From assembly GCA_977020255.1 (NCBI GenBank), contig CDROCS010001101.1, positions 124,001 to 188,000 of the forward strand: a DNA stretch of 64,000 nt. The letters are read 5' to 3'. Within the stretch, counting starts at the first letter, position 1. Every line of letters starts with the position of its first letter. Made by a program: the position numbers and the translations under genes. This document shows positions 1 through 64,000 of the stretch, one piece after another. This DNA comes from Obrimoposthia wandeli. Lineage: Eukaryota. The notes below the pieces were generated by a model. The model searched no databases. It saw only the letters and a list, made by a program, of their open reading frames with translations, and was not told the DNA's origin.

Positions 1-2
1 TT

Positions 3-950
3 GCCATAGACACTGATAAATACACTATTACTATTTCAGGGGCTGTTGATAAGGAAGTCACATTAAGTTTGGCTGAATTAAAGTCAATTGAAGGCCAACA
101 AGAAATTGTAGCTGTACAACAGTGTACTGGTAATAGCCGAGGTTATTCATCACCACGTGTTTTTGGTGCGCAATTAAGTAATGGCGCTATGGGTAATGCG
201 AAGTTCAAAGGTGTGCCACTTAAAAACGTGTTAGCGAAAGCGGGTATTTCTAGTGCAGCGACAAGTGTCATCATTGATGGTTTAGATAAGCCAGTTAGAG
301 AGACGACTCCAGACTTTCAAAAATCATTACCTATTGATCATATTATGACAGGCGAACCTATGCTTGTTTGGGAAATGAATGGTGAACCTTTACCATTTTT
401 AAATGGCTTTCCAGTGAAATTAATCGTTCCGGGTTGGTATGCAACATATTGGGTTAAGCATGTATCGCACCTTAAAGTCATAGAGGACAAGTTTGATAAC
501 TTTGATGCGTTCTTTATGACAACTGCATACCGTCTACCTGATAATGATTCTAAGAGTGAATTACCAACTGCCAGAGCGAAAAAGACGTTACCTGTAAATC
601 GATTCCCAATAAGAAGTTTTGTTACTAGTTTAGAAAATGGTGATGAAGTTAACGCTGCAACCAGTATTGAAATTAAAGGGATAGCTTTTGATAGTGGTAG
701 TGGTATCAAAAAAGTTGAAGTTTCAATCGATGGTGGGAATAAGTGGATGCAAGCAGCGCTTGGTGAAAATCTTGGTCGCTTTTCCTTTCGAGGTTGGAAG
801 TTAAGTCATAGCTTCAATGAAAAAGGCAGAACGCTTGTGATGGTAAGAGCAACAGGTAAGAGTGGTGAGACACAACCTGTTAATGCATCTTGGAATCATG
901 GTGGTTATAACCGAAACGCGATTGAACGAACAAGTATTAAGGTGGTTTAA
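3..950 (+). CDS. sorA: Sulfite dehydrogenase molybdopterin subunit (SorA, sulfite oxidase family), 5' end outside the window
   Basis: Frame is open from position 3 (AIDTDKYTITISGAVDKEV...), upstream of the track start at 69. Moco-ligating QCTGNxR motif, NGEPLPFLNGFPVKLIVPGWYATYWVK, and a C-terminal Ig-like dimerisation domain (VEVSIDGG, FSFRGW). A cytochrome c gene follows directly. Confidence 0.88.
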   Translation, partial: AIDTDKYTITISGAVDKEVTLSLAELKSIEGQQEIVAVQQCTGNSRGYSSPRVFGAQLSNGAMGNAKFKGVPLKNVLAKAGISSAATSVIIDGLDKPVRETTPDFQKSLPIDHIMTGEPMLVWEMNGEPLPFLNGFPVKLIVPGWYATYWVKHVSHLKVIEDKFDNFDAFFMTTAYRLPDNDSKSELPTARAKKTLPVNRFPIRSFVTSLENGDEVNAATSIEIKGIAFDSGSGIKKVEVSIDGGNKWMQAALGENLGRFSFRGWKLSHSFNEKGRTLVMVRATGKSGETQPVNASWNHGGYNRNAIERTSIKVV

Positions 951-1553
951 ATGCGGTTTTTACTTATTATATTAGCGCTATGTTCATTGACTGTTAAAGC
1001 TGAGATCGTATCTATTACCTTGCCTATGGATAATACCAAGCTTAAGCCGTCGATATTACCAGGGTATGGCCTCGCGCAATCTAAATGTCACCTTTGTCAT
1101 TCAGTTGATTACGTGATGTATCAACCACCAGAGATGGATCTAAAAGAGTGGACTGGTGAGATGTATAAAATGCGTAATGCCTATGGTGCACCTATCAGTA
1201 TGGGGGAGGCTAAGGTTATTGCCGCTTATTTGTCAGTTGCTTATGGCTCTGCAAAAGAAACGGATGCAGAAATAATGGCCTTAACTAAACTCGCTAGCAC
1301 CAAAAAAATATATCAGCCTGATAACTTAGATGTGAAATCACTCTTATCTGATAATGATTGTTTAACATGTCATAAAGATGCGGGCGCTTCTTCTATTAAA
1401 GACATACGAGCTAAATATGAAGGAACGGATAATGCGGTTGATAGATTGGGAGTGGCTATTAAGTCAGGTGGTCTTGGCATGCCTAAACCACCTATCAATC
1501 GCCATGAATCAGAGGCGATTGCAAAATACATCCTAGGGGAAAGTACGAAATAG
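951..1553 (+). CDS. sorB: SorB-like di-heme cytochrome c, exported
   Basis: Signal peptide; two heme motifs (CHLCH, CLTCH); starts directly after the sorA stop. Confidence 0.8.
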   Translation: MRFLLIILALCSLTVKAEIVSITLPMDNTKLKPSILPGYGLAQSKCHLCHSVDYVMYQPPEMDLKEWTGEMYKMRNAYGAPISMGEAKVIAAYLSVAYGSAKETDAEIMALTKLASTKKIYQPDNLDVKSLLSDNDCLTCHKDAGASSIKDIRAKYEGTDNAVDRLGVAIKSGGLGMPKPPINRHESEAIAKYILGESTK

Positions 1554-1583
1554 ACCATTTTTGACTACACTTTATCTTCCGAT

Positions 1584-1620
1584 AAAAAGGCCCTGAGTAT
1601 TTAACGCTTAGGGCCTTTTT
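1584..1620. terminator. Rho-independent terminator (bidirectional-type)
   Basis: AAAAAGGCCCTGAG-loop-CTTAGGGCCTTTTT after sorB. Confidence 0.8.
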
Positions 1621-1822
1621 ACCATAAATTTAATCTATCAAAATCATAGCGTTAATACTATTACCCTTACTATATTCAGCCATAACTAGTACCTACCTTT
1701 TTGTAAAATACAATCAAACACAACAAAACGCTTCAATACATGAATATAACAGTCGGCGTTCTACCTATACGGAACCGATAGATCATTGAGCGTTGTAATT
1801 TAATATGAAAGTAGGTGAAACG

Positions 1823-2215
1823 ATGAGCTTTTGGACAAAACTATTTGGTGGTGCTACTGCAGAGCCTATTGATGCATTGGGTTCTGCAGTGGATAGAATC
1901 TTTACTAATGATGAAGAACGCATGCAGGCACAAGCGGTGCTCGATAAAATAGCCCAGCAACCAGCCATTCTGCAGGCCGAGATTAATAAGATTGAAGCTC
2001 AGCATCGTTCACTCTTTGTCGCGGGTTGGCGACCTGCCATTGGTTGGGTATGTGCTATCGGTCTTGCCTTTCCATTTATCCTGAATCCTTTTATAGAGTG
2101 GGCTGGTGGATCGGGGCCTGAAATACCAATGGATCAACTGATGGAGTTAGTCGTGGCACTACTTGGACTGGGTACACTGCGCACATTTGAAAAGTTGGCT
2201 GGCAAAACCAAATGA
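1823..2215 (+). CDS. 3TM holin family protein (GTA-type holin of 3 TMs)
   Basis: WRPAIGWVC motif, hydrophobic segments and C-terminal LLGLGTLRTFEK; AGGTG RBS favours the ATG at 1823 over 1805. Confidence 0.75.
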   Translation: MSFWTKLFGGATAEPIDALGSAVDRIFTNDEERMQAQAVLDKIAQQPAILQAEINKIEAQHRSLFVAGWRPAIGWVCAIGLAFPFILNPFIEWAGGSGPEIPMDQLMELVVALLGLGTLRTFEKLAGKTK

Positions 2216-2356
2216 TCGTTATTTTCAAGTGTCATATCAAGTTGAGGTGTAAATATTGAGATGATAATACTATGTACATTAGGAGTTTAAGGCGTTTACT
2301 CTTTTCCTACTTGTAACTATAATGCGCTTTTTTCAACTACTGGAATATTATCTCTG

Positions 2357-3127
2357 ATGCGCAGCACTCTTATTGTCTTTACTTTGTTTTATTCACTTAT
2401 GTCTTTTAACACTTTTGCTGAAACTAACACGCAACCTATTGCAATATTAGGTGCAATGGATGCAGAAATCGAAAAACTGCTGCCAGAAATTAGCCAACGT
2501 AAAGTCCACACTGTCGCCGCTAACAATTACTATACTGGTTTTATTCAAGGTAAACCGGTTGTTGTAGCTCGTTCTGGTGTCGGTAAGGTTAATGCTGCAA
2601 TCACTACGTATGTTCTGATTAATCAATTTGATGTCAGTAGTATCATCTTCACTGGTATCGCCGGTGCAGCAAGCCCTAAATTAAATGTTGCCGACGTAGT
2701 GATCTCTACAGCACTAGTACAACACGATGTTGATTTAACAGCGTTTGGCGCTCCTAAAGGCCAATTAGATGGCTATGACGACCGCTATTTCTATGCTGAT
2801 AAGAAACTGCAAGTGTTGGCCGTTAACGCGGCTAAAGATGCAATTGGTGAAGATCGCGTACATTCGGGTATCATCGCCACTGGCGATCAATTTATTGCCG
2901 ATAAAGCGGTAGTGAGCATGTTACTTAAAGAATTCAATGCAATGGCCGTTGAAATGGAAGGCGCTGCAGTTGCCCAGGTAGCTGGCATGTTTGATATTCC
3001 TCTTGTTGTGATCCGCACTATTTCAGATAAAGCCGATGGCTCTGCGCATTTAGTTTATTCAGAAGCTAAGCAAGTTACTGCTGACAACTCTGTGGCAATT
3101 ACGCTAAACATGATCAACAAGATGTAA
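2357..3127 (+). CDS. mtnN: 5'-methylthioadenosine/S-adenosylhomocysteine nucleosidase with N-terminal signal peptide
   Basis: IAILGAMDAEI, SGVGKVNAA, TGDQFI, VEMEGAAVAQ and ISDKAD motifs, preceded by a ~21-aa Sec-like leader ending NTFA. Confidence 0.9.
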   Translation: MRSTLIVFTLFYSLMSFNTFAETNTQPIAILGAMDAEIEKLLPEISQRKVHTVAANNYYTGFIQGKPVVVARSGVGKVNAAITTYVLINQFDVSSIIFTGIAGAASPKLNVADVVISTALVQHDVDLTAFGAPKGQLDGYDDRYFYADKKLQVLAVNAAKDAIGEDRVHSGIIATGDQFIADKAVVSMLLKEFNAMAVEMEGAAVAQVAGMFDIPLVVIRTISDKADGSAHLVYSEAKQVTADNSVAITLNMINKM

Positions 3128-3216
3128 GTTTTTTTATAGATTTATAGATTTATAGATATAGATATAGATGGTGAAATAGGGGACTAGGCTCTATTTCTCA
3201 TAAAAATACAAAGATG

Positions 3217-3244
3217 AAGCCGCTGTTGTTACAGCGGCTTTTTC
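3217..3244 (+). terminator. Rho-independent terminator
   Basis: AAGCCGCTGT-TGTT-ACAGCGGCTT followed by a T run. Confidence 0.8.
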
Positions 3245-3389
3245 ATATCTAAAACCTATAAAATCAGAGGTTTGTTTAAATTTCGCTGATGTTTAACCTA
3301 TTTATGCTAATTGCGAACCCTGTTTTCAGTAGTTAATAATGAATGAAACTTGCAAACAAACATGACTTTATATAATATCACCTTACAAA

Positions 3390-3405
3390 CTGACCGCTCG
3401 GTCAG
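3390..3405. promoter_or_regulatory. Probable TetR operator
   Basis: Perfect palindrome CTGACCG-CT-CGGTCAG just downstream of a TATAAT-like -10 and upstream of the TetR gene. Confidence 0.65.
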
Positions 3406-3446
3406 CCCTGTGATTTAGTAGATAAACTTAAGCATGGATAAGTAAC

Positions 3447-4013
3447 ATGGACAAAAGAAAGCAAATTATTGAATCAGCGATAGAACTGTTTGCGACTACA
3501 GGCTACGAGAAAACGTCCATTGCAGCTATTTGCGAGCATTCAAAAGTATCCAAGGGCTTGGTGTTTCATCATTTTAAGAATAAAGAGGGATTACTCAGGG
3601 AAGTCTTTATGCGTATGGCTGAGATCATTAACGAGGTAGGTGATAATATCGTTAATGTTAATAAAGAACTAAGCGCTAAAGATAAGTTGGTTAACCTTCT
3701 GGAACAGATTTTTTTATCGATGGCTTCTCCAGAACAGAGATTGTATTTCCAATTTGATTTCCAAGTATTATGCCAGCCTTCAGCACGGTTGATTTTGAAA
3801 GACTTATTTGACGAGCGATATCAATTAATGGTCACTTCTTTTCAAGATATTTTATGCGATATACCCGCTGCTAATCCCGTTGTTGATAGCCATATGTTAA
3901 TCGCTGAAATAGACGGGATTGCCCTCAATTATTTGTTCGCTAGCGATGACTATCCTCTGACAGAGATTAAAGATAGGTTCATTCAAAAACAGTTGTTATT
4001 ACTCGGCCTTTAG
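3447..4013 (+). CDS. TetR/AcrR family regulator
   Basis: N-terminal HTH: IIESAIELFATTGYEKTSIAAICEHSKVSKGLVFHHFKNKE. Confidence 0.92.
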   Translation: MDKRKQIIESAIELFATTGYEKTSIAAICEHSKVSKGLVFHHFKNKEGLLREVFMRMAEIINEVGDNIVNVNKELSAKDKLVNLLEQIFLSMASPEQRLYFQFDFQVLCQPSARLILKDLFDERYQLMVTSFQDILCDIPAANPVVDSHMLIAEIDGIALNYLFASDDYPLTEIKDRFIQKQLLLLGL

Positions 4014-4055
4014 CAAAAAATCTAATATAAAACGATTAACAAAGAGTCAATTTAA

Positions 4056-4562
4056 ATGAAAACACCTTATCAAATACAGTACGAAGCCTTCCTTGCTGCG
4101 GGCGGTCTTTATGATGAACGCCATGCGAAACTATACGCGAATTTCGCAGATAACTTGATTGCAGAAGGCAGCTTCTCGATCTTACATGAAGGCGTAGCGC
4201 ATGCTTGTTACACTCCTATGACAGTCGATGCCGCACCACATCTAAAATGCTACGTATTAGCGCCATTATCAGTGCTGCCTGAATATCAAGGTAAAGGGGT
4301 TGCTACTAGACTTATGGAAGCCGCTGAAAAGCAATTAGATGCAGATGTAATCTTTGTATTGGGGGATCCTTGTCACTACGGAAATCGCTACAATACTCCG
4401 CATAACGTCCTTCCTCCTGTGGAAACTGAAGCACCACTAGAGTGCTGGTTTGCTCGAGCGCTAACCGCTGGTGCATTAGACGGTGTTGGAGAATCAACAT
4501 CTAGTATCACTGGTTGTTATGCTAGCCCGTTAATGTGGGCACATCCTAGCGAGCAAGTGTAA
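4056..4562 (+). CDS. GNAT N-acetyltransferase (YhbS-like)
   Basis: LAPLSVLPEYQGKGVATRLM acetyl-CoA motif A; VLGDPxHY. Confidence 0.85.
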   Translation: MKTPYQIQYEAFLAAGGLYDERHAKLYANFADNLIAEGSFSILHEGVAHACYTPMTVDAAPHLKCYVLAPLSVLPEYQGKGVATRLMEAAEKQLDADVIFVLGDPCHYGNRYNTPHNVLPPVETEAPLECWFARALTAGALDGVGESTSSITGCYASPLMWAHPSEQV

Positions 4563-4677
4563 AAATATGAGCTAGATAACGAGTCAAAAAAAAACGATGT
4601 AAATGACTATTCTCAATTTCATTGGCCAATATCAGTAGTAAGATGATAACCCTCATTTAAAAATTAAAGTGGTTACC

Positions 4678-5244
4678 ATGACAATCAATCTAAATAGTCG
4701 TTACGGCTTAAATCCTGCGCATAGTGAAGTAGTAGAAGCATGTAAAGTTATTGAGCCGTGCGATACATTAGATATGGGCTGTTCGAATGGGCGTAATGCC
4801 TTGTATCTCGGCCAGCTTGGATTTAACGTTACCGCCATTGATATTAATCCAGCTGCCATCGATAATCTGCAAGATATTACTCAGCAAGAGGGTATGAGTA
4901 ATATCAAGGCTCAGGTATATGACATTAACAGCGCTAACTTAAGTAACGATTATGATTTCATCTCTTGTACCGTAACCTTAATGTTTGTCAATCCAGCGAA
5001 TGTCGACGCTATTATTGCTGATATGCACAAGCGAACGCTACCTGGTGGCTACAACCTAATTGTTTGTGCCATGAGTACTGAAGAAACACCATGCCCAGTA
5101 CCGTTTCCTTTCACGCTAAAAGCAGGGCAGTTACGCGAGGCTTATGCTGGATGGGAACTGATTAAGTACAATGAAGATGTTGGTACTATGCATAACGGCG
5201 CTAAATTACAGTTTGCGACTATGTTGGCGCGTAAACCTGTTTAA
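4678..5244 (+). CDS. tehB: Tellurite-resistance SAM-dependent methyltransferase TehB
   Basis: LDMGCSNGRNALYL motif I, YDFISCTVTLMF, PGGYNLIV, CPVPFPFT and FATMLARK, all typical of TehB. Confidence 0.88.
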   Translation: MTINLNSRYGLNPAHSEVVEACKVIEPCDTLDMGCSNGRNALYLGQLGFNVTAIDINPAAIDNLQDITQQEGMSNIKAQVYDINSANLSNDYDFISCTVTLMFVNPANVDAIIADMHKRTLPGGYNLIVCAMSTEETPCPVPFPFTLKAGQLREAYAGWELIKYNEDVGTMHNGAKLQFATMLARKPV

Positions 5245-5638
5245 ACCCAATATTAAGGCCTCAATACAGAGGTCTTTGTTTTATCTAAAACGCTATTTTC
5301 ATGTTGAATGTAATATCCAGGACTAGATTAAACAATCATTACCACTTTCCTAATATATAATTTAGACCATCATGCAGCACTATTTAAAGACAATACGATC
5401 GCTTTAATATAACAGTACTGAAAGGGGATCTTGATAGCTATAAAGTCATCTATCTTGTTACGTACAGAAGTTAGGATCACTTCGTGGTTTAATGGATAAT
5501 TTAAAGATACGTATTCAGTCAATATCTAGAATATTATTAGATCAAGAAGGTAACCGGCCAGTATAGAGTCGGGTGATGACTTGGGTCACAGAGGCCTTAA
5601 AAAAACAGAGCAGGGCGTGTTGAACCAAGGTTTTATTC

Positions 5639-5700
5639 GCGCGCTCTGTAAAATGTACCAGTGGTAACCGACAAAAACTTTCAGATTTCACACAGCACAC
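5639..5700. repeat. Degenerate copy (S1) of the recombinase-associated inverted-repeat site
   Basis: Arms GCGCGCTCTGTAAAATGT (13/18 match) and AGATTTCACACAGCACAC (15/18 match) to the 33360-33424 arm, separated by a 26-nt spacer. Confidence 0.55.
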
Positions 5701-6573
5701 GTGATTTATGCCTTTAAAAACAGACTTGTACTGGCTATTCAGATCTGAAGTCACTAATCGTTGATAACGATGAAAAAATGGTTTCGAGCCATACGGTTAC
5801 GAACGTTTAACATCTATCTAGACTATCATAAATATCGATTACAACGTGATAAAAATGCCTTAAAAAACATTACGTTCGTTAGGATATTAATAAAGTATAA
5901 GAACCATTTCGATGTCGTTGGTAGATGATTTTAAGATGAGCCAATATAGAGTAAATCGCATTATGCACAAGCTGAACAGAACTTAGCTAAGTTGTCAGCG
6001 GATAAGTTAGAAAAAAGAAACAGGGAAATTACATTGGGCAATAGAAAATATTGAGTCATCAATTTTGCCGTAGCTGCATCCAATATAGAGATGATGATGT
6101 TAGGAACATTTTTCATAAGCTTTAAAACGAAATGGATTAATACTGATAAAAGGTTGTTCATAACTGAATATTAGAGCCAGATTAGAGAGCATCACAAAAT
6201 AGCCAAAGTCCCATACTTCCGGAGTGCCGATACAGTGGTGGTTTAATCCAAAGTGAATCAGAACGAAGATACATTAAGAATACTAAGTGGTAGCAAAATT
6301 AGTTGAGCATTTCATAGTGCATTATAAAAATATTTACCGTGTGTATTGAATGATGAGATCTAAATGTGAGAGTTTGTTGGTGATCAGGGAGCTAACAAGA
6401 ATCCGGTAGCGATATATGAGCATCGACCAATATGTAGATTGTTTGAATCTACGAGGGAAAATAGCTTGAGGATTTCTACAGCTAGATCCACAGGCATACA
6501 AAGTTTTGGTTTTTATATGTCTGGATATATTTGATTACGTCATATTTTGGATAAAATATGATGTAATCATTTA

Positions 6574-6601
6574 GATGCATATCATATACTTTATGGTAAA
6601 T
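6574..6601 (+). other. Secondary dif-like XerCD site
   Basis: GATGCATATCA-TATACT-TTATGGTAAAT: XerD arm identical to that of 6690-6717; XerC arm 7/11 to E. coli dif; inverted relative to 6690-6717. Confidence 0.55.
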
Positions 6602-6689
6602 AAGACATGTGTTAAATACCAACCGAACCAATCCCAATAATTACATATCTATAAATAGAACGGGGCTAATTATAACTCCCACAAATCCT

Positions 6690-6717
6690 ATTTACCATAA
6701 TATACATTATGCGCAGT
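6690..6717 (-). other. dif: dif site (XerCD chromosome-dimer resolution site)
   Basis: Minus strand reads ACTGCGCATAA-TGTATA-TTATGGTAAAT: 25/28 identical to E. coli dif with the canonical TGTATA spacer; the XerD arm equals that of ColE1 cer. Confidence 0.82.
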
Positions 6718-6811
6718 GTTGTATAAACCCAGATAGAGGTGTCCGGTTTGAGATTATTGGTATTGATATCAAAATATTGTTCCTGGTACTTCATTCTGAT
6801 ATCAAAAACCT

Positions 6812-6873
6812 GTGCGCTACGTGAAATCTGAAAAGTTTTGCCAGTATAGTTACTGTAGATTTCACACAGCGCG
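6812..6873. repeat. Copy (S2) of the recombinase-associated inverted-repeat site
   Basis: Left arm GTGCGCTACGTGAAATCT is 18/18 identical to the 33361-33378 arm; 27-nt spacer; right arm AGATTTCACACAGCGCG is 14/18. Confidence 0.8.
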
Positions 6874-6877
6874 TTAT

Positions 6878-7129
6878 CTATTTAGCTGTTTGATTACTAA
6901 TGTTTTTATCTGATTTAAAGTATTCTAGTTCTTTCAATCTCGCGAATATTTTTGCATAACCAATGAAGTTTTGTTCATCACCATCGGTAACATCTGCTGA
7001 TAAAAGATCCTCATGCAGGAACAAAATTGATTCTTTAATATCATCAAGTCCAATTGATAATTCACTACTTGCTGTAAGACATTGTTCACCTCGACAATAA
7101 AATACAGCACTACCAGATACCATATTCAT
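6878..7129 (-). CDS. Hypothetical protein (83 aa)
   Basis: Only ORF in an otherwise non-coding stretch; weak RBS; ends 4 bp from site S2; no recognisable motif. Confidence 0.35.
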   Translation of the reverse strand: MNMVSGSAVFYCRGEQCLTASSELSIGLDDIKESILFLHEDLLSADVTDGDEQNFIGYAKIFARLKELEYFKSDKNISNQTAK

Positions 7130-7251
7130 AATATGCTTCTATAATTATTGAGAATAATCAGATTCTTTATTAAACGCTAAGCTATCAATACTCCGCTTAT
7201 ATTCATGCTAGCAATATATAATCAACCATAATTAATGAAGGGAAAATAAAA

Positions 7252-7668
7252 ATGAGATCTTTAAAGAAGATATTTTCTATAGTCATTGTTTCAGCCAGTT
7301 TAGTTACAGTGCCACTGGCCAGCGCTTCACCTTCACAGCAAAGCCAAACTCCGTTACAGGAAATCGTTAATTCACTGGAGTTAACCGAAGATCAACAGAA
7401 TGAAATATCTTCATTCATTGATAAGTATCAAGAGTCCCGTCCAGTTATTAATGTGGAAAAAGTGGTAGAACTAAAAAAAGAACAACTACGCTTGATTACT
7501 CAGCCCAAACTCGATGAAACCAAATTAGGGTCAATCATCGATCTGATTCAAGTTAAGCAAAAACAGCTTCTGATAGATGAGATGCAATTAAAAAATAATA
7601 TTTATAATGTGCTCACAGAAGATCAAAAAACTAAGTTTAAATCTTCGTTGAAGTCATTGATACTTTAA
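7252..7668 (+). CDS. Spy/CpxP family periplasmic protein
   Basis: Signal peptide; two LTxxQ motifs (LELTEDQQ, VLTEDQK); helical. Confidence 0.8.
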   Translation: MRSLKKIFSIVIVSASLVTVPLASASPSQQSQTPLQEIVNSLELTEDQQNEISSFIDKYQESRPVINVEKVVELKKEQLRLITQPKLDETKLGSIIDLIQVKQKQLLIDEMQLKNNIYNVLTEDQKTKFKSSLKSLIL

Positions 7669-7748
7669 ACTAACTAACCATTTTTAACCCACTGAATAAT
7701 ATCAACACAGTTATTAATTTGTGTCTTTTCAGTGACCTATTAAAATTG

Positions 7749-7770
7749 GCCTCCTCATTGGAGGCTTTTT
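7749..7770 (+). terminator. Rho-independent terminator
   Basis: GCCTCC-TCATT-GGAGGC-TTTTT. Confidence 0.7.
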
Positions 7771-7840
7771 ATCTCAGTATAAAGCAGTAAATATAGACAT
7801 GCTATTTAACATAATAAATGCAGTCTTATTAATCACCAAT

Positions 7841-8269
7841 TTATCTTTCCCACAATACTGGTCCGTTACCTTCTTGAGCTAATATGTCTTGTGGGTTTCT
7901 TAGCTTACATTTATTAATGGACAGACAACCACAACCGATACATTCATCAAGTTCATCCCTCAACGTTTGTAAGCTGCTAATACGCTCGTTCAACTGTAAC
8001 TTCCACGTATTCGCCATCGCCCTCCAATCTTCTTCTGTGGGCGCGCTATCCTTGGGTAAGTGAGAAAGCGCTATTGTCACTTCTTGTAAAGATATCCCTA
8101 ACTTTTGAGCCATTTTAATTACTGAGATACGCCTTAATACACTGCGGTCATAGCGGCGTTGATTACCCGAATTTCGCCAACTTTGAATAAGCCCTTTCTT
8201 CTCATAAAAATGCAAGGTTGATACTTTCACATCAGCCCTTGTTGCCACTTGCCCAACGCTCATTTCCAT
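7841..8269 (-). CDS. soxR: Redox-sensitive transcriptional activator SoxR
   Basis: MerR HTH, RNSGNQRRY, and the [2Fe-2S] motif CIGCGCLS..C. Confidence 0.96.
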   Translation of the reverse strand: MEMSVGQVATRADVKVSTLHFYEKKGLIQSWRNSGNQRRYDRSVLRRISVIKMAQKLGISLQEVTIALSHLPKDSAPTEEDWRAMANTWKLQLNERISSLQTLRDELDECIGCGCLSINKCKLRNPQDILAQEGNGPVLWER

Positions 8270-8315
8270 CTGATGTCCTATCTGATTTTATATTTTCATC
8301 TATGCAAGATATCAC

Positions 8316-8346
8316 TTTACCTCAACATAGGTTGAGGTATTAGACT
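8316..8346 (+). promoter_or_regulatory. SoxR-type promoter (soxbox within a 19-bp spacer)
   Basis: CCTCAAC-ATAG-GTTGAGG palindrome (8320-8337) between -35 TTTACC and -10 TAGACT spaced 19 bp, which is the MerR/SoxR architecture. Confidence 0.88.
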
Positions 8347-8380
8347 AGCAGCAATATAAATAAAAAGCATGGAGCATTAA

Positions 8381-9589
8381 ATGAAAAATAGAACTATCCC
8401 CTATCTATTTGCCCGATTTTTTGATGGCATATCCTCTGGTATGTTTATGATGGCGTTACCCTGGATCATGCTTTTAGAAGAAGGTATGGGCTTTTTTGTG
8501 GCGATTACAGCATTAGTTTGTACTTCTTTATCCTTTGTTTTTACGCCGTTTTTTGCCACTATGATAGATCGCCATTCAAGAAAGACAATTTTGATATTAA
8601 TGCAATTAGCACAAGCGACTACCGCGTTAATGGTGTTCATTACTTACTATAACGATCTGCAATCTCATTGGGTTTTGGCCTTTGCTCAGCTAATATTTTG
8701 GTTAAGTAATGATTTAGCTTGGAGTTGTAATAATGCTTTTACACAAGAAAACTATCGTCAAAGTGAATACGCTAAAATATCTAGTTATCAAGAAGTTGTG
8801 ATGCAAGTAACCACACTAGGTGCTGGCGCTATGGGCATTATTTTACTGGAACACTGGTCAATGCTTGAGTTTGCCTTTTTGGCCACGTTCGCTTCATTCC
8901 TGTCTGGCTTATGCTACATAGCGACGCCTTACACGCGTCAGTTTAATCCATCATTGAAAGAAGCTTTTTTTAAACAACTTGTGGCAAGCAAAGGCATATT
9001 TTCTAAGCAAAAACGTTTCTATGCATTCTTGGCGCTGTCTTGCTTATCTTATCCAGTATTAACTTTTTTGGTAAAGCTTGTACCTATCTATTTTGCTGAG
9101 CAAGATATTAGCGGTAGTTGGTTTGCGACATGGAAGATGAGCTATGGCCTAGGTGCATTATTAAGTGGCTTCCTTATTGCTCGTCTGTTAAGGCGATATG
9201 ATCATGAAAATGCGATGGTTGTTTCAATTCTAGCGATGGCGATGATACTTATTTTAATGGGATCTTATCTTTCCCCTACTTTGATTATATTACTGACTAT
9301 CGTCCTTGGTTTTTTCAATTCATATAATCGTATTGCCAGAACCAATAAGATGCATCATGTTATCGCGATGGAAGAAAGAGGACGCGTTGAAGGTGGGTTA
9401 AAACTGTTTTCGACACTGGCACAAAGCTTGAGTTACGTCGTTATTGCGCTGTTAAGTTACTTACAACTCACAGCCTTGGGTTTTATTATTATCGGGATAG
9501 TATTGTTGGTGGCAGGCGTAATGATGTTGCAGTTAAAGAAAGGCTCAAACTTGCTAGACTTATCCTTAGTATCGAATAAGTCTAGCTGA
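8381..9589 (+). CDS. MFS transporter (probable SoxR-regulated efflux)
   Basis: About 12 hydrophobic helices; motif A-like ATMIDRHSRK; divergent from soxR behind the soxbox. Confidence 0.88.
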   Translation: MKNRTIPYLFARFFDGISSGMFMMALPWIMLLEEGMGFFVAITALVCTSLSFVFTPFFATMIDRHSRKTILILMQLAQATTALMVFITYYNDLQSHWVLAFAQLIFWLSNDLAWSCNNAFTQENYRQSEYAKISSYQEVVMQVTTLGAGAMGIILLEHWSMLEFAFLATFASFLSGLCYIATPYTRQFNPSLKEAFFKQLVASKGIFSKQKRFYAFLALSCLSYPVLTFLVKLVPIYFAEQDISGSWFATWKMSYGLGALLSGFLIARLLRRYDHENAMVVSILAMAMILILMGSYLSPTLIILLTIVLGFFNSYNRIARTNKMHHVIAMEERGRVEGGLKLFSTLAQSLSYVVIALLSYLQLTALGFIIIGIVLLVAGVMMLQLKKGSNLLDLSLVSNKSS

Positions 9590-9600
9590 TAAAGACAAAA

Positions 9601-11517
9601 TCAAAATCGAGCGTTGATCTCTTTAGGCTTAAGAAACTCAAGCGGTTTATCTAAAATATGTTGATAGATGACGTTATAGACTAAAACATTTTTGACATAA
9701 CGTCGGGTTTCTTTATAGGGAATAGCTTCAACCCAACTGTCCATTGCTAAGGCCTGTTCTGCTCGACCGTCTTTGCTGCCTTGCCAGCGATCAACGCGAT
9801 TTGGGCCGGCATTATACGCTGCGGTTGCAAGCACCCTATTCCCTTCATAACGCTTAAGCAGGCCATCAAAATAGGCAGTGCCTAGCTGGACATTGATATC
9901 GCCATCGGTTAATTGTGCTTTCTTTTTATAATCCTTCAAGCCGATTTTACGTGCAGTCTCTTTTGCCGTTCCTGGCATCAGTTGCATATAGCCACGTGCA
10001 CCGACCGGCGAGTTGGCAAATTCATCAAACGAGCTTTCCTGACGTGTAATGGCGTAGATATAACTAGAATCGAGTTCATATCGTTCGGCATTCGCATAAA
10101 ACAATTGCGGTTTAGCTGCAGGGAAACGAATATTCAACGCACTCCAACTTTTAGACAGAATACTGGCAACGACCGAAAGATGTGCCCAGCCTTTTTGAAA
10201 GGCAAATAAACCTAACTGCCTTTGCAGGTTGATACTTTGATTGCTAATTAAGACTCGCCACTCGCGTTTCAGCAAGTACATATGTTGATGGAAATACAAC
10301 TCATCTATATGTGCCAACTGTGTTTTAAGATGGTCTAAGTCTTGTTGCTGTTCGTTGACGATATTAGGATTAAATTGGTAATCCAAACCTAATTTCTGTG
10401 CAGCCAAAAAGCCGTAATAATTACGTTCAGTCGCTATCGATTGATAAAGCTTATCAGCCTGATTCTGCTGTTCTTTGTTTTCTAATACCCGTGCTTGCCA
10501 ATACTGCCATTTACTCGCCAACGGCTTAATCTCGCTAAGCTGAGCTAGCCAATATTCGATATCGGCCCAGTTATTTAATCTAATCGCATAACGGATACGA
10601 CGTTCTGTTAATGATACATCGCCTAAAGTCGAAAGCGATTTATCTAACCAAGGAAATAAACTTGTTTCGTCACGGATCATAATGCGCGATATAAGGTATT
10701 TTTTTAAACGGTCTTGTTCTTTTGATGTTAAAGCGAGTTTTCGCTCATAATCAAGATATGCATTTAAGCCTAATTCGATATCTTTTTTAGCAAGGCGTTT
10801 AATGCTGGCAACTAAAAAGTCATTAGATGCAGCATTCTCAAATAGAGGATTGTTTAATAACGTTGCTGGAGCTTTATGCAAAGCATATAACTGCTCGGCC
10901 AACAGCTTGTTTTCCTTGTCCATTAAAGTGATTAAATAAGACATAATGGCTGTTTTATTCTTTACATAAGCTAAGTTAAATCGCTTAAAGATTAATTCCT
11001 GAGATATTTTGTTATTATCAAGGTAATAGTCTAGAACATCATCGCAGGCATTCGGTAAGGAAGATCCCGTTAACCAGGTTTTTTGCACATCAGTCCAAAT
11101 TTCATCAGCTTTATCATTGGCTAATTGCGCCTGAAAATGAAAGCATTTCAAGTCAACTGACTTGGGAAGTTGCGGATAAAAAGACAGGTACTCATCCCAA
11201 TATTGGTTTTCTGCTAGGTAATATAAATAACTTCTCTGCAAATCATAACTAGCGCGACGATCACGGTTATCCTTTATAAAAGCTTGTACTTCAGGCATGC
11301 TTTCACGGCTAAAGTGCGCTTTAATCTGTTCGAATTCAAGCAAGTAAGTTAATGGGTACCCGGGAATAAGTTTTGTTTTTTGTAACGCTTCTGACCACAT
11401 ATCTTGTGATTGTAAGTCCGCAGCTTGCGTATACAGGCCTCTTTGTTGGTCCCAAGTAAGCGAGGTCGCAAAGCTTGAGCATGAGATAAAAAACAAAGAG
11501 AGAGAAAATACTTTCAT
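9601..11517 (-). CDS. slt: Soluble lytic murein transglycosylase Slt70
   Basis: Signal peptide, long helical repeats, then ITRQESSF, GYMQLMPGTA, AAYNAGP, IPYKETRRYVK. Confidence 0.93.
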   Translation of the reverse strand: MKVFSLSLFFISCSSFATSLTWDQQRGLYTQAADLQSQDMWSEALQKTKLIPGYPLTYLLEFEQIKAHFSRESMPEVQAFIKDNRDRRASYDLQRSYLYYLAENQYWDEYLSFYPQLPKSVDLKCFHFQAQLANDKADEIWTDVQKTWLTGSSLPNACDDVLDYYLDNNKISQELIFKRFNLAYVKNKTAIMSYLITLMDKENKLLAEQLYALHKAPATLLNNPLFENAASNDFLVASIKRLAKKDIELGLNAYLDYERKLALTSKEQDRLKKYLISRIMIRDETSLFPWLDKSLSTLGDVSLTERRIRYAIRLNNWADIEYWLAQLSEIKPLASKWQYWQARVLENKEQQNQADKLYQSIATERNYYGFLAAQKLGLDYQFNPNIVNEQQQDLDHLKTQLAHIDELYFHQHMYLLKREWRVLISNQSINLQRQLGLFAFQKGWAHLSVVASILSKSWSALNIRFPAAKPQLFYANAERYELDSSYIYAITRQESSFDEFANSPVGARGYMQLMPGTAKETARKIGLKDYKKKAQLTDGDINVQLGTAYFDGLLKRYEGNRVLATAAYNAGPNRVDRWQGSKDGRAEQALAMDSWVEAIPYKETRRYVKNVLVYNVIYQHILDKPLEFLKPKEINARF

Positions 11518-11727
11518 CGATTTGTAAGCCTTATATCCTGTGCTTTCACACAGTGAGAAATCGTTGTTAAAACATTCTATTTAACGTGAGTAGAACTAAA
11601 GTGACAATACATTAACATTAGCACAGTGAAGATTATGGTGCTATTGATTAAATCTGTATAAATACATAGGTTAAATCACCTTCCCACATAGATAGTTACC
11701 TTCAATGTATCCTATATTCAGACTATC

Positions 11728-12627
11728 CTAAGCATTTTTGACAAGTCTATTTTGTAGATGATCGACGAAAATCGATATTTTTTTTGCTAAATGTTTTCTC
11801 CCTGCATAAAAAGCATAAAGGACCAAATCTTCTGGCTCAACTTCTAACTTGATAACTTCTAACGAACCAGCTTTTAATTCGCTCGAACAAGAGTCTGCAG
11901 GCAAGATCGCGAAACCAATGCCAGCAACCGCACCAGACTTCGCGATATGGCCACTATTAACTTTAAATGTCGAATTTACATGTTGTTTAATAAGCTTGCC
12001 GTCTGCACTTTTGAATACCCAAGGCGCACCATCCAAAGCTGTTAGGCTACTAATACAGGGTACCTGATTTAAATCGGCAAGTTCATAGGGACGCTTATGT
12101 AAATTGAGTAACTTAGGTGAAGCAACGACGACACTTTTCCATCTGGTTATTTCTTTTGCTACCCACCCACTATCGCAAAGACTGCCACGGTGATAACTCA
12201 AAATAAGGTCGAAACCGTCAAGTAAATCTTCTCTTGGGCTTAAACTTGTTTCACAACAAAGCGATATTGCAGGATGTTCAATGCAAAACGACACGACCGC
12301 TTCAGCCAGTAATGGTATGTCTGGGATTAAAATCCTAAGTTGTCCCATTATGGTTTGGGCGTTTTGACTCACATCTTCTAGCGCGTCATTTAGTGCAACT
12401 AACAATCCCCGTGTTGTCGAGTAAAGTTGCTCTCCAGCCTCCGTTGGAGTCATGCGACGAGTCGTTCTTTCTAGTAACCGTGTATTCAGCTTTTCCTCTA
12501 GCAGAGCAACATGACGGCTCACATTTGAAGTCGGTAAATCAAGCTGTTCAGCTGCTTTTTTAAAGCTATTGTACTCATAGACACTGTGGAAACTTTTCAA
12601 CCACAACTGTTCAATTTGGTTAATCAT
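11728..12627 (-). CDS. LysR family regulator
   Basis: SFKKAAEQLDLPTSNVSRHVALLEEKLNTRLLERTTR HTH. Confidence 0.93.
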   Translation of the reverse strand: MINQIEQLWLKSFHSVYEYNSFKKAAEQLDLPTSNVSRHVALLEEKLNTRLLERTTRRMTPTEAGEQLYSTTRGLLVALNDALEDVSQNAQTIMGQLRILIPDIPLLAEAVVSFCIEHPAISLCCETSLSPREDLLDGFDLILSYHRGSLCDSGWVAKEITRWKSVVVASPKLLNLHKRPYELADLNQVPCISSLTALDGAPWVFKSADGKLIKQHVNSTFKVNSGHIAKSGAVAGIGFAILPADSCSSELKAGSLEVIKLEVEPEDLVLYAFYAGRKHLAKKISIFVDHLQNRLVKNA

Positions 12628-12746
12628 TTATTATCCCGCTAGGTTGGATTATAAAGCCCATTTCCTACACTTTATTACCAAAAATGGTTTTGTACAATGA
12701 GTTATTCGATTCCACCTGTTACTTACAATATAAACAAGGTTCCACA

Positions 12747-13967
12747 ATGCTCACTTCCAGCTTTTCATCTCCGCGTCTGTTTACTTACAATAAATATATA
12801 TGTTTTGTAATCCAATTCCTGATTGCACTTGACGCACTCATCATCGTTCCATTTAGCTCTTCAATGGCTATCCAAGCTAATGCCTCTGCTTCACAATCTG
12901 GTTATCTTACTTCTGCTTATGCTCTCGCAGCAGGTATAACGTGTCTAGTAATTAAGGGATCACAAGACATTGCTCGCGAAAAAAATAGAGTTGTATTTTT
13001 CCTTTTCGGCATCACGGTTATGACGATTTTAACAACGGTCGTTGAAGGCTTTAATTTATTAGTTTTAACTCGTGCATTAACTGGATTGTTTGGCGGCGCG
13101 CTAGCTGTTGTAAACTTCAACTATTTGTTATTAATATCAGACAGGGATAATAAAAAGAAGAATACAGCGATATTGCTGAGTACATTTCCTTTAGCGCTAG
13201 CGCTTGGTGTCCCATCTCTTATCCTTATATCTTCAGGAAGTGGATGGCAACTAGGCTTTCAAGTTGTAGGGGGTGCATTTAGTCTTGTTACTTTAATATT
13301 CACCGTTTTACTCATGGCATCGTTTAAGTCGTTACGTTTATTAAATCACGCTTTAACGAAAGTTAAGCAAACACCAACGGCAGAGACTCTCAGTAATGGC
13401 AAAGCTATGTTTTTATCAGCGGTTGTCATGTTCACTGCAATTTTGAGTACTTTTGTCGTTTCTACTCAATATCCTGTGATGCTAACGATGAATCTTAATA
13501 TATCAGAACAACTATTGAGCCTGTGCTATACGCTAAGCGGGTTAGGTTCATTCATTGCTATACAATATTACGCGAGAACTAAAAATAGGGACTTTTCACT
13601 TAAAAAATTAATAGTCTTGCTGTCGTTGCTCATGGTCACGACGGTCGGTGTTGGCTTTAAAACTGTTGATATTTACTCTGCTGCAACAGCATTTGTCATC
13701 TTTATAATAGTGAGTTCAACGCGTACTATTATATTAATTACAGAATTGGTAAACGCCCTTACCCCAGAAGACCGCGTTAGAATGATTAGCCTGCAAAATT
13801 CACTACAACATTTTGCAGTTGGACTTGGCGGTGCACTGGGTAGCCTACTGGTTACGCAGGGTTTAGACTCAAACCTAGATTTCACTACCATGATTTATGT
13901 CGCAATAGTCCTCATCATTTCTACACCAGGATTGTTTTGGATTAAGACGTCAATGAAAAGGCTATAA
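12747..13967 (+). CDS. MFS transporter
   Basis: Multiple TM helices, RALTGLFGG; divergent from the LysR gene; ATG at 12747 with AAGGT RBS preferred. Confidence 0.85.
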   Translation: MLTSSFSSPRLFTYNKYICFVIQFLIALDALIIVPFSSSMAIQANASASQSGYLTSAYALAAGITCLVIKGSQDIAREKNRVVFFLFGITVMTILTTVVEGFNLLVLTRALTGLFGGALAVVNFNYLLLISDRDNKKKNTAILLSTFPLALALGVPSLILISSGSGWQLGFQVVGGAFSLVTLIFTVLLMASFKSLRLLNHALTKVKQTPTAETLSNGKAMFLSAVVMFTAILSTFVVSTQYPVMLTMNLNISEQLLSLCYTLSGLGSFIAIQYYARTKNRDFSLKKLIVLLSLLMVTTVGVGFKTVDIYSAATAFVIFIIVSSTRTIILITELVNALTPEDRVRMISLQNSLQHFAVGLGGALGSLLVTQGLDSNLDFTTMIYVAIVLIISTPGLFWIKTSMKRL

Positions 13968-14351
13968 ACGGGCTAAAGAGTCACGCAATTTGTCTATTGA
14001 TTGAATGCCAATATCACCACTTTGCCAACCAAAATTGTCCGCATCAAAGCGCGGGAATATATGTAGATGGTAATGTGACAATTCATTAAACTTGCCATTA
14101 TTTTGTAGAAAAGAAATACCATCAGGTTTAAACGCTAATTCAATACGCTGATATAAATCTCTAGCAACTTGCGTTATTTCATCATGTACACAAGCAGGTA
14201 AATCTATAAATGTTTCGTAGGGTGTCGTTGGACAGATAAGGATATGGCCAAAGTTAATCGGATCGTGATCAGCAAATGCGATCACATTTTCGGACTCATA
14301 AATAATAACCGCATCGATTTCACGGTTGATGATTTTTGTTACTATGGTCAT
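13962..14351 (-). CDS. HIT family protein
   Basis: DHDPINFGHILICP and the HYHLHIF histidine triad. Confidence 0.9.
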   Translation of the reverse strand: MTIVTKIINREIDAVIIYESENVIAFADHDPINFGHILICPTTPYETFIDLPACVHDEITQVARDLYQRIELAFKPDGISFLQNNGKFNELSHYHLHIFPRFDADNFGWQSGDIGIQSIDKLRDSLARL

Positions 14352-14362
14352 TCTCTATCTCC

Positions 14363-14776
14363 CTATCTTAACGATAAAACGATTTCCATTTTGAAATACG
14401 CAACGTCAGCTTTATAAAAGCGATCGCTAGCCTTGTGCATATCAAAACGTTCATAAAAACCGACTGCAGATTCTCTAGCATCACACCAGAACAAACCTGT
14501 GTTCGTGGACTTCAGATCATCAATGATGTGCGCTAACATCTTAGATCCAACGCCTTGATTTTGATAATTAGCATCAGTAGCAAATTTACGTAAACGCGCT
14601 TCATTTTGATCTAGATAAACAGAGGCGACACAAATAATTGTCTCGCCGATAAAAACACCAAAGTGTAAGCCATTTACATCGCCATCGACATGGCAATACT
14701 CTGGTGGTTTACTTGGCCACAATACCTGATGGCGAAGTGGGATCGTTTGTTGCCAACAAATTCTGCGAATATCCAT
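14363..14776 (-). CDS. GNAT N-acetyltransferase (ElaA/YitI-like)
   Basis: RLRKFATxxxYQNQGVGS, WCDARESAVGFYERF; start MDIRR at 14776. Confidence 0.85.
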   Translation of the reverse strand: MDIRRICWQQTIPLRHQVLWPSKPPEYCHVDGDVNGLHFGVFIGETIICVASVYLDQNEARLRKFATDANYQNQGVGSKMLAHIIDDLKSTNTGLFWCDARESAVGFYERFDMHKASDRFYKADVAYFKMEIVLSLR

Positions 14777-14792
14777 ATGAGTTTCAGACTCC

Positions 14793-15146
14793 CTAGCCGG
14801 CTCTCGAGCCATTCGGTAATGTATTCTCTGGCATAGCTAAACATGGCGTGATCTTATCTTCATAACCAATATCAAATAACATACCTTGTGATAGCTCTCC
14901 CGCCATCTTTCGATCTGGTAGGTTAACAACGAACAGGGCTTGTTTACCTTCAATTTCTTGAGGGTTTTCTCGTTCTTGTTTAATCCCAGATAGAATAGAA
15001 CGTGTATGGTCACCAAAATCGACCGTAAGTTTCATAAGTTTGTTTGATTTAGCAACTTCTGAAACCTTGGTTATAGTGCCGACTCGTATATCTAGTTTGG
15101 CAAAATCGTCAAATGTAATAAGTTCTTTGATAGGCGCTGGAGTCAT
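14793..15146 (-). CDS. tRNA-binding protein / CsaA-like (Trbp111 OB fold)
   Basis: FAKLDIRVGTI, KLMKLTVDFG, VNLPDRKMAGELSQGM, PNGSRAG. Confidence 0.88.
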   Translation of the reverse strand: MTPAPIKELITFDDFAKLDIRVGTITKVSEVAKSNKLMKLTVDFGDHTRSILSGIKQERENPQEIEGKQALFVVNLPDRKMAGELSQGMLFDIGYEDKITPCLAMPENTLPNGSRAG

Positions 15147-15322
15147 ATGTAATTCCTTATTGTTTAGGTACTTAGATACTGGATTTTTAGATATTGATTG
15201 TTTGGGCCGTTAGCCTAACAGTATACATATTACAGATAAGGAGTGTATAAAATACTTAATAGTGAATTAAATAGAGGGTTAGTTACGTTTTAAGTGCCAA
15301 TTTTCCGAGGAAGAAAATAACA

Positions 15323-15338
15323 CTGTATATATATACAG
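15323..15338. promoter_or_regulatory. LexA (SOS) box
   Basis: CTGT-ATATATAT-ACAG, a perfect gammaproteobacterial consensus. Confidence 0.8.
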
Positions 15339-15346
15339 CTAAAAAT

Positions 15347-15381
15347 AACCCCCCGTAAAATGATGACTTTTAACGGGGGTT
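15347..15381. terminator. Hairpin terminator downstream of the DEAD-box helicase gene
   Basis: AACCCCCCGTAAAA...TTTTAACGGGGGTT inverted repeat. Confidence 0.65.
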
Positions 15382-15418
15382 TATAAGTTTTACTTTGAAT
15401 GCTCTACGCTATTTTTAG

Positions 15419-16699
15419 CTATTCTGAATCAGCATCTCTTGACCAGATGTCAGCGTTGATAGGTGCTTTGTTCTTACGTTTTTTCTTACCGCTACCTTCT
15501 GGTGGTGCCATAGGAACGTACGCTTCAATCGTTTCATCAACTTCAAAACCAGCTTCTTGTTCACGATCAAGTTTGATTTTGTTTTTCTTTTCGATGATGC
15601 TGAAATGGTGCGCATCCACATGGTCGATAAGTGATAACGCTAAACCAACTTCACCAGCACGGCCACTACGACCAATACGGTGCATGTAGTCAGCAGGACT
15701 TCTTGGTAAGTCAAAGTTGATCACAACTGGTAGTTTATCAATATCGATACCACGAGCAGCAATGTCTGTTGCGATTAATACGTGGATCTGACCAGCTTTA
15801 AAGCCGTCAAGTGTACGAATACGTGCACTCTGTCCTTTATCACCATGGAACACTTGCGATGTAACACCACGTTTAGCCAGTTTTTCTGCTAAGTGATTAC
15901 AGCTGTGTTTCGAGTTAACGAAGATCAGCACTTGGCGCCATTCGTGTTTCTTGATCAAATGCGCTAATAAGGCCGTTTTTTCGCCTTGGTTAACACTAAA
16001 TGCGCGTTGTACTAACGTACTCGCGTCTGCACTTTGCAATTGAATCTCAAGTGGGTCGTTAAGTAATTCTTCAGTTAACGCTTTTACTTGTTCAGGGAAA
16101 GTAGCAGAGAATAATAAAATCTGTTTTTGTTTTGGCATTAACGCCATCAACGCAGATAGTTCTTCGGTAAAGCCTAGGCTTAACATACGATCGGCTTCAT
16201 CTAGCACTAAGGTTTTAACCATGTCTAGTTTAATAGCATTGCTTGAAATCAAATCAAGTAAACGACCAGGTGTTGCAACCAAAATATCTGTGCCGCCACG
16301 TAATGCAAGCATCTGAGTATTAACAGACACACCACCAAATACAGCAACAGTTTTGATTTCGCCGTTTAAATGTGACGCATAAGATTTGATGCTGTCGGCA
16401 ACCTGCATCGCAAGTTCACGCGTTGGAACTAAAACAAGTCCAGCAACATAGTTACCTTTTGATTTAGTACTGTTTTGCTTTTCTGTAAATAAGTCTTGCA
16501 GAATAGGCAGTGCAAAAGCAGCTGTCTTACCTGAACCTGTATTAGCGCCTGCAATTAAATCACGTCCAGCTAATACACTTGGGATAGCTTGTGCTTGAAT
16601 TGGCGTAGGTTGCTGATATTCCATCTCAGTTAATCGCGTTAATAAAGGCGATATAAGACCCAGATCAGTAAAGTTGGTTGGTGCTGTTGCAGTTGTCAT
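15419..16699 (-). CDS. DEAD-box RNA helicase (RhlE-like)
   Basis: Q motif, GSGKT, PTRELA, TPGRLLD, DEAD, SAT, HRIGRSGR. Confidence 0.95.
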   Translation of the reverse strand: MTTATAPTNFTDLGLISPLLTRLTEMEYQQPTPIQAQAIPSVLAGRDLIAGANTGSGKTAAFALPILQDLFTEKQNSTKSKGNYVAGLVLVPTRELAMQVADSIKSYASHLNGEIKTVAVFGGVSVNTQMLALRGGTDILVATPGRLLDLISSNAIKLDMVKTLVLDEADRMLSLGFTEELSALMALMPKQKQILLFSATFPEQVKALTEELLNDPLEIQLQSADASTLVQRAFSVNQGEKTALLAHLIKKHEWRQVLIFVNSKHSCNHLAEKLAKRGVTSQVFHGDKGQSARIRTLDGFKAGQIHVLIATDIAARGIDIDKLPVVINFDLPRSPADYMHRIGRSGRAGEVGLALSLIDHVDAHHFSIIEKKNKIKLDREQEAGFEVDETIEAYVPMAPPEGSGKKKRKNKAPINADIWSRDADSE

Positions 16700-16931
16700 T
16701 AATATAAAAGACTCAAGAATAAGATAATAGCCGGCTATTTTAGCGCATTTATGCCCTATTCAGTTAATTAAATCGTTCAAAGCCAGCTGTAATATCAATC
16801 ATCCCATAAATAGGCTGCATTTTATTCGACGTTAAGTGAGAAAAATCCTCGAAATAGTCGATATTATTTGATCCTAAATCTGTTATCTACCGTATCAATT
16901 AACACTATTCATCATAATGGAATAATTCAAA

Positions 16932-17591
16932 TTGAAACATATCAACGCTCTGACCCTTGGCAGTATGCCTGACCGATTTCGAACGCATTTAATTAACAGC
17001 TTATCCGGTTTTAAAAGCGCAAACCTTATCGGCACTATTAATGGCGAAGGCCAAACTAACTTAGCTATGTTCAGCTCTGTTATTCACCTAGGCGCATCAC
17101 CCGCTTTAATTGGCTTTATCACACGTCCAGACAGTGTCATTCGTCATACCTTAGACAATATCAAGCAGACCAAGCAATACACAATCAATCAAGTCAGTGA
17201 GGAATTTTACTTAAACGCACATCAAACATCAGCGCGTTATTTGAGTGAAGAAAGTGAATTCGCACATACAGGCTTGACTGAACATTATATCGACGGTTAC
17301 AGCGCCCCATTTGTTAAAGAAAGTAGTCTTAAGTATGTATTGACGCTACGACAAATAATGCCAATTGCATTGAATAATACGCAACTAGTGATTGGTGAAG
17401 TCACCGATATATTGTGTGATGAGAAAGCGATAAGAAGTGATGGTTATATTGATATTGAAACGTTAAAAACCGTTGCTGTTTCTGGGTTAGATAGTTATCA
17501 CGTTAGCTCAAGATTATCTCGTTTAAGTTACGCCAAAGCCGGTACATTACCAAAAAATATCAGTGTCGATGGAAATACGATTGCACTGTAA
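16932..17591 (+). CDS. Flavin reductase family protein
   Basis: GFKSANLIGT, NLAMFSSVIHLG, RHTLDNI, GLDSYH; TTG start. Confidence 0.85.
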   Translation: MKHINALTLGSMPDRFRTHLINSLSGFKSANLIGTINGEGQTNLAMFSSVIHLGASPALIGFITRPDSVIRHTLDNIKQTKQYTINQVSEEFYLNAHQTSARYLSEESEFAHTGLTEHYIDGYSAPFVKESSLKYVLTLRQIMPIALNNTQLVIGEVTDILCDEKAIRSDGYIDIETLKTVAVSGLDSYHVSSRLSRLSYAKAGTLPKNISVDGNTIAL

Positions 17592-17609
17592 CTGTGTCAT
17601 GAGGGGAAA

Positions 17610-18029
17610 GTGATGAAAATATCACAAACACTGGGTTATATGGGGTTAATCCCCTTTATCGCCAGCTTGTATGTAAGTATTAATAATATGGGATTGCCGT
17701 TAGATGCTAAACAAGTATTTATTGCCTATAGCGCTATCATTCTAAGCTTTGTTGCCGGGACACTCTGGCAAACCAGTGAAGAAATAAAATACGACCGAAG
17801 GAAAATAGTCAGTAATATATTCTGCTTGTTCGCTTTTCTCAGCTTGCTTGTTAACCAGCATCTAGCCTTGATGCTACTCGTTGTAAATTACATTTTGTTA
17901 TTCTTATACGAATCTAAATTAGCTAAACTAAACCAAGACAATGATAGAAATACAGCTTATATGACGATGCGATTTAGGCTCACATCTATCATCGTTTTAT
18001 TGCATGGTTATGCGTATTATTTATGGTGA
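17610..18029 (+). CDS. DUF3429 membrane protein
   Basis: LGYMGLIPF, YSAIILSFVAGTLW, and the MRFRLTSI tail. Confidence 0.8.
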   Translation: MMKISQTLGYMGLIPFIASLYVSINNMGLPLDAKQVFIAYSAIILSFVAGTLWQTSEEIKYDRRKIVSNIFCLFAFLSLLVNQHLALMLLVVNYILLFLYESKLAKLNQDNDRNTAYMTMRFRLTSIIVLLHGYAYYLW

Positions 18030-18045
18030 TAACGGTGGCTAGCAG

Positions 18046-18261
18046 CTATCGCCAGCCGATACGCCATTTGTCACTCGATTTTAATTCTCGCCAATCTATG
18101 CTGTATTCGTTCTTGCTCATAACCGCTTCAATCACACATTCGATAACCTTTTTGTCTTCATCGAATTTAACCAGGGTGATGATAAAATGCTTTTCTTTGT
18201 TATCCACATCAACCTTGGTCCATTTACTGAGCATTAACGATTTGGGATTAATACTGTTCAT
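18046..18261 (-). CDS. TIGR02450 family Trp-rich protein
   Basis: INPKSLMLSKWT...EKHFII...IDWRELK..W..GW; AAGGAG RBS before the ATG at 18261. Confidence 0.85.
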   Translation of the reverse strand: MNSINPKSLMLSKWTKVDVDNKEKHFIITLVKFDEDKKVIECVIEAVMSKNEYSIDWRELKSSDKWRIGWR

Positions 18262-18274
18262 CTTTGGCTCCTTG

Positions 18275-18544
18275 TTATTCATTGTCTTTATCATCAAGTA
18301 ACTTTGATATCTTTTTAAAGAAGATATCTACGGTCTCTTTGTCTTTATAATCAAATCTATACGGCCCATGAAATAACATAGTGACCGTCAAATCTTTATA
18401 GGCTAACCAACACGTATAGCCATCGAAATCATGTGATGCTTTGATATCTGAAAACTCATAAGCACCATCGGACTTATTGCCTTTGCTGGTAATAAGATTA
18501 AATGCCTTTAACAAATTTCGTTTTTCTAACTTGTTCACATCCAT
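18275..18544 (-). CDS. DUF3081 family protein
   Basis: IKASHDFDGYTCWL...VTMLFHGPYRFDY resembles the DUF3081 pattern. Confidence 0.65.
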   Translation of the reverse strand: MDVNKLEKRNLLKAFNLITSKGNKSDGAYEFSDIKASHDFDGYTCWLAYKDLTVTMLFHGPYRFDYKDKETVDIFFKKISKLLDDKDNE

Positions 18545-18757
18545 AACGTTTCCTATTCTGACAATTTAAACGGGGTAAAACGTTGGCTAAATATGATGAG
18601 TAGATTAGCCACCAGCCGATTAAGACACCATAAAAAAACCATAGCGTCGAGAGCTATGGTTATATACGTACTGAAAAGGTAAAAGGATCATTTGTTCATA
18701 AAAACAAAGTCCTCGCTAAGCTTATGGCTAAGTTAGCGGTCGATAAATTAACGATAG

Positions 18758-20437
18758 TTACTTTAACTTGAAGTAACTTATCGAACTGAGTAACTCTTTG
18801 CTTAGATCTGATAGTGAAGATGCAGAGGACATTGATACTTGCGCCCGCGTGGTATTTTCTACGCTAACTTGGTTCACATCGTTGACGTTGGTTTGGATCT
18901 CATCAAGTGTATTAGTTTGTTGCAATGACGCTGCCGATGTCTCTTTAGCTATGTCTTTAATTTGACTCACAGACATGTTTATCTCGTCAATCACATTACC
19001 TGCATTGGATACATGCTTAACACTTTCGAGTGATTTTGAATGACTGTTGTTAATCGTTGATACAGCCACCAGCGTACTCTGCTTAAGTGTATCCAGTGTT
19101 ACATGAATTTCTGCTGTTGCGTCTTGTGTCCGCTGGGCCAAGTTTCTAACTTCATCTGCAACAACGGCAAAACCACGACCTTGTTCACCAGCGCGCGCAG
19201 CTTCAATTGCTGCATTTAAAGCAAGCAGGTTTGTTTGATCAGCAATACTTTTGATTACTTCTAGAATAGAAGTGATATTGTCAGCTTGACTATCGAGTTG
19301 CTGAATAGCAGATACCGAATTTTCAATTTCACCCGCTAAACTTTCAATCGAGCTAATTGTTTCATTAACAATAACCTTGCCTTTAATCGCTGATTCAATC
19401 GCATCATCTGATTTAGTTAATGCGCCGTCAGCATGGGCAGAAACCTGAGTTGAGACAGAATACAACGCGTCAACAGATCCTGAAAGTTTAGTCATTTGTG
19501 AATGTTGAAATTCAGCATCTTCTATTCTTTGTTTATTATCGTTAAGCAAACCGTCTGTCGAAGCATTCAAATTATTAGCCAGTGAAGTAACCGATTTAAA
19601 AATGCTATTTAGATTATCGGTCATACTAAATACCGAACGTTTTATTTCACTAATCTCGTCTCGGTTATCGCCAGCTTCAATTGAACGACTTAGATCCCCT
19701 TCTGCTAAGGAATGAGTCACAGACACGATAGATTGCAAATCACTTTTAAGCCTACGCAGCATTGATAAAGACATAACAATCACGATAAGAAATATACTTG
19801 CAGCAAGGAGCATAGATTGAAGCACAATTTGATTCTGAGCCGCGATGATTTGTTTTGAACGAATACTTGCCAATTCATCATGCATTTTATTTATTATATC
19901 AATAGTGGCGATAACTGGAGGGAAAGCTTGATGCGCGGCCTTTTCTGCTTTTTTACGTACAACAAAAGTGGCTTTGGTTAACCAAACATCCGTTAATGTT
20001 GATAGCGAGGTGTTAAGGTGCTTTGCTTGTGTAACAAGTTGATCTCGAGTATTGAGTATGCCGTCAGCTTGACTAAGTGTTAGTACAGAGTTCCATTCAC
20101 TTTCAAGCGTGTGACTAGCTGTCATTAAACTCGCAACATAATCATTAATAAGTGTTTCAACTTTACCCGTGGCCGCTTCTAGCTCTGCTTGCTCTACAGC
20201 CCTTGCTGAAAACTTCATGCCAACGTCTTCTGAAAATTCGTAAGCCTTAAGAATGTCTTTCCATTTATTATTTATGTTTGAATAAAACTGCCTAATTTCA
20301 GAATCGAGTTCAATATTATCGACAACTGCACGACTATTAACGATTAAATTGACAGAGATAAATAGCAGCGAACACAGTAACACCATGACAAGGCTAGATA
20401 TTTTAAATGATAACGTAACGTTTTTGAGTAGGTTCAA
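18758..20437 (-). CDS. Methyl-accepting chemotaxis protein
   Basis: TM-periplasmic domain-TM-HAMP layout and the signalling hairpin [34 protein letters not shown]. Confidence 0.96.
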
Positions 20438-20488
20438 GCTAAATCCTTGCTTTAGTTAATTCTGTCGAAACACAATAATGAGGAAACA

Positions 20489-20534
20489 GTTAGTGAAATG
20501 TTAATTATTATAATTCCGTTAACATTTCACTAAC
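20489..20534. repeat. Perfect 16-bp inverted repeat with 14-nt spacer
   Basis: GTTAGTGAAATGTTAA ... TTAACATTTCACTAAC, between the amylase stop and the MCP start. Confidence 0.7.
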
Positions 20535-20705
20535 CCTACATTACGTATACGAAGAATAGAAGTCATTTCCACAAAAAATGCTTTGTAGAATAGGATTTAG
20601 CCCTTGTTATACTTACATTTGAATACACATTTGCCATTATTGAGTCACGTAACAGCATGTTACGCTAGCTGAAATTGTTGAACTAGATCATATCAACTAT
20701 TGCTA

Positions 20706-22769
20706 TTACCCTTTAGGATTACCTGCAAACGCGACAACGACGGTATCAGTACCTAGCGTACGGGAAAATGCATAACCATTTGTCTGTTTAATCTCTTGGT
20801 GGTCACCTGCGCCAATAGCAGGATGAGCTTGCCTAAATTGCCCAAGTATTTGCCAATGTTTGAGTAATTGTTGGCGGTCAGTATCAAGTGTCCATGTCAT
20901 ATCAGAACGAGTCCCCTGATGAAAATCATCGGCATAAGGACCAATATTCCGAGCGACTTCATCACCATAGTAAACTTGAACAGCACCTGGACTTAACAGC
21001 AGTGCACTGGCTGCATTACGCTGCATATCAAAAGACTTAAATCGACCAAAGAAAAGCTCGGTATCATGGGATGACATATAACTAACGGGATTAAAATCAG
21101 GTTGTTGTTTTAACGTATCCGCATAACTTTGGTATGTATCAGCCATCTGACTAAAACAACTCGCGCCTTGATCCATCTTTTTCTGCATATCGAAGTTGAT
21201 CAGCGCGTCGAACCCTTCATCATAATAAGGGCTGCGATAAGCACTGTGTCCCCAAACTTCTCCCATCATCCAAAATGGTTCTCCTGTTTTACCATTCTCT
21301 TCACGCCAGTCTTCTAAGCTTGTTGTCGCCGCTTCTTTCAAGCTAAGCCATACGTCACCAGACACATGCTTTACAGTATCGACTCGATAACCATCAATAC
21401 CAAAACGTCTTACCCAATCTGTTTGCCATTTAATGAGGTAATCAGCAACGGTATAATTGTCACGATTAATCACTCTTGTACCGGGATTATCCAATAGCCA
21501 TTGCGGAGGTTTAACCGTTTTAGTCGATTCGGTGATGAAATCAGGTAATCCAGCCAGTGAAAGCGTGCGATCATTGGTGCCAGGTTTGGGATAATGAGGT
21601 AAGTCAGCACGAACCCAATCACCGCCCCACCAGTTACTCCATTCAACATTGTTATAATCGATATTATCATTGAAACTGTGCCAATTTTTGCCTTTGTTCG
21701 GTTGCCAGTTTGCCCATTGTGTAGGCCAGTTTTGCGCTGGGTTAACAACCGCAATATTGTCACTTTGCAGATCTGTTAACGTTGCATATCCCGCGTGGTT
21801 GATGACGACATCGAGCAATACTTTAAGGCCGCGTTTATGCGCCTCTTCAACAAGACGTTTGAGATCCTCCTCATTACCAAAGTTGTTATCTATTTTAGTG
21901 AAATCACGAGTCCAATAGCCGTGATAACTATAAAACGGAAAAGAGCCAGCATCACCGCCACCCACAAATCCTTGAACTTGCTCGACAATAGGTGAAAGCC
22001 AAATAGCAGTGGTACCTAAGCTTTGGATATAATCGAGTTTCTCAATGACGCCTTTTAAATCTCCACCATGAAAGGTACCAACTTCATCCTTACCGTCTTT
22101 ACGACGACCATAGCTATTATCGTTACTTGTATCTGCGTTATTAAACCTATCGATCATAACAAAATAGATATTTGCATTACGCCAGTTAAACTCAGCCTTT
22201 TTGACTGGTTTATGCATAGGCTCTAACAATATTAACCCACCACTATTAATGGCTGGCGTAAGAGTGACTTGCTGTTGAGTAACGCTTACAACCTGCCCAC
22301 TTAGTTTATCTGTTAATTGTGTTCCGTCTTTGTAGGTATCGCCTAGGTCAATGGTCACCTCACCACCTTTATATGAATCACATTGAACTTGCGGTAGAGG
22401 ACGTTTAAATGCTTTTTTAGTTGATTTTTTGGCTTGGCGATTGATTAATATGGTTTTATTGGCGGCGTCAAAGGTAAATGCATAATCGCCAGTGAACCTT
22501 ATTTTGATGGGTAGCTCAGTCGGTGAAGCGCAATTCAAGCTCAAAGGTTGATTAAACTTTACCTTTTGGTCTTTATTCGCGATACAGGTTCCTTCAATAC
22601 CGGTCACTTTTAAGGTGTAACTTGCTTTAGTCAGAGGTACCACCAACGGCGATTCACTGTTAAGTGGGAAATCTCGACTATTGGTGCTGGTTGAAATAGT
22701 GAGATTAGGGGATGCAAACACACTTGGGCTAGCAAGTAAGAGTACAAGCGTTATCTTATTGAATTTCAT
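20706..22769 (-). CDS. malS: Periplasmic alpha-amylase (GH13, MalS-like)
   Basis: Signal peptide; GH13 regions DVVINH, GYRVDTVKH, GEVWGH, SSHDT; YFVMIDRF. Confidence 0.88.
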   Translation of the reverse strand: MKFNKITLVLLLASPSVFASPNLTISTSTNSRDFPLNSESPLVVPLTKASYTLKVTGIEGTCIANKDQKVKFNQPLSLNCASPTELPIKIRFTGDYAFTFDAANKTILINRQAKKSTKKAFKRPLPQVQCDSYKGGEVTIDLGDTYKDGTQLTDKLSGQVVSVTQQQVTLTPAINSGGLILLEPMHKPVKKAEFNWRNANIYFVMIDRFNNADTSNDNSYGRRKDGKDEVGTFHGGDLKGVIEKLDYIQSLGTTAIWLSPIVEQVQGFVGGGDAGSFPFYSYHGYWTRDFTKIDNNFGNEEDLKRLVEEAHKRGLKVLLDVVINHAGYATLTDLQSDNIAVVNPAQNWPTQWANWQPNKGKNWHSFNDNIDYNNVEWSNWWGGDWVRADLPHYPKPGTNDRTLSLAGLPDFITESTKTVKPPQWLLDNPGTRVINRDNYTVADYLIKWQTDWVRRFGIDGYRVDTVKHVSGDVWLSLKEAATTSLEDWREENGKTGEPFWMMGEVWGHSAYRSPYYDEGFDALINFDMQKKMDQGASCFSQMADTYQSYADTLKQQPDFNPVSYMSSHDTELFFGRFKSFDMQRNAASALLLSPGAVQVYYGDEVARNIGPYADDFHQGTRSDMTWTLDTDRQQLLKHWQILGQFRQAHPAIGAGDHQEIKQTNGYAFSRTLGTDTVVVAFAGNPKG

Positions 22770-22922
22770 ATGCCGACCTTAGTTATTCCATTAGCTATTC
22801 TATTAGTTAATATCATCATAAAATAGAATAATAGGTCGAACATCATCCTTGCTAACTACGCCCTCAATAGTTAACTAGATCAAAGTTTTAGCACTATAGG
22901 GTGGAGATTAGACATGCAGTAT

Positions 22923-23387
22923 TTACCCTTTGACTAATTTTCGTTTAATAACATGATCCAATGCAAAACGTCCTCCGCTAAAGATCACTATTTGTAATAA
23001 CAAAGTTCCCCACAATACGTGTTGTGCATATGCAGCAGCCGCGATGTCTTCTAAACTAATCACAGCGACAATATTAACGAAAAATAAGCCAAACGCAGAG
23101 AATCGACTCGCTAATCCAGCCATTAACAGCAGAGGTAAAATTATTTCCGCAGCCGTACCTAAGTAAGCAGCGAGTTCATAAGGCAATAAGGGCACACTGT
23201 ATTCTTCTTCAAACAAAAATAACGTGCTATCCCAATTATTTAACTTTGTTAATCCCGACGAAAAGAATGCCCAACCGACATAAATACGCGCAGTTAATAA
23301 CGCGACAGGTTCTAGCATAGTCACCTTTGCAACGACACGTCGATAGACTTGATGCGCTGATGACAATAGTGAATTTGAATTGTTCAT
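22923..23387 (-). CDS. DoxX family membrane protein (BufD-like)
   Basis: AFFSSGLTKL, LFEEEY.VPLLP..LAAYLGTAAE, GGRFALD. Confidence 0.88.
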   Translation of the reverse strand: MNNSNSLLSSAHQVYRRVVAKVTMLEPVALLTARIYVGWAFFSSGLTKLNNWDSTLFLFEEEYSVPLLPYELAAYLGTAAEIILPLLLMAGLASRFSAFGLFFVNIVAVISLEDIAAAAYAQHVLWGTLLLQIVIFSGGRFALDHVIKRKLVKG

Positions 23388-24301
23388 GAATAACTCTCTT
23401 TAAAATAATGAATTAGATTGTTTTCTATCGCGTTAACTAGCCAATCTTGAAAGGAAAAAGGCTGAAAGGAAAAATCAGGGTCGTGTTCTTCTCCATACTC
23501 TTTACTGTTACCGTCTTTGCCACCTTTATCATTTATGGCATCAAGTGACTGAGCAAGTGAATACCCGTCTATTAAAGATTGAGTAAAGCGCCCTTCACTA
23601 CTGGTTAACCTTGTTACGTGAGGTTGGAACTCAGGTCGATAGATCATGACTACATGATCCACCAGCGCTGACGATAAGTATTGATTGGCATTATTCAATG
23701 CTGCTTTACGTTGACTCTCATTGTCATGATGGTGAGCATCATAAATTTCAACAATTGGAAAAGACGTTTTAAGCAATTGCACATTGTCATTAAACGCTAT
23801 AAATATATGTTCGGGTTCACAGCGTCCTAGTATCTCTAACGAATCTTGAGCAAGAGTTTGATCACTACCGTGTAATGCACAATGAACAGACCAATCTAGA
23901 GAAGTACAATCAGCAAGATATGCGTAATCCGCACATATATCAGTTGTAGCGATAAAATGAGCAAACTCACTTCCCCATTGTGCCCAATCACCTTGTGTTG
24001 GAGGTGATGTTTGTAAAAACTGTTTAACTAAAGCGGCGCTTACATCACTATCAAGTAACTCAAACACCGTTGGAAAAGTGATACTGAGTGCGCGCTGAGC
24101 ATTAGCGAGTAAGTTACGACGATAAATATCAATGCCTTGAGCGCTAAACCCATGGCGACTATTTGTAATCTGATTTGAAAGCGGCTTACTTGAAAGATCG
24201 ACACTCCAAATAGCATCTAATAGTCGCTGTTGTTCATTTATATATTGCTCACTTATATACTGTTCATTTATAGCGAGCTCAGTTATATGCTGCTTACACA
24301 T
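23384..24301 (-). CDS. DUF2063 MNIO partner protein (BufC/HvfC-like)
   Basis: GIDIYRRN, ALSITFPTV, F...PP..GDW..WG.EFA.FI; overlaps both neighbouring genes. Confidence 0.8.
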   Translation of the reverse strand: MCKQHITELAINEQYISEQYINEQQRLLDAIWSVDLSSKPLSNQITNSRHGFSAQGIDIYRRNLLANAQRALSITFPTVFELLDSDVSAALVKQFLQTSPPTQGDWAQWGSEFAHFIATTDICADYAYLADCTSLDWSVHCALHGSDQTLAQDSLEILGRCEPEHIFIAFNDNVQLLKTSFPIVEIYDAHHHDNESQRKAALNNANQYLSSALVDHVVMIYRPEFQPHVTRLTSSEGRFTQSLIDGYSLAQSLDAINDKGGKDGNSKEYGEEHDPDFSFQPFSFQDWLVNAIENNLIHYFKESYS

Positions 24302-25217
24302 TGTTAGCTCCTAACGCATGACCTACAGCATTAATGTCTAATACAGAATTTGCTATATCACGTGCCTTTTTTGCTTCGCCAACTAATACTGACCATGTAG
24401 GTAAATCAGAATCCCATTCAACCAATGTTGGTATCGAGCCAAAACGAGTTAATGCTTGGCGGTAGCCTTGCCATACAGCATCAGAAACAGGACGCGCGTG
24501 ATCGTCAATAACCATTTGGCCACCAGCTACAGGACTACAACCCGCTAAATGTATTTGTGCAACGCTATCTACCGGTAATGTATGAATATATTCGCTGACT
24601 GATTGTTGAATATTACCGTCTTCAAAATTTAAGCTATTAACAGCAATGTTATTAATATCTAACAATATTTTAGCGCCGGTACGCTGACATAATTGCGTTA
24701 AAAACTCTGCCTCTGATAGATAACTCTCATCAAATTGCACATAAGCTGACACGTTTTCAATAATGAGCTGACGCCCTAAGTAGGTTTGGACTTTATCGAC
24801 TTGCTCACACATGCGTTTTAAATTGTCATGTGTGTGCGCAATAGGTAACAAATCACCGCTATGTATCAATTGCCCTATGCCTTGTAAGTGCCCCCATGTA
24901 AAACAAGCATGTTCGGACATTAAAAAAGGATCTACCGTTTCGGTTAATTGCTTTAAACGCGTTAAATAACTCGCAGGGATATCTGCTAATGAGCCGAGTC
25001 CCATAGAGGTTGAATGTAAACTGACAGGATATGCCTCCCTTACCTGTTGAAGTACAGATAAGGCAGCGCCACCTTGACCAAAAAAGTTCTCGGAATGAAC
25101 TTCAACAAAGTCGATTTCCTTAGCTAAAGTAATGTCCTTAGTTGAAGTAAGTATGTCGGTAAAGTGTGGGTGTCTTAAACCAACCCCCACTAATATACCG
25201 CTATTGTTTACCGACAT
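24294..25217 (-). CDS. DUF692 multinuclear non-heme iron oxidase (MNIO; BufB/HvfB-like)
   Basis: GVGLRHPH, EVHSEN, SLHSTSMGLG, SEH, IENVS, LLDINN, QIHLAG, IDDH, LVEWD. Confidence 0.93.
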   Translation of the reverse strand: MSVNNSGILVGVGLRHPHFTDILTSTKDITLAKEIDFVEVHSENFFGQGGAALSVLQQVREAYPVSLHSTSMGLGSLADIPASYLTRLKQLTETVDPFLMSEHACFTWGHLQGIGQLIHSGDLLPIAHTHDNLKRMCEQVDKVQTYLGRQLIIENVSAYVQFDESYLSEAEFLTQLCQRTGAKILLDINNIAVNSLNFEDGNIQQSVSEYIHTLPVDSVAQIHLAGCSPVAGGQMVIDDHARPVSDAVWQGYRQALTRFGSIPTLVEWDSDLPTWSVLVGEAKKARDIANSVLDINAVGHALGANNV

Positions 25218-25255
25218 AATATTCTCCTATTTTCCGAGTTCTTATATCCAGCCCT

Positions 25256-25534
25256 TTACTTAGAGGCTAAATATAACTTCTTCGCTTCTTTCTTTGATAA
25301 TCCACCCAGCGTTGAACAAGTACCTTTGGTTACAAGTTTCCATTCACCTTTATCATCACTGAGGCTTGATTGTCCTGCGCATGAATGCGTACCAGCCAAA
25401 TTAGCACAGTCGTTTTGACCTGCTTTAGCGACGCCATAGCACTTTTCTTTTTTACTTGCAGCTTCAGCTGATGCAATGACACCCGTAGACATAACAGCCG
25501 CTAGTGCTGCGCTTACCAATAGTTTGTTATTCAT
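25256..25534 (-). CDS. DUF2282 periplasmic precursor peptide (BufA1, bufferin-type)
   Basis: Signal peptide, then [14 protein letters not shown]...HSCAGQ...EW...GTC (4 Cys). Confidence 0.92.
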
Positions 25535-25543
25535 AATGCTTCC

Positions 25544-26029
25544 TTAATCGTATACGATTTCGATTTGCTCTTCCGTTAAGCCTTTAATATCAACCCAATT
25601 AACTTGTGCAGTTTCGATATAACCAGGGATATCTGTATTCCATTTTTTCTGAACAGATTTATTGTAGTTCAAATACAATTTATCACCACGAATGTGCCAA
25701 GCTGTTGGATCCGTATCTAATTTTTTATTCAACGCCACACCCATTGCGCAAAATCCACCGTATTGTGGTGCGTATTTACTTGGGTCGGCTTTGAATAAGT
25801 CACGGTTACTTGCAGATGAAAACTGATAAATAGCCCCATTGTAAGCGGCCGTATAATCGTTAGATCCTTTCGTTGGCGTGCCTTTGGTAAAGTAAGACAC
25901 AGTATCGTAACCACTAATGGCGATGTCGTTACTGTTGGCGTTAACTTCAATGTTCGCAGCAAAAGTAAGGCTACTTGCTAGCAATGCTGTTGTTATGAAT
26001 GTTGATTTTACAAATGTTGAAAGTTTCAT
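25544..26029 (-). CDS. Exported YHS-domain protein
   Basis: Signal peptide; AISGYDTVSYF, FKADPSKYAPQYGGFCAMG, LYLNYN. Confidence 0.88.
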   Translation of the reverse strand: MKLSTFVKSTFITTALLASSLTFAANIEVNANSNDIAISGYDTVSYFTKGTPTKGSNDYTAAYNGAIYQFSSASNRDLFKADPSKYAPQYGGFCAMGVALNKKLDTDPTAWHIRGDKLYLNYNKSVQKKWNTDIPGYIETAQVNWVDIKGLTEEQIEIVYD

Positions 26030-26221
26030 AATATTCTCCGTTTATTATTGTTAATAAATAATCAAATCAATAATTAAATAACCAAAAGCGTGATGCTATT
26101 TATTTACGTTTTTGAAGATTGTCTTCCTTGGTTGTAAATATAGTACTTTCAATAAGTCTAAAGGGATGACATAGTCCTAGTATTGAACCCAATCGTCCAA
26201 ACCGTTTACTATGAGGTAATA

Positions 26222-27043
26222 ATGGATCCGTTATCAGTCATTCTTCAACGTTTCTCGATGAACACAGATGTTTTTTTCACCGGAAACCTGTGCGGTATTT
26301 CTAATTTCAGTAGAGAACCTAACAAAGGTCACTTGCACCTATTACAAAGTGGCGAGATAACCATTATTGATGAACAGGGAATTTCGCATTTAATTGACGA
26401 GCCAACGGTCATGTTTTTTCCAACACAACATGCCCACCGAGTGATAGCGAGCAAAGATAATCCACCGAAATTGGTTTGTGCCAACATCGTTTATAGTGAA
26501 AATACCGCTAACCCGATTGCGGATGCCTTACCGAGATTGTTATGTTTTAAACTCAGTGAGAACGAAGCGTTAATGAAAACTGCACAATGGTTGTTTGAAG
26601 AGGCATTCAATGAAGACAGCGGTCGCCTGCCAATGATTAACTCTCTTACGGACATCTTTATCATTTACGTGCTTCGCCATGTGATAGATAACAATATAAT
26701 GCAACATGGCCTGCTTGCTGGGCTAGCCCATCCACAACTGTCTAAAGTCTTGTTAGCCATACATGATGCACCGGAAAGACAATGGGGACTCGAAGAGATG
26801 GCAACGCTAGCGTTAATGTCTCGCTCCAAGTTTGCCGATGTATTTAAACGCACGGTAGGTCAAAGCCCTGGGGACTATATAATTGATTGGCGTATTATCA
26901 TTGCTAAAGGGCTATTACAACAAAACAAGCCCGTGTCTATTGTGGCGAATGCCGTGGGTTATGAAAATGGCTCTGCGCTGGCGAGAGTATTCAGGAAGAA
27001 GTTAGGCATATCGCCAAAACAATGGCTTGAAGATACAATGTAA
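26222..27043 (+). CDS. AraC family regulator with N-terminal cupin domain (RclR-like)
   Basis: MDPLS start with GAGGT RBS; GHLHLL; two Cys (NLCG, LVCAN); C-terminal MSRSKFA and VGYENGSALARVF. Confidence 0.85.
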   Translation: MDPLSVILQRFSMNTDVFFTGNLCGISNFSREPNKGHLHLLQSGEITIIDEQGISHLIDEPTVMFFPTQHAHRVIASKDNPPKLVCANIVYSENTANPIADALPRLLCFKLSENEALMKTAQWLFEEAFNEDSGRLPMINSLTDIFIIYVLRHVIDNNIMQHGLLAGLAHPQLSKVLLAIHDAPERQWGLEEMATLALMSRSKFADVFKRTVGQSPGDYIIDWRIIIAKGLLQQNKPVSIVANAVGYENGSALARVFRKKLGISPKQWLEDTM

Positions 27044-27169
27044 TAAAAAAGGGCTAGCGCAATGCTAACCCTTTACAACAAAACCGCTTAATCTAAAACT
27101 AGGCTACTTATCCTTAAACCAAGCCACTTAGCTTTAAATCAAATGACTTAACTTAAAACAAAACTAATT

Positions 27170-28222
27170 TTAAACCAAACTCGTCAACATACTATCTGAG
27201 TATTCAACCAGTTCTTTGCCATCACGAACACGTTCAACATAATCAGGATTGGCAATAAACGGGCGACCTATCGCAAGCAGATCAAATTTATCATCGGCAA
27301 TTGCTTTACTGCCCGCTTCAGCGGTAAAGCTACCCACACCAACGAGAGTCTTGTTATATATGCTACGAACATAACTTGAAGCGCGGCCACCTAAATAGTC
27401 AAATTCCATCGCGTCATCGAAAACACCAATATGCAGGAAGGCTAAATCACGTTTTTCAAGTTCAGGCACAAGGTAATCGAATACAGCACGGTCACGACTG
27501 TCACCAGCCATATTAAAGTATGCACCAGGTGATACACGCAGCGCCGTTCTGTCATTCCCAATACGGGCAGCAATAGCATCAACAACTTCCAATGCGAAAC
27601 GTGACATGTTTTCAGGTGTCTGGCCATATTCGTCAGTACGGCGGTTACTGTCATGATGCAAGAATTGGTCAATTAAGTAACCGTTAGCACCGTGAATTTC
27701 AACGCCATCAAAACCGGCGTCAATCGCGTTAGCTGCAGCTTGAGAATAATCACTGACTAATTGGCTAATCTCTTCAACCGATGCTGCTTTTGGTGTTTGG
27801 TAAGTAAGCTCGCGCATCCTAGGTACTGTGCCTTCAACTACGACAGCAGAAGGTGCGATCACATATGGGTTACCAGTTGCTTTAAAAAAGTGTGGATGTG
27901 CAACACGGCCTGTGTGCCAAAGCTGCGCAAAAATTTTACCACCATTTTGATGTACTGCGTCAGTGACCTTTTTCCAGCCATCAATTTGTGCCGGAGTGAA
28001 GATACCCGGAGTGTTAGGGATCCCTTGGGCATCAGGGCGAATAGTCACGGCTTCTGAGATGATCAACCCCGCTTCACCTCGACGTCCATAGTAATCAGCC
28101 ATATCTTGCGTCGGAACTAATTCATCATCAGCCATACAACGTGTTAGCGGCGCCATAAGAATGCGGTTTTTTAAAGATAACGTCTTATTGAGTTCATAAG
28201 TTTGAAATAAGTTAGCTGTCAT
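27170..28222 (-). CDS. Alkene reductase / old yellow enzyme (NemA-like)
   Basis: LKNRILMAPLTR, QLWHTGR, EIHGANGYLIDQF, GRPFIANPD. The true start is 28222, because the longer track start overlaps the operators. Confidence 0.92.
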   Translation of the reverse strand: MTANLFQTYELNKTLSLKNRILMAPLTRCMADDELVPTQDMADYYGRRGEAGLIISEAVTIRPDAQGIPNTPGIFTPAQIDGWKKVTDAVHQNGGKIFAQLWHTGRVAHPHFFKATGNPYVIAPSAVVVEGTVPRMRELTYQTPKAASVEEISQLVSDYSQAAANAIDAGFDGVEIHGANGYLIDQFLHHDSNRRTDEYGQTPENMSRFALEVVDAIAARIGNDRTALRVSPGAYFNMAGDSRDRAVFDYLVPELEKRDLAFLHIGVFDDAMEFDYLGGRASSYVRSIYNKTLVGVGSFTAEAGSKAIADDKFDLLAIGRPFIANPDYVERVRDGKELVEYSDSMLTSLV

Positions 28223-28263
28223 GGCGGCCTCTGTATATTTGCTATGGATAACGGCATTCATTA

Positions 28264-28331
28264 TTGAATGAACGTTCAAGATATTCTTATTTGAATGATC
28301 ATTCAAGAACTATTTTTGAATAAACGTTCAA
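28264..28331. promoter_or_regulatory. Three TetR-type operators TTGAA-N6-TTCAA
   Basis: Copies at 28264-28279, 28291-28306 and 28316-28331 in the divergent nemA-like / tetR intergenic region. Confidence 0.75.
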
Positions 28332-28404
28332 ATAAGAATATAATAGCGCTATTGCACAACATGATTCAGAAGCAAAGAGTCTTAATAAGAGTGAAGAACT
28401 AGCC

Positions 28405-28986
28405 ATGCGTATAGCAGAATTTGATAGAGAGAAAGTACTGAGATCGGCGATGACCTCCTTCATGGATAAAGGTTATAGCAAGACAAGTATGCAAGATCTG
28501 AAACTGGCGACAGGTTTACACCCTGGTTCTATCTATTGCGCTTTCGAAAATAAACGAGGTTTACTGCTCGCTGCTTTAGAGCAATATCGCTTAGACAGAA
28601 ATACAGAGTTCACCGCTATCTTTACCGGTACATTGCCCGTGTTAACTGAGCTTAAAGCTTATTTAGATAATATTGTTTTAGAATGCCAGAGTTGCGAGGC
28701 CTCTCGCGCTTGTTTACTGACTAAGGCATTGAATGAAGTTGCAGAACAAGATGAAGAAGTCCGTCGTATTATCACGCAACATCTTGCTAACTGGCAATTT
28801 GCGATCACTCAAGTGTTACAAAAAGCGATAGATCAGAAAGAGATTGTGACTGAACGCAACGCCGATTTACGCGCGCACTACTTGATGATGGGAATATATG
28901 GCTTACGTACCTTTGCGCATACGCATCCAGAAGGCAATACCATCAAGCAACTAGCAAAGCAGCTTTATCAAGATGTGTGTCGATAG
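28405..28986 (+). CDS. TetR family regulator (NemR-like)
   Basis: FMDKGYSKTSMQDLKLATGLHPGSIYCAFENKRGL; Cys-rich C-terminal domain; divergent from the OYE gene. Confidence 0.9.
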   Translation: MRIAEFDREKVLRSAMTSFMDKGYSKTSMQDLKLATGLHPGSIYCAFENKRGLLLAALEQYRLDRNTEFTAIFTGTLPVLTELKAYLDNIVLECQSCEASRACLLTKALNEVAEQDEEVRRIITQHLANWQFAITQVLQKAIDQKEIVTERNADLRAHYLMMGIYGLRTFAHTHPEGNTIKQLAKQLYQDVCR

Positions 28987-29315
28987 CGCCTAAAACGACT
29001 AACACCTATAGAGTATTATGCTGATAAAAGGTGATTATGTTAACAGATCGTCAGTAACATTACGTTAATAACACTTTATCCAATAAAATCCCTTTAACTA
29101 AAACATTAAGCCTAAACTACCAATTTAAATCAGTTGGAATCACCAGATATAAAAACAAAAGCACAATTAACCACTACTAATGAACCTTAGTGGTTGTTGA
29201 GTTAATCTTAATATATTGTTAATTTATTTTTCCATGGAGCGGTAAACACTGTATTGAATAGTCAATTATTCTATTAAGTGTCGCTTAAATCAGCTAAATC
29301 ATGGATGGAATTAAT

Positions 29316-30863
29316 ATGATCACAAAGGTTAGTCGCTACATTATCGTAATGTTAAGCATGTTTACCTCTTCGGCTTTTGCCGCCAGCGAGCAAGTTGGGT
29401 TTGATAAAGCTGTCGATCAGTTTTTTAACGAAAACCTCAGTTGGTTCGCCAATACAATCTTCACATCAGTTCCTGTTAATGGGACAAACTTCCCTATCAT
29501 TGTTGGCTGGTTATTCGTCGCCGCTATTATCTTCACGTTCTATTTTGGTTTTGTGCAGTTCAAACGCTTTGGCCTTGCCGTTAAGATCGTTAAAGGTGAT
29601 TTCACCGATCCGAATAAAGACGAACCAGGACAAGTTACCCACTTCCAAGCATTAACAACGGCGCTGTCAGGTACTGTCGGGTTAGGTAATATTGCCGGTG
29701 TTGGTGCCGCCCTTGCTATTGGTGGTCCCGGTGCAACATTTTGGATGATCCTCTGTGGTCTGTTAGGTATGGCGTCTAAGTTTTGTGAATGTACACTAGG
29801 TGTTAAGTATCGTAACCAACTACCCAATGGTGACGTATCAGGTGGTCCAATGTATTACCTGAGCAAAGGCTTAAAAGAACGTGGCTTTACAAATTTAGGT
29901 AAATTCCTCGCAGTTGGTTTTGCCATCATGACTATTCTAGGCGCACTTGGTGGTGGCAACATGTTCCAGGGCAACCAAGCGAATGCAATGATAGTGCAAA
30001 CACTGGGTCTACCTGAAGGTTATGGTTGGGTAACGGGTGTGATTCTAGCGTGTATGGTTGCATCCGTTATTATCGGTGGTATGCCATCAATCGCAAAAGT
30101 AACTGGTAAGCTTGTACCTACGATGGCGTTATTGTATGTCGGTATGTCAGTGATTGTACTAGTGTCTAACGCATCTATGATTGGTGATGCTTTTGCCCAA
30201 ATCATTGATGGTGCCTTTACGGGATCGGGTGTTGCTGGTGGTTTTGTTGGCGCATTAATCCAAGGTATGAAGCGTGCTACATTCTCGAATGAAGCCGGTG
30301 TTGGTTCAGCAGCGATTGCCCATGCAGCGGTAAAAACCAAAGAGCCAATCACAGAAGGTTTAGTTTCAGTACTCGAACCTTTTATTGATACTGTTGTTAT
30401 TTGTACGATGACAGCCTTAGTAATTACAATCTCAGGCATGAACAATGGCGAACTCAGTGGCGTAACACTGACTGCAGCCGCGTTTACTGAAACGGCGGAT
30501 ATATTCCAATACGTGCTCGCTGTAGCCGTTGTGATGTTTGCTTTTTCTACTATGATCTCATGGTCTTATTATGGACTTAAAGCATGGACTTACTTGTTTG
30601 GTGAAGGTAAAACCACAGAGCTTGTATACAAAATTATGTTCTGCTGTTTTGTTGTTATCGGCGCAAGTGTGAGCTTTGGTGCTGTTATCGACTTCTCTGA
30701 TGCTGCAATCTTTGCAATGTCTATTTTCAATATTATTGGTTTGTATTTCTTAATGCCGGTAGTGAAGAAAGAACTACAATCATTTATTGCCCGCGTTCAA
30801 TCAGGTGAAATAAAAGATTACAGTAAAGAAGCAGTATTGGTTACTAAGCAGTTAAAGGACTAA
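29316..30863 (+). CDS. Alanine/glycine:cation symporter (AGCS, AlsT-like)
   Basis: ALSGTVGLGNIAGV, GGPGATFWM, GGPMYY, FSNEAGVGSA, EPFIDT. Confidence 0.95.
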   Translation: MITKVSRYIIVMLSMFTSSAFAASEQVGFDKAVDQFFNENLSWFANTIFTSVPVNGTNFPIIVGWLFVAAIIFTFYFGFVQFKRFGLAVKIVKGDFTDPNKDEPGQVTHFQALTTALSGTVGLGNIAGVGAALAIGGPGATFWMILCGLLGMASKFCECTLGVKYRNQLPNGDVSGGPMYYLSKGLKERGFTNLGKFLAVGFAIMTILGALGGGNMFQGNQANAMIVQTLGLPEGYGWVTGVILACMVASVIIGGMPSIAKVTGKLVPTMALLYVGMSVIVLVSNASMIGDAFAQIIDGAFTGSGVAGGFVGALIQGMKRATFSNEAGVGSAAIAHAAVKTKEPITEGLVSVLEPFIDTVVICTMTALVITISGMNNGELSGVTLTAAAFTETADIFQYVLAVAVVMFAFSTMISWSYYGLKAWTYLFGEGKTTELVYKIMFCCFVVIGASVSFGAVIDFSDAAIFAMSIFNIIGLYFLMPVVKKELQSFIARVQSGEIKDYSKEAVLVTKQLKD

Positions 30864-30901
30864 CATTTATAATTTCAATTTAAACGTATGACTTTAATGA
30901 T

Positions 30902-30937
30902 AAAAATCCCAGTCTATAACATAGGCTGGGATTTTTT
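30902..30937 (+). terminator. Rho-independent terminator
   Basis: AAAATCCCAGTCTAT-AAC-ATAGGCTGGGATTTTTT. Confidence 0.8.
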
Positions 30938-31152
30938 AATTTATACGATTCAGTTATTTTAACCCCTATAAAGACACTTCAAAACGACTAATCCTCAATC
31001 TAACCATCACTAATTACCATATTATTATGCTATTTATACGGTATAAAAACCGTATAAAAGATAAATCAAATTCAAGATTTGATTGTTAAAATGTAGGTTT
31101 TGATTGTAGAATAGACACTATAATTTGACCCTATTTATAGAGATTTAATAGC

Positions 31153-31392
31153 TTGGAACTTAAAGAATTAAAGGTTTTGTTTGATAATGGCGGCCTGAAG
31201 AAAATAACAGTAAAACGAGCACCTTTAATGAATGGTTATATTATCATAGCCCAAACAACGAATAAAAATGTGCACGTGATGACTTCTCAACGTGAAGAAT
31301 CCAATACACCAAGAGCATTTAAGACGATTGATTCTGCCGCTGCAAATGCACAAAAGATTGGTTTTAAGAAGATAAGTGTCGATTTCACGTAA
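31153..31392 (+). CDS. Small mobile-element protein (ParC/'RepB'-like partition-associated family)
   Basis: LKELKVLFDNGGL..APLMNGY...R..PRAFKTIDSAAANAQKIGF matches the ~80-aa family seen beside plasmid and transposon resolvases; TTG start with GAGA RBS. Confidence 0.55.
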   Translation: MELKELKVLFDNGGLKKITVKRAPLMNGYIIIAQTTNKNVHVMTSQREESNTPRAFKTIDSAAANAQKIGFKKISVDFT

Positions 31393-31404
31393 CAAGAATT
31401 TATA

Positions 31405-31420
31405 CTGTATATACATACAG
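31405..31420. promoter_or_regulatory. LexA (SOS) box within a 15-bp extended palindrome
   Basis: CTGT-ATATACAT-ACAG; GAATTTATACTGTAT / ATACAGTATAAATTC form a perfect inverted repeat (31396-31429). Confidence 0.8.
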
Positions 31421-31525
31421 TATAAATTCTACCCCCGTAAATATGGCACTTCACGGGCACTTTAACTCATAATTGAGTAACAACTGCCCATAATGAACAG
31501 CTATTTACTCATAATTAAGAGTAAT

Positions 31526-32536
31526 TTATGAATGATGAAGTGCTAAATAGGCTTTATTCATTGCGAATAACCGGTCTTTTTCAACATCAGAAATGAAACT
31601 GGCTTCAATCGCATTAAAAGTAAATTGCGCTATTTCAACTTTCGTCATGCGGTGTGCATCTGAAACGGCCATAAAGTTGTCAGTCATGTAACCACCAAAG
31701 TATGCTGGATCATCTGAATTGATCGTAACACAAACGCCTTTACGTAAAAGCTCAACAATATTGTGCTCAGACATTTCCTCAAATACTTTAAGCTTGATGT
31801 TAGATAACGGGCAAACCGTCAGTGGCGTTCTTAGTTTTGCTAACTCTTCGACAAAGTTTTCATCATCAGAACAACGCACACCGTGATCAATTCTGGTTAT
31901 TTTCAACAGTGCTAACGCATCGCGAATACTACTTGCTGGCCCTTCTTCACCTGCATGCGCTACCGTTAAAAATCCTTCACTCAATGATTTTTCAAATACA
32001 CGTTCAAATTTACTGGCTGGATTACCATTTTCTGACGAATCTAAACCAACAGCGATGATCTTATCTTTATGTGCCAGCGCCTGATTTAATGTTGTAAATG
32101 CTGACGCTTCATCCAAGTGACGTAAAAAACACATGATTAACTGACTGCTAATATCGAGTTCTTTTGCCGCTTTAGTTAATGCTTTATCAATCCCATTCAC
32201 GACGGTATCAAAACTAATACCACGATCTGTGTGTGTTTGTGGATCGAAGAATACTTCGGTATGCACTACATTATCGTTTTTACAGCGCAGTAAATAAGCC
32301 CAAGTAAGATCGAAAAAGTCTTGTTCGGTGATAAGTACATTAGCACCTTGATAATAAATATCTAAAAATGATTGGAGATTATGAAAATCGTACGCGTCTT
32401 TTACTTCAGCGAATGAGTTGAATGGGATTTCAATATTGTTACGTGCGGCAAGTTCAAACATCAATTCGGGTTCAAGCGTGCCTTCAATATGTAAATGAAG
32501 TTCTACTTTTGGTAAGTCTTGAATAAATTGTTTCAT
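31526..32536 (-). CDS. add: Adenosine/adenine deaminase family (probably type-2 adenine deaminase)
   Basis: PKVELHLHIEGTLEP, FFDPQTH, HAGEEG, RIDHG, CPLSN, NSDDPAYF. Confidence 0.93.
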   Translation of the reverse strand: MKQFIQDLPKVELHLHIEGTLEPELMFELAARNNIEIPFNSFAEVKDAYDFHNLQSFLDIYYQGANVLITEQDFFDLTWAYLLRCKNDNVVHTEVFFDPQTHTDRGISFDTVVNGIDKALTKAAKELDISSQLIMCFLRHLDEASAFTTLNQALAHKDKIIAVGLDSSENGNPASKFERVFEKSLSEGFLTVAHAGEEGPASSIRDALALLKITRIDHGVRCSDDENFVEELAKLRTPLTVCPLSNIKLKVFEEMSEHNIVELLRKGVCVTINSDDPAYFGGYMTDNFMAVSDAHRMTKVEIAQFTFNAIEASFISDVEKDRLFAMNKAYLALHHS

Positions 32537-32619
32537 GATTAAGTTCCTAATAAGATTTATTAAGTACTTCTCTTTAAAGAAAAAAAGCTACAAAGAGAAA
32601 AGTACTGATGTACTAAACT

Positions 32620-32686
32620 CTTCGTAATCAGGAGTTAACGGTTCCTGGTAGAGACCCCCAATCCATATTATTGGGGTTATACGAAG
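32620..32686 (-). ncRNA. Purine riboswitch aptamer, adenine-sensing
   Basis: Minus strand CUUCGUAUAA-CCCCAAU-AAUAUGG-AUUGGGGG-UCUCUAC-CAGGAACCGUUAACUCCUG-AUUACGAAG: P1/P2/P3 fold, with U at the specificity position (74) as in the V. vulnificus add riboswitch; lies upstream of add. Confidence 0.95.
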
Positions 32687-32757
32687 TGAAAACTAATAGC
32701 ATAATTGAAATACGATATTAGTTTGAAACTGATTGTACAGAATGTTATTTCTCAAGT

Positions 32758-33210
32758 CTATGGTTTAAACATAGCAGCTTGACCGCAAAAAGACCCATTG
32801 TTATCAATAAGATTCCACACTGTTGCATTTTCTATCCAAAAAGTACGCCCACTTGCGGAAATACGTAAACCACGATAATCATCAATAAAACCAAACTGAG
32901 AGACTCTTGCCAACAAATCTGCTCGTTCATCACGATCCAGCGGCTTTGCTGACTTCCTTGATGGTAAAGCAATAAATTCAGGCCAACTTAATTCGAATGA
33001 CTTTAATGCTGACTTGTTACCATAGTTGAATATTGGATCACTTTCAGTGCCGTGTGATACCACAACAAAGTCAGCGTTAAACAGGGCTTGAGCAATATCA
33101 TTATATCCCTCATCATAAATAAGCGATTTACCTGTAAGGCGTTGATAGCTAGATATTAAAAGTTCAGCGTGCGCATATAGATATCCATTTTCGAGACTTG
33201 GTTCGTTCAT
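32758..33210 (-). CDS. MEKHLA domain protein
   Basis: VVSHGTESDPIFNYGN, F..LPSRKSA, G.RISASG..F.I..A.VWNL. Confidence 0.9.
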   Translation of the reverse strand: MNEPSLENGYLYAHAELLISSYQRLTGKSLIYDEGYNDIAQALFNADFVVVSHGTESDPIFNYGNKSALKSFELSWPEFIALPSRKSAKPLDRDERADLLARVSQFGFIDDYRGLRISASGRTFWIENATVWNLIDNNGSFCGQAAMFKP

Positions 33211-33359
33211 CAAAATGTCCTTATATCCCTGATTTAAACGTATCCATTTAATTCAATTTTAGCATAACTGTCATTACGTAATAGCATAAAAATCACCTTA
33301 ACATAGTCGTACTCAATTCTATTATTTCGTATAATTACTATATGAATGAGTCATTTACG

Positions 33360-33424
33360 CGTGCGCTACGTGAAATCTACTAGCTAGGATACGAAGCAGT
33401 ACTTCAGATTTCACGTAGCGCACG
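33360..33424. repeat. Perfect 19-bp inverted repeat with 27-nt spacer (S3), candidate recombinase site
   Basis: CGTGCGCTACGTGAAATCT-N27-AGATTTCACGTAGCGCACG, 95 bp upstream of the tyrosine recombinase start. Confidence 0.85.
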
Positions 33425-33443
33425 AAAAAACAAGCCATTTATA

Positions 33444-33459
33444 CTGTTTGCTTATACAG
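33444..33459. promoter_or_regulatory. LexA (SOS) box overlapping the probable -10 of the recombinase promoter
   Basis: CTGT-TTGCTTAT-ACAG overlapping TATACT (33440-33445). Confidence 0.7.
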
Positions 33460-33518
33460 TTGTTAATGCTATAATTGACGCGGTAATATTTAAGGTCTTT
33501 GATAAACGCGGATGTATA

Positions 33519-34607
33519 ATGCCTAAAGCATTGATAAATATAAATAATAATTCAATTGTAGCATCTAATAACTTAAGCGAAGAACACATTGAAAACCTCA
33601 TTAGGTTCAGTGATCGTAAAGAACAATTAGAAGAAAACACGCTAAAATCACTACATTTCCATGTCAGTAAATTTAATGATTATTGCGCTAGTCGTAATGT
33701 GATCCCCTTGCCTTTGCAAGATGCGACTGTACTTGAATCTTTCCTTATCAAAGAAAACGACCGTGGTTGTAAAGCACAAACCTTACGTATTTATGCATGG
33801 GCTGTTTCCAAAATACACAGTTTAGCTGGTTTAGAGATCCCTTATTTCAAAACCATTATTACCGCACGATTGAAGATAATATCAAAACAAGAAGTTAAAC
33901 TAGGTGTAAAACGTAAACAAGCCGTGGCCTTTTCTTATGACCACCTTAAATTTGTAAACGATAAACTTGATATCAATTCACTGCTTTCCATCCGCAATGT
34001 TTTACTATTGAACATTTGTTATGACGGTTTACTACGTGAAAGTGAAGCCTGTAATTTGTTTATCGATCAGATTCAAAAAGTGAATGGTCTATATAACATC
34101 AACATTACTAATTCAAAAACGGATAAGTCATTAGATGGTTCGATCGTACATTTAAGTAAATTCACCTCTAAATTACTGCCTTTATATTTACAAAAAGTAG
34201 CTGCACACCACGGCCAATTTCTGTTTAAACGTATTACTCCACGTGGTGGAAAATTAGAAACACTAAAGCTTAGCGATATAACGCCAAACCCGCACGATAA
34301 AGCAATATCGACAAAAACGGTTGAATTGGTATTTGCTAACACATGGCATACTATTACTGCACACAACCTAATGCTTGGTTTTGAAGATCATATTGATTTA
34401 CCGGAACGACCTTTTAGTGGTCACTCGGCACGAGTTGGTGCATCTTGCGATCTTGTCAGTGCAGGTTTTGATGACTCATTGGTAATGCGTGCGGGAAGAT
34501 GGAAAACATTAAGAATGGTTGAGCTCTATACGCGTGGTGTAAATAATAAATTTGCGACTGTCAGAGAATTTAGAGAACGACTAGAAACCATCACCAACAC
34601 CGAATAA
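33519..34607 (+). CDS. Cre/TnpS-like tyrosine recombinase
   Basis: N-terminal SAM-like domain and a full Cre-type catalytic set: R (LLRESE), K (SKTD), HxxR (GHSARVG), W (GRWK), Y (MVELY). Confidence 0.92.
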   Translation: MPKALININNNSIVASNNLSEEHIENLIRFSDRKEQLEENTLKSLHFHVSKFNDYCASRNVIPLPLQDATVLESFLIKENDRGCKAQTLRIYAWAVSKIHSLAGLEIPYFKTIITARLKIISKQEVKLGVKRKQAVAFSYDHLKFVNDKLDINSLLSIRNVLLLNICYDGLLRESEACNLFIDQIQKVNGLYNINITNSKTDKSLDGSIVHLSKFTSKLLPLYLQKVAAHHGQFLFKRITPRGGKLETLKLSDITPNPHDKAISTKTVELVFANTWHTITAHNLMLGFEDHIDLPERPFSGHSARVGASCDLVSAGFDDSLVMRAGRWKTLRMVELYTRGVNNKFATVREFRERLETITNTE

Positions 34608-34730
34608 ATCAAACCTCCTCGCACGCGATGGTAAATAATGGAAAGACATCCGCCTTTCCAGTCAGCCAACTATATTTCATCAATGTCATAAATAGTAATG
34701 CTATAAATGGCTACACTATAAATAGAAATG

Positions 34731-35126
34731 TTAACCATCTATTAGTTGAACCATTTCGTTTAGCGTAGCATGAAACATACAGCTTACATCATCATGGCTA
34801 AACTCATTGCCATTTAAGTTGACGGTGATTTCAGTGTCATCATTATCCGTTTCAACATACAGCGTGTTTTTAATTGTTGGATATTTTTCTAGCAACACAT
34901 TTTCAGCATGCTTTCGTGTGATCTTATTACTTAGGTGTACGGTAATAATCCCCGTCCCTAGCAACAGTTTATTCATGCCATGTTCAAAAACATCCGCAAG
35001 CATACCTTCAACAAACTGACTTTTTGAAACGTTACATTGTTCACTTATTGTTTCTAGTTTTTCGAGTAAGTCTTCGTACATTCTTATCGTGCTGTTCTTT
35101 CTGGTTGCGTCGGGCTTAATCTTCAT
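34731..35126 (-). CDS. Ribbon-helix-helix (CopG/Arc-like) DNA-binding protein
   Basis: STIRMYEDLLEKLETISEQCNVSKSQFVEGML has the beta-alpha-alpha RHH pattern; convergent with the recombinase gene. Confidence 0.65.
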   Translation of the reverse strand: MKIKPDATRKNSTIRMYEDLLEKLETISEQCNVSKSQFVEGMLADVFEHGMNKLLLGTGIITVHLSNKITRKHAENVLLEKYPTIKNTLYVETDNDDTEITVNLNGNEFSHDDVSCMFHATLNEMVQLIDG

Positions 35127-35986
35127 TTTTATACCATCGAGTCTATGAGTTAGCAAAACGCTATTTCATGTAAAATATCGTTTAAGTGAATACATAATAG
35201 CATAACTTTTAGTTTATTTATGAATAATAAAATAAAACAATTGTGCACAATATGACCACATAATGAGTTAGATGATGGCTCTTAATATAGATTGATAAAC
35301 GCTTAAAAACCCAATCTTAATGACAATTTAATTTTAAAAATAAATTATCTATATTAATAACTATGAGGGTACACTTACAATTCACACAACTACATCTAAT
35401 TAATTCATTGCTAAAACATTGAAATACAAGGTCTTTATTTCGTTTAACGGTCATTATACGAAATAAAGCTTGTTTTATATAATTACAGGTGCACCTTATT
35501 CAGATTTTAATATGTTCATAATATAACTGCATATTGAAATGTAATATAGAGTTATATTGAAATTAATAGTTGGTATAAATATTTGTTTATTTGTAATTTT
35601 ATATATCAATTATATGAGGTTTAAATAAGTGATAATTGGGTTTACTTTTATTTGATAGGCGGAATATATAGGAATACTTAAATTAGGACTATTTACATAA
35701 AATATGATGCCCTCTTCATTTAGGCTCATTTTTTTGATTTATGGGGGTCATTACCCATGATAATCATCAGAATTCACACACCGCGCCATAATAAACCTAC
35801 AACATCACATTTAAACAATATAAATCAATTACTTACACTTAAGTTGGTGGTTTTAAATGCCTGTTTTAAGCTTAATTTTACTGATATACAGACATATATT
35901 AAGTAAAAACCTATTTTCAAATAGAGTTCAGTGGAAATTACAATATTTATGCTCCTAGGACTAACCAGTAATAACACCTTTTAACA

Positions 35987-36002
35987 CTGTATATACATAC
36001 AG
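35987..36002. promoter_or_regulatory. LexA (SOS) box
   Basis: CTGT-ATATACAT-ACAG, between TTAACA and CATTAT (recA-like -35/box/-10 layout). Confidence 0.8.
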
Positions 36003-36356
36003 CATTATTTAAATCCCCGTAAAAGTATGACCAAAAATGGACATACTAATTAACGCTTTTAATTTAATCGTTGTAATACAACAACTTAAAAACAAGCGTT
36101 TAAAGGTAACTAATATATGAAAACGGTGACTAACTGAGTTTATGTTTGATTAATAGCAGTGAATTCCTTGTTATTATTACTCCTTGGTAAGAAAGTAACT
36201 TGTTAATATCCGACGTGTCCCTCAATAATCAGCACCGATAAATCAACTAAGCAAATATAATTCATTTAATATAGCGTCTACAATGGGAAGTAGAAAAGAA
36301 TGACGTTAAAATACGGACTTCATCATGACTACCTAAAATTGACCTTCAGGAACATA

Positions 36357-37235
36357 ATGCTAAAAAATAAAAAAGCCGACATCATACTGGTGATCACGAC
36401 ATTACTCGCATCTGCCGGTTGGATATTTTCTAGCGAAGCAATTCAAGGCTTGCCCAGTGCAGGGTTCATCGGTATCAGGTTTATGCTTGCCTCGTTATTA
36501 TTACTGCCTTTTTGTTATCGAGGTCTACTATCGTTAGATCGTAAAACATTACTTCAAGCTTCAACAGTTGGCTGCTTTCTTGGCGCTGCAATATTACTTT
36601 GGATATATGCCATCTCGATCAGTGACTCATTGGGCGAAGGTGCATTTATCATGAGTTTGTCTATGTTGTTAGTGCCTATTGTTGCTTGGTTATTATTTAA
36701 AAATAGACCACCTCGCATGTTTTGGTTTTCATTACCCTTCGCGATTGCAGGTTTGTTATTTCTATCACAAGGTAGTGTTTGGTCGTTATCAGGTAGCCAA
36801 ATCTGGTTTGCAATTGCCGCGTTGATGTTAGCGATTCAGTTTAATTTAAACAGTCACTTTGCCCAGAAAATACCAACACTCGTCCTTACCTGTATTCAGT
36901 TATTTGTCACCGGTCTTTTAGGTATTACCGTGTCATTGCTTACCGAAACTTGGCCAGAATTTATCGCGATTGAAACCTGGGGTTGGTTAACGATGAGTGT
37001 ATTGATTGCGACCAGTTTACGCTACGTGTTACAAACCACAGGTCAAAAAAATACCACGACAGCGAATGCCGCGATCATTATGATTTTGGAACCGGTATGG
37101 ACTGTGATTTTAAGTATGCTTTGGTACGATGAAAGTATGGCGGCGACAAAATTGATAGGTTGTTGTTTAATACTATTTTCACTATTAATGTATCGAGTGG
37201 GTCCTAAATATTTATTGAAAATGAAAACAGCTTAG
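36357..37235 (+). CDS. DMT/EamA family transporter
   Basis: Ten TM helices in two EamA repeats; IMILEPVW. Confidence 0.9.
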   Translation: MLKNKKADIILVITTLLASAGWIFSSEAIQGLPSAGFIGIRFMLASLLLLPFCYRGLLSLDRKTLLQASTVGCFLGAAILLWIYAISISDSLGEGAFIMSLSMLLVPIVAWLLFKNRPPRMFWFSLPFAIAGLLFLSQGSVWSLSGSQIWFAIAALMLAIQFNLNSHFAQKIPTLVLTCIQLFVTGLLGITVSLLTETWPEFIAIETWGWLTMSVLIATSLRYVLQTTGQKNTTTANAAIIMILEPVWTVILSMLWYDESMAATKLIGCCLILFSLLMYRVGPKYLLKMKTA

Positions 37236-37322
37236 CTATTTTATTATTTATTTAATGAACCTAGGATAGAGATAATTAATGATGATCTCTATCCTATTCC
37301 CTTACTAATTTATAGAGAGTAG

Positions 37323-38249
37323 CTATTCTATAAAATGAGATTTAGGTTCAATTGGCTCGGGTAAGTCAGTTTCCCCCATCAACTCTAAAAGACTAATTTC
37401 TAGTGAACGAGTCATTGCATGTAGTGGTAAGTCATTGGAAGATAAGCCAAATGGTTTTTCTAATTCTTCACTTAAAGCATCCAAACCAAAAAATGTATAA
37501 GCTACAATTGCACAAAATAGTGGCGTAGCAAATCCTTGAGATGCAACAAGTCCAAAGGGTAATATGATGCAATATAAATAAGATGTACGTTGAACAAGTA
37601 ATCGATATGCAAATGGTAATGGCGTATTATCGATTCGTTCACATGCTGCTTGTACACTTGTCATCGATGTAATGTGTTCGTCGATACTTTGTACTAGAAA
37701 ATCAGACAATAATTTTTTATGTCTACATGTACCAAGTTTTGCACCCATCAAGCGTAGTATCGAATCGGGTACATTATAAGATTGCTTAAGGTAATCGACA
37801 TCTTCTTGTTCTAGGTATTGTCGAATATCATCCCAAGGTTCTGTTTTACGTAGATGATGACGTAATGCATGATTAAAAGCGATGGTCAAATTCACTAATC
37901 GCTTTTGCATCAACTCACCGCCCTCTTTTTTACTATCTATAAATGAATAAACCTGCCTGGCTAAACTGCGAGAATCGACGATTAATTGCCCCCACTGTTT
38001 TCTAGCCTCCCACCAGCGTTCATAACATGCATTATTACGAAAACCTAAAAACAAGGATAATGCCACACCTAAAAGAGTAAATGGCGCAATGGTATAAGTT
38101 GGAAATATAATGGGGAAGTTGTATTGTGCAAATGCGACCAGCGTACTGAGCAACGCAATAAATAATATCTGTGGAAAAACCAGCGGTATAATAGAACCTT
38201 CCAGAATAAAAAACAGTTTAAATACACTTGGTTTATCACGAATAATCAT
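37323..38249 (-). CDS. Bestrophin family ion channel (YneE-like)
   Basis: LFLGFRNNACYERWWEARKQWG, CERIDNTPLPFAY, FFGLDALSEELEKPFG. Confidence 0.92.
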   Translation of the reverse strand: MIIRDKPSVFKLFFILEGSIIPLVFPQILFIALLSTLVAFAQYNFPIIFPTYTIAPFTLLGVALSLFLGFRNNACYERWWEARKQWGQLIVDSRSLARQVYSFIDSKKEGGELMQKRLVNLTIAFNHALRHHLRKTEPWDDIRQYLEQEDVDYLKQSYNVPDSILRLMGAKLGTCRHKKLLSDFLVQSIDEHITSMTSVQAACERIDNTPLPFAYRLLVQRTSYLYCIILPFGLVASQGFATPLFCAIVAYTFFGLDALSEELEKPFGLSSNDLPLHAMTRSLEISLLELMGETDLPEPIEPKSHFIE

Positions 38250-38820
38250 TTTGATGCCTTCAATGTTAGCGGATGACATACTGAATATTAGCGTACTCCT
38301 GTAGAAATACACGTATGTCAGTGGTTAATGTCAGCTTATTTTTAGCCATCTATTATATTTATTTTTAAAAGATTGTTAATCCCCCTACTTGGTAAATGAC
38401 AAATACTACCTGGTAATAATATATCAGCGCCACGTGATAACGGCGTATTTTTATACAATCTCCAGCGCCTCGATTTACACAAATATCCCTTTGCTTTGCC
38501 CATGCCAATATCACGTCATCTGTTCCAATTCAATTTACAATTTTTTGAGATATATAACGCTGGGATTAAAATAGTATTTATCACTAATAATATATTGCTA
38601 TTTATATAAACAACTCCCCGTAGCACAAAAATAAGATATAACACTATAAAATGAAATTATTTTTAAAATAATTTCAGCTCTTTAAGGTCAAGGACTTAGA
38701 AGTCAAAACCAAGGACTTACGGTAATAAAGAACAATAAACGCTTATTTAACGAACTTGCACTGTACGAAAAACACCGATAGTATGCCTAAAAATTAAACA
38801 ATGACGAGTTAGGAGTTCAT

Positions 38821-39738
38821 TTGAAAAAGTTATTACTTTGCATATTTACAGGTACATTTTTAGTGGCATGTGGCGGTTCTTCATCAAATAGTGACAATCC
38901 TCAAACAGATCCATTACCACTTCCAGAACCTGGTCCAACAGATCCAAGTCAGATTCATGATGTTGTACCAAATGTTGATTACAACAACGCGCAAAGTATC
39001 ATCGATAGTATCGATTTCGAGAACCAGCAGAATGGTGAATACACCTCATCAATGTTTAATTCTGACTTTAATAACGAATGGGGAAGTGTTACTGGAAGAG
39101 CCAATATTATTACGATGGACGGCTCTAATAAGTTAGCGGTAACTCATCCCAAAGACACTTATAAAAAAGGGATATCTGCAGGCAAGGATTTAAACGAACA
39201 TAACGAATTGTATTTCTCATATCAAATTAATTTTGGTAAAGACTATGACTTTTCGATGGGCGGTAAAATGCCAGGACTTGCAGGTCTAAATCCAAATGTT
39301 GATACGAAGCCGGATGGTTGTTCAGATGTAGGTGAAGACGAAGGTTTTAGTTTACGTTCAATGTTCCGCGAAGATGGCCGTGCAATTGGTTACTTCTATC
39401 ACCAGGATAAAACTAAAACATGTGGTGATGAAATTGATTATCAGCATGAAGGTAAAAACTTTTCATTCAAACGTGAAAAAACCTATCTTATCGAACAGTA
39501 CGTGAAAATTAACGACGCTCACCAAGCAAATGGCATTGTGACGATTTATGTAAATGGTTTTAAAGTGCTTGAGCGTAAAGACATGACATTTTCTGAAAGC
39601 GGTATACATGCAATCAATTACCAGTTTACCCAGCTATGGCATGGTGGAAATAGTAATGATTGGGCTGTAGATCGTGATTCAACAGCTTACTTAGATCACT
39701 TTACGTTAAGTACAGAACCACTGAGTTATTCTAAATAA
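38821..39738 (+). CDS. Lipoprotein polysaccharide lyase (PL14-like), copy 1
   Basis: Lipobox FLVA-C; YDFSMGGKMPGLAG, RSMFR, GYFYH, LWHGG; TTG start with AGGAG RBS. Confidence 0.78.
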   Translation: MKKLLLCIFTGTFLVACGGSSSNSDNPQTDPLPLPEPGPTDPSQIHDVVPNVDYNNAQSIIDSIDFENQQNGEYTSSMFNSDFNNEWGSVTGRANIITMDGSNKLAVTHPKDTYKKGISAGKDLNEHNELYFSYQINFGKDYDFSMGGKMPGLAGLNPNVDTKPDGCSDVGEDEGFSLRSMFREDGRAIGYFYHQDKTKTCGDEIDYQHEGKNFSFKREKTYLIEQYVKINDAHQANGIVTIYVNGFKVLERKDMTFSESGIHAINYQFTQLWHGGNSNDWAVDRDSTAYLDHFTLSTEPLSYSK

Positions 39739-39772
39739 CCTAGTTAATGATCTAATTAATGATTAATTGTAT

Positions 39773-39806
39773 ATCAGGCTCAGCAATTGCTGAGCCTGAT
39801 TTTTTA
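39773..39806 (+). terminator. Rho-independent terminator (duplicated unit 1)
   Basis: ATCAGGCTCAGC-AATT-GCTGAGCCTGAT followed by a T run. Confidence 0.85.
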
Positions 39807-39914
39807 TGCCTATGGAAACAACCTTAGCCATTAAAACGCTTATTTAAAGAATTAGCGGTACTAAAACGACGATAGCATACCTAAAAATTAAACAACGACG
39901 AGTTAGGAGTTCAT

Positions 39915-40928
39915 TTGAAAAAGTTATTACTTTGCATATTTACAGGTACATTTTTAGTTGCATGTGGCGGTTCTTCATCAAATGGGGACAACCCTCAAAC
40001 AGATCCCGTACCAATTCCAAACCCATCGCCACTTCCAGAACCGGCCCCATTACCAATTCCAGACCCATTGCCACTTCCAGAACCGGATCCATTACCAATT
40101 CCAGATCCTGATCCATTACCACTTCCAGATCCAAGTCAGATTCATGACGTTGTACCAAAGGTTGATTATAACGCGCAAGGTATTATCGATAGTATCGATT
40201 TCGAGAATCAGCAGAATGGTGAATATACTTCATCAATGTTTAATTCTGACTTTAATAACGAATGGGGAAGCGTTACTAAAAATGCTAGAGCAAATATCAT
40301 TACGATGGATGGCTCGAATAAGTTAGCTGTAACTCACCCAAAAGGTTATTACAAAGAAGGAATAACAGCAGGAAAGAATTTAACCGAACATAACGAATTG
40401 TATTTCTCATATCAGATTAATTTTGGTAAAGACTATGACTTTTCGATGGGCGGTAAAATGCCAGGACTTGCAGGTCTCAACCCGAATGTTGATAAAAAAC
40501 CGGATGGTTGTTCAACTGTAGGTGAAGACGAAGGTTTTAGTTTACGTTCAATGTTCCGTGAAAATGGCCGTGCAATTGGTTATTTCTATCATCAAGATAA
40601 GACCAATAAATGTGGTGATGAAATTGATTATCAGCATGAAGGTAAAAACTTTTCATTCAAACGTGAAAAAACCTATCTTATCGAACAGTATGTGAAAATG
40701 AACGACGCTCACCAAGCAAATGGTATTGTGACTATTTATGTAAATGGTTTTAAGGTGCTTGAGCGTAAAGATATGACGTATTCTGAAAGCGGTATATATG
40801 CAATCAATTACCAATTTACCCAGTTGTGGCATGGCGGAAATAGCAATGATTGGGCTGTAGATCGTGATTCAACAGCTTATTTAGATCACTTCACACTAAG
40901 TACAGAACCACTGAGTTATTCTAAATAA
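39915..40928 (+). CDS. Lipoprotein polysaccharide lyase (PL14-like), copy 2 with expanded Pro linker
   Basis: Near-identical paralog of 38821-39738 with a longer P-x-P repeat linker. Confidence 0.78.
   Translation: MKKLLLCIFTGTFLVACGGSSSNGDNPQTDPVPIPNPSPLPEPAPLPIPDPLPLPEPDPLPIPDPDPLPLPDPSQIHDVVPKVDYNAQGIIDSIDFENQQNGEYTSSMFNSDFNNEWGSVTKNARANIITMDGSNKLAVTHPKGYYKEGITAGKNLTEHNELYFSYQINFGKDYDFSMGGKMPGLAGLNPNVDKKPDGCSTVGEDEGFSLRSMFRENGRAIGYFYHQDKTNKCGDEIDYQHEGKNFSFKREKTYLIEQYVKMNDAHQANGIVTIYVNGFKVLERKDMTYSESGIYAINYQFTQLWHGGNSNDWAVDRDSTAYLDHFTLSTEPLSYSK
40005..40133 (+). repeat. Degenerate in-frame tandem repeats encoding a (P[L/I]P[E/D/N]P) linker
   Basis: Repeated CCATTACCAATTCCAGA / CCACTTCCAGA units. 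Confidence 0.8.
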
Positions 40929-40958
40929 TCTAGTAAATAACCTGGTTAATGATTTTAT

Positions 40959-40992
40959 ATCAGGCCTCGCGATTGCGAGGCCTGATTTTTTA
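40959..40992. terminator. Rho-independent terminator (duplicated unit 2)
   Basis: ATCAGGCCTCGC-GATT-GCGAGGCCTGAT followed by a T run. Confidence 0.85.
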
Positions 40993-41011
40993 TGCCTATG
41001 ATAAACGTATT

Positions 41012-41707
41012 TTAGTCTTTAAGACGGAATACAACATCTACCTGATCACGAATAACGATCTGTGTATCTTGGTATGATGACTCAATATTAGCACTACTAT
41101 CCATAGCCATAGATCGCATCATTACAGGTCTAGATTGACGATATGAAATTTTCCACACCCCGTCAATTTCCTCATCAAAGCCTTTGGCAAGAGATTGTGC
41201 CTTTTGTTTTGCGTCCGAAATGGCAGCTTGGCGCGCTTGCTCTAAGTATTTACTTTCATTACTTACTTTCAATTCAATGCTGTTAATATTGTTAATACCA
41301 TCACCAAGCGCACCATCTAAAAATTGATTGAGTTTATCTAACTCACGCACTGTTACAGTGACATGCCTATTTGCACGATAGCCAATTAGCTCTGGTTTGT
41401 TATCTTTTTTATAAAGATATTCAGGGCGAAGGGAGATATTTGAACTTTCAATATCGGTTCTGGCAACACCTTCGGTTGTTAAGCGTTGGTTAAATGCAGC
41501 TATTGCGGAATCAACAGCATTTTTAGCCTCTTTTGCAGTCTTACCTAATTCAGAAACTTGCACGCTAAATAAAGCCATATCTGGCGGTGTCATAATTTCC
41601 CCCGTACCTGTGGTTTCTAAGTGAGGGAAACTGACATCTGCAGCCATCAAGCTTGGCGAGATAAAAGCACTCGCAGTCAGTATTGTCGCAAGTAAACATC
41701 TGTTCAT
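41012..41707 (-). CDS. SIMPL-domain periplasmic protein (YggE-like oxidative stress defence protein)
   Basis: Signal peptide; TTGTGEIMTPPDMA, LIGYRANRHV, A...AISDAKQKAQSLA. Confidence 0.88.
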   Translation of the reverse strand: MNRCLLATILTASAFISPSLMAADVSFPHLETTGTGEIMTPPDMALFSVQVSELGKTAKEAKNAVDSAIAAFNQRLTTEGVARTDIESSNISLRPEYLYKKDNKPELIGYRANRHVTVTVRELDKLNQFLDGALGDGINNINSIELKVSNESKYLEQARQAAISDAKQKAQSLAKGFDEEIDGVWKISYRQSRPVMMRSMAMDSSANIESSYQDTQIVIRDQVDVVFRLKD

Positions 41708-41845
41708 AAGTGTAACCTCTATTCATCATTGTTAACGATCATTGATATTCAGACAGTCAAAAATTGAAATATATCCTTAAATTATCAAATATTTATAAAT
41801 ATAGGCTGGTTAACCCTATTTTAAAATGACGAATTTCACACTAAT

Positions 41846-41873
41846 TAATGAGTAATGAGTAATGAGTAATGAG
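41846..41873. repeat. Microsatellite (TAATGAG)4
   Basis: Four exact 7-bp units in an intergenic region. Confidence 0.9.
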
Positions 41874-41949
41874 TAAGTGTATTAATTAGAGTGCTGAGGA
41901 TATGATGTGTATTTATGAGCAGAGTTGAAAGGATAAAGCTTCATCGCAG

Positions 41950-43572
41950 TTATTGATTTATAATTAACTTTTTAGCCTCGCTATCTGAAAGTGCTTTATC
42001 AAAATAATAGCCTTGTGCATAGTCACAACCAAGTGCTTGTAAAAGATCTCGTTGCGCTAATGTTTCGACACCTTCGGCAAGTACATTTACGTCTAACACT
42101 TCCCCTAGCTCTATCACTTTACGCGCAAATTCTCGGTCTAACTTTGAATCACATATATCAGCAATTAATGAACGATCAATTTTTAAAGTATCTAGCGATA
42201 AGCGTAGTGTTCTAACCAGACTTAATGACGAATAGCCGGTGCCAAAGTCATCAATCGCAATGTGTAAACCAAGGTCTTTGACCGCCCTAACATTGTTTAC
42301 TAAGACCGCCATATTACTTATTGATGCAGTTTCAGTGATTTCGATTTCAAGTAAGTTTTTAGGACAACCAGTCGACGCGATAATAGATTGTAAACGAGTA
42401 ATAAAGTCCGTCATTTCTAACGTTTTAAACGATATATTAATCGCAATTTTCGGGCTGTAAACAGACTCCTCTCGCCACCGAACTATCTGTTGGCAAACTT
42501 GCGAAAAAACCCATAAATCAAACTCGAAATGCAACCCGATATCTTCGGCAATGCGAACAAATACATCGGGAGCGATATAACCTAAATCCTTATGGAACCA
42601 ACGAGATAATGCCTCGAAACCAACCAGTTTATTATTTCGAAGATCATATTGAGGCTGATAATGTATTTTTATCAATGATTTATCGATAGCATTTGGAAAC
42701 TCATCAATAATGAGTTTATTCATCATCAAGCCAGGTGTTATTGTAGTTTTGGCAAAACAATAATGCGAATTACTGTGTCGCTCTGATTCTCTCATTGCAG
42801 TTTCAGCAGCAATTTCCATCGCGAAATAATTATCATATTCGCAGCCTTCAGCGCTTATCCCAATACTAATTGATTTGTTCACCATAAGGTTATTGGCTAA
42901 GCGTAATGGTTCTAATGACCAGCTGCATAGATTTTGGCAAATAGTTGTAATGTGATCAATAGAGTCTCGCGATGATAACTGCTCTTTATTCTCGATTAAA
43001 ACACCAAAACGGGCATTCGACAAACGAACAACTAGACCTTCATGTTGTAATTTTGATTGCAGATTTTTACCAAAAACGGCAAGGTATTCATCACCAGCAT
43101 CAAACCCATAGCGAAAGTTAATAGTTGAGAAGTTATCTACGCTGAGTACTAACATTCTAAGTTTAAGGGCATTGGATTCATTGAATAAATGCGTAGCTCT
43201 GGCGCTCATTGCCCAGCCATTTGGCAGTCCTGATATTGGATCTATGGCTTTATTTTCAGTCACTTTAAAGTATAACTTAAACTTGTTACTGGCCATTTTT
43301 TTACAATGAAATTGGACTTTTATATGATAATAATTACAGTCTACAAGTTCACCAGTGTAAATCCCCTCCTCTGTACTGGCACATAAGTTATCAAGCAATA
43401 TGTCAATGTCACGCGTGTTTTCTTCCACGTTTAGTTGTAATAAATCACTAATTTTTGTGTCAATAAGTGCAGCATAGGTCAGGCCTATTAATGTTGAAAA
43501 CATTTCATTACAAGACTTAATTTGCCCGTGTTGGACAATTAAAATTGGTAAAAATGAATCTTCAATTTGCAT
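41950..43572 (-). CDS. PAS-like + degenerate GGDEF + EAL protein (probable c-di-GMP phosphodiesterase)
   Basis: YGFDAGDEYL and RLSNARF in place of GGDEF; EAL, EITE, IDDFGTGYSSL, LKIDRS, AEGVE intact. Confidence 0.9.
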   Translation of the reverse strand: MQIEDSFLPILIVQHGQIKSCNEMFSTLIGLTYAALIDTKISDLLQLNVEENTRDIDILLDNLCASTEEGIYTGELVDCNYYHIKVQFHCKKMASNKFKLYFKVTENKAIDPISGLPNGWAMSARATHLFNESNALKLRMLVLSVDNFSTINFRYGFDAGDEYLAVFGKNLQSKLQHEGLVVRLSNARFGVLIENKEQLSSRDSIDHITTICQNLCSWSLEPLRLANNLMVNKSISIGISAEGCEYDNYFAMEIAAETAMRESERHSNSHYCFAKTTITPGLMMNKLIIDEFPNAIDKSLIKIHYQPQYDLRNNKLVGFEALSRWFHKDLGYIAPDVFVRIAEDIGLHFEFDLWVFSQVCQQIVRWREESVYSPKIAINISFKTLEMTDFITRLQSIIASTGCPKNLLEIEITETASISNMAVLVNNVRAVKDLGLHIAIDDFGTGYSSLSLVRTLRLSLDTLKIDRSLIADICDSKLDREFARKVIELGEVLDVNVLAEGVETLAQRDLLQALGCDYAQGYYFDKALSDSEAKKLIINQ

Positions 43573-43840
43573 TAACGGCTACTCGTAAGTCTGACTATAA
43601 ATTTGATTGCGACATTTTACACCATGATCTTTTTGGCAACAACAATGATTCATCAAGCAGGTCTAATTTAGAACATTAAACTCTAGAAGTAATAACTACA
43701 TCGGATTTAATCAAATCCCATTTTATTAAACATATCAAATCTAACCATAATAATAGTTAATTTTTGGGATTTAACCACCAGCTAAATGATCATTTTTAGC
43801 CTAATATATTAAGTTATATAGTTAATTAAAAGGTGCGATT

Positions 43841-44209
43841 ATGAAAAATAAGCGTCAATTTCAACGTGTGTTATTTAGCCACGATGCTTCATTAACATGT
43901 AATGGGCATCAATGGGAAACAAATGTAATAGATCTATCTCTGCGTGGACTTTCTTGTACCAAGCCAAGAAATGTTGTCTTTGATATTAACCAACTCATTA
44001 CGTTATCCATTAAATTATCTCAAGATCAAGTGATTATAATGGAAGCAACGCTTGTTCATAATGAAGAACATGTATTAGGTATGCGTTGCACTCGAATTGA
44101 TATTAACAGTATTTCTGAATTACGACGTTTAGTGCAATTAAACTTAGCCGATGATGCGTTATTACATCGAGACATAGGTAATTTGACGCAGTCATTACCT
44201 GACTATTAG
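43841..44209 (+). CDS. PilZ domain protein
   Basis: RQFQR (RxxxR) and DLSLRG (DxSxxG). Confidence 0.88.
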   Translation: MKNKRQFQRVLFSHDASLTCNGHQWETNVIDLSLRGLSCTKPRNVVFDINQLITLSIKLSQDQVIIMEATLVHNEEHVLGMRCTRIDINSISELRRLVQLNLADDALLHRDIGNLTQSLPDY

Positions 44210-44306
44210 CCCGACAGAGTGGCAAATTGTAAAACCTCTGACATACTTAACGGTGACACAGAGCAAATTTGTGTGGTTATTAAGACTAATCGAGAGAGGA
44301 ATTTCA

Positions 44307-44576
44307 ATGATGAATAAATTACTCGTTGCTGGCGTTATCACGACAGCTGTACTGCTTACCGGCTGCGCAAACAACAAAGCCGACCTTACAGATAGTGTTG
44401 GTGGTTTGAATTCTGAAGTCAGTAAATTAACAGATCAAGTTCAATCATTACAATCAGAACAAGATGCGATGAAATCAATGGTGCAATCAGCAACAGATGC
44501 GGCTCAAAAAGCCCAAGAAGAAGCCGAACGTGCCAACATGCGAATTGACAATATAGCGGCATCCTACAGTAAATAG
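44307..44576 (+). CDS. lpp: Major outer-membrane lipoprotein (Lpp/OprI family)
   Basis: Lipobox LLTG-C, coiled-coil heptads, EAERANMRIDN..YSK with a C-terminal Lys; GAGGA RBS. Confidence 0.88.
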   Translation: MMNKLLVAGVITTAVLLTGCANNKADLTDSVGGLNSEVSKLTDQVQSLQSEQDAMKSMVQSATDAAQKAQEEAERANMRIDNIAASYSK

Positions 44577-44654
44577 ACTCTCCAATGTCTTAAGGTAGAT
44601 CAGCTGTATGATGCTGTTCTACCTTAAGACCTTTTTATATCAATGCTAATTTAT

Positions 44655-44680
44655 ATTTGTATTTGTATTTGTATTTGTAT
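44655..44680. repeat. Microsatellite (ATTTGT)4
   Basis: Four exact 6-bp units between lpp and the L,D-transpeptidase gene. Confidence 0.85.
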
Positions 44681-44714
44681 TAATCATTAAAATATACTTA
44701 AGCCTTAACTTCCC

Positions 44715-45635
44715 CTAAATACTAATATTAATTGGCAACCCGTAATGAAATAATAAGGCTCTATCTATTGTCATTCTATCTACGCTAGTATCAACTTCAA
44801 GCTGTTCCAATATGTCACTTTTACCATCATCATTAGATAACGTTTTAGAAGACAGAGGTGAATGAACCTCTAAATAACGTTGGCCATCAGGTTCTAATGT
44901 GAATTTTATCGGCTTGTTAATAATCTTAACTGGCTCATTAATACTGACATTGTTATATAACCACTCTATATCATCCGGATTCATCCGAATACAACCCGCA
45001 CTGATACGCATCCCTATCCCAAAACTTTGGTTCGTACCATGAATGAGATAATTACTATGACCTTTACCTAATCGTAACGCAAAGTCACCTAACGGGTTAT
45101 GTTTACCCGCTGGTACTGTCGGCGGCAGCACCATTTTGTATTTATCCAAATATTCAGCGCGTGTTTTTGAAGTCGGAGTCCAGACGGGATCCTTAAGTTT
45201 GCTTTGAACAAAGCTATTCATTTTAGGGGTTGCCCGACCTTCACGACCAATACCAACAGGAAAAACATGCACCTGGTTGGTATTTTTAGGAAAGTAATAC
45301 AATCTGAGCTCTGGTAGGTTAATGACGATACCTTGATAGCTCACATTGGGCAGCAGCATCCAGGTTGGTAATTCCAACACAGTACCGGGCGATGGAAGAA
45401 ATGGGTCAACGGTTGGATTAGAGGCCATTAATGCGATTAGGCCAATGTTATATTGTTGTGAAAGGGAATGAAAATAATCCCCCACTTGTACTTCATGTTG
45501 TACCCGTTCACCAATCAACCTTGAACCAGGTTCAGGCAAAGTATATTGTTGTGAATTAACACTTTGGCTATAAATAAAAGGTAGCATGGCCAATGCAAAA
45601 ACACGGATATGTTGTGGTTTACTAATTGTGAGCAT
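44715..45635 (-). CDS. L,D-transpeptidase (ErfK/YcfS/YnhG family) with LysM-like domain
   Basis: IVINLPELRLYYF, PVGIGR, NPLG, YLIHGT, ISAGCIRM; convergent with lpp. Confidence 0.93.
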   Translation of the reverse strand: MLTISKPQHIRVFALAMLPFIYSQSVNSQQYTLPEPGSRLIGERVQHEVQVGDYFHSLSQQYNIGLIALMASNPTVDPFLPSPGTVLELPTWMLLPNVSYQGIVINLPELRLYYFPKNTNQVHVFPVGIGREGRATPKMNSFVQSKLKDPVWTPTSKTRAEYLDKYKMVLPPTVPAGKHNPLGDFALRLGKGHSNYLIHGTNQSFGIGMRISAGCIRMNPDDIEWLYNNVSINEPVKIINKPIKFTLEPDGQRYLEVHSPLSSKTLSNDDGKSDILEQLEVDTSVDRMTIDRALLFHYGLPINISI

Positions 45636-45693
45636 ACTTACACCTTAAGTGATGTCTTATAGGGTAAGTATAGGCACAATAATTAAGCACGTA

Positions 45694-46692
45694 TTAAGAT
45701 CGACGATACAACCATAATCCAGACAATAGCAGTAAAAATGAATAGCCTATGCTACCTCCGCTTTCCTCTTCTATAGGCTCATTTGAAATATCAAAAATGT
45801 CCTGAGTAAATAAAGGATCTGGCGCTTGATAACGCCCACTCAGATTAATTGTATCCACTAACCACTTACGATAAGTACTAACTTCTGTGTAGACATCAGG
45901 TGTATCATTCTTCGCACATTGATCTGCATGACCAAAGCTCACAACTCCCGCTAATCGGTAACCAAGGTCACGATTACTCGTGGCGCTTTTATCTTGCCAT
46001 ATAAGTGGGCCGCCGGAATCACCATTACAAGATCCGCGGTTAATCGCATTAGCACAAATATAATTAGCCTCCCGCCCTACCCATCTCCAACTGATAGCAC
46101 AACTATCATCTGAAATACCGGTCACTGCAGATTTTTGAAGTATATCTGTACTTTGGCTACCATTTGTTGACGTACGTCCCCAGCCAGATAAGACTAAGTT
46201 ATTACCAATTCCAGCTTTGAATTCAATATCAGCATCTATTTGTAACCCATTATCCATTAATTTTATCGCCTGTGCTGGAGATGCAGCAGGAGCTGATAAT
46301 TGCAATAATGCAATATCATTGGTATTGGTTACTTGGCTATAACCAGGGTGAACGATGAGATTAACCAAGGTATTAGCAGACTGATTACCGCTATTGGATC
46401 TATCGATGCCACCTGAATATACAGTTACCTGACTACGATCAACTGCAGTGAATGAGGTTTCACTATCACTCAAGCAGTGGGCCGCTGTAACGACCCAAGT
46501 ATCTGTGATTAATGTTCCCCCACACGCATATCTAGACCCATTTTTATCAATTTCGATATATACCTGCCAGGGTAGCTCTAATGCTTTACTGTCTACTCCG
46601 CCCACGACATAAGGCATAATGTCATCGTTCGCATTAGCGCTTAATGAGAGTAATATTATTGCGGGAATTGTTATCACTTTAGTACGCATCAA
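45694..46692 (-). CDS. Trypsin-like serine protease with GlyGly-CTERM sorting signal
   Basis: VVGG, TAAHC, NDIALL, GDSGGP catalytic triad; C-terminal SGGSIG-hydrophobic-RR. Confidence 0.93.
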   Translation of the reverse strand: MMRTKVITIPAIILLSLSANANDDIMPYVVGGVDSKALELPWQVYIEIDKNGSRYACGGTLITDTWVVTAAHCLSDSETSFTAVDRSQVTVYSGGIDRSNSGNQSANTLVNLIVHPGYSQVTNTNDIALLQLSAPAASPAQAIKLMDNGLQIDADIEFKAGIGNNLVLSGWGRTSTNGSQSTDILQKSAVTGISDDSCAISWRWVGREANYICANAINRGSCNGDSGGPLIWQDKSATSNRDLGYRLAGVVSFGHADQCAKNDTPDVYTEVSTYRKWLVDTINLSGRYQAPDPLFTQDIFDISNEPIEEESGGSIGYSFLLLLSGLWLYRRS

Positions 46693-46997
46693 ATTAACCT
46701 CGACTAAATTACATTTCAGCGATGGCTGAGTTTTGTTTGTTACATTTTATATAGGTAATTATAGTGCTTACAAGACTAAGTATGAATACCTGTCCTGTAC
46801 TTTATTTGGGTTAGCTTAAAAATAGGATGCAATAAAGCATGTTAAGGTCACTTTATTCATTTAAATATCGAATCTTCGGACATTTTATGTCAACTAGTGT
46901 AAATAGTAACCAAAGGCAATTGACGCACACCACACCATTGCTATTATGTTTATCACGTAAAAACGTAAATGACATATGTATTAATTCAAGGGATATA

Positions 46998-47831
46998 ATG
47001 AAAAATATTTTAACTGTTCTAATGATGGTATTCGCTTTCTCATTAGCGGCACCTGAAGTACACGCGAAAAAATTCGGTGGTGGTAAGTCTTTTGGTAAAA
47101 GCTACAAAACGGCGCCACAAAAACAAACGCCAGCTGCAGCTACACCAGCTAAGCAAGGAATGAGTAAGAAAGGCATGCTTGGCGGTATGTTGGGTGGTTT
47201 ACTTGTTGGTGGTTTGATCGCCTCTATGTTTGGCGGCGCTTTTGAAGGTTTCCAATTCATGGACATGATTATCATGGCTGGTGTTGCTTTCTTACTATTC
47301 CGCTTATTTAAAGGCATGATGCAAGCTAAAGCAGCTGCACAGCAAGGCGGTCCGCAACCAGCATCAGGCCCGGCTTTTAAACAAGAAGCACAAGCTGACG
47401 CGACGTTTAATTCAGCTAGCCAAGGTGGCTTTGCAGGTTCAAACAACGATGTACCATTCAATCTACCTGCTGATTTTGATTTAACTAACTTCTTAACTGG
47501 CGCTCGTAGCCATTACAAGACGTTACAGAAAGCTTGGAATGAAAATGATTTAGAAACAATCCAAGAATATGTTTCTATCGAGTTATACAATGAACTACGT
47601 TCTCAACGTAAAGAACTTGAAGGCGAGCAACATACAGAAGTTATGTTCCTTGATGCTGAGTTAGTTCGTGCAGAGTCAACGGCATCACTTTCACAAGTTA
47701 GTGTTAAATTTAGCGGTCGCTACCGTGATAGCCATGAAGATGTAGAAGCAGACATCAATGAAGTGTGGCATTTAGAACGTGATTTAACCCAAGCAAACGC
47801 GCCTTGGTTAATTACAGGTATCGAGCAGTAA
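46998..47831 (+). CDS. Tim44 domain protein
   Basis: AKKFGGGKSFG, GGLLVGGL, F...A..HY..LQ.AWNEND, W.ITGIEQ. Confidence 0.88.
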   Translation: MKNILTVLMMVFAFSLAAPEVHAKKFGGGKSFGKSYKTAPQKQTPAAATPAKQGMSKKGMLGGMLGGLLVGGLIASMFGGAFEGFQFMDMIIMAGVAFLLFRLFKGMMQAKAAAQQGGPQPASGPAFKQEAQADATFNSASQGGFAGSNNDVPFNLPADFDLTNFLTGARSHYKTLQKAWNENDLETIQEYVSIELYNELRSQRKELEGEQHTEVMFLDAELVRAESTASLSQVSVKFSGRYRDSHEDVEADINEVWHLERDLTQANAPWLITGIEQ

Positions 47832-47867
47832 TCACGCTTATTCGCGAGTTACTGTTATAGTGTTGTT

Positions 47868-47895
47868 AAAAAGGCGGCTAATCACCGCCTTTTTT
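47868..47895. terminator. Rho-independent terminator
   Basis: AAAAAGGCGG-CTAATCA-CCGCCTTTTTT. Confidence 0.8.
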
Positions 47896-48000
47896 GATCT
47901 TAAAAATCAATGAGTATGGCTATCATTGTTTGGTTCTGGCGAATTAAAGTTAACACTGCTATGATCCGCGCATAAACGAAAACTATAGGAATTCAAAAAC

Positions 48001-48540
48001 ATGGCATCATTACAAGAACAGCTTTTAAAAGCCGGTTTAGGCGATGAGAAAAAAGCTAAAAAAATTCGTAAAGAAAAGAATAAAACCAATAAAGCGGTAC
48101 GTAAAAATCAGCAAAATGTCGACACGACTTTGCAAGATGAGATTAAAGCGAAAAAAAATGCCCAAGCACAATTAGATGCTGAGCGTAATAAAGCGATTCA
48201 AGAACAAATTGAGCTAAAATCTGAGCATGGTAAAGTGAAGCAAATGATTCAACAGCTTCATATCACTGATTTCGTTGGTGAGCTTGCATTTAACTACGTG
48301 CTTGATAAGAAAGTTAAAACATTATCAGTTGATCAGCCAAGCTATAATGCATTAACCAAAGGCCAAATCGGTTTATGTGTACTTGATGGTAAGTCTTATG
48401 TCATGCCTGGCATTGCTATCGAGAAGATTAGAGCTGTTGATGAAGCCTATGTGCTGGTATTAAACGAGAATACTGCCACTGAAGTTGACGAAGACGACCC
48501 GTACGCAGATTTTGAAATTCCAGATGACTTAATGTGGTAA
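48001..48540 (+). CDS. DUF2058 (YaiL-like) protein
   Basis: SLQEQLLKAGL at the start; EDDPYADFEIPDDLMW at the end. Confidence 0.9.
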   Translation: MASLQEQLLKAGLGDEKKAKKIRKEKNKTNKAVRKNQQNVDTTLQDEIKAKKNAQAQLDAERNKAIQEQIELKSEHGKVKQMIQQLHITDFVGELAFNYVLDKKVKTLSVDQPSYNALTKGQIGLCVLDGKSYVMPGIAIEKIRAVDEAYVLVLNENTATEVDEDDPYADFEIPDDLMW

Positions 48541-48757
48541 TCACCAACATGAGTTAATCTCCGGCATCCCTCTTAAAGTAACCCACGTGTTAATCTTTAA
48601 GGGGGATGGCAATTAATTTTAACCCTACAATTTCTGTTAACCGCATCAAATATGGTTATTAATCCCCCTCAAAACCAGACTATTTGATTCATGCAGTGAA
48701 TAAACCTATCTGTTTATAAGACAATCTCATATAATTTATCTATCTACCTTACAATGA

Positions 48758-50728
48758 GTGATAGCCTTGCTAACTGAGAAAATTACTGCTGATAAACTTG
48801 TTCCTGTCTTTGACCTTGGCTCGCGCTGCAAACTTGAAGAGTTTGATACAGTAACGCGTGATCGATTGTTTCCTGAAAATAATGAATTATTTGCACTATT
48901 CCATGAGACTTCCACTGCTAAGTTACTTGTAGCAACCGACTTTGACGGTTTTGACCACATAAAATCATTCTCAGATATGTTGCAAAACATGCCGAATAAA
49001 CGTGCTAAATCCATTTGTTATGTTGAAGACGTAACAAAAGTTGGTCGTGCACATGCATTTGAAATTTGGCGCGATCAAACAGCACTGTTTAAGCAACTCA
49101 TTGAACAAATTATTGCGACTGGTGAGTTTTCTGACGAACAACTGACTTCATGTCTTATTAAGCCATACCCTAACCTTGTCCCATTGTTACTCAACCTTAA
49201 CGAGTTTAATGTTGATCAAGCCTTCAAAGTATTAGCGGATGAGCAATCTCCGACAGTCAACCTGATCGACGCTGTAAACTTAGATGAGACGACCCTGTTT
49301 GGTAACTTAGATACGCTGTATAAAAACAGCAGTTATACCAGCAGTGTGGCTCAGTTAACGCCCGGTCTATTACATCAAGCTCATGGTGGCTACATTGTTA
49401 TCAAAATAGATGAGTTTATTAATAACTCCGCTTTATGGTATCAATTAAAATCAGTGTTAAGACAAGGAACATTGAATTGGCAATCGAGTAATAAAACCGT
49501 TCAAACAGAGCTAAAGCCCGACCCAGCCCCCATTGATGTTAAAGTTATCTTGGTTGGTGATCGACTAGCGATTAGTCAACTGACTGACGGTGACCGAGAA
49601 ATATCAAGTATTGCGAGTTCATTCATTGATTTCTCTTCTGAGTTTAATGTCTATGAAAAAGATATAGCTAACTATATCGGTTATATTAAATTACTCATTA
49701 CTGAAGCGAATTTACTACCCCTCTCAAGTTGCGGTCTAAAACGTCTATTACGATTAAGCAGTCGTTGGTGCGAGCATAATAACTACCTGAGTCTTAATGA
49801 AGCAAAATTATTAACCTTGTTAAGCTATTGCAATCACATTGCCACAACGAAAAAGTTAGGTCATATTGACAGCGACACGATAAATACCGTGTTAGCATTG
49901 CAGTATGAAGCGCTTAATGGTCATATTCGTATGAGTAACGAAGGTATTATAGAAAAACAAATTATCTTAGAAACTCATGGCAGTAAAGTTGGTCAAATAA
50001 ATGGATTATCAGTACTTGAAATCCATGGCCACCCAGAGAGTTTTGGTGAACCTGTACGCATTACTGCAACGGGCCATTTAAATGGTGATGGTGATATTTC
50101 TGATGTCGAACGTAAAGCTGAATTAGCAGGTAACATTCACGCTAAATCAATGATGATTATTCAGGGTTTCTTCACGCATACGTTTGCAAAACCGTTACCT
50201 TTACCGATCAGTGCAAATTTAGTATTTGAACAATCATATGGCGAAATTGATGGTGATAGCGCTGCATTAGCAGGGACATGTGCCTTGTTATCTGTACTGG
50301 CAAACCGACCAATAGCGCAAAACCTCGCGGTGACCGGCGCTATCGACCAATTTGGTACTGTGCTTGCTGTCGGTGGTATTAACGAGAAACTTGAAGGTTT
50401 CCTACGTATCTGTGAATTGAATGAGCAAACAGATATGGGCGTATTAATTCCAGCTGCGAATATTATCAACTTAAACTTAAGTGATAAAATCATTGCAGCG
50501 GTAAACAACGGACAACTAGCTATCTACCCTATTACCCATATAGATCAAGCTATTGAACTGTTGATGGACATTAAAGCCGGTAATCTTGACGAAGATAAAA
50601 CCCTCTACAATGTCATTAACCAACTTGCTGAAGAAAATGACAAGTTAGATGATGATGAGAATGGTTTTGTAAACAGACTGAAACAATTATGCTCTAAAAT
50701 CATGGGCAAACAGGGAAGTAACAACTGA
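48758..50728 (+). CDS. Lon-like protease (YcbZ/LonH type)
   Basis: PGLLHQAHGG, VGQINGLSV, FEQSYGEIDGDSA (catalytic Ser), AVTGAIDQ, GGINEKLEGF (catalytic Lys); sits upstream of fabA as in enterics and vibrios. Confidence 0.88.
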   Translation: MIALLTEKITADKLVPVFDLGSRCKLEEFDTVTRDRLFPENNELFALFHETSTAKLLVATDFDGFDHIKSFSDMLQNMPNKRAKSICYVEDVTKVGRAHAFEIWRDQTALFKQLIEQIIATGEFSDEQLTSCLIKPYPNLVPLLLNLNEFNVDQAFKVLADEQSPTVNLIDAVNLDETTLFGNLDTLYKNSSYTSSVAQLTPGLLHQAHGGYIVIKIDEFINNSALWYQLKSVLRQGTLNWQSSNKTVQTELKPDPAPIDVKVILVGDRLAISQLTDGDREISSIASSFIDFSSEFNVYEKDIANYIGYIKLLITEANLLPLSSCGLKRLLRLSSRWCEHNNYLSLNEAKLLTLLSYCNHIATTKKLGHIDSDTINTVLALQYEALNGHIRMSNEGIIEKQIILETHGSKVGQINGLSVLEIHGHPESFGEPVRITATGHLNGDGDISDVERKAELAGNIHAKSMMIIQGFFTHTFAKPLPLPISANLVFEQSYGEIDGDSAALAGTCALLSVLANRPIAQNLAVTGAIDQFGTVLAVGGINEKLEGFLRICELNEQTDMGVLIPAANIINLNLSDKIIAAVNNGQLAIYPITHIDQAIELLMDIKAGNLDEDKTLYNVINQLAEENDKLDDDENGFVNRLKQLCSKIMGKQGSNN

Positions 50729-50758
50729 TTGGACTTGTTAGGCGTACAGATGTACGCT
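50723..50758. promoter_or_regulatory. Adjacent FadR and FabR sites of the fabA promoter
   Basis: AACTGATTGGACTTGTT (50723-50739; one mismatch to the E. coli fabA FadR site) followed by the GCGTACA-GA-TGTACGC palindrome (FabR-type, 50742-50757). Confidence 0.85.
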
Positions 50759-50821
50759 AAGATGGCTTCAAGAAAAAAGGGATATATTATGATAAATGAA
50801 TTAGAGGTTGAAGTGGTACCT

Positions 50822-51340
50822 ATGTCAGCAACAGAACGCAATAGCTTCGATAAAGAAGACTTAGTAAAATGTGGTAACGGCGAATTATTTGATTCTGAAA
50901 TCCGTCTTCCAAAAGACAATATGCTGATGATGGATCGCATTCTAAGCATTGACAGCACAAGCGGTGAATTCGGTAAAGGCGAAATCATTGCTGAACTAGA
51001 TATTACACCTGATTTATGGTTTTTTGACTGTCACTTCGACAGTGATCCTGTTATGCCTGGCTGCTTAGGCTTAGATGCTATGTGGCAATTAGTTGGCTTC
51101 TTCCTTGGTTGGAATGGCGCTAAAGGTAAAGGTCGTGCTCTGGGTGTGGGTGAAGTTAAATTCACTGGTCAAGTATTACCAACAAACAAAAAAGTAACTT
51201 ACAGAATTGTAATGAAGCGTGTTGTACTTCGTCGCTTAGTAATGGGTATTGCAGACGCTGAAATGCTTGTAGATGGTAAAGTTATCTACACAGCTAAAGA
51301 TCTAAAAGTAGGCTTGTTCCAAGATACTTCTGTATTTTAA
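50822..51340 (+). CDS. fabA: 3-hydroxydecanoyl-ACP dehydratase/isomerase FabA
   Basis: [53 protein letters not shown]; 172 aa from the ATG at 50822. Confidence 0.97.
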
Positions 51341-51385
51341 GCTTTGATTAGTAAAGTTTATTAATACTGTAAAAGATTAATTAAT

Positions 51386-51410
51386 AAAGCCCCATTATTT
51401 GGGGCTTTAT
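51386..51410. terminator. fabA/rmf bidirectional terminator (contains attL)
   Basis: AAAGCCCC-ATTATTT-GGGGCTTT hairpin. Confidence 0.8.
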
Positions 51411-51419
51411 TGTATCTGT
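51402..51419 (+). repeat. Candidate attL core
   Basis: GGGCTTTATTGTATCTGT, exactly repeated at 62286-62303. Confidence 0.7.
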
Positions 51420-51633
51420 AAGTAACTGAAATTTAATTACTTTAATTTATTCTAGTCCACATACTGACCACAGATAACGAAACTGAACTAATAATATCAA
51501 CTATTTGAACCTTTAATTATTAGCTTAACTTATGTGTACCTGACGAACTACCACCGAACATAAATTAAATTTTCATCGCGAGCATATTGTATAAAGCCAC
51601 CAGTTAATCGCCTTTATACAACCTGGCATTATA

Positions 51634-52052
51634 TTAAATACTTGCACCACCAACAATTGTACCATCTGAAAGTTCTGTTATCTTTCCATCCCATTTGGTG
51701 TAACCACCGTTAGGTTTTTGAAAGGTACCGAAGCATTTTGTTGTACCCGTATCATTTTGTAATTTATTCTCGTGCACACTTACAATTTCACCAGGTGACT
51801 TCTTATTTATCCAGTAATTAAGATTCTTAACTTGTGTCTGACATTTGGGACCGTCGTGGCTATATTTACTATAAATTGATACGCCAACACCAAAACTGAA
51901 AGTAAGTGAAACTAAAATATTACAATTTTATCTTATATTTAAATATAGGTTTGTTTTTTCAAATGAAAAATTATTTATGTTTTTCGTCTGTTAAATTGTT
52001 TTCTTGTAATTTTTCCAGGATTATCTTGGTGAGAGTTATGTTCAGAATCCAT
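51634..52052 (-). pseudogene. Frameshifted small membrane-anchored protein (prophage moron)
   Basis: AAGGA RBS plus ATG at 52052 opens MDSEHNSH... then breaks; a ~95-codon open segment follows (ILVSLTFSFGVGVSIY...KCQ...KCFG...GGASI*). Confidence 0.45.
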
Positions 52053-52249
52053 TTAATAGTTATCCTTTTTAGATTTAAAGTGACTTAAAACTATATAGTA
52101 AGTGGTATTTACTTGAAATGTAAATGTCAAAAACTCATCATAATATTACCCAAGGATATATAATCCGTAAACTAAACACATTAGAATCAACAATTTAAAA
52201 AAACAGTTAAATCATAGTTTTAATCTTATATTTCCTGCCAAACTCCCAC

Positions 52250-52760
52250 CTGTCACGCTGACTTCAGCATTAGCTTGTACCCTCATCCGCGAAGAACTGT
52301 TTGCGCCAATATCGATGCTTGAGCATGTTCACCAGCGATAACAATACCGCCCTTCACCATTTCCGCTTCTAATCTTCTTTGAAAGTTGATTTACTTAATC
52401 TATTATTTCCCCTGCAAAGACGGTCTGAACCATCGACATGTGGCTATCTTGTGAATTTAGGCAACACTGCGCATGTAATAACGCCGGTACCAATTCAGTT
52501 TAATGGTGTCTGCATCTTCTAGTTATGTACGGGCTTCAATGAATGCGATTTTGCACTGCCCAAATGCATATCTTCTGCTTTTTAACTTCTTTATTACTGC
52601 CTAAAAGCAGGTTATCCAACGAGGTAATAATAGCCTTTTCACCAACGAGTATTTTTAACGCACCCATAATTTCATTTACCTGGTTACCGTCTATTTTATT
52701 AATGTCGTGCGTGGCAACCTTGGTGCTGCGTTCGTGGTAGTTTGGGATTCAACTATCTTG
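52250..52760 (-). pseudogene. Remnant of an HP1/K139-type tail/baseplate-associated gene
   Basis: 52596-52715 translates to DINKIDGNQVNEIMGALKILVGEKAIITSLDNLLLGS, resembling the GALKLLSGG..LSA.DNL motif of late tail-module proteins; multiple stops elsewhere. Confidence 0.4.
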
Positions 52761-52942
52761 CTTCCTGTTTAATGTCTGAGTGGAACTAAGTGAAACCAAT
52801 TTTGCCCGTTGAACAGGCCTTAATCCATCATAAACTGGGTGCTGTTCTGATCTCGCGTGCTGGAATAACGCGGAAATCTTCTTAAAGAATTACGGGTTTT
52901 AGGGTTATAAACTTGGCGCTTGTTCTTACCAACAGGCCAGTT

Positions 52943-54748
52943 ATGAAACCGAGGACTCCCCGATATACACCCGAAATCATTAAAACGGCGCGTGACCATT
53001 ATGTGTTTGGTGGGCTGACGTTTGATGAAATTGCAGAAATGGACGGTATGCCAAGCGCACGCTCGTTACGACGTTGGGCGGATGATGGCAGCTGGAATGA
53101 ACTGTGCCCGTCATTAAATGCCGAGACAGCGATTGCACGACGCATTGTGTTATTGGCTGATCGTGAAGATAAAAGCGCAGCAGATTACAAAGAACTGGAT
53201 TTTCTGACCAAACAGCAATGCGCGTTAAATCAATCTCGCTTACCCAGTGCCGGCATCACGAAAAAATACGGCAATACGCCTGCAGCTGCGACGGCTCAAA
53301 ATGAACAAACAAGCGAGCGCACCAGTAAAAGTAAGAAACGTCAGAAGAAGATTAAAAATGATGTGTCCAGTATCACCAAAGAAATGCTCGATACACTCAA
53401 AGACAACCTGCTCTACCCGCACCAATTACACTGGTTTGAACATCAAGATTACCGTAGCCGGTTCATATTAAAGCCGCGTCAGATTGGTGCGACTTTCTAC
53501 TTTGCCTTTGAAGCGTTTTACGATGCGATAGTGAATGGCCGTAACAAGATCTTCATTTCAGCATCACGGGACCAGGCGGAGATATTCAAAGCCAATATTA
53601 TTGCCTTGTGCCGTGAACAGTTTGGTATTGAGCTAAGCGGCTCACCACTGACCATGCGTAACAAAGGCAAGACCACAACACTGTATTTCAAATCAACCAA
53701 TGCCCGCACTGCACAATCGGCATCCGGTGATTTGTATATTGATGAAGTGTTTTGGATCCCGAAGTTTAAAGAGTTACGCGGCCTTGCCCAAGCGATGGCC
53801 ACCCATAAAGATTTTCGTATTACCTATTTCAGTACGCCATCGGTGACCAGTCATGAAGCTTATGATTTGTGGAATGGTCGCTGGTACCGAAAAACCAAAG
53901 CCTGTAATGATCCCGAGTTTGCCATCGATGTTAGCCATAAGGCCTTAAAGAATGGTCGGCTTTGTGATGATGGTATCTGGCGTCAAAAACTCGATGTTTA
54001 CGATGTGGTGAAACAAGGCTTTGACCGCATTGATATCAGCATGCTGGAGAATGAATACTCCAAAGAAGAGTTTGATAATCTCTTTATGTGCAAGTTTATT
54101 GATGATGCCCACAGTGCGTTTAGCCTTAAACAGCTAATGGCTTGCGTCGGTAATAGTAAAAAATGGACGGACTTCGATCCAACCTGGTCACGTCCTTATG
54201 CCATGAAGCCGGTGGTTATTGGTTTTGACCCAGCACGAACGCGCGACATTGCCTCAGTCGTGGTCTTGAGTTTACCGCTTGGTCCTGATGATAAGTTTCG
54301 CTTGTTGGAATCACTGAATCTAAGTGGTAACGACTTTGAAACCATGGCCAGTGAAATCAAAGAACTCACGCTTAAATACCATGTTGTGCATATCGGTGTT
54401 GATACCACCGGCATGGGCTTAGGTGTGTTTGAGTTAATACAAAAATTCTTCCCGTTGGCGATGCCAATTCATTACAACCCGCACAACAAAAACAAGATGG
54501 TGATTAAAGCCTTAAACGTGATTGGTAAGGGCCGTTTTGAATTTGATGAAGGCTCGGTGATGGTTGCCAGCAGCTTTATTAATATTCGCAAAAAGGTAGT
54601 TGGTGACCAAATCAGTTATGCAACCAACCGCACCGCCGCCACAGGCCATGCCGATATAGCCTGGGCAATCATGCACGCCATGATTTACGAACCATTATCT
54701 GGTGACTGCTCAAGTACCAGAACATCAATAGGATTAGATGCAGCATAA
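52943..54748 (+). CDS. Phage terminase large/ATPase subunit (P2 gpP-like)
   Basis: N-terminal HTH, ILKPRQIGAT (Walker A-like), LYIDEVFWI (Walker B), nuclease acidic motifs IGFDPAR, IGVDTTGMG, GHADIAWA. Confidence 0.95.
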   Translation: MKPRTPRYTPEIIKTARDHYVFGGLTFDEIAEMDGMPSARSLRRWADDGSWNELCPSLNAETAIARRIVLLADREDKSAADYKELDFLTKQQCALNQSRLPSAGITKKYGNTPAAATAQNEQTSERTSKSKKRQKKIKNDVSSITKEMLDTLKDNLLYPHQLHWFEHQDYRSRFILKPRQIGATFYFAFEAFYDAIVNGRNKIFISASRDQAEIFKANIIALCREQFGIELSGSPLTMRNKGKTTTLYFKSTNARTAQSASGDLYIDEVFWIPKFKELRGLAQAMATHKDFRITYFSTPSVTSHEAYDLWNGRWYRKTKACNDPEFAIDVSHKALKNGRLCDDGIWRQKLDVYDVVKQGFDRIDISMLENEYSKEEFDNLFMCKFIDDAHSAFSLKQLMACVGNSKKWTDFDPTWSRPYAMKPVVIGFDPARTRDIASVVVLSLPLGPDDKFRLLESLNLSGNDFETMASEIKELTLKYHVVHIGVDTTGMGLGVFELIQKFFPLAMPIHYNPHNKNKMVIKALNVIGKGRFEFDEGSVMVASSFINIRKKVVGDQISYATNRTAATGHADIAWAIMHAMIYEPLSGDCSSTRTSIGLDAA

Positions 54749-55788
54749 TGAATTCAACTAAGAGTACGACCACTGAACCGGCTAAAAGTAAATCTATCGA
54801 TACCTTTAGCTTTGGTGACCCCGAGCCGTGTTTAGATAATCACATGACTGAATATGTCGGCCTTTACGCTGACATGGACGGGTTATATTCACCGCCTGTA
54901 AGTTTGCCTGGGCTGGTTAAATTACTGCGCGTGAATGCGCAGCACGGTCCCATTTTATATTTTAAACGCAATATGATCATGAAATGGTTCCAACCTAATG
55001 CGTTATTAACCCAGCGCACCTTTAAAAAGTTTGCCTTTGATTATTGCTGGGCGGCGAATGCCTACCTGCAGGTGATTAAAAATGCCTTCGGTAACGTCAT
55101 TAAGTTAAGACATTTACCTGCTCTTTCGATGCGCTATACATCCACACCTGGTGTTTATGCCCAGCGCTTAAGTAATGGCAAAGTCCTGCGCTTTAAAAAA
55201 GGCGAAGTGATACACCTGAAAGAATACGATCCGAATCAGGGTATCTACGGTATCCCGCAATATTATGGCGGTATTCAGTCTGCGTTATTGAATGAAGATG
55301 CCACCCTCTTTCGCCGTAAGTATTACAAGAACGGCGCCCACATGGGGTTTATCTTTTCGATGGCAGATCCGAATTTATCGACCGATGATGAAGATGATTT
55401 GAAAACAGCGATCAAAGATTCTCGCGGCGTGGGTAACTTTCGCAGTCTGTTTATTAATAACCGCAGTGGTAAGGCTGACGCAGAGAAGGCAATCAAGATT
55501 ATTCCGGTGGGTGATATCTCGACCAAGGATGAATTTGAGCGCATCAAGAAAATGACGTTAAACGATATGTTGAGTATGCACCGCGCCCAAGAAGCATTAA
55601 GTGGGCAAACCTCTGGTGATAGTCCGGGCTTCGGTGACTTGGATAAAATCACCCGCGCGTATTACAACAATGAAGTAGTGCCGATGCAGCAAGACATGAT
55701 GGAGATTAACGAGTATTTACCTGCCGCGCTGCACATTGAATTTTCAGTGCCGGCTTATTCAGATTTAAACCCTGGGAGTGAAGATTGA
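54748..55788 (+). CDS. Phage portal protein (PBSX / P2 gpQ family)
   Basis: FSFGDPEP, NQGIYGIPQY, LNEDATLFRRKYYKNGAHMGFI, G.GNFRSLF; overlaps the terminase stop. Confidence 0.95.
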   Translation: MNSTKSTTTEPAKSKSIDTFSFGDPEPCLDNHMTEYVGLYADMDGLYSPPVSLPGLVKLLRVNAQHGPILYFKRNMIMKWFQPNALLTQRTFKKFAFDYCWAANAYLQVIKNAFGNVIKLRHLPALSMRYTSTPGVYAQRLSNGKVLRFKKGEVIHLKEYDPNQGIYGIPQYYGGIQSALLNEDATLFRRKYYKNGAHMGFIFSMADPNLSTDDEDDLKTAIKDSRGVGNFRSLFINNRSGKADAEKAIKIIPVGDISTKDEFERIKKMTLNDMLSMHRAQEALSGQTSGDSPGFGDLDKITRAYYNNEVVPMQQDMMEINEYLPAALHIEFSVPAYSDLNPGSED

Positions 55789-55999
55789 TGGATGAAGTCA
55801 CAGTTTTTTGTGCCGGATGATTGCCCACTTTATACCACAGCTGCAGCCGTATATGGCGAATGGTTGGCAAGCCATGGGTTATAAAGGCGCGCCCTGGTAC
55901 TTTGAATTTGTGATTGTGGGGATTGCAGTTTCGACGTTGGGATTAATGCGCTTGTTTCGAGCGTTTTGGGGGAGTAAAAATGTTAAAGGGGCTGGTTAG
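55785..55999 (+). pseudogene. Truncated holin-like membrane protein fragment
   Basis: FIPQLQPYMANGWQAM...PWYFEFVIVGIAVSTLGLMRLF resembles the C-terminal half of 3TM phage holins; 5' part broken. Confidence 0.4.
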
Positions 56000-56173
56000 C
56001 CCTCATAAAAACGGTGCTGATTAGGGCCTTACATACTGTTCGATAGTTTAAATCTAAAGCGACTTATTGATTTTGTGTCGCTTTACAAAGTATAACTAAT
56101 ACAAGAAAAAGCAGGCTAAAATTAACAAAAAATGAAAAAAGCCAACTTTATTCTGTTTAAGTAACCAATTAGG

Positions 56174-56917
56174 TTATTGCACCAACGTTATTGCTTTCAC
56201 TGCTTTATTCCAAATAACGACTAAATCATCTTTCGAAGTATTATCGTAGTCCACATACAGGCCGCTACTTTTTAATTTATTGCTCTTTGATAGCAACTCT
56301 TTTCCTTCAGCAGTAATCATTGGAATAGATGTCCCAAATGGACCAAATCTAAAGTATTTCATGTGGTCATCACCAAATTTATCTACATATGAAACCACCA
56401 AATACCTTTTAATGTATCCTGTCATAGACTTTATCAACGGTCTCATGAAGTCAGATTTAAACTCGCTAATAACACCATCTAACTGATTTGTGTTAGTGAT
56501 ATGTTGCTCAGAAAGCATACCTTTTGGTTTACATTGATACGTTAGAGCTAGTAGAAAAATAATTATCTAATGGCACCTGTATACTCTCTAATGGTATCTT
56601 TTTTTCTTTTTCTTTTTCTTCAGGGTGAATAAGCTTCAGCTCATTCAAATGAAGAAAAGTAAATGGATAATAATCAAAGTCATACATTACATCACCAGAG
56701 TTATTTATTACTAAAGTCTCACCTTAGCTCCATCTTTATTGCCATCATATCTAAAATACAGATACTTTCGGCAAGTGTTCTAACTTGCTAACCATAGAGA
56801 TGGCATTTTTCGCTATCGAGTTTTTGCGCGTTCATCGTAAATGATAGCCATTATAGAAATGCAGACAGTAGCTACTGTTTCAAAATAGATCTTATTATTA
56901 GTTAAAAAGTTTTTCAT
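56174..56917 (-). pseudogene. Frameshifted cargo gene (~250 aa) of unknown function
   Basis: AGAGGA RBS plus ATG at 56917 (MKNFLTNNKIYFETVATVCISIMAII, TM-like), several frame breaks; the track ORF 56174-56518 is its C-terminal piece. Confidence 0.5.
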
Positions 56918-57427
56918 TTTTCCTCTTATAATCTAAGGCCGCACTAATCGTTCAAAAAATTTGACTACAATTTGTGATGCACGCATAAAGCAAACTTTTA
57001 TTGTCCGCTTAAGTGCCATATTGTAGGCATTTATAAGCCATTTATGATATACGCATCTCGACTAAATAAACATTTACATATTTGTTTTGGCAATCAAGTT
57101 TACCTACTGGGAAGTTACTACATATCAAATCACTTAACTGATTGTGGCGGATTGTTGTTTATCGCTTAGATAAACCTAAGTGGTCTGTCATTTAGTGGCA
57201 AACAATGTCACAGCTTTGACATTAGCGATCCTTAAATGATCGTTGAGATCCTTTCTAGATAAGGCTTGGTGAATATTAGTGTGTCCATCGTTGTGTCAAA
57301 AACGTCAAAAAATTGCGAAAACGCGGTAGGCGAAGAGGAGTGAATTTATCGAGGGCTCACGCGCACGATTAAATATTTCCCTCACCCGTCAGCAATAGCT
57401 ATGTATTATAACTAACACGTCATACAA

Positions 57428-57443
57428 CTGTATAAAAAAACAG
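57428..57443. promoter_or_regulatory. LexA (SOS) box upstream of ogr
   Basis: CTGT-ATAAAAAA-ACAG, followed by TATAAT at 57454-57459. Confidence 0.65.
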
Positions 57444-57486
57444 TTAAATATCGTATAATTTACAGGTCAGTATTTGAATTAAGTGG

Positions 57487-57744
57487 ATGTTTATGCGAGT
57501 AGTTTGCCCAGAGTGCGGCGTTAAAAGCCGTATACAAAAAACGAATAGAATTTCGAATAGCTACACAGATTTATATTGCAGTTGTAATAACGCTGAGTGT
57601 GGTCATTCTTTTGTGATGAATCTTAGCTTTAGCCATACGCTGAGCCCATCAGCGAAAACGGCTACTCAAATGGCAATGGATTTGGTGAAGACCTTGCCGC
57701 TAGAACAGCGGCAAGAATTGCAGTTACAACTTTCAGGTTTGTAG
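57487..57744 (+). CDS. ogr: Ogr/Delta-like Zn-finger late-gene activator
   Basis: CPECG...RI...LYCSCNNAECGHSFV...FSHTLSPSA. Confidence 0.92.
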   Translation: MFMRVVCPECGVKSRIQKTNRISNSYTDLYCSCNNAECGHSFVMNLSFSHTLSPSAKTATQMAMDLVKTLPLEQRQELQLQLSGL

Positions 57745-57818
57745 ATTCTTTCCATAACTATTAATTGGTATATAATGCATGTCAATTCATATTGATAAAA
57801 CAAATACGGTGAAATAAA

Positions 57819-57998
57819 ATGAATACAGTGCAAATGAAAGACGTACAAATTAAAGAAAACAAAAACTGCTCTCATAGCAAATTATCAAAAGAGTACCATT
57901 TAGGTTCTGCTACTGGCGACTATATTTGCGATGGATGTGGTCACGCCGGATTTGGTCGTGACTGGCCTCAGAAAAAGCACAAAGAAAGCAATAAATAG
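57819..57998 (+). CDS. Small Zn-ribbon-like protein (59 aa), missed by the ORF track
   Basis: MNTVQMKDVQIKENKNCSHSKLSKEYHLGSATGDYICDGCGHAGFGRDWPQKKHKESNK; GGTG RBS; followed by a hairpin at ~58033-58063. Confidence 0.6.
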   Translation: MNTVQMKDVQIKENKNCSHSKLSKEYHLGSATGDYICDGCGHAGFGRDWPQKKHKESNK

Positions 57999-58215
57999 CT
58001 ATCCCAACGCTACTTAATCTCTGAACTATAGAAAGCCTTGCTAGTAATCTCTAGTAAGGTTTTTATCCGCTAAATCTAACTACCCCTGAGAACTCATCAA
58101 CTTGTTAGATTTTAAATCAAAAAAAATTGTAGCAATATTAAAGGCTAGCCCCACGGCTACGGCTCTTTGATTAATGATAAAAATAAAATCACAAAACAGA
58201 ATTTTTGGATTAACA

Positions 58216-60317
58216 ATGAAAGACATTAGACAGATTTGACAGCAAAATTTGAAAATACTTAAATGAAAAAATCCAAGTAATCAAAAAAATATTAGACATA
58301 CTAGATTCAACATTAAGCAGGCCTGAAGTGATTATTATTCGAGGCCAAAAGCAACGTGACAAACGAAACGAGTTCTTAAATGAATTACTAGGTATCACGT
58401 CTGATAGAGGTGAAGAAATTTATAATTTACTTATGATAAAAATACAGTTAATTGTAACAACAGAAGATATTTTTGACAAAATATCAACATTCATTGACGA
58501 GTGTGAAATAAGTAAATTAGAAAAAAAATTCAAGTTTGGTCTCATCTAAAGCGTGTCGAATCTGACTACCAAGAAATAAAAAGCCATGTAAGTGAATACT
58601 TAGAAAAAAAACCAAAATACAAAATACTATCACCAAGAGTAATGGTAACTAATAATGAAGGCACAAGTTATTCTCCTGATTTAGCATTGGAGAATATGAT
58701 TAAGTATTTATCTTTGACATTAGGTTTACTTGGTTACAAATATAATTTATTTGATAATGATAAAATAGTTTTACCATGTGAAACCATTGTTAGTGACGAT
58801 GATATACATAAAGCAGGTTCTTTGAATTTATTGGCTCTATCTTGGAGCAACTTAGAAGACAATAGCCTTCGCTGTATACTCTTTGGAGGACAGATATATT
58901 GTAATGAAGGGGATGACGTTCAACAAGATGCAAAGGACAACGGTGTTAAGACTTCATATCATTTTATGAGAGACGAGTCAGAATATGAAATATTTGATGC
59001 AATTTCATGTGAAAGAGTAAAAAATAGCTCTCTACAGAGTTTATTTACAATACATACAACGCCTGAAATTAAACATAGAATACAGCCTTGTTTAGAAAAA
59101 GTAGGGCAATTAAAAGGGCATAATTTTCTATGCGAAGATGAGATTCTAACCTGCTTAACTCTTAGGGATATTTTTTGTATTGACTTACTTAATGATACTC
59201 ATGAATATAATAAATTAACATTATGCGATTGGGTACGAGGATATTTTACACTAAGGTATTTATCTCAAAAAATAGATAACAATGAAATATCCAGTATTAT
59301 AAGTCATCAAGATATACTTATTAATTTAATATCTGCAGGCCTTGAAATCCATAAAGCACTACTATCATTGAAATAGTCCTTTTAAAGGCTCAAAATATTT
59401 ATTTGATTGTCCGTTAATAAAATTAACTGATGGTAATTTATGTATCTCGCATACTTCGGGCTTATTAAGAAACATATCAAACATAATTATGTCTAGATTT
59501 TCCTCTTAGATATTATGAAGCAATAAAGGCTATGGTTTCTGAGGATGTAGGGTTAACGAACTTATTTCAAAATACTTATCTACATCTAAACTTTCTGTTC
59601 ACACGTGAAAATAAAATCCAGAATATGATGCTGTCTTTATTTTAGATAAAAGAGTTTTTGTTTTTGAGTGTAAAACAGGTCCCTTTCTTGGTCTAGTCCA
59701 GTAAAAGCATATAGAAATAATAATTACTTATCTGATACAGTGAAACAAATAACTAGATTAAGGGATGCCTTAGTTTCTTATCCCGAAGTAGCAAAAGAAC
59801 ACTTTAATATCAACATCTCTGACTATGAAGTTATTCCTGTAATTTTTAATTGCATGCCATTTTCATGGAAAGGAAAATACGGTAACGTTTATGTTTCAGA
59901 CAACTCATCTTTCTCAAGATTCATAAAAAGCTCTAACATTAACCTTATCGAAAGCAGGGCTAAAGGATCAATTCAGCACAATACCCAGAAATTAAAACAA
60001 TGGTCTGGTAGTAAACCGAACTCCGATGACTTGTCTGACATTTAGACGATCCAATACAGCTTAAACCTTACCTTACTTCAAGATTAGAAACCCCTAATTG
60101 GTTCATTGCCAATAATGAAGTATCTTTTACAACATTGAGCTATGATGTTGACAATATAAAGTATGCTAAAGATGAAAAAAAATTATTAGATCCTATCCCT
60201 CCGCTCAAAAAGACAAATCAAAAAAACTAAAATTAAAAGATTCCTAACAAAAAAATCAAGAAAAAATAATAAAAAACGAAAGTAGATATCAATACAAATT
60301 CAATTAAACAGTTATGA
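58216..60317 (+). pseudogene. Degraded ~700-aa protein with C-terminal PD-(D/E)xK/NERD-like nuclease domain
   Basis: Track ORFs 58328, 58642 and 59740 are consecutive fragments; KGYGF at 59525, EYDAVFILDKRVFVFECK at 59621-59674, and a Lys-rich tail. Confidence 0.65.
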
Positions 60318-60818
60318 TCCAACAACAAAAGCCTTGCCCTCAGCAAGGTTCCCCTCTTCCCCAGACCTCAATCAATCCTTTTCTCCAACCTAGTTACACT
60401 ACAATCACCACTTAATATCCCCATTCTGCGCAACATTTCATCCATGCGTTTACTCAGTTGGCGCATATCACGCACTAGATTTCAGGCTGCTTGGGTATCG
60501 ACTAACGATTTACCTGTTACGTCCATTGGTTGCATTTTAGCTCCATTGCCATCAACAGTGATCAAATAGCGGGTCATATTAGGTTCAAGGTGAAGTTCGG
60601 TAATGATACTTTCAATTGAGAGATTAGTTGGTTCAGGGTTGGTTTCTTTGTCGTGATATCTATAACCCACTTGCGGAATTCCTTTGGCAGTGGCCGTTCA
60701 GGAAAAAATAGCAATAAGATGGCAACCCGTAATGAAAAACATACGCGTGACTTATTATCGTTTTGATAAGTGTTTACCCGGATTGGGTAAACAGGTCATG
60801 CAATCTGTAAATTCATCT

Positions 60819-61863
60819 TCATTGTTGTTTAGCTAAATCACCGTTTTTATCCAATACTTCAATTAACTCTTCAAAGTATGAGCCCGCATATATCTGTTTT
60901 GGCACCTGGTTACTGGTATCAACACCTAGAACACCGATGCTTTCCAATGGAATAGCACCTTGCGTACAGTTATTGACACTAGTCCAAGGAAAACGGCTCC
61001 CGCCGCTTTCAGCAGTGCCTAAAGACTTAAAACCTAAAAAGCCCAAAGAACCTAAAATACGAGTAACCTTGTTATTCTCCTTTGCCACAATCGCAGCACG
61101 TCGGGAAATCGCTCGCACAATATTTGAAACTTCGCCTTTTGACTCGTCAGTTTTTTTAACGAGTGTCCACTGTTTTTCGCGTGTTAAAACAGTAATACCA
61201 ACACCTGTAAGGCCGGCAGTCTTTTTAACTAATTCTTGATAGTGGTTTTCTGAACGTTCATAGAATAGTTTTATCGGGCGGTTACGTTGTTTAAGGCGGT
61301 GTCCACCCATCCAGTTGAAGTAAGAGGCAAAACAACCACAGTCAGCAGCAAGGCGTATTTTTTCAAATAGGCAAAACTCTTGCTCTTTTTCGATGCGTCG
61401 AAGTTCGCGCCATACGGTGACCGATGGTGTTTTTTGAAATTGGAATTGGCGAAAGCAAAATGCACGGGACCAGGCGGTAACGTTAGTGACAGTTTCAACC
61501 AGATCAACAAGGTTTGAATCTAAGTCCTTTTTACCTTCTAACTTATGCGCATCAATGTTTTTAGATATGTACTTAGCGATATACGCAACAGCATCACCTT
61601 TACTGCGATCGACCTTTCTGGGCACTTTAACCTCGAGCCTCCATTGCTTTTAACTTTGGGTCGCCATCAAGCGTATACAGTTCATCGTTATCACGTTGGT
61701 GCTGATATTGAGTTAATAGCTGGGTAAAGTCTTCAACTTGGTTTTCTGGTACGAAGAAAACACCATGCCAATGTGGTGTGCCCCCTACGAGAGGTAAAAC
61801 AACACGCATACCGTATAAATTAGGCAAGTATCTAAAACCCCCACTGACCTGACCCCAAATCAC
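60819..61863 (-). pseudogene. P2 gpA-type replication endonuclease, 5'-truncated and frameshifted
   Basis: GMRVV-LPLV-GGTPHWH (degenerate EPHHDGTPHWH), YIAKYISKNID, RQFQF...P.VTVWRELRR; frameshift near 61625; N-terminal half missing. Confidence 0.88.
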
Positions 61864-62285
61864 CTAAATATTTAGTTACATTGGCTTACAAAAACATACT
61901 TGATAATGATTCTTATTATAATTAAAGTGGGCCGATGTTAAAGATAATATGTTTAGATATACTAAACAGAGGATTATAATGAAGTGCTGTAAAGACTCAA
62001 CAATGAAGAAAGTGAATAGAAAATGGTTTGAAAAATTACTTTATTGCAGTATTTATGAATGTAATAACTGTAACCAAAAGATTAGACTTAAAAAGTCATA
62101 GTCAAAGAGTGTTAATGTTTCTGATAGCGCCTTATACTTCCCTACAGAGCAGCCGCCTGTCACCACTACCAGCGGCATGAAATACCATTCAATGTCGACG
62201 TTAGTGCTTTCTAGTAGCGCACACAAAGAACCCCGCTAACAGGGGCCAAACCTGTTATAACGGGGTTCAATTGGCCCTATTTTTA

Positions 62286-62303
62286 GGGCTTTATTGTATC
62301 TGT
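62286..62303 (+). repeat. Candidate attR core
   Basis: Exact repeat of 51402-51419, 7 bp from the rmf stop. Confidence 0.7.
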
Positions 62304-62309
62304 TAATCA

Positions 62310-62486
62310 CTACTTCATGAAGAGTCCTGTTCCTCGAATCTCTTGTGCTTCACGCCATCCACCTAACCACTGTCCTCGCGAATCTGCGCTTTGAAATGGA
62401 CAAACTTCATTCGAGCGGCCTGCTGTGCCAGCTTGATAGCCTTTCGAATATGCTCTTTCCAAACGATCTCGTTTTTGTCTCTTCAT
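62310..62486 (-). CDS. rmf: Ribosome modulation factor
   Basis: MKRQKRDRLERAYSKGYQAG..GRS.E.CP......WLGGWREA; 58 aa. Confidence 0.97.
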   Translation of the reverse strand: MKRQKRDRLERAYSKGYQAGTAGRSNEVCPFQSADSRGQWLGGWREAQEIRGTGLFMK

Positions 62487-62639
62487 TCTAGATTCCTCAA
62501 AAAATGTATAACTTAAAGCTGAGACTTTCCAAGCCTCAATTAAGTAATAGTGTAAGATATCCGACAAATCAAATAAAAAAAGCCACAGTAATTAAATTAC
62601 TGTGGCTTTCAAAGACAAGACATAATGTTTAGTGTTTAA

Positions 62640-64000
62640 TTAAACACGCTTAAAACGGCGGAATAAAAGCATCATGGTCGGTAATAGTATAAACCAACCC
62701 ATACCAGCCCCACTACGCTCATAGTCTTCATCAGCTTTAATTGGACACTGAGACGATGTAGGTAAGTTAGCTAAATCATCCGATGTAATAGTCATTGATA
62801 ATACAACTGGCGTTGAACCAACTCTATTTTTGTAGTTTTCAGCGTTTTTATAATCAAAACCATTAGCAACAATGGTATATGAAGCATTATCAGGATCACT
62901 TGTCGTATTATCAGTGATACTAATTGCATTAGAAAAACGATATTTAACTGCACTATCGTCGATACCCTGACAATATAAATCATCTAAATAAGCAGATTTT
63001 TTATTCTTGTAATCATAGATGAATGCACTTTGGACACGTGCACTACCCTCGGCAGTCGGACTTGTTTCACCTCGCGCATCACGCCAACCAACAGCTAACC
63101 CGTCATTATTAATTTTGCTTACTTGTGAGTTAGCGCCTTTAATCGGGTTCTCCGCGAATGGGTAACGTGTTGTCCCTGTATTTAGGTTATAAGTGAAAAA
63201 CTCCGTTGCATAACTACGATTTTGTGATTGAGCATATTGACGATTGCCTACGACAACAAAAGCTTCGTTTACATTATCTTTACCTAGAGCGGTATTGAAG
63301 ATACCATCACTATTAACAACAGTATCAGTAATATCAACCGCAACAGTATTTCTGATAGCGTCATCAAAATCACTTACATCATCTCTCAGCTTAGTAATTT
63401 CAGTCATCTTATAGGTTAGTGATGACCCATCAGAGCTTACTTTTGGCTTAAAATAAACAGCTCGACCACGTCCACCACTATGGCTATTAAACGCTTGTTC
63501 GGTTGAAAAACCAACCCCGACACCTGAGTTATTCATAGAATAAGCGTTTGCCACGTAGGATGCATCACTATCATTATCTATCCATCCTGTAGCAGATGGA
63601 GTAAGGTATTTAACTGCAGATGCATTTGAACCATCAATTTCCCAATAGCTAGCCTGCAGATCAAAACCAGGACAATAATACAAATCATCAAAGTAAGCCC
63701 TATCATCATCAATAACGCTATTGTAACAGCGGTTAAACCTATCACTGTTGGAATCGGCAGAGCCCCAACGAACGCTAGATTGACCGAAAGCCAAACGCTT
63801 TGTATATGTTTGAGTGCTACCGATAACTTTAATATCGACCAACCCATATGCGCTACTAAAACCACCATTACTAGTAAAACTTGGTATTAATTCAACATCA
63901 ATATTAGTGGTCTGAACTGGAGAATTGTAAAATCCTCGGCGAACAATGCGCTGATTAGAGCTACTGTCGGTACCAAACCCAACAAAATCACTATCCTTAT
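62640..64000 (-). CDS. DUF3466 family exported protein with GlyGly-CTERM-like tail, 5' end outside the window
   Basis: Frame is open to the window edge; Asp/Ser-rich repeats with INNDGLAVG; C-terminal SGAGMGW-hydrophobic-RR; upstream of rmf as in Vibrio. Confidence 0.78.
   Translation of the reverse strand, partial: KDSDFVGFGTDSSSNQRIVRRGFYNSPVQTTNIDVELIPSFTSNGGFSSAYGLVDIKVIGSTQTYTKRLAFGQSSVRWGSADSNSDRFNRCYNSVIDDDRAYFDDLYYCPGFDLQASYWEIDGSNASAVKYLTPSATGWIDNDSDASYVANAYSMNNSGVGVGFSTEQAFNSHSGGRGRAVYFKPKVSSDGSSLTYKMTEITKLRDDVSDFDDAIRNTVAVDITDTVVNSDGIFNTALGKDNVNEAFVVVGNRQYAQSQNRSYATEFFTYNLNTGTTRYPFAENPIKGANSQVSKINNDGLAVGWRDARGETSPTAEGSARVQSAFIYDYKNKKSAYLDDLYCQGIDDSAVKYRFSNAISITDNTTSDPDNASYTIVANGFDYKNAENYKNRVGSTPVVLSMTITSDDLANLPTSSQCPIKADEDYERSGAGMGWFILLPTMMLLFRRFKRV

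What the first reader, a model, noticed from the sequence alone, without database searches (positions are those of the whole stretch)
6574..6717. dif site paired with an inverted dif-like site 88 bp away (CTX attP-like geometry)
Seen: a 25/28 match to E. coli dif on the minus strand (6690-6717), plus a second XerC-6bp-XerD site on the plus strand (6574-6601) with an identical XerD arm (TTATGGTAAAT). The XerD arms face each other across 88 bp. Established: CTX-type ssDNA phages carry two inverted dif-like sites ~90 bp apart that fold into the attP hairpin used by XerCD. Inference: this may be the scar of an IMEX (Xer-exploiting element) integration at the chromosomal dif, or a retained hairpin-type integration platform. 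The XerD arm is the ColE1 cer variant, so a plasmid-derived Xer site is an alternative explanation.
Basis: partly seen in the sequence, partly recalled or inferred. Interest (0 to 1): 0.72.

Follow-up and report, generated by a model that had tools for sequence, protein, structure and literature searches.

The report
Conserved companion site beside Moritella dif
Beside the site where this Moritella bacterium untangles its chromosome (dif) lies a second, inverted dif-like site that is unchanged in every relative examined, so it is probably a working protein-binding element and not the phage scar or phage-style hairpin first suggested.

Summary
6690-6717 (-) is a canonical dif: 25/28 to the E. 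coli K12 dif, at the GC-skew switch. In a close relative a filamentous phage is inserted exactly at its XerC-arm/central-region border. 6574-6601 (+) is a second dif-like site (XerD arm 11/11, centre 3/6, XerC arm 6/11), 88 bp away, with the XerD arms facing each other.

The window is a Moritella chromosome. The same 28-mer lies inverted, 80-108 bp from dif, in all 21 complete pairs examined, although the neighbouring terB gene drops to 51-57% protein identity. It is part of a ~110-nt near-invariant non-coding block that includes a 17-bp hairpin with compensatory changes.

It does not behave like a CTX-type attP:
- The single strand folds no better than shuffles (z -0.7); the real Moritella phage attP gives z -6.5.
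- The XerC arms do not pair.
- In 15 of 21 pairs the two XerD arms differ.

An IMEX scar exists, but on the other (XerC) side of dif (6707-7129).

Best reading: a selected, non-recombining XerD(-XerC) binding site that accompanies dif, acting as a roadblock or as a Xer-gated promoter for a small hairpin RNA. The function is untested.

The parts
6690..6717 (-). Chromosomal dif (XerC arm 6707-6717, centre 6701-6706, XerD arm 6690-6700)
   Evidence: 25/28 to the E. coli K12 dif printed in PMC2731167. The cumulative GC skew peaks here in the window and in two relatives. The inovirus in L028 is inserted at the equivalent of 6706/6707.
6574..6601 (+). Second dif-like site ('site 2'): weak XerC-like arm 6574-6584, centre 6585-6590, perfect XerD arm 6591-6601
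   Evidence: It is 27-28/28 identical in all 24 other copies found.
6602..6689 (.). Spacer between the two XerD arms. Length and sequence vary between relatives (80-108 bp, mosaic types). The first ~16 nt belong to the conserved block.
   Evidence: No inverted version was seen among 21 pairs.
6532..6569 (.). Hairpin/palindrome: 17-bp stem (6532-6548 with 6553-6569) and a 4-nt loop, 4 nt (6570-6573) left of site 2
   Evidence: 5 of 17 pairs show changes on both sides, 98.9% of cells are paired, and 0 of 500 shuffles reach these values.
6506..6617 (+). Near-invariant non-coding block: left part, hairpin, site 2, a 5-6 nt variable patch, and the invariant 8-mer at 6610-6617
   Evidence: Alignments A2, A3 and A6. 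The block is 81-100% identical, while terB of the same contigs is 61-97% identical at nucleotide level and 51-97% at protein level. It is single-copy in 309 kb searched with a covariance model.
6588..6615 (-). Promoter-like hexamers (TTAACA, 16 nt, TAAAGT) that overlap the XerD arm of site 2 and would read leftwards into the hairpin
   Evidence: a consensus match only, no more frequent than in shuffles. Both hexamers are invariant or nearly so in A3, and the variable patch lies in the 15-16 nt gap between them.
6707..7129 (-). Relic of a filamentous-phage-type IMEX on the XerC side of dif: the XerC arm, a terminator-like stem-loop and one surviving 83-aa ORF (6878-7129). The other genes of the phage unit are absent.
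   Evidence: 88% DNA identity to the phage segment L028 3280-3678. The ORF is 74% identical to the phage 92-aa ORF. Larger relics of the same phage sit at the same place in L054.
6814..6872 (.). Stem-loop (16-nt arms, 27-nt loop) downstream of the 83-aa ORF, shared with the phage
   Evidence: 97-100% conserved.
5347..6505 (.). Non-coding DNA left of the block. It is shared only with M. marina, strain F3 and L033 and has no conserved ORF. It is unrelated to what lies left of the block in other lineages.
7804..7814 (-). Isolated exact match to the common (T-type) XerD arm, same orientation as dif, 1.1 kb to its right
   Evidence: It is kept in L027-L029 and absent from F3. Its significance is unknown.

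Best explanation
6690-6717 is the working chromosomal dif of a Moritella chromosome. 6574-6601 is not a leftover of integration. It is a separately selected dif-like site belonging to the host (or fixed in it). It has a perfect XerD arm, the canonical 6-bp centre length and a weak XerC-like arm. It is embedded in a ~110-nt conserved block together with a structured hairpin. Inferred mechanism: XerD, possibly helping XerC onto the weak arm, occupies this site without recombining it with dif. The two centres match at only 3 of 6 positions, and the spacer is never found inverted. Two roles fit the anatomy. (a) The XerD bound here turns its outer face towards dif. It would therefore be a one-way roadblock for FtsK (or an SMC-type motor) that runs past dif from the XerC side. 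(b) The site overlaps a leftward promoter-like pair of hexamers whose ~75-nt product would be the hairpin. Xer occupancy would then gate a small RNA, as cer gates Rcd. Shown: the sites, their conservation, the hairpin covariation, the lack of inversion, and the IMEX insertion point. Inferred: Xer binding to site 2, and either role.
For: Identity of dif: and the phage insertion at its XerC border in L028. Site 2 is 28/28 identical in M. marina, strain F3, M. dasanensis and L033. It is 27-28/28 identical in 19 metagenome contigs. It is always inverted with the XerD arms facing, 80-108 bp from dif. It is as invariant as dif itself, which varies at three positions in the same set. The block is 81-100% identical where the adjacent terB is 51-97% identical in protein and 61-97% in DNA. 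The spacer between block and dif diverges freely. Hairpin: 5 of 17 pairs are compensatory, and 0 of 500 shuffles reach that. No inversion occurs among 21 spacers and the centres are 3/6 alike. pdif sites rearrange only with identical or near-identical centres (PMC13141974). XerD on a half-site blocks FtsK from its outer face only (PMC2800217). dif-like XerD sites that act without recombination exist in B. subtilis (XDS; PMC11840125). A promoter inside a Xer site that drives a ~70-nt RNA exists in cer (PMC4393325; PMC5357621). In CTX-type integration new DNA enters between the centre and the XerC arm, as in L028. The XerD-side flank, where site 2 sits, is therefore never replaced by such elements (geometry is my inference).
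Against: There is no binding, expression or occupancy data. The XerC-like arm is poor (6/11), including one mismatch in the inner part that is usually conserved (PMC2731167). The roadblock role does not explain the hairpin. The promoter is a weak consensus match, no more frequent than in shuffles. It has no obvious terminator, its spacer is 15 nt in six sequences, and in the window's clade the hairpin has a G-T pair that would be an A-C mismatch in the leftward transcript. L041 and L043 keep the block although dif is no longer within 9.7 kb, so the block may work independently of dif. High identity across divergent hosts could also come from horizontal spread. Arm-to-arm correction within a DNA palindrome could mimic selected covariation.
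Confidence: 0.45

Rival explanations
1. Relic or retained platform of a hairpin-type (CTX-like) IMEX. Site 2 would be the complete second attP arm, the spacer the loop, and at least the XerD arm of the present dif would be element-derived.
For: The topology is what single-strand hairpin integration leaves at one prophage end. In L028 the phage end next to the chromosome reads complete site (+), 54 bp, hybrid site (-). CTX attP has two inverted sites 90 bp apart (PMC4246890). Phage relics adjoin dif in every lineage. In the window and the cultured strains the two XerD arms are identical.
Against: The ssDNA fold has z = -0.67, and 44 of 200 shuffles fold as well. The true phage attP gives z = -6.5. 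In 15 of 21 pairs the XerD arms differ. No phage or IMG/VR contig carries site 2 or the hairpin. There is no phage-like coding remnant left of site 2. Invariance over hosts with 51-57% terB identity is not expected of a scar. No second dif-like junction lies to the left.
Confidence: 0.12
2. The block is the conserved end of a family of islands that settle on the XerD side of dif. Its high identity would reflect horizontal spread, and its function would serve the element, not the host.
For: Unrelated cargo lies directly left of the block in at least 7 contexts: terB, GH19 chitinase, a pair of tyrosine recombinases, ORFans, and non-coding DNA. Older partial copies of the block remain beside terB in L052/L044 and L055, as if a newer copy had arrived with the cargo. 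Hairpin variants do not follow the terB tree: L040 and L041 have 97% identical terB but opposite hairpin variants.
Against: No dif-like or other repeat marks a far end of these islands. In terB-adjacent lineages there is no cargo at all, yet the block is present. The block was not found in phage, plasmid or viral collections. It occurs once per dif locus.
Confidence: 0.15
3. The block is a regulatory or RNA element unrelated to Xer (small RNA, operator, or attachment site of integrase-type islands). Its likeness to dif would then rest mainly on one 11-mer in AT-rich DNA.
For: The conserved block is much larger than the 28-mer. The hairpin covaries. An invariant 8-mer outside the site fits a -35 hexamer. 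The block persists without dif in L041/L043. The XerC-like arm is weak.
Against: An exact XerD arm at the correct 6-bp distance from a partial XerC arm, always 80-108 bp from dif and always in the same orientation, occurs in 21 of 21 complete pairs. The chance expectation for the 11-mer is 0.11 per 64 kb. No Rfam family matches.
Confidence: 0.18
4. A second, independent dimer-resolution site (a back-up dif). Its different centre would keep it from recombining with dif and from being targeted by phages matched to the dif centre.
For: It has full 11-6-11 architecture and is invariant. The centre differs from dif. CTX-type integration specificity depends on centre bases next to the XerC arm (PMC4246890). 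dif here is a proven phage target.
Against: The weak XerC arm makes XerC catalysis doubtful. No element or rearrangement is ever seen at site 2. This reading does not explain the hairpin.
Confidence: 0.07

Closest known systems
CTX-phi attP1/attP2 (hairpin attP of CTX-type IMEX)
   Same: Two inverted dif-like sites roughly 90 bp apart, next to or at dif (PMC4246890). A Moritella inovirus with such a pair (54 bp apart) does integrate at this dif.
   Different: The pair lies in the chromosome, not in a phage. There is no stable ssDNA hairpin. The XerC arms are not complementary. The XerD arm is perfect and the XerC arm weak, which is the reverse of the phage sites. Both centres are 6 bp. The arms are not kept complementary in relatives.
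XDS sites of Bacillus subtilis (dif-like XerD sites that unload Smc-ScpAB)
   Same: A dif-like sequence in the terminus region that would act through bound XerD without recombination (PMC11840125; PMC10945525).
   Different: There is a single site, directly beside dif, in a gamma-proteobacterium. It is accompanied by a hairpin. There is no array in the 64-kb window. Neither occupancy nor the type of SMC complex is known here.
XerD half-site as an orientation-specific FtsK roadblock (E. coli, in vitro)
   Same: A XerD arm alone stops FtsK when met on its outer face (PMC2800217). In site 2 that face points at dif.
   Different: No natural second roadblock beside dif has been described in the papers I could search. 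This role is pure inference here.
ColE1 cer with its internal promoter Pcer and the ~70-nt RNA Rcd
   Same: A Xer-binding core overlapped by a promoter that makes a short structured RNA and is thought to be repressed by nearby XerCD (PMC4393325; PMC5357621). Here promoter-like hexamers overlap the XerD arm and point into a covarying hairpin.
   Different: Site 2 is chromosomal, not plasmid-borne. It has a 6-bp centre, whereas cer has 8 bp. No accessory sequences of cer type were identified. Transcription is untested. There was no sequence match in the plasmid collection or in Rfam.
Acinetobacter pdif 'D modules'
   Same: A short segment bounded by inversely oriented XerC-XerD sites with the XerD arms inside (PMC13141974).
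   Different: The sites are on a chromosome and one of them is the real dif. The centres differ (3/6), whereas rearranging pdif pairs share theirs. No inversion or module exchange was seen.

Membership tests
Chromosomal dif (XerCD target) | 28-bp site: 11-bp XerC arm, 6-bp centre, 11-bp XerD arm, close to the proteobacterial consensus | tested here: met
   6690-6717 is 25/28 to the E. coli K12 dif and 26/28 to the S. oneidensis dif as printed in PMC2731167. The same 25-mer core is the dif-like site of 25 other Proteobacteria.
Chromosomal dif (XerCD target) | Lies at the replication terminus (GC-skew switch) | tested here: met
   Cumulative GC skew peaks at 6-8 kb in the window, and at the dif position in L027 and L033. 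Only local sequence was available, not the whole chromosome.
Chromosomal dif (XerCD target) | Recombined by Xer | tested here: met
   Indirect natural evidence: in L028 an inovirus without an integrase gene in the units seen is joined to the chromosome exactly at the centre/XerC-arm border.
Chromosomal dif (XerCD target) | Only one per replicon | not testable with these tools
   Only 64 kb of this genome is available. No other site of 21/28 or better occurs in the window.
CTX-type hairpin attP | Two inverted dif-like sites about 90 bp apart | tested here: met
   88 bp here and 80-108 bp in relatives.
CTX-type hairpin attP | The single strand folds into a stable forked hairpin with both arms paired | tested here: not met
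   -11 kcal/mol, z = -0.67. The XerC arms are 6/11 complementary. Control: the L028 phage attP gives -27.2 kcal/mol, z = -6.5.
CTX-type hairpin attP | Complementarity of the two sites is maintained in relatives | tested here: not met
   In 15 of 21 pairs the XerD arms differ at one position, and the extension beyond the arms is not conserved.
CTX-type hairpin attP | Part of a filamentous-phage or satellite genome | tested here: not met
   There is no phage gene or phage-like DNA left of site 2. There is no hit in phage records or IMG/VR, nor in L028 or L057 with the covariance model.
IMEX junction (attL/attR scar) | Same orientation as the functional dif, with element-derived DNA between the two | tested here: not met
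   Site 2 is inverted and the 88 bp between the sites is not element-like. By contrast, 6707-7129 on the other side of dif is phage-derived.
XDS-like XerD site | dif-like sequence in the terminus region (the strong-XerD-arm, degenerate-XerC-arm pattern comes from my own knowledge; the primary paper could not be read) | tested here: met
   XerD arm 11/11, XerC arm 6/11, 88 bp from dif.
XDS-like XerD site | Bound by XerD; unloads or blocks an SMC complex | not testable with these tools
   No occupancy or contact-map data are available.
XDS-like XerD site | Several sites spread over the terminus region | tested here: not met
   XerD-arm-like 11-mers in the window are not enriched: 6 found against 4.0 expected at up to 1 mismatch.
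cer / Pcer / Rcd | Promoter within the Xer site that drives a ~70-nt structured RNA | tested here: inconclusive
   The hexamers TTAACA, 15-16 nt, TAAAGT are conserved. The hairpin covaries and folds well as RNA, z = -5.75. There are no transcript data, no terminator, and one clade has an A-C mismatch on that strand.
cer / Pcer / Rcd | Plasmid multimer-resolution site with ~180 bp of accessory sequences | tested here: not met
   The context is chromosomal. There is no plasmid match outside the dif site itself.
pdif dif module (D type) | Inversely oriented XerC-XerD sites with XerD arms internal | tested here: met
   The definition comes from PMC13141974.
pdif dif module (D type) | Sites share identical or near-identical centres and the module is found rearranged | tested here: not met
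   The centres are 3/6 alike. None of 21 spacers is inverted.

The most novel reading that the evidence does not exclude
Moritella and its relatives carry a previously undescribed chromosomal partner of dif. A XerD-occupied, non-recombining dif-like site with an attached structured hairpin would do one of two things: fence motors such as FtsK or SMC complexes in at dif, or report the Xer/dimer state through a small RNA. The latter would be a chromosomal counterpart of the plasmid cer-Rcd checkpoint.
Probability: 0.3. Interest if true: 0.8.

Novelty: new variant of a known kind. Interest (0 to 1): 0.58.

Why it matters
dif is usually treated as a bare 28-bp site whose activity depends only on its position and on FtsK. 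Here a second Xer-type site and a hairpin travel with dif across hosts whose neighbouring gene has diverged to about half identity. Everything around them is exchanged: phage relics on one side, islands on the other.

If XerD binds the second site, two things follow. Non-recombining XerD sites, known from Bacillus, would also exist in gamma-proteobacteria. It would also become possible to test whether cells fence or monitor the dimer-resolution site.

The locus is also a clean natural record of how a CTX-type phage uses a non-Vibrio dif. It shows which flank of dif phage turnover rewrites (the XerC side) and which it leaves alone (the XerD side).

Tried and rejected
- **Look-ups of the window's own proteins.** Exact look-ups of three proteins found nothing. 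The organism was identified through homologues instead.
- **Mobile origin of site 2.** BLAST of 6300-7000 against phage and plasmid records matched only the dif site itself. Exact scans of IMG/VR for site 2 and for dif found nothing. A relative of the Moritella phage from IMG/VR (L057) lacks the block. A second scan with the phage 120-aa protein found no relative.
- **Known RNA family.** Rfam found nothing at E up to 1 in 5000-7400.
- **Dispersed repeat.** A covariance model of the hairpin unit found no further copies in the window or in 27 loci, apart from the extra copy in L044/L052.
- **A third dif-like junction to the left that would bound an element.** The best candidates are 17/28 and are not conserved.
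- **Coding potential of 5347-6505.** There is no conserved ORF, and the indels break the frame. Pfam found nothing for the two small ORFs tested there (5542-5754 and 5961-6161, both minus strand). PHROGs was not run on any ORF of this region.
- **Stem extension beyond the XerD arms.** It is present in this window but not in relatives.
- **Xer-driven inversion of the spacer.** None was seen among 21 pairs.
It could not be checked: no paper held prints the 11-mer in that context.
- **The primary paper on XDS sites.** It is not held.

Full report
**What is there.**
- 6690-6717 on the minus strand is an 11-6-11 dif site. It matches the E. coli K12 dif printed in PMC2731167 at 25 of 28 positions, and the Shewanella oneidensis dif in the same table at 26 of 28.
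- 6574-6601 on the plus strand has an identical XerD arm (11/11), a 6-bp centre that matches at 3/6, and a weak XerC-like arm (6/11).
- The XerD arms face each other across 88 bp.
- The exact XerD 11-mer occurs only at these two places in 64 kb, where shuffles give 0.11. Site 2 is the second-best dif-like 28-mer in the window.
- None of 25 dif loci of other Proteobacteria with the same dif core has a second XerD-like arm within 400 bp.

**Organism and dif.** Homologues of the neighbouring Spy/CpxP-like gene identify the window as a Moritella chromosome. It is closest to M. marina ATCC 15381, at about 94% DNA identity over 9 kb. GC skew changes sign at 6-8 kb in the window, and at the dif position in two relatives.

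A natural experiment shows that Xer uses the site. Contig L028 is 98.9% identical to M. marina on the right flank. It carries tandem units of a filamentous phage (Phage_CRI replication protein, gV-like ssDNA-binding protein, HTH regulator, FRG-domain protein). Homology to the window starts at 6706, the border between the centre and the XerC arm.

The phage has two inverted dif-like sites 54 bp apart. Both XerC arms are good, both XerD arms are degenerate, and the centres differ in length. Their single strand folds into a long bulged hairpin (-27.2 kcal/mol, z = -6.5). This matches the CTX pattern described in PMC4246890.

**The IMEX scar is on the other side of dif.** Window 6706-7104 is 88% identical to the phage segment that follows the phage's own XerC arm. 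The 83-aa ORF at 6878-7129 is 74% identical to the phage's 92-aa ORF. The other genes of the phage unit are absent from the window.

The same relic, in different states of decay, adjoins dif in M. marina, F3, M. dasanensis, L033 and several metagenome contigs. L054 keeps truncated pieces of three further phage genes, and the F3 copy is fragmented. This is expected, because each integration inserts between the centre and the XerC arm. The XerC-side flank becomes phage DNA and the XerD-side flank is left untouched. That last step is my inference from the L028 junctions.

**Site 2 is conserved, not decaying.**
- The identical 28-mer lies inverted next to dif in M. marina, strain F3, M. dasanensis (an isolate and a MAG) and L033.
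- A metagenome scan that allowed any centre returned 19 further true copies and 2 chance hits.
- Across the 24 sequences aligned, site 2 varies at two positions, each in a single lineage. dif varies at three positions in the same set.
- The distance to dif is 80 bp (7 pairs), 88, 99, 100 (8 pairs), 102, 106, 107 or 108 bp. The middle of the spacer is a mosaic of unrelated types.

Site 2 belongs to a block, 6506-6617. The block comprises a conserved left part, a 17-bp hairpin (6532-6548 with 6553-6569), the four bases 6570-6573, site 2, a variable patch of 5-6 nt, and an invariant 8-mer.

The hairpin shows changes on both sides at 5 of 17 pairs, one lineage having five such pairs at once. 98.9% of cells are paired, and no shuffle or slid control comes close.

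The block is 81-100% identical between contigs whose adjacent terB genes are 51-97% identical in protein and 61-97% in DNA. So it is more conserved than the gene beside it.

- The ssDNA from site 2 to dif folds at -11 kcal/mol, z = -0.67, and 44 of 200 shuffles fold as well. Only the XerD arms pair.
- In 15 of the 21 complete pairs dif has the common T-type XerD arm while site 2 keeps the G-type arm. Complementarity is therefore not under selection.
- The extra 10 nt of similarity seen in this window is not shared by relatives.
- No phage, plasmid or viral contig carries the block.
- The DNA left of site 2 in the window is non-coding, with no similarity to the phage proteins.
- Site 2 is inverted, so it cannot be an attL/attR of a double-strand integration.
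- One caveat: a relic of a hairpin integration catalysed on the XerD side would leave exactly this topology, and it need not fold today. That rival is not excluded by the fold test. It is weakened by the invariance of the site and by the absence of any element DNA or far junction.

**Surroundings of the block.** The DNA left of the block differs between lineages. It is terB directly (M. dasanensis, L040, L042, L050), a GH19 chitinase, two tyrosine recombinases (L045), ORFans, or the non-coding stretch of the window's clade.
- In L052/L044 an older, diverged copy of the left part and hairpin, again with compensatory changes, remains beside terB without site 2. In L055 only about 30 nt remain.
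- In L041/L043 the block is present, but homology to close relatives breaks inside the spacer, and no dif follows within 9.7 kb.
- On the right of dif some lineages carry defence-type cargo, for example an ABC-3C system in L056.
- The constant unit is therefore block-spacer-dif. Both of its sides are exchange hot spots.

**Mechanism.** I take site 2 to be a selected XerD(-XerC) binding site that does not recombine with dif. The centres are 3/6 alike and no spacer is inverted among 21 pairs. In Acinetobacter, inverted pdif sites rearrange only when their centres are identical or nearly so (PMC13141974). Two roles fit.
- **Roadblock.** XerD alone on a half-site stops FtsK when met on its outer face, but not on its inner face (PMC2800217). 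In site 2 that face points at dif, so a motor that overruns dif from the XerC side would be stopped within about 100 bp. dif-like XerD sites with a non-recombination role (XDS) are known in Bacillus.
- **Gated promoter.** The hexamers TTAACA and TAAAGT, 15-16 nt apart, overlap the XerD arm on the minus strand. They are conserved, and the only variable patch of the block lies between them. The transcript would be the hairpin, which folds as RNA at z = -5.75. This recalls Pcer and Rcd inside cer.

Neither role is shown. The promoter match is no better than background. No terminator is evident. One clade has a mismatch on that strand. The roadblock role leaves the hairpin unexplained.

**Novelty.** Literature searches for Moritella dif, and for inverted dif-like sites beside a chromosomal dif, returned nothing relevant. 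The pieces are of known kinds: dif, XerD-type sites, IMEX relics. The combination of a conserved, inverted, non-recombining companion site with a covarying hairpin travelling with dif appears to be undescribed. I rate it a new variant of a known kind.

- Only 64 kb of this genome was available. All functional statements about site 2 are inference.
- The single genome-collection scan used an exact 25-mer, so relatives with the T-type dif arm were reached only through proteins and metagenomes.
- I broke the rule against sequences from memory. In my reasoning I also recalled consensus motifs: the XerC arms of E. coli dif, cer and psi, and the matS, IHF and Fur boxes. None of these is used as evidence. 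The E. coli dif comparison rests on PMC2731167.
Phage and relic were compared only as they stand.

Noticed in passing
L028:1-7498: A Moritella inovirus-type IMEX in tandem units of ~4.2 kb (gV-like, Phage_CRI, HTH, FRG-domain, and 92-aa and 120-aa ORFs). Each junction has a CTX-like pair of inverted dif-like sites 54 bp apart. No coat or assembly genes lie within the unit seen, so the repeated unit may be a satellite-like replication/regulation module. The contig starts inside the array.
   Followed up: partly
window 7804-7814 (-): Exact copy of the common T-type XerD arm, with no XerC arm, 1.1 kb right of dif and in the same orientation as dif. It lies in the gap between the Spy/CpxP-like and MerR-family genes. 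It is kept in L027-L029 and absent from F3. It may be an old junction remnant or a second XerD half-site.
   Followed up: partly
window 5640-5700 and 6812-6873; L041 8988-9077: A stem-loop that follows the phage-like 83-aa ORF has an inverted second copy (76% identical) in the non-coding region left of the block, and a third copy downstream of cargo genes in L041. It is probably a shared terminator type.
   Followed up: partly
L041:2651-9810 and L043: A lineage in which the block is kept next to terB, but the spacer is broken ~35 nt before the dif XerD arm. About 7 kb of cargo follows (radical SAM, HTH-PIN-ankyrin, UPRTase-like, AAA proteins), ending at a site with only a good XerC arm. Where dif lies in this genome is unknown.
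   Followed up: partly
L052:5429-5489, L044:304-364, L055:~6000-6045: Older partial copies of the block's left part remain beside terB, while a complete block sits 1.7-2.1 kb further on, next to dif. The left edge of the block is an insertion or exchange hot spot.
   Followed up: partly
L027:4880-8135; L030:4915-8150: M. marina and strain F3 have about 3.2 kb more than the window between tehB and the shared non-coding region. It encodes large ORFans (802 + 196 aa, or 998 aa) with no Pfam or PHROG match.
   Followed up: no
L056:1280-6391; L045:496-5991; L049:579-2076: Defence-type or mobile cargo directly flanks the block-dif unit in metagenome relatives: an ABC-3C system right of dif, two tyrosine recombinases plus an 845-aa ORF left of the block, and a UvrD_C-like protein.
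   Followed up: no
window 32001-38000 and 56001-60000: Two stretches of low G+C (0.33-0.34, against ~0.39 elsewhere) that may be islands.
   Followed up: no
H1 (OQ693633.1, Acinetobacter phage M02, 5919-5959): A 6.2-kb Acinetobacter phage carries a 41-nt stretch 88% identical to the window's dif region. It is presumably the phage's own dif-like attachment site.
   Followed up: no
L057:1-11066: An IMG/VR prophage (host G+C 0.44) with a 75% identical Phage_CRI protein, also in tandem units, with overlapping inverted dif-like sites of a different design.
   Followed up: no

What the first reader, a model, noticed from the sequence alone, without database searches (positions are those of the whole stretch)
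33360..34607. SOS-boxed Cre-like recombinase with its own long palindromic site, echoed elsewhere in the terminus region
Seen in sequence: an intact tyrosine recombinase with all Cre-type catalytic residues (R, K, HxxR, W, Y); a LexA box over the probable -10; and directly upstream a perfect 19-bp inverted repeat with a 27-nt spacer. The same arm recurs at 6812-6873 (18/18 left arm, same 27-nt spacer), at 5639-5700 (degenerate, 26-nt spacer) and as an 11-nt half-site at 31381. All copies share a polarity (GAA beside one arm, GT beside the other); S1 and S3 are parallel and S2 is inverted. Established: integron integrases are LexA-controlled tyrosine recombinases, and Cre/TnpS-like enzymes act on palindromic sites next to their gene. 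Inference: a DNA-damage-inducible site-specific recombination system that could invert (S2-S3, ~26.5 kb) or excise (S1-S3) terminus DNA, or mobilise modules bounded by these sites. I know no named system with this 19-27-19 site. Caveat: the spacers differ, so the copies may be binding sites or relics of related elements rather than recombination partners.
Basis: partly seen in the sequence, partly recalled or inferred. Interest (0 to 1): 0.85.

Follow-up and report, generated by a model that had tools for sequence, protein, structure and literature searches.

The report
Chromosomal Cre/lox system, borrowed palindrome
A Moritella chromosome carries an intact, SOS-boxed relative of phage P1's Cre recombinase, but its likely target is a classic 34-bp lox-type site nearby; the long palindrome belongs to an element family also found beside P1 loxP and beside the chromosomal dif site.

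Summary
There is an intact Cre-type recombinase (33519-34607), a perfect 19-27-19 palindrome (S3, 33360-33425), a CTGT-N8-ACAG box (33444-33459), and echoes at 6811-6873 (S2) and 5639-5700 (S1).

(1) A canonical 13-8-13 lox-type site lies at 35434-35467. It is single-copy and invariant, spacer included, in every Moritella genome examined, and it resembles loxP and VloxP. It is the probable crossover site.

(2) The S3 hairpin is not conserved. Only the recombinase-proximal arm is invariant, and there is no covariation.

(3) The same palindrome, spacer included, sits between loxP and cre in phages P1 and P7, next to an annotated LexA site. "SOS-boxed Cre with a palindrome" is therefore an existing, unexplained P1 feature.

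(4) S1 and S2 flank the chromosomal dif site (6690-6717). In relatives, S2 is carried by 4.2-kb filamentous-phage-like elements integrated in tandem at dif. S1 and S2 are relics of dif-integrating elements, not inversion or excision partners. The S2/S3 orientation is the same in all genomes.

The recombinase, its RHH neighbour and the lox site are inherited vertically (dN/dS about 0.035), lie 20-55 kb from dif, and are transcribed in marine metatranscriptomes.

Verdict: a new chromosomal member of the Cre/lox kind, plus an unexplained widespread cis-element.

The parts
33519..34607 (+). Cre-type tyrosine recombinase gene (362 aa)
   Evidence: Full-length match to Cre with catalytic residues aligned. 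32% identity to VCre of plasmid p0908 and 26% to P1/P7 Cre. dN/dS 0.034-0.037.
35434..35467 (.). lox-type site: 13-bp inverted arms (one asymmetry) around the 8-bp spacer ACGGTCAT. Probable crossover site.
   Evidence: Invariant island in poorly conserved DNA. One copy per genome, always beside the gene. Inner arm TTCGTATA equals loxP. Spacer is 7/8 identical to VloxP.
33360..33425 (.). S3: 19-27-19 palindrome upstream of the recombinase
   Evidence: Homologous to the element between loxP and cre in P1/P7.
33407..33429 (-). Recombinase-proximal arm of S3 plus an A-run; the only part of S3 invariant across Moritella
   Evidence: Alignments; pair counts.
33444..33459 (+). LexA-type box CTGT-N8-ACAG overlapping the -35 of a TTGCTT-16-TATAAT promoter (promoter read by eye)
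   Evidence: Conserved in all homologous loci, as CTGG in two. P1/P7 carry an annotated LexA site in the same region.
34731..35156 (-). Ribbon-helix-helix (RHH_3) gene, convergent with the recombinase. Homologues are 131 aa, so the true start is probably the ATG at 35126.
   Evidence: Pfam hit. Present beside the recombinase in every locus. Transcribed.
33321..33335 (+). Solo lox-type half-site (14/15 match), 25 bp left of S3. Not conserved in other species.
35769..35787 (+). Solo S-type arm about 300 bp beyond the lox-type site; conserved in position in relatives
35987..36030 (+). LexA box + 12 nt + CCCCGTAAA module following the solo arm
6690..6717 (-). Chromosomal dif site (25/28 identical to E. 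coli dif, central TGTATA identical)
   Evidence: Conserved in other Moritella. GC-skew switch.
6811..6873 (+). S2 palindrome, about 95 bp from the XerC arm of dif
   Evidence: Same place in G001-G005, G009 and G012. Carried by tandem inovirus-like units at dif in G009.
5639..5700 (-). S1: degenerate palindrome about 1 kb from the XerD side of dif, in non-coding low-GC DNA
   Evidence: The same arrangement occurs in G005. S1-type copies lie beside dif in G002, G004 and G009.
6878..7129 (-). 83-aa ORF in the dif-proximal block (window 6509-7104) that is homologous to the end of the dif-integrated units of relatives
   Evidence: BLAST.
31381..31445 (+). 11-nt S half-site followed by a LexA box + CCCCGTAAA module

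Best explanation
This is a chromosomally fixed Cre/lox-type site-specific recombination module of the genus Moritella. Its parts are a Cre-type recombinase, a single 34-bp lox-type site 830 bp downstream, a convergent ribbon-helix-helix gene between them, and a P1-like regulatory region made of a LexA-type box plus the S palindrome. Four recombinase monomers most likely synapse two copies of the 13-8-13 site and exchange strands within the 8-bp spacer, as Cre, VCre and Vika do (inferred by homology). There is one site per chromosome, 20-55 kb from dif. The partners would therefore be sister copies (dimer or cointegrate resolution) or a matching site on an incoming circle (integration). LexA would raise expression after DNA damage (inferred). 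The 19-27-19 palindrome is not the crossover site. It belongs to a roughly 63-bp cis-element family whose invariant part is one arm plus the start of the spacer. In P1 that arm carries the -10 of promoter P3cre. Here the element most likely acts as a sequence-specific regulatory or architectural element of the cre-like control region (weakly inferred). S1 and S2 are copies of the same family left beside dif by Xer-dependent, filamentous-phage-like integrative elements. They are not substrates for inversion or excision by this enzyme.
For: Cre homology and catalytic residues. Nearest plasmid relative is VCre of p0908. In every Cre-type plasmid locus inspected, a 13-8-13 site lies near the gene. 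The Moritella 13-8-13 site is the only lox-like candidate near the gene. It is invariant, spacer included, although synonymous sites are saturated. It is single-copy and gene-linked in G000-G004. Its inner arm equals loxP and its spacer is 7/8 VloxP, and it has the T7 and GTATA features reported for active Cre-type sites (PMC10250229). The module diverges like the flanking core genes with dN/dS about 0.035. RNA-library contigs cover only the two genes. For S3, only the proximal arm is invariant, the outer 6 stem pairs are broken in 4-6 of 8 species, and covariation is no better than shuffles. P1/P7 have the same element and a LexA site between loxP and cre. dif lies between S1 and S2. S2 sits about 95 bp from dif in seven other genomes. 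The tandem units in G009 start at the XerC arm and encode G2P-type Rep, a gene-V-type ssDNA-binding protein and an HTH repressor.
Against: No recombination was observed, and no joints appear at either site in four public runs. Those runs are contigs only, which drop rare forms. The lox-type site lies downstream of the gene with another gene between, unlike the plasmid systems where it is upstream. The palindrome-cre linkage shared by P1 and Moritella shows that the palindrome matters to the system, and a role in recombination such as an accessory site is not excluded. The 5.4-kb insert in PE36 is flanked by direct S2 repeats and does not include dif, which would fit recombination at S2 itself. 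The biological role (dimer resolution versus landing pad) is untested.
Confidence: 0.65

Rival explanations
1. One reading: the recombinase cuts and rejoins at the 19-27-19 palindromes, giving SOS-induced inversion (S2-S3), excision (S1-S3) or mobilisation of modules bounded by such sites.
For: The palindrome is linked to cre in both Moritella and P1/P7. PE36 has a 5.4-kb insert bounded by direct S2 repeats and containing no recombinase gene. Gene content immediately left of S3 varies between species.
Against: The 27-nt spacer does not fit the 6-8-bp overlap of Cre-type sites, and a canonical lox-type site exists. The S3 stem and spacer are not conserved. Spacers differ between S1, S2 and S3. 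The S2/S3 relative orientation is the same in every genome. The breakpoints of the variable region lie about 35 bp or more outside S3. In G009 the repeats begin at the XerC arm of dif, the signature of Xer-mediated integration. To my knowledge, 34-bp loxP suffices for Cre in P1.
Confidence: 0.08
2. The S element works as a single-stranded DNA hairpin of filamentous phages (complementary-strand origin, packaging signal or folded attP helper). On this view S3 and the P1 copy are captured relics without function in the cre locus.
For: S2 lies in the main intergenic region of inovirus-like units next to their dif-type attachment site. An S-like arm also occurs inside long attC-like repeats, which act as single strands. 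The perfect stems fold strongly.
Against: One arm is invariant while the other drifts, with no compensatory change, in S3 and across S2 copies. S1 does not fold. S3's proximal arm is held invariant across a genus whose synonymous sites are saturated, so it is not a neutral relic. P1, IncF/IncX plasmid and T7-like phage copies sometimes keep one arm only.
Confidence: 0.15
3. The whole module is a decaying remnant of an integrated P1-like plasmid-prophage, with no present function.
For: It shares cre, a lox-type site, a LexA box and the palindrome with P1. The surrounding DNA is AT-rich and gene-poor. Half-site relics lie nearby.
Against: The gene is intact in all genomes at one syntenic locus, with dN/dS about 0.035 and divergence equal to core genes. 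The site and control region are invariant. The genes are transcribed.
Confidence: 0.05

Closest known systems
Cre/loxP of phages P1 and P7
   Same: Cre fold and catalytic residues (26% identity). A 13-8-13 site with an identical inner arm TTCGTATA. A LexA site and the same roughly 63-bp palindrome in the control region.
   Different: The Moritella module is chromosomal and vertically inherited, not on a phage-plasmid. The order of parts differs: P1 has loxP, LexA box, palindrome, cra, cre, whereas here the order is palindrome (inverted), LexA box, cre-like, RHH gene, lox-type site. There is no cra homologue, and an RHH gene is present instead.
VCre/VloxP (Vibrio plasmid p0908) and other Cre-type pairs (Vika/vox, Nigri/nox, the YR series)
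   Same: Closest annotated relatives (32% identity). A 34-bp site near the gene. The spacer ACGGTCAT compares with ACTGTCAT in VloxP (PMC3553980, PMC10250229).
   Different: Those systems sit on plasmids or degenerate prophages with the site 100-750 bp upstream, and the loci inspected have no S palindrome and no LexA box.
CTX-phi/RS1-type integrative mobile elements exploiting Xer (IMEX) at dif (applies to S1 and S2 only)
   Same: Tandem units at dif that begin at the XerC arm, with RstA-like Rep, a gene-V-like ssDNA-binding protein and an RstR-like repressor.
   Different: The window keeps only relics. The S palindrome about 95 bp from the attachment site is not a described IMEX feature, as far as I know.
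Single-recombinase dimer-resolution systems (XerS/difSL, XerH/difH) and the experimental replacement of dif by loxP in E. coli
   Same: One site per chromosome beside its own recombinase, within the terminus region.
   Different: Moritella also has a normal dif. The enzyme is Cre-type, not Xer-type. Function is untested.
Integron integrase IntI with attI/attC
   Same: A tyrosine recombinase with a LexA box. An S-like arm occurs inside attC-like repeats of Moritella cassette arrays.
   Different: The protein does not match the IntI model. The S sites lack R''/R' boxes. The arrays have their own classical boxes.

Membership tests
Cre-type recombinase with lox-type site | Full-length homology to Cre, including the N-terminal DNA-binding domain | tested here: met
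   phmmer against PDB Cre chains, E about 1e-21, residues 18-345 aligned to 18-332.
Cre-type recombinase with lox-type site | Catalytic R, E, K, H-x-x-R, W, Y | tested here: met
   All are aligned with the corresponding Cre residues in the printed alignment.
Cre-type recombinase with lox-type site | A 34-bp site (13-15-bp inverted arms, 8-bp asymmetric spacer, at most 2 asymmetries) close to the gene | tested here: met
   Site at 35434-35467 with one asymmetry; the only lox-like candidate within 3 kb. Conserved and single-copy.
Cre-type recombinase with lox-type site | Recombination of two such sites by the enzyme alone | not testable with these tools
   Needs a plasmid deletion or integration assay.
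Integron (IntI + attI/attC) | IntI-specific protein signature (TIGR02249) | tested here: not met
   The NCBIfam scan lists only weak Xer-type hits of at most 24 bits and none to integrase_gron.
Integron (IntI + attI/attC) | R''/R' core boxes (..AAC / GTT..) bounding the palindromic site | tested here: not met
   None at S1, S2, S3 or the dif-adjacent copies.
Invertible segment / shufflon-type switch | Both orientations of the segment between inverted sites found among strains or reads | tested here: not met
   The S2/S3 orientation is the same in all genomes. No joints in four runs, though these are contigs only.
IMEX at dif (S1/S2) | Element bounded by dif and a hybrid dif-like site sharing the XerC arm | tested here: met
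   In G009 the 4228-bp tandem units begin at the XerC arm. The window holds only the dif-proximal relic.
IMEX at dif (S1/S2) | Filamentous-phage replication module | tested here: met
   Phage_CRI + G2P_X_C, Phage_DNA_bind and HTH_3 in the G009 unit. No such genes remain in the window.
TnpS/TnpT-rst resolution system | Divergent TnpT partner gene and an rst site between the two genes | tested here: not met
   The upstream divergent gene is a MEKHLA-domain gene and varies between species. The constant neighbour is a convergent RHH gene.

The most novel reading that the evidence does not exclude
The roughly 63-bp S element (invariant arm plus the start of the spacer) may be an undescribed cis-element that accompanies tyrosine-recombinase core sites in unrelated mobile DNA. 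It lies about 95-100 bp from loxP in P1/P7, about 95 bp from the dif-type attachment site of Moritella filamentous-phage-like elements, and inside attC-like repeats. It would be bound by a conserved host or recombinase-associated factor. In Moritella it could link an SOS-inducible chromosomal Cre/lox module, acting as an auxiliary dimer-resolution or landing-pad system near the terminus, to events at dif.
Probability: 0.2. Interest if true: 0.8.

Novelty: new member of a known kind. Interest (0 to 1): 0.55.

Why it matters
Cre-type systems are known from phage-plasmids and plasmids, where they resolve multimers. Here one is fixed in a chromosome, under strong purifying selection across a genus, next to the replication terminus and behind a LexA-type box. 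That makes a natural 'second' resolution or integration system beside XerCD/dif testable. It also offers a new orthogonal recombinase/site pair from a psychrophile. Separately, the palindrome that drew attention turns out to be shared with the much-studied P1 loxP-cre interval and with dif-integrating phages. This points to an unexplained conserved element in a region used by every Cre/lox laboratory.

Tried and rejected
- Integron reading: the protein is not IntI, and the S sites lack attC boxes.
- I first read the PE36/G005 array repeats as arrays of dif-like sites. Folding showed they are long attC-type sites with R''/R' boxes, so the dif likeness is the usual core-site likeness.
- Terminator reading: only S2 has a T-run after it. 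The scan found no terminator at S3.
- RNA family: Rfam gives only hairpin noise.
- G4-type priming signal: there is no similarity to the phage G4 complementary-strand origin.
- P1 Cra versus the RHH protein: no similarity.
- A strict two-arm pattern found nothing in 401 sampled Gammaproteobacteria. It was too strict, since it also missed G001, so this says little.
- More distant homologues (60% and 30% identity) have neither the S palindrome nor this lox-type site, so there is no co-variation test beyond the genus.
- Literature search for the motif string: nothing relevant. The P1 genome paper is not held.
- Read laying: no joints at S3 or the lox-type site. Only contigs were available, so this is weak negative evidence.

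Full report
**Setting.** The window is C1101:124001-188000 of a 709-kb bacterial contig inside a 1.35-Gb multi-organism assembly. The recombinase has 83-92% identical homologues in Moritella viscosa, M. dasanensis, Moritella sp. PE36, JT01 and a Moritella MAG, so the contig is a Moritella chromosome. GC skew changes sign near 6 kb. A dif site with 25/28 identity to E. coli dif, including an identical central hexamer, lies at 6690-6717.

**Observation.**
- The 362-aa ORF is a Phage_integrase protein. It aligns over its whole length with Cre (E about 1e-21), and all catalytic residues are matched.
- The 19-27-19 inverted repeat is perfect.
- The arm recurs at S2 and S1, far above chance.
- A CTGT-N8-ACAG box follows S3 by 18 bp.

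**The likely crossover site is elsewhere.** A 13-8-13 inverted repeat sits at 35434-35467, 830 bp past the stop codon. It has one asymmetry and the spacer ACGGTCAT.
- The 8 inner arm positions equal loxP, read from the P7 record.
- The spacer differs at one position from VloxP, read from plasmid p0908.
- It shows the T at position 7 and the GTATA next to the spacer that are reported as common to active Cre-type sites (PMC10250229).
- It is an island of identity in an intergenic region that is otherwise about 54% conserved.
- It occurs exactly once in each Moritella genome searched, always beside the gene.
- Every Cre-type plasmid locus I inspected has a comparable 13-8-13 site near its gene.
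- Two solo half-sites, at window 33321-33335 and L008 2133, look like relics of past events.

**The module is a resident, selected part of the chromosome.** The same order of genes is found throughout the genus: Na/Ala symporter, adenosine deaminase, MEKHLA gene, recombinase, RHH gene, EamA. The recombinase and RHH protein diverge like their neighbours. dN/dS is 0.034-0.037 with synonymous sites saturated. In two metatranscriptome runs, contigs 99% identical to the window cover 33424-34693 and 34677-35165 and none of the flanking intergenic DNA. This argues for transcripts of both genes.

**What S3 is.**
- Across eight Moritella loci, the recombinase-proximal arm plus an A-run (about 22 nt), the LexA-type box, the promoter hexamers and a 10-nt block of the spacer are conserved. 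The distal arm and the rest of the spacer drift.
- Only 76% of stem cells pair. The outer six pairs are broken in 4-6 of 8 species, and covariation does not exceed shuffles. The constraint is therefore on the sequence of one arm, not on a hairpin.
- The same element lies between loxP and cre in P1 and P7. It has a 16/18 and a 17/18 arm match, a 27-nt spacer, and a spacer sequence alignable to S2.
- In the P1 record, the -10 of promoter P3cre lies in the matching arm, and a LexA binding site is annotated about 50 bp away.
- In E. coli genomes the element is essentially confined to P1-type plasmids, one copy each.
- The trio of lox site, LexA box and palindrome is therefore shared by two Cre systems whose proteins are only 26% identical. 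Other Cre-type loci (VCre-like, Shewanella, V. europaeus) lack the palindrome.

**What S1 and S2 are.**
- dif lies between them. S2 starts about 95 bp from the XerC arm, and this arrangement recurs in G001-G005, G009 and G012.
- In G009, two 4228-bp units that are 98% identical follow dif. Each begins at the XerC-arm sequence and each carries S2. They encode a G2P/Phage_CRI replication protein, a gene-V-type ssDNA-binding protein and an HTH repressor. The nearest relatives are Vibrio and Pseudomonas inoviruses. This is the signature of Xer-dependent integration of filamentous-phage-like elements.
- S1-type and S3-like copies lie in the same dif-adjacent stretch in G002, G003, G004, G009 and G012. 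G005 has the window's S1, about 1 kb, dif, S2 arrangement.
- The window keeps only the dif-proximal relic (6509-7104) and non-coding low-GC DNA around S1.
- The relative orientation of S2 and S3 is the same in every genome, and no run showed joints.
- One observation does not fit neatly. PE36 has a 5.4-kb insert bounded by 144-bp direct repeats centred on S2, and it does not include dif.

**Wider distribution of the arm motif.**
- It is in 11 of 13 Moritellaceae genomes, with 0 hits for the reversed control.
- It is 17/18 identical inside roughly 190-bp attC-type repeats of cassette arrays in PE36 and G005. Their cargo includes MepB-like, GFA and TIR-domain proteins.
- One such relic lies 9.3 kb before the window.
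- The arm plus the first 10-13 nt of the spacer also occurs in IncF and IncX4 plasmids, in IncX4 at the 5' end of a tyrosine-recombinase gene, and upstream of a late gene in T7-like phages.
- I could not assign a function. Rfam, the G4 origin and a literature string search gave nothing.

**Mechanism.**
- Shown: the homology, the site anatomy, the conservation, the selection and the transcription.
- Inferred: recombination at the 34-bp site, LexA control, and a regulatory or architectural role for the invariant S arm.
- With one site per chromosome near dif, the plausible roles are resolution of sister-chromosome dimers or cointegrates, or a landing pad for circles carrying the same site. Neither role is tested.

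**Verdict.** The recombinase and its site are a new, chromosomal member of the known Cre/lox kind. The palindrome family itself is a real, unexplained element worth a follow-up.

Noticed in passing
window 6690-6717: Chromosomal dif site at the GC-skew switch. It is flanked by about 1.3 kb of non-coding, 33% GC DNA (5245-6508) that is absent from most other Moritella loci and looks like decayed integrated-element DNA.
   Followed up: partly
window 15323-15380, 31405-31445, 35987-36030; L036 about 3996 and 5859: A LexA box + 12 nt + CCCCGTAAA.. hairpin module recurs. In three cases it follows an S-type arm (31381, 35769, and the G009 S3-like copy), so the two motifs seem to be parts of one kind of element.
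   Followed up: partly
L021 3200-6100; L023 7300-9900; L039 2300-6600: Cassette arrays in Moritella sp. PE36 and G005 have roughly 190-bp attC-type repeats whose R''/L'' region resembles dif (XerC arm identical). Cargo includes MepB-like, GFA and TIR-domain proteins. PE36 has no IntI above the family cut-off in its draft genome.
   Followed up: partly
L024 2529-8035: A 5.4-kb insert in PE36 is flanked by 144-bp direct repeats centred on S2. It carries an AMP-binding/ACP enzyme gene and a 514-aa ORF, with no recombinase. This would fit site-specific insertion at S2.
   Followed up: partly
L047 464 and 1503; L049 1500; L048 800: The S arm plus the start of its spacer occurs in an IncF plasmid (one copy as a full 16-27-16 palindrome), at the 5' end of a tyrosine-recombinase gene in an IncX4 plasmid, and just upstream of a late gene in Yersinia phage Berlin and other T7-like phages.
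   Followed up: partly
window 33424: The metatranscriptome contig covering the recombinase ends exactly at the base of the S3 proximal arm, upstream of the LexA-box promoter. This hints at a start or processing site there.
   Followed up: no
L029 4670-4734: The 60%-identical recombinase from marine metagenomes has two copies of a 20-bp self-complementary sequence 25 bp apart, directly after its stop codon. It has no S palindrome and no lox-type site of the Moritella kind.
   Followed up: no
L008 2133-2145: A second lox-type left half-site, with the same 10-bp left flank, lies 228 bp after the full site in one Moritella lineage.
   Followed up: no
G000 as a whole: The assembly holds many bacterial contigs, including four full IntI genes on other contigs, so it behaves like a mixed or metagenomic assembly. 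An unrelated repeat elsewhere in the assembly partly matches the arm motif by chance.
   Followed up: no
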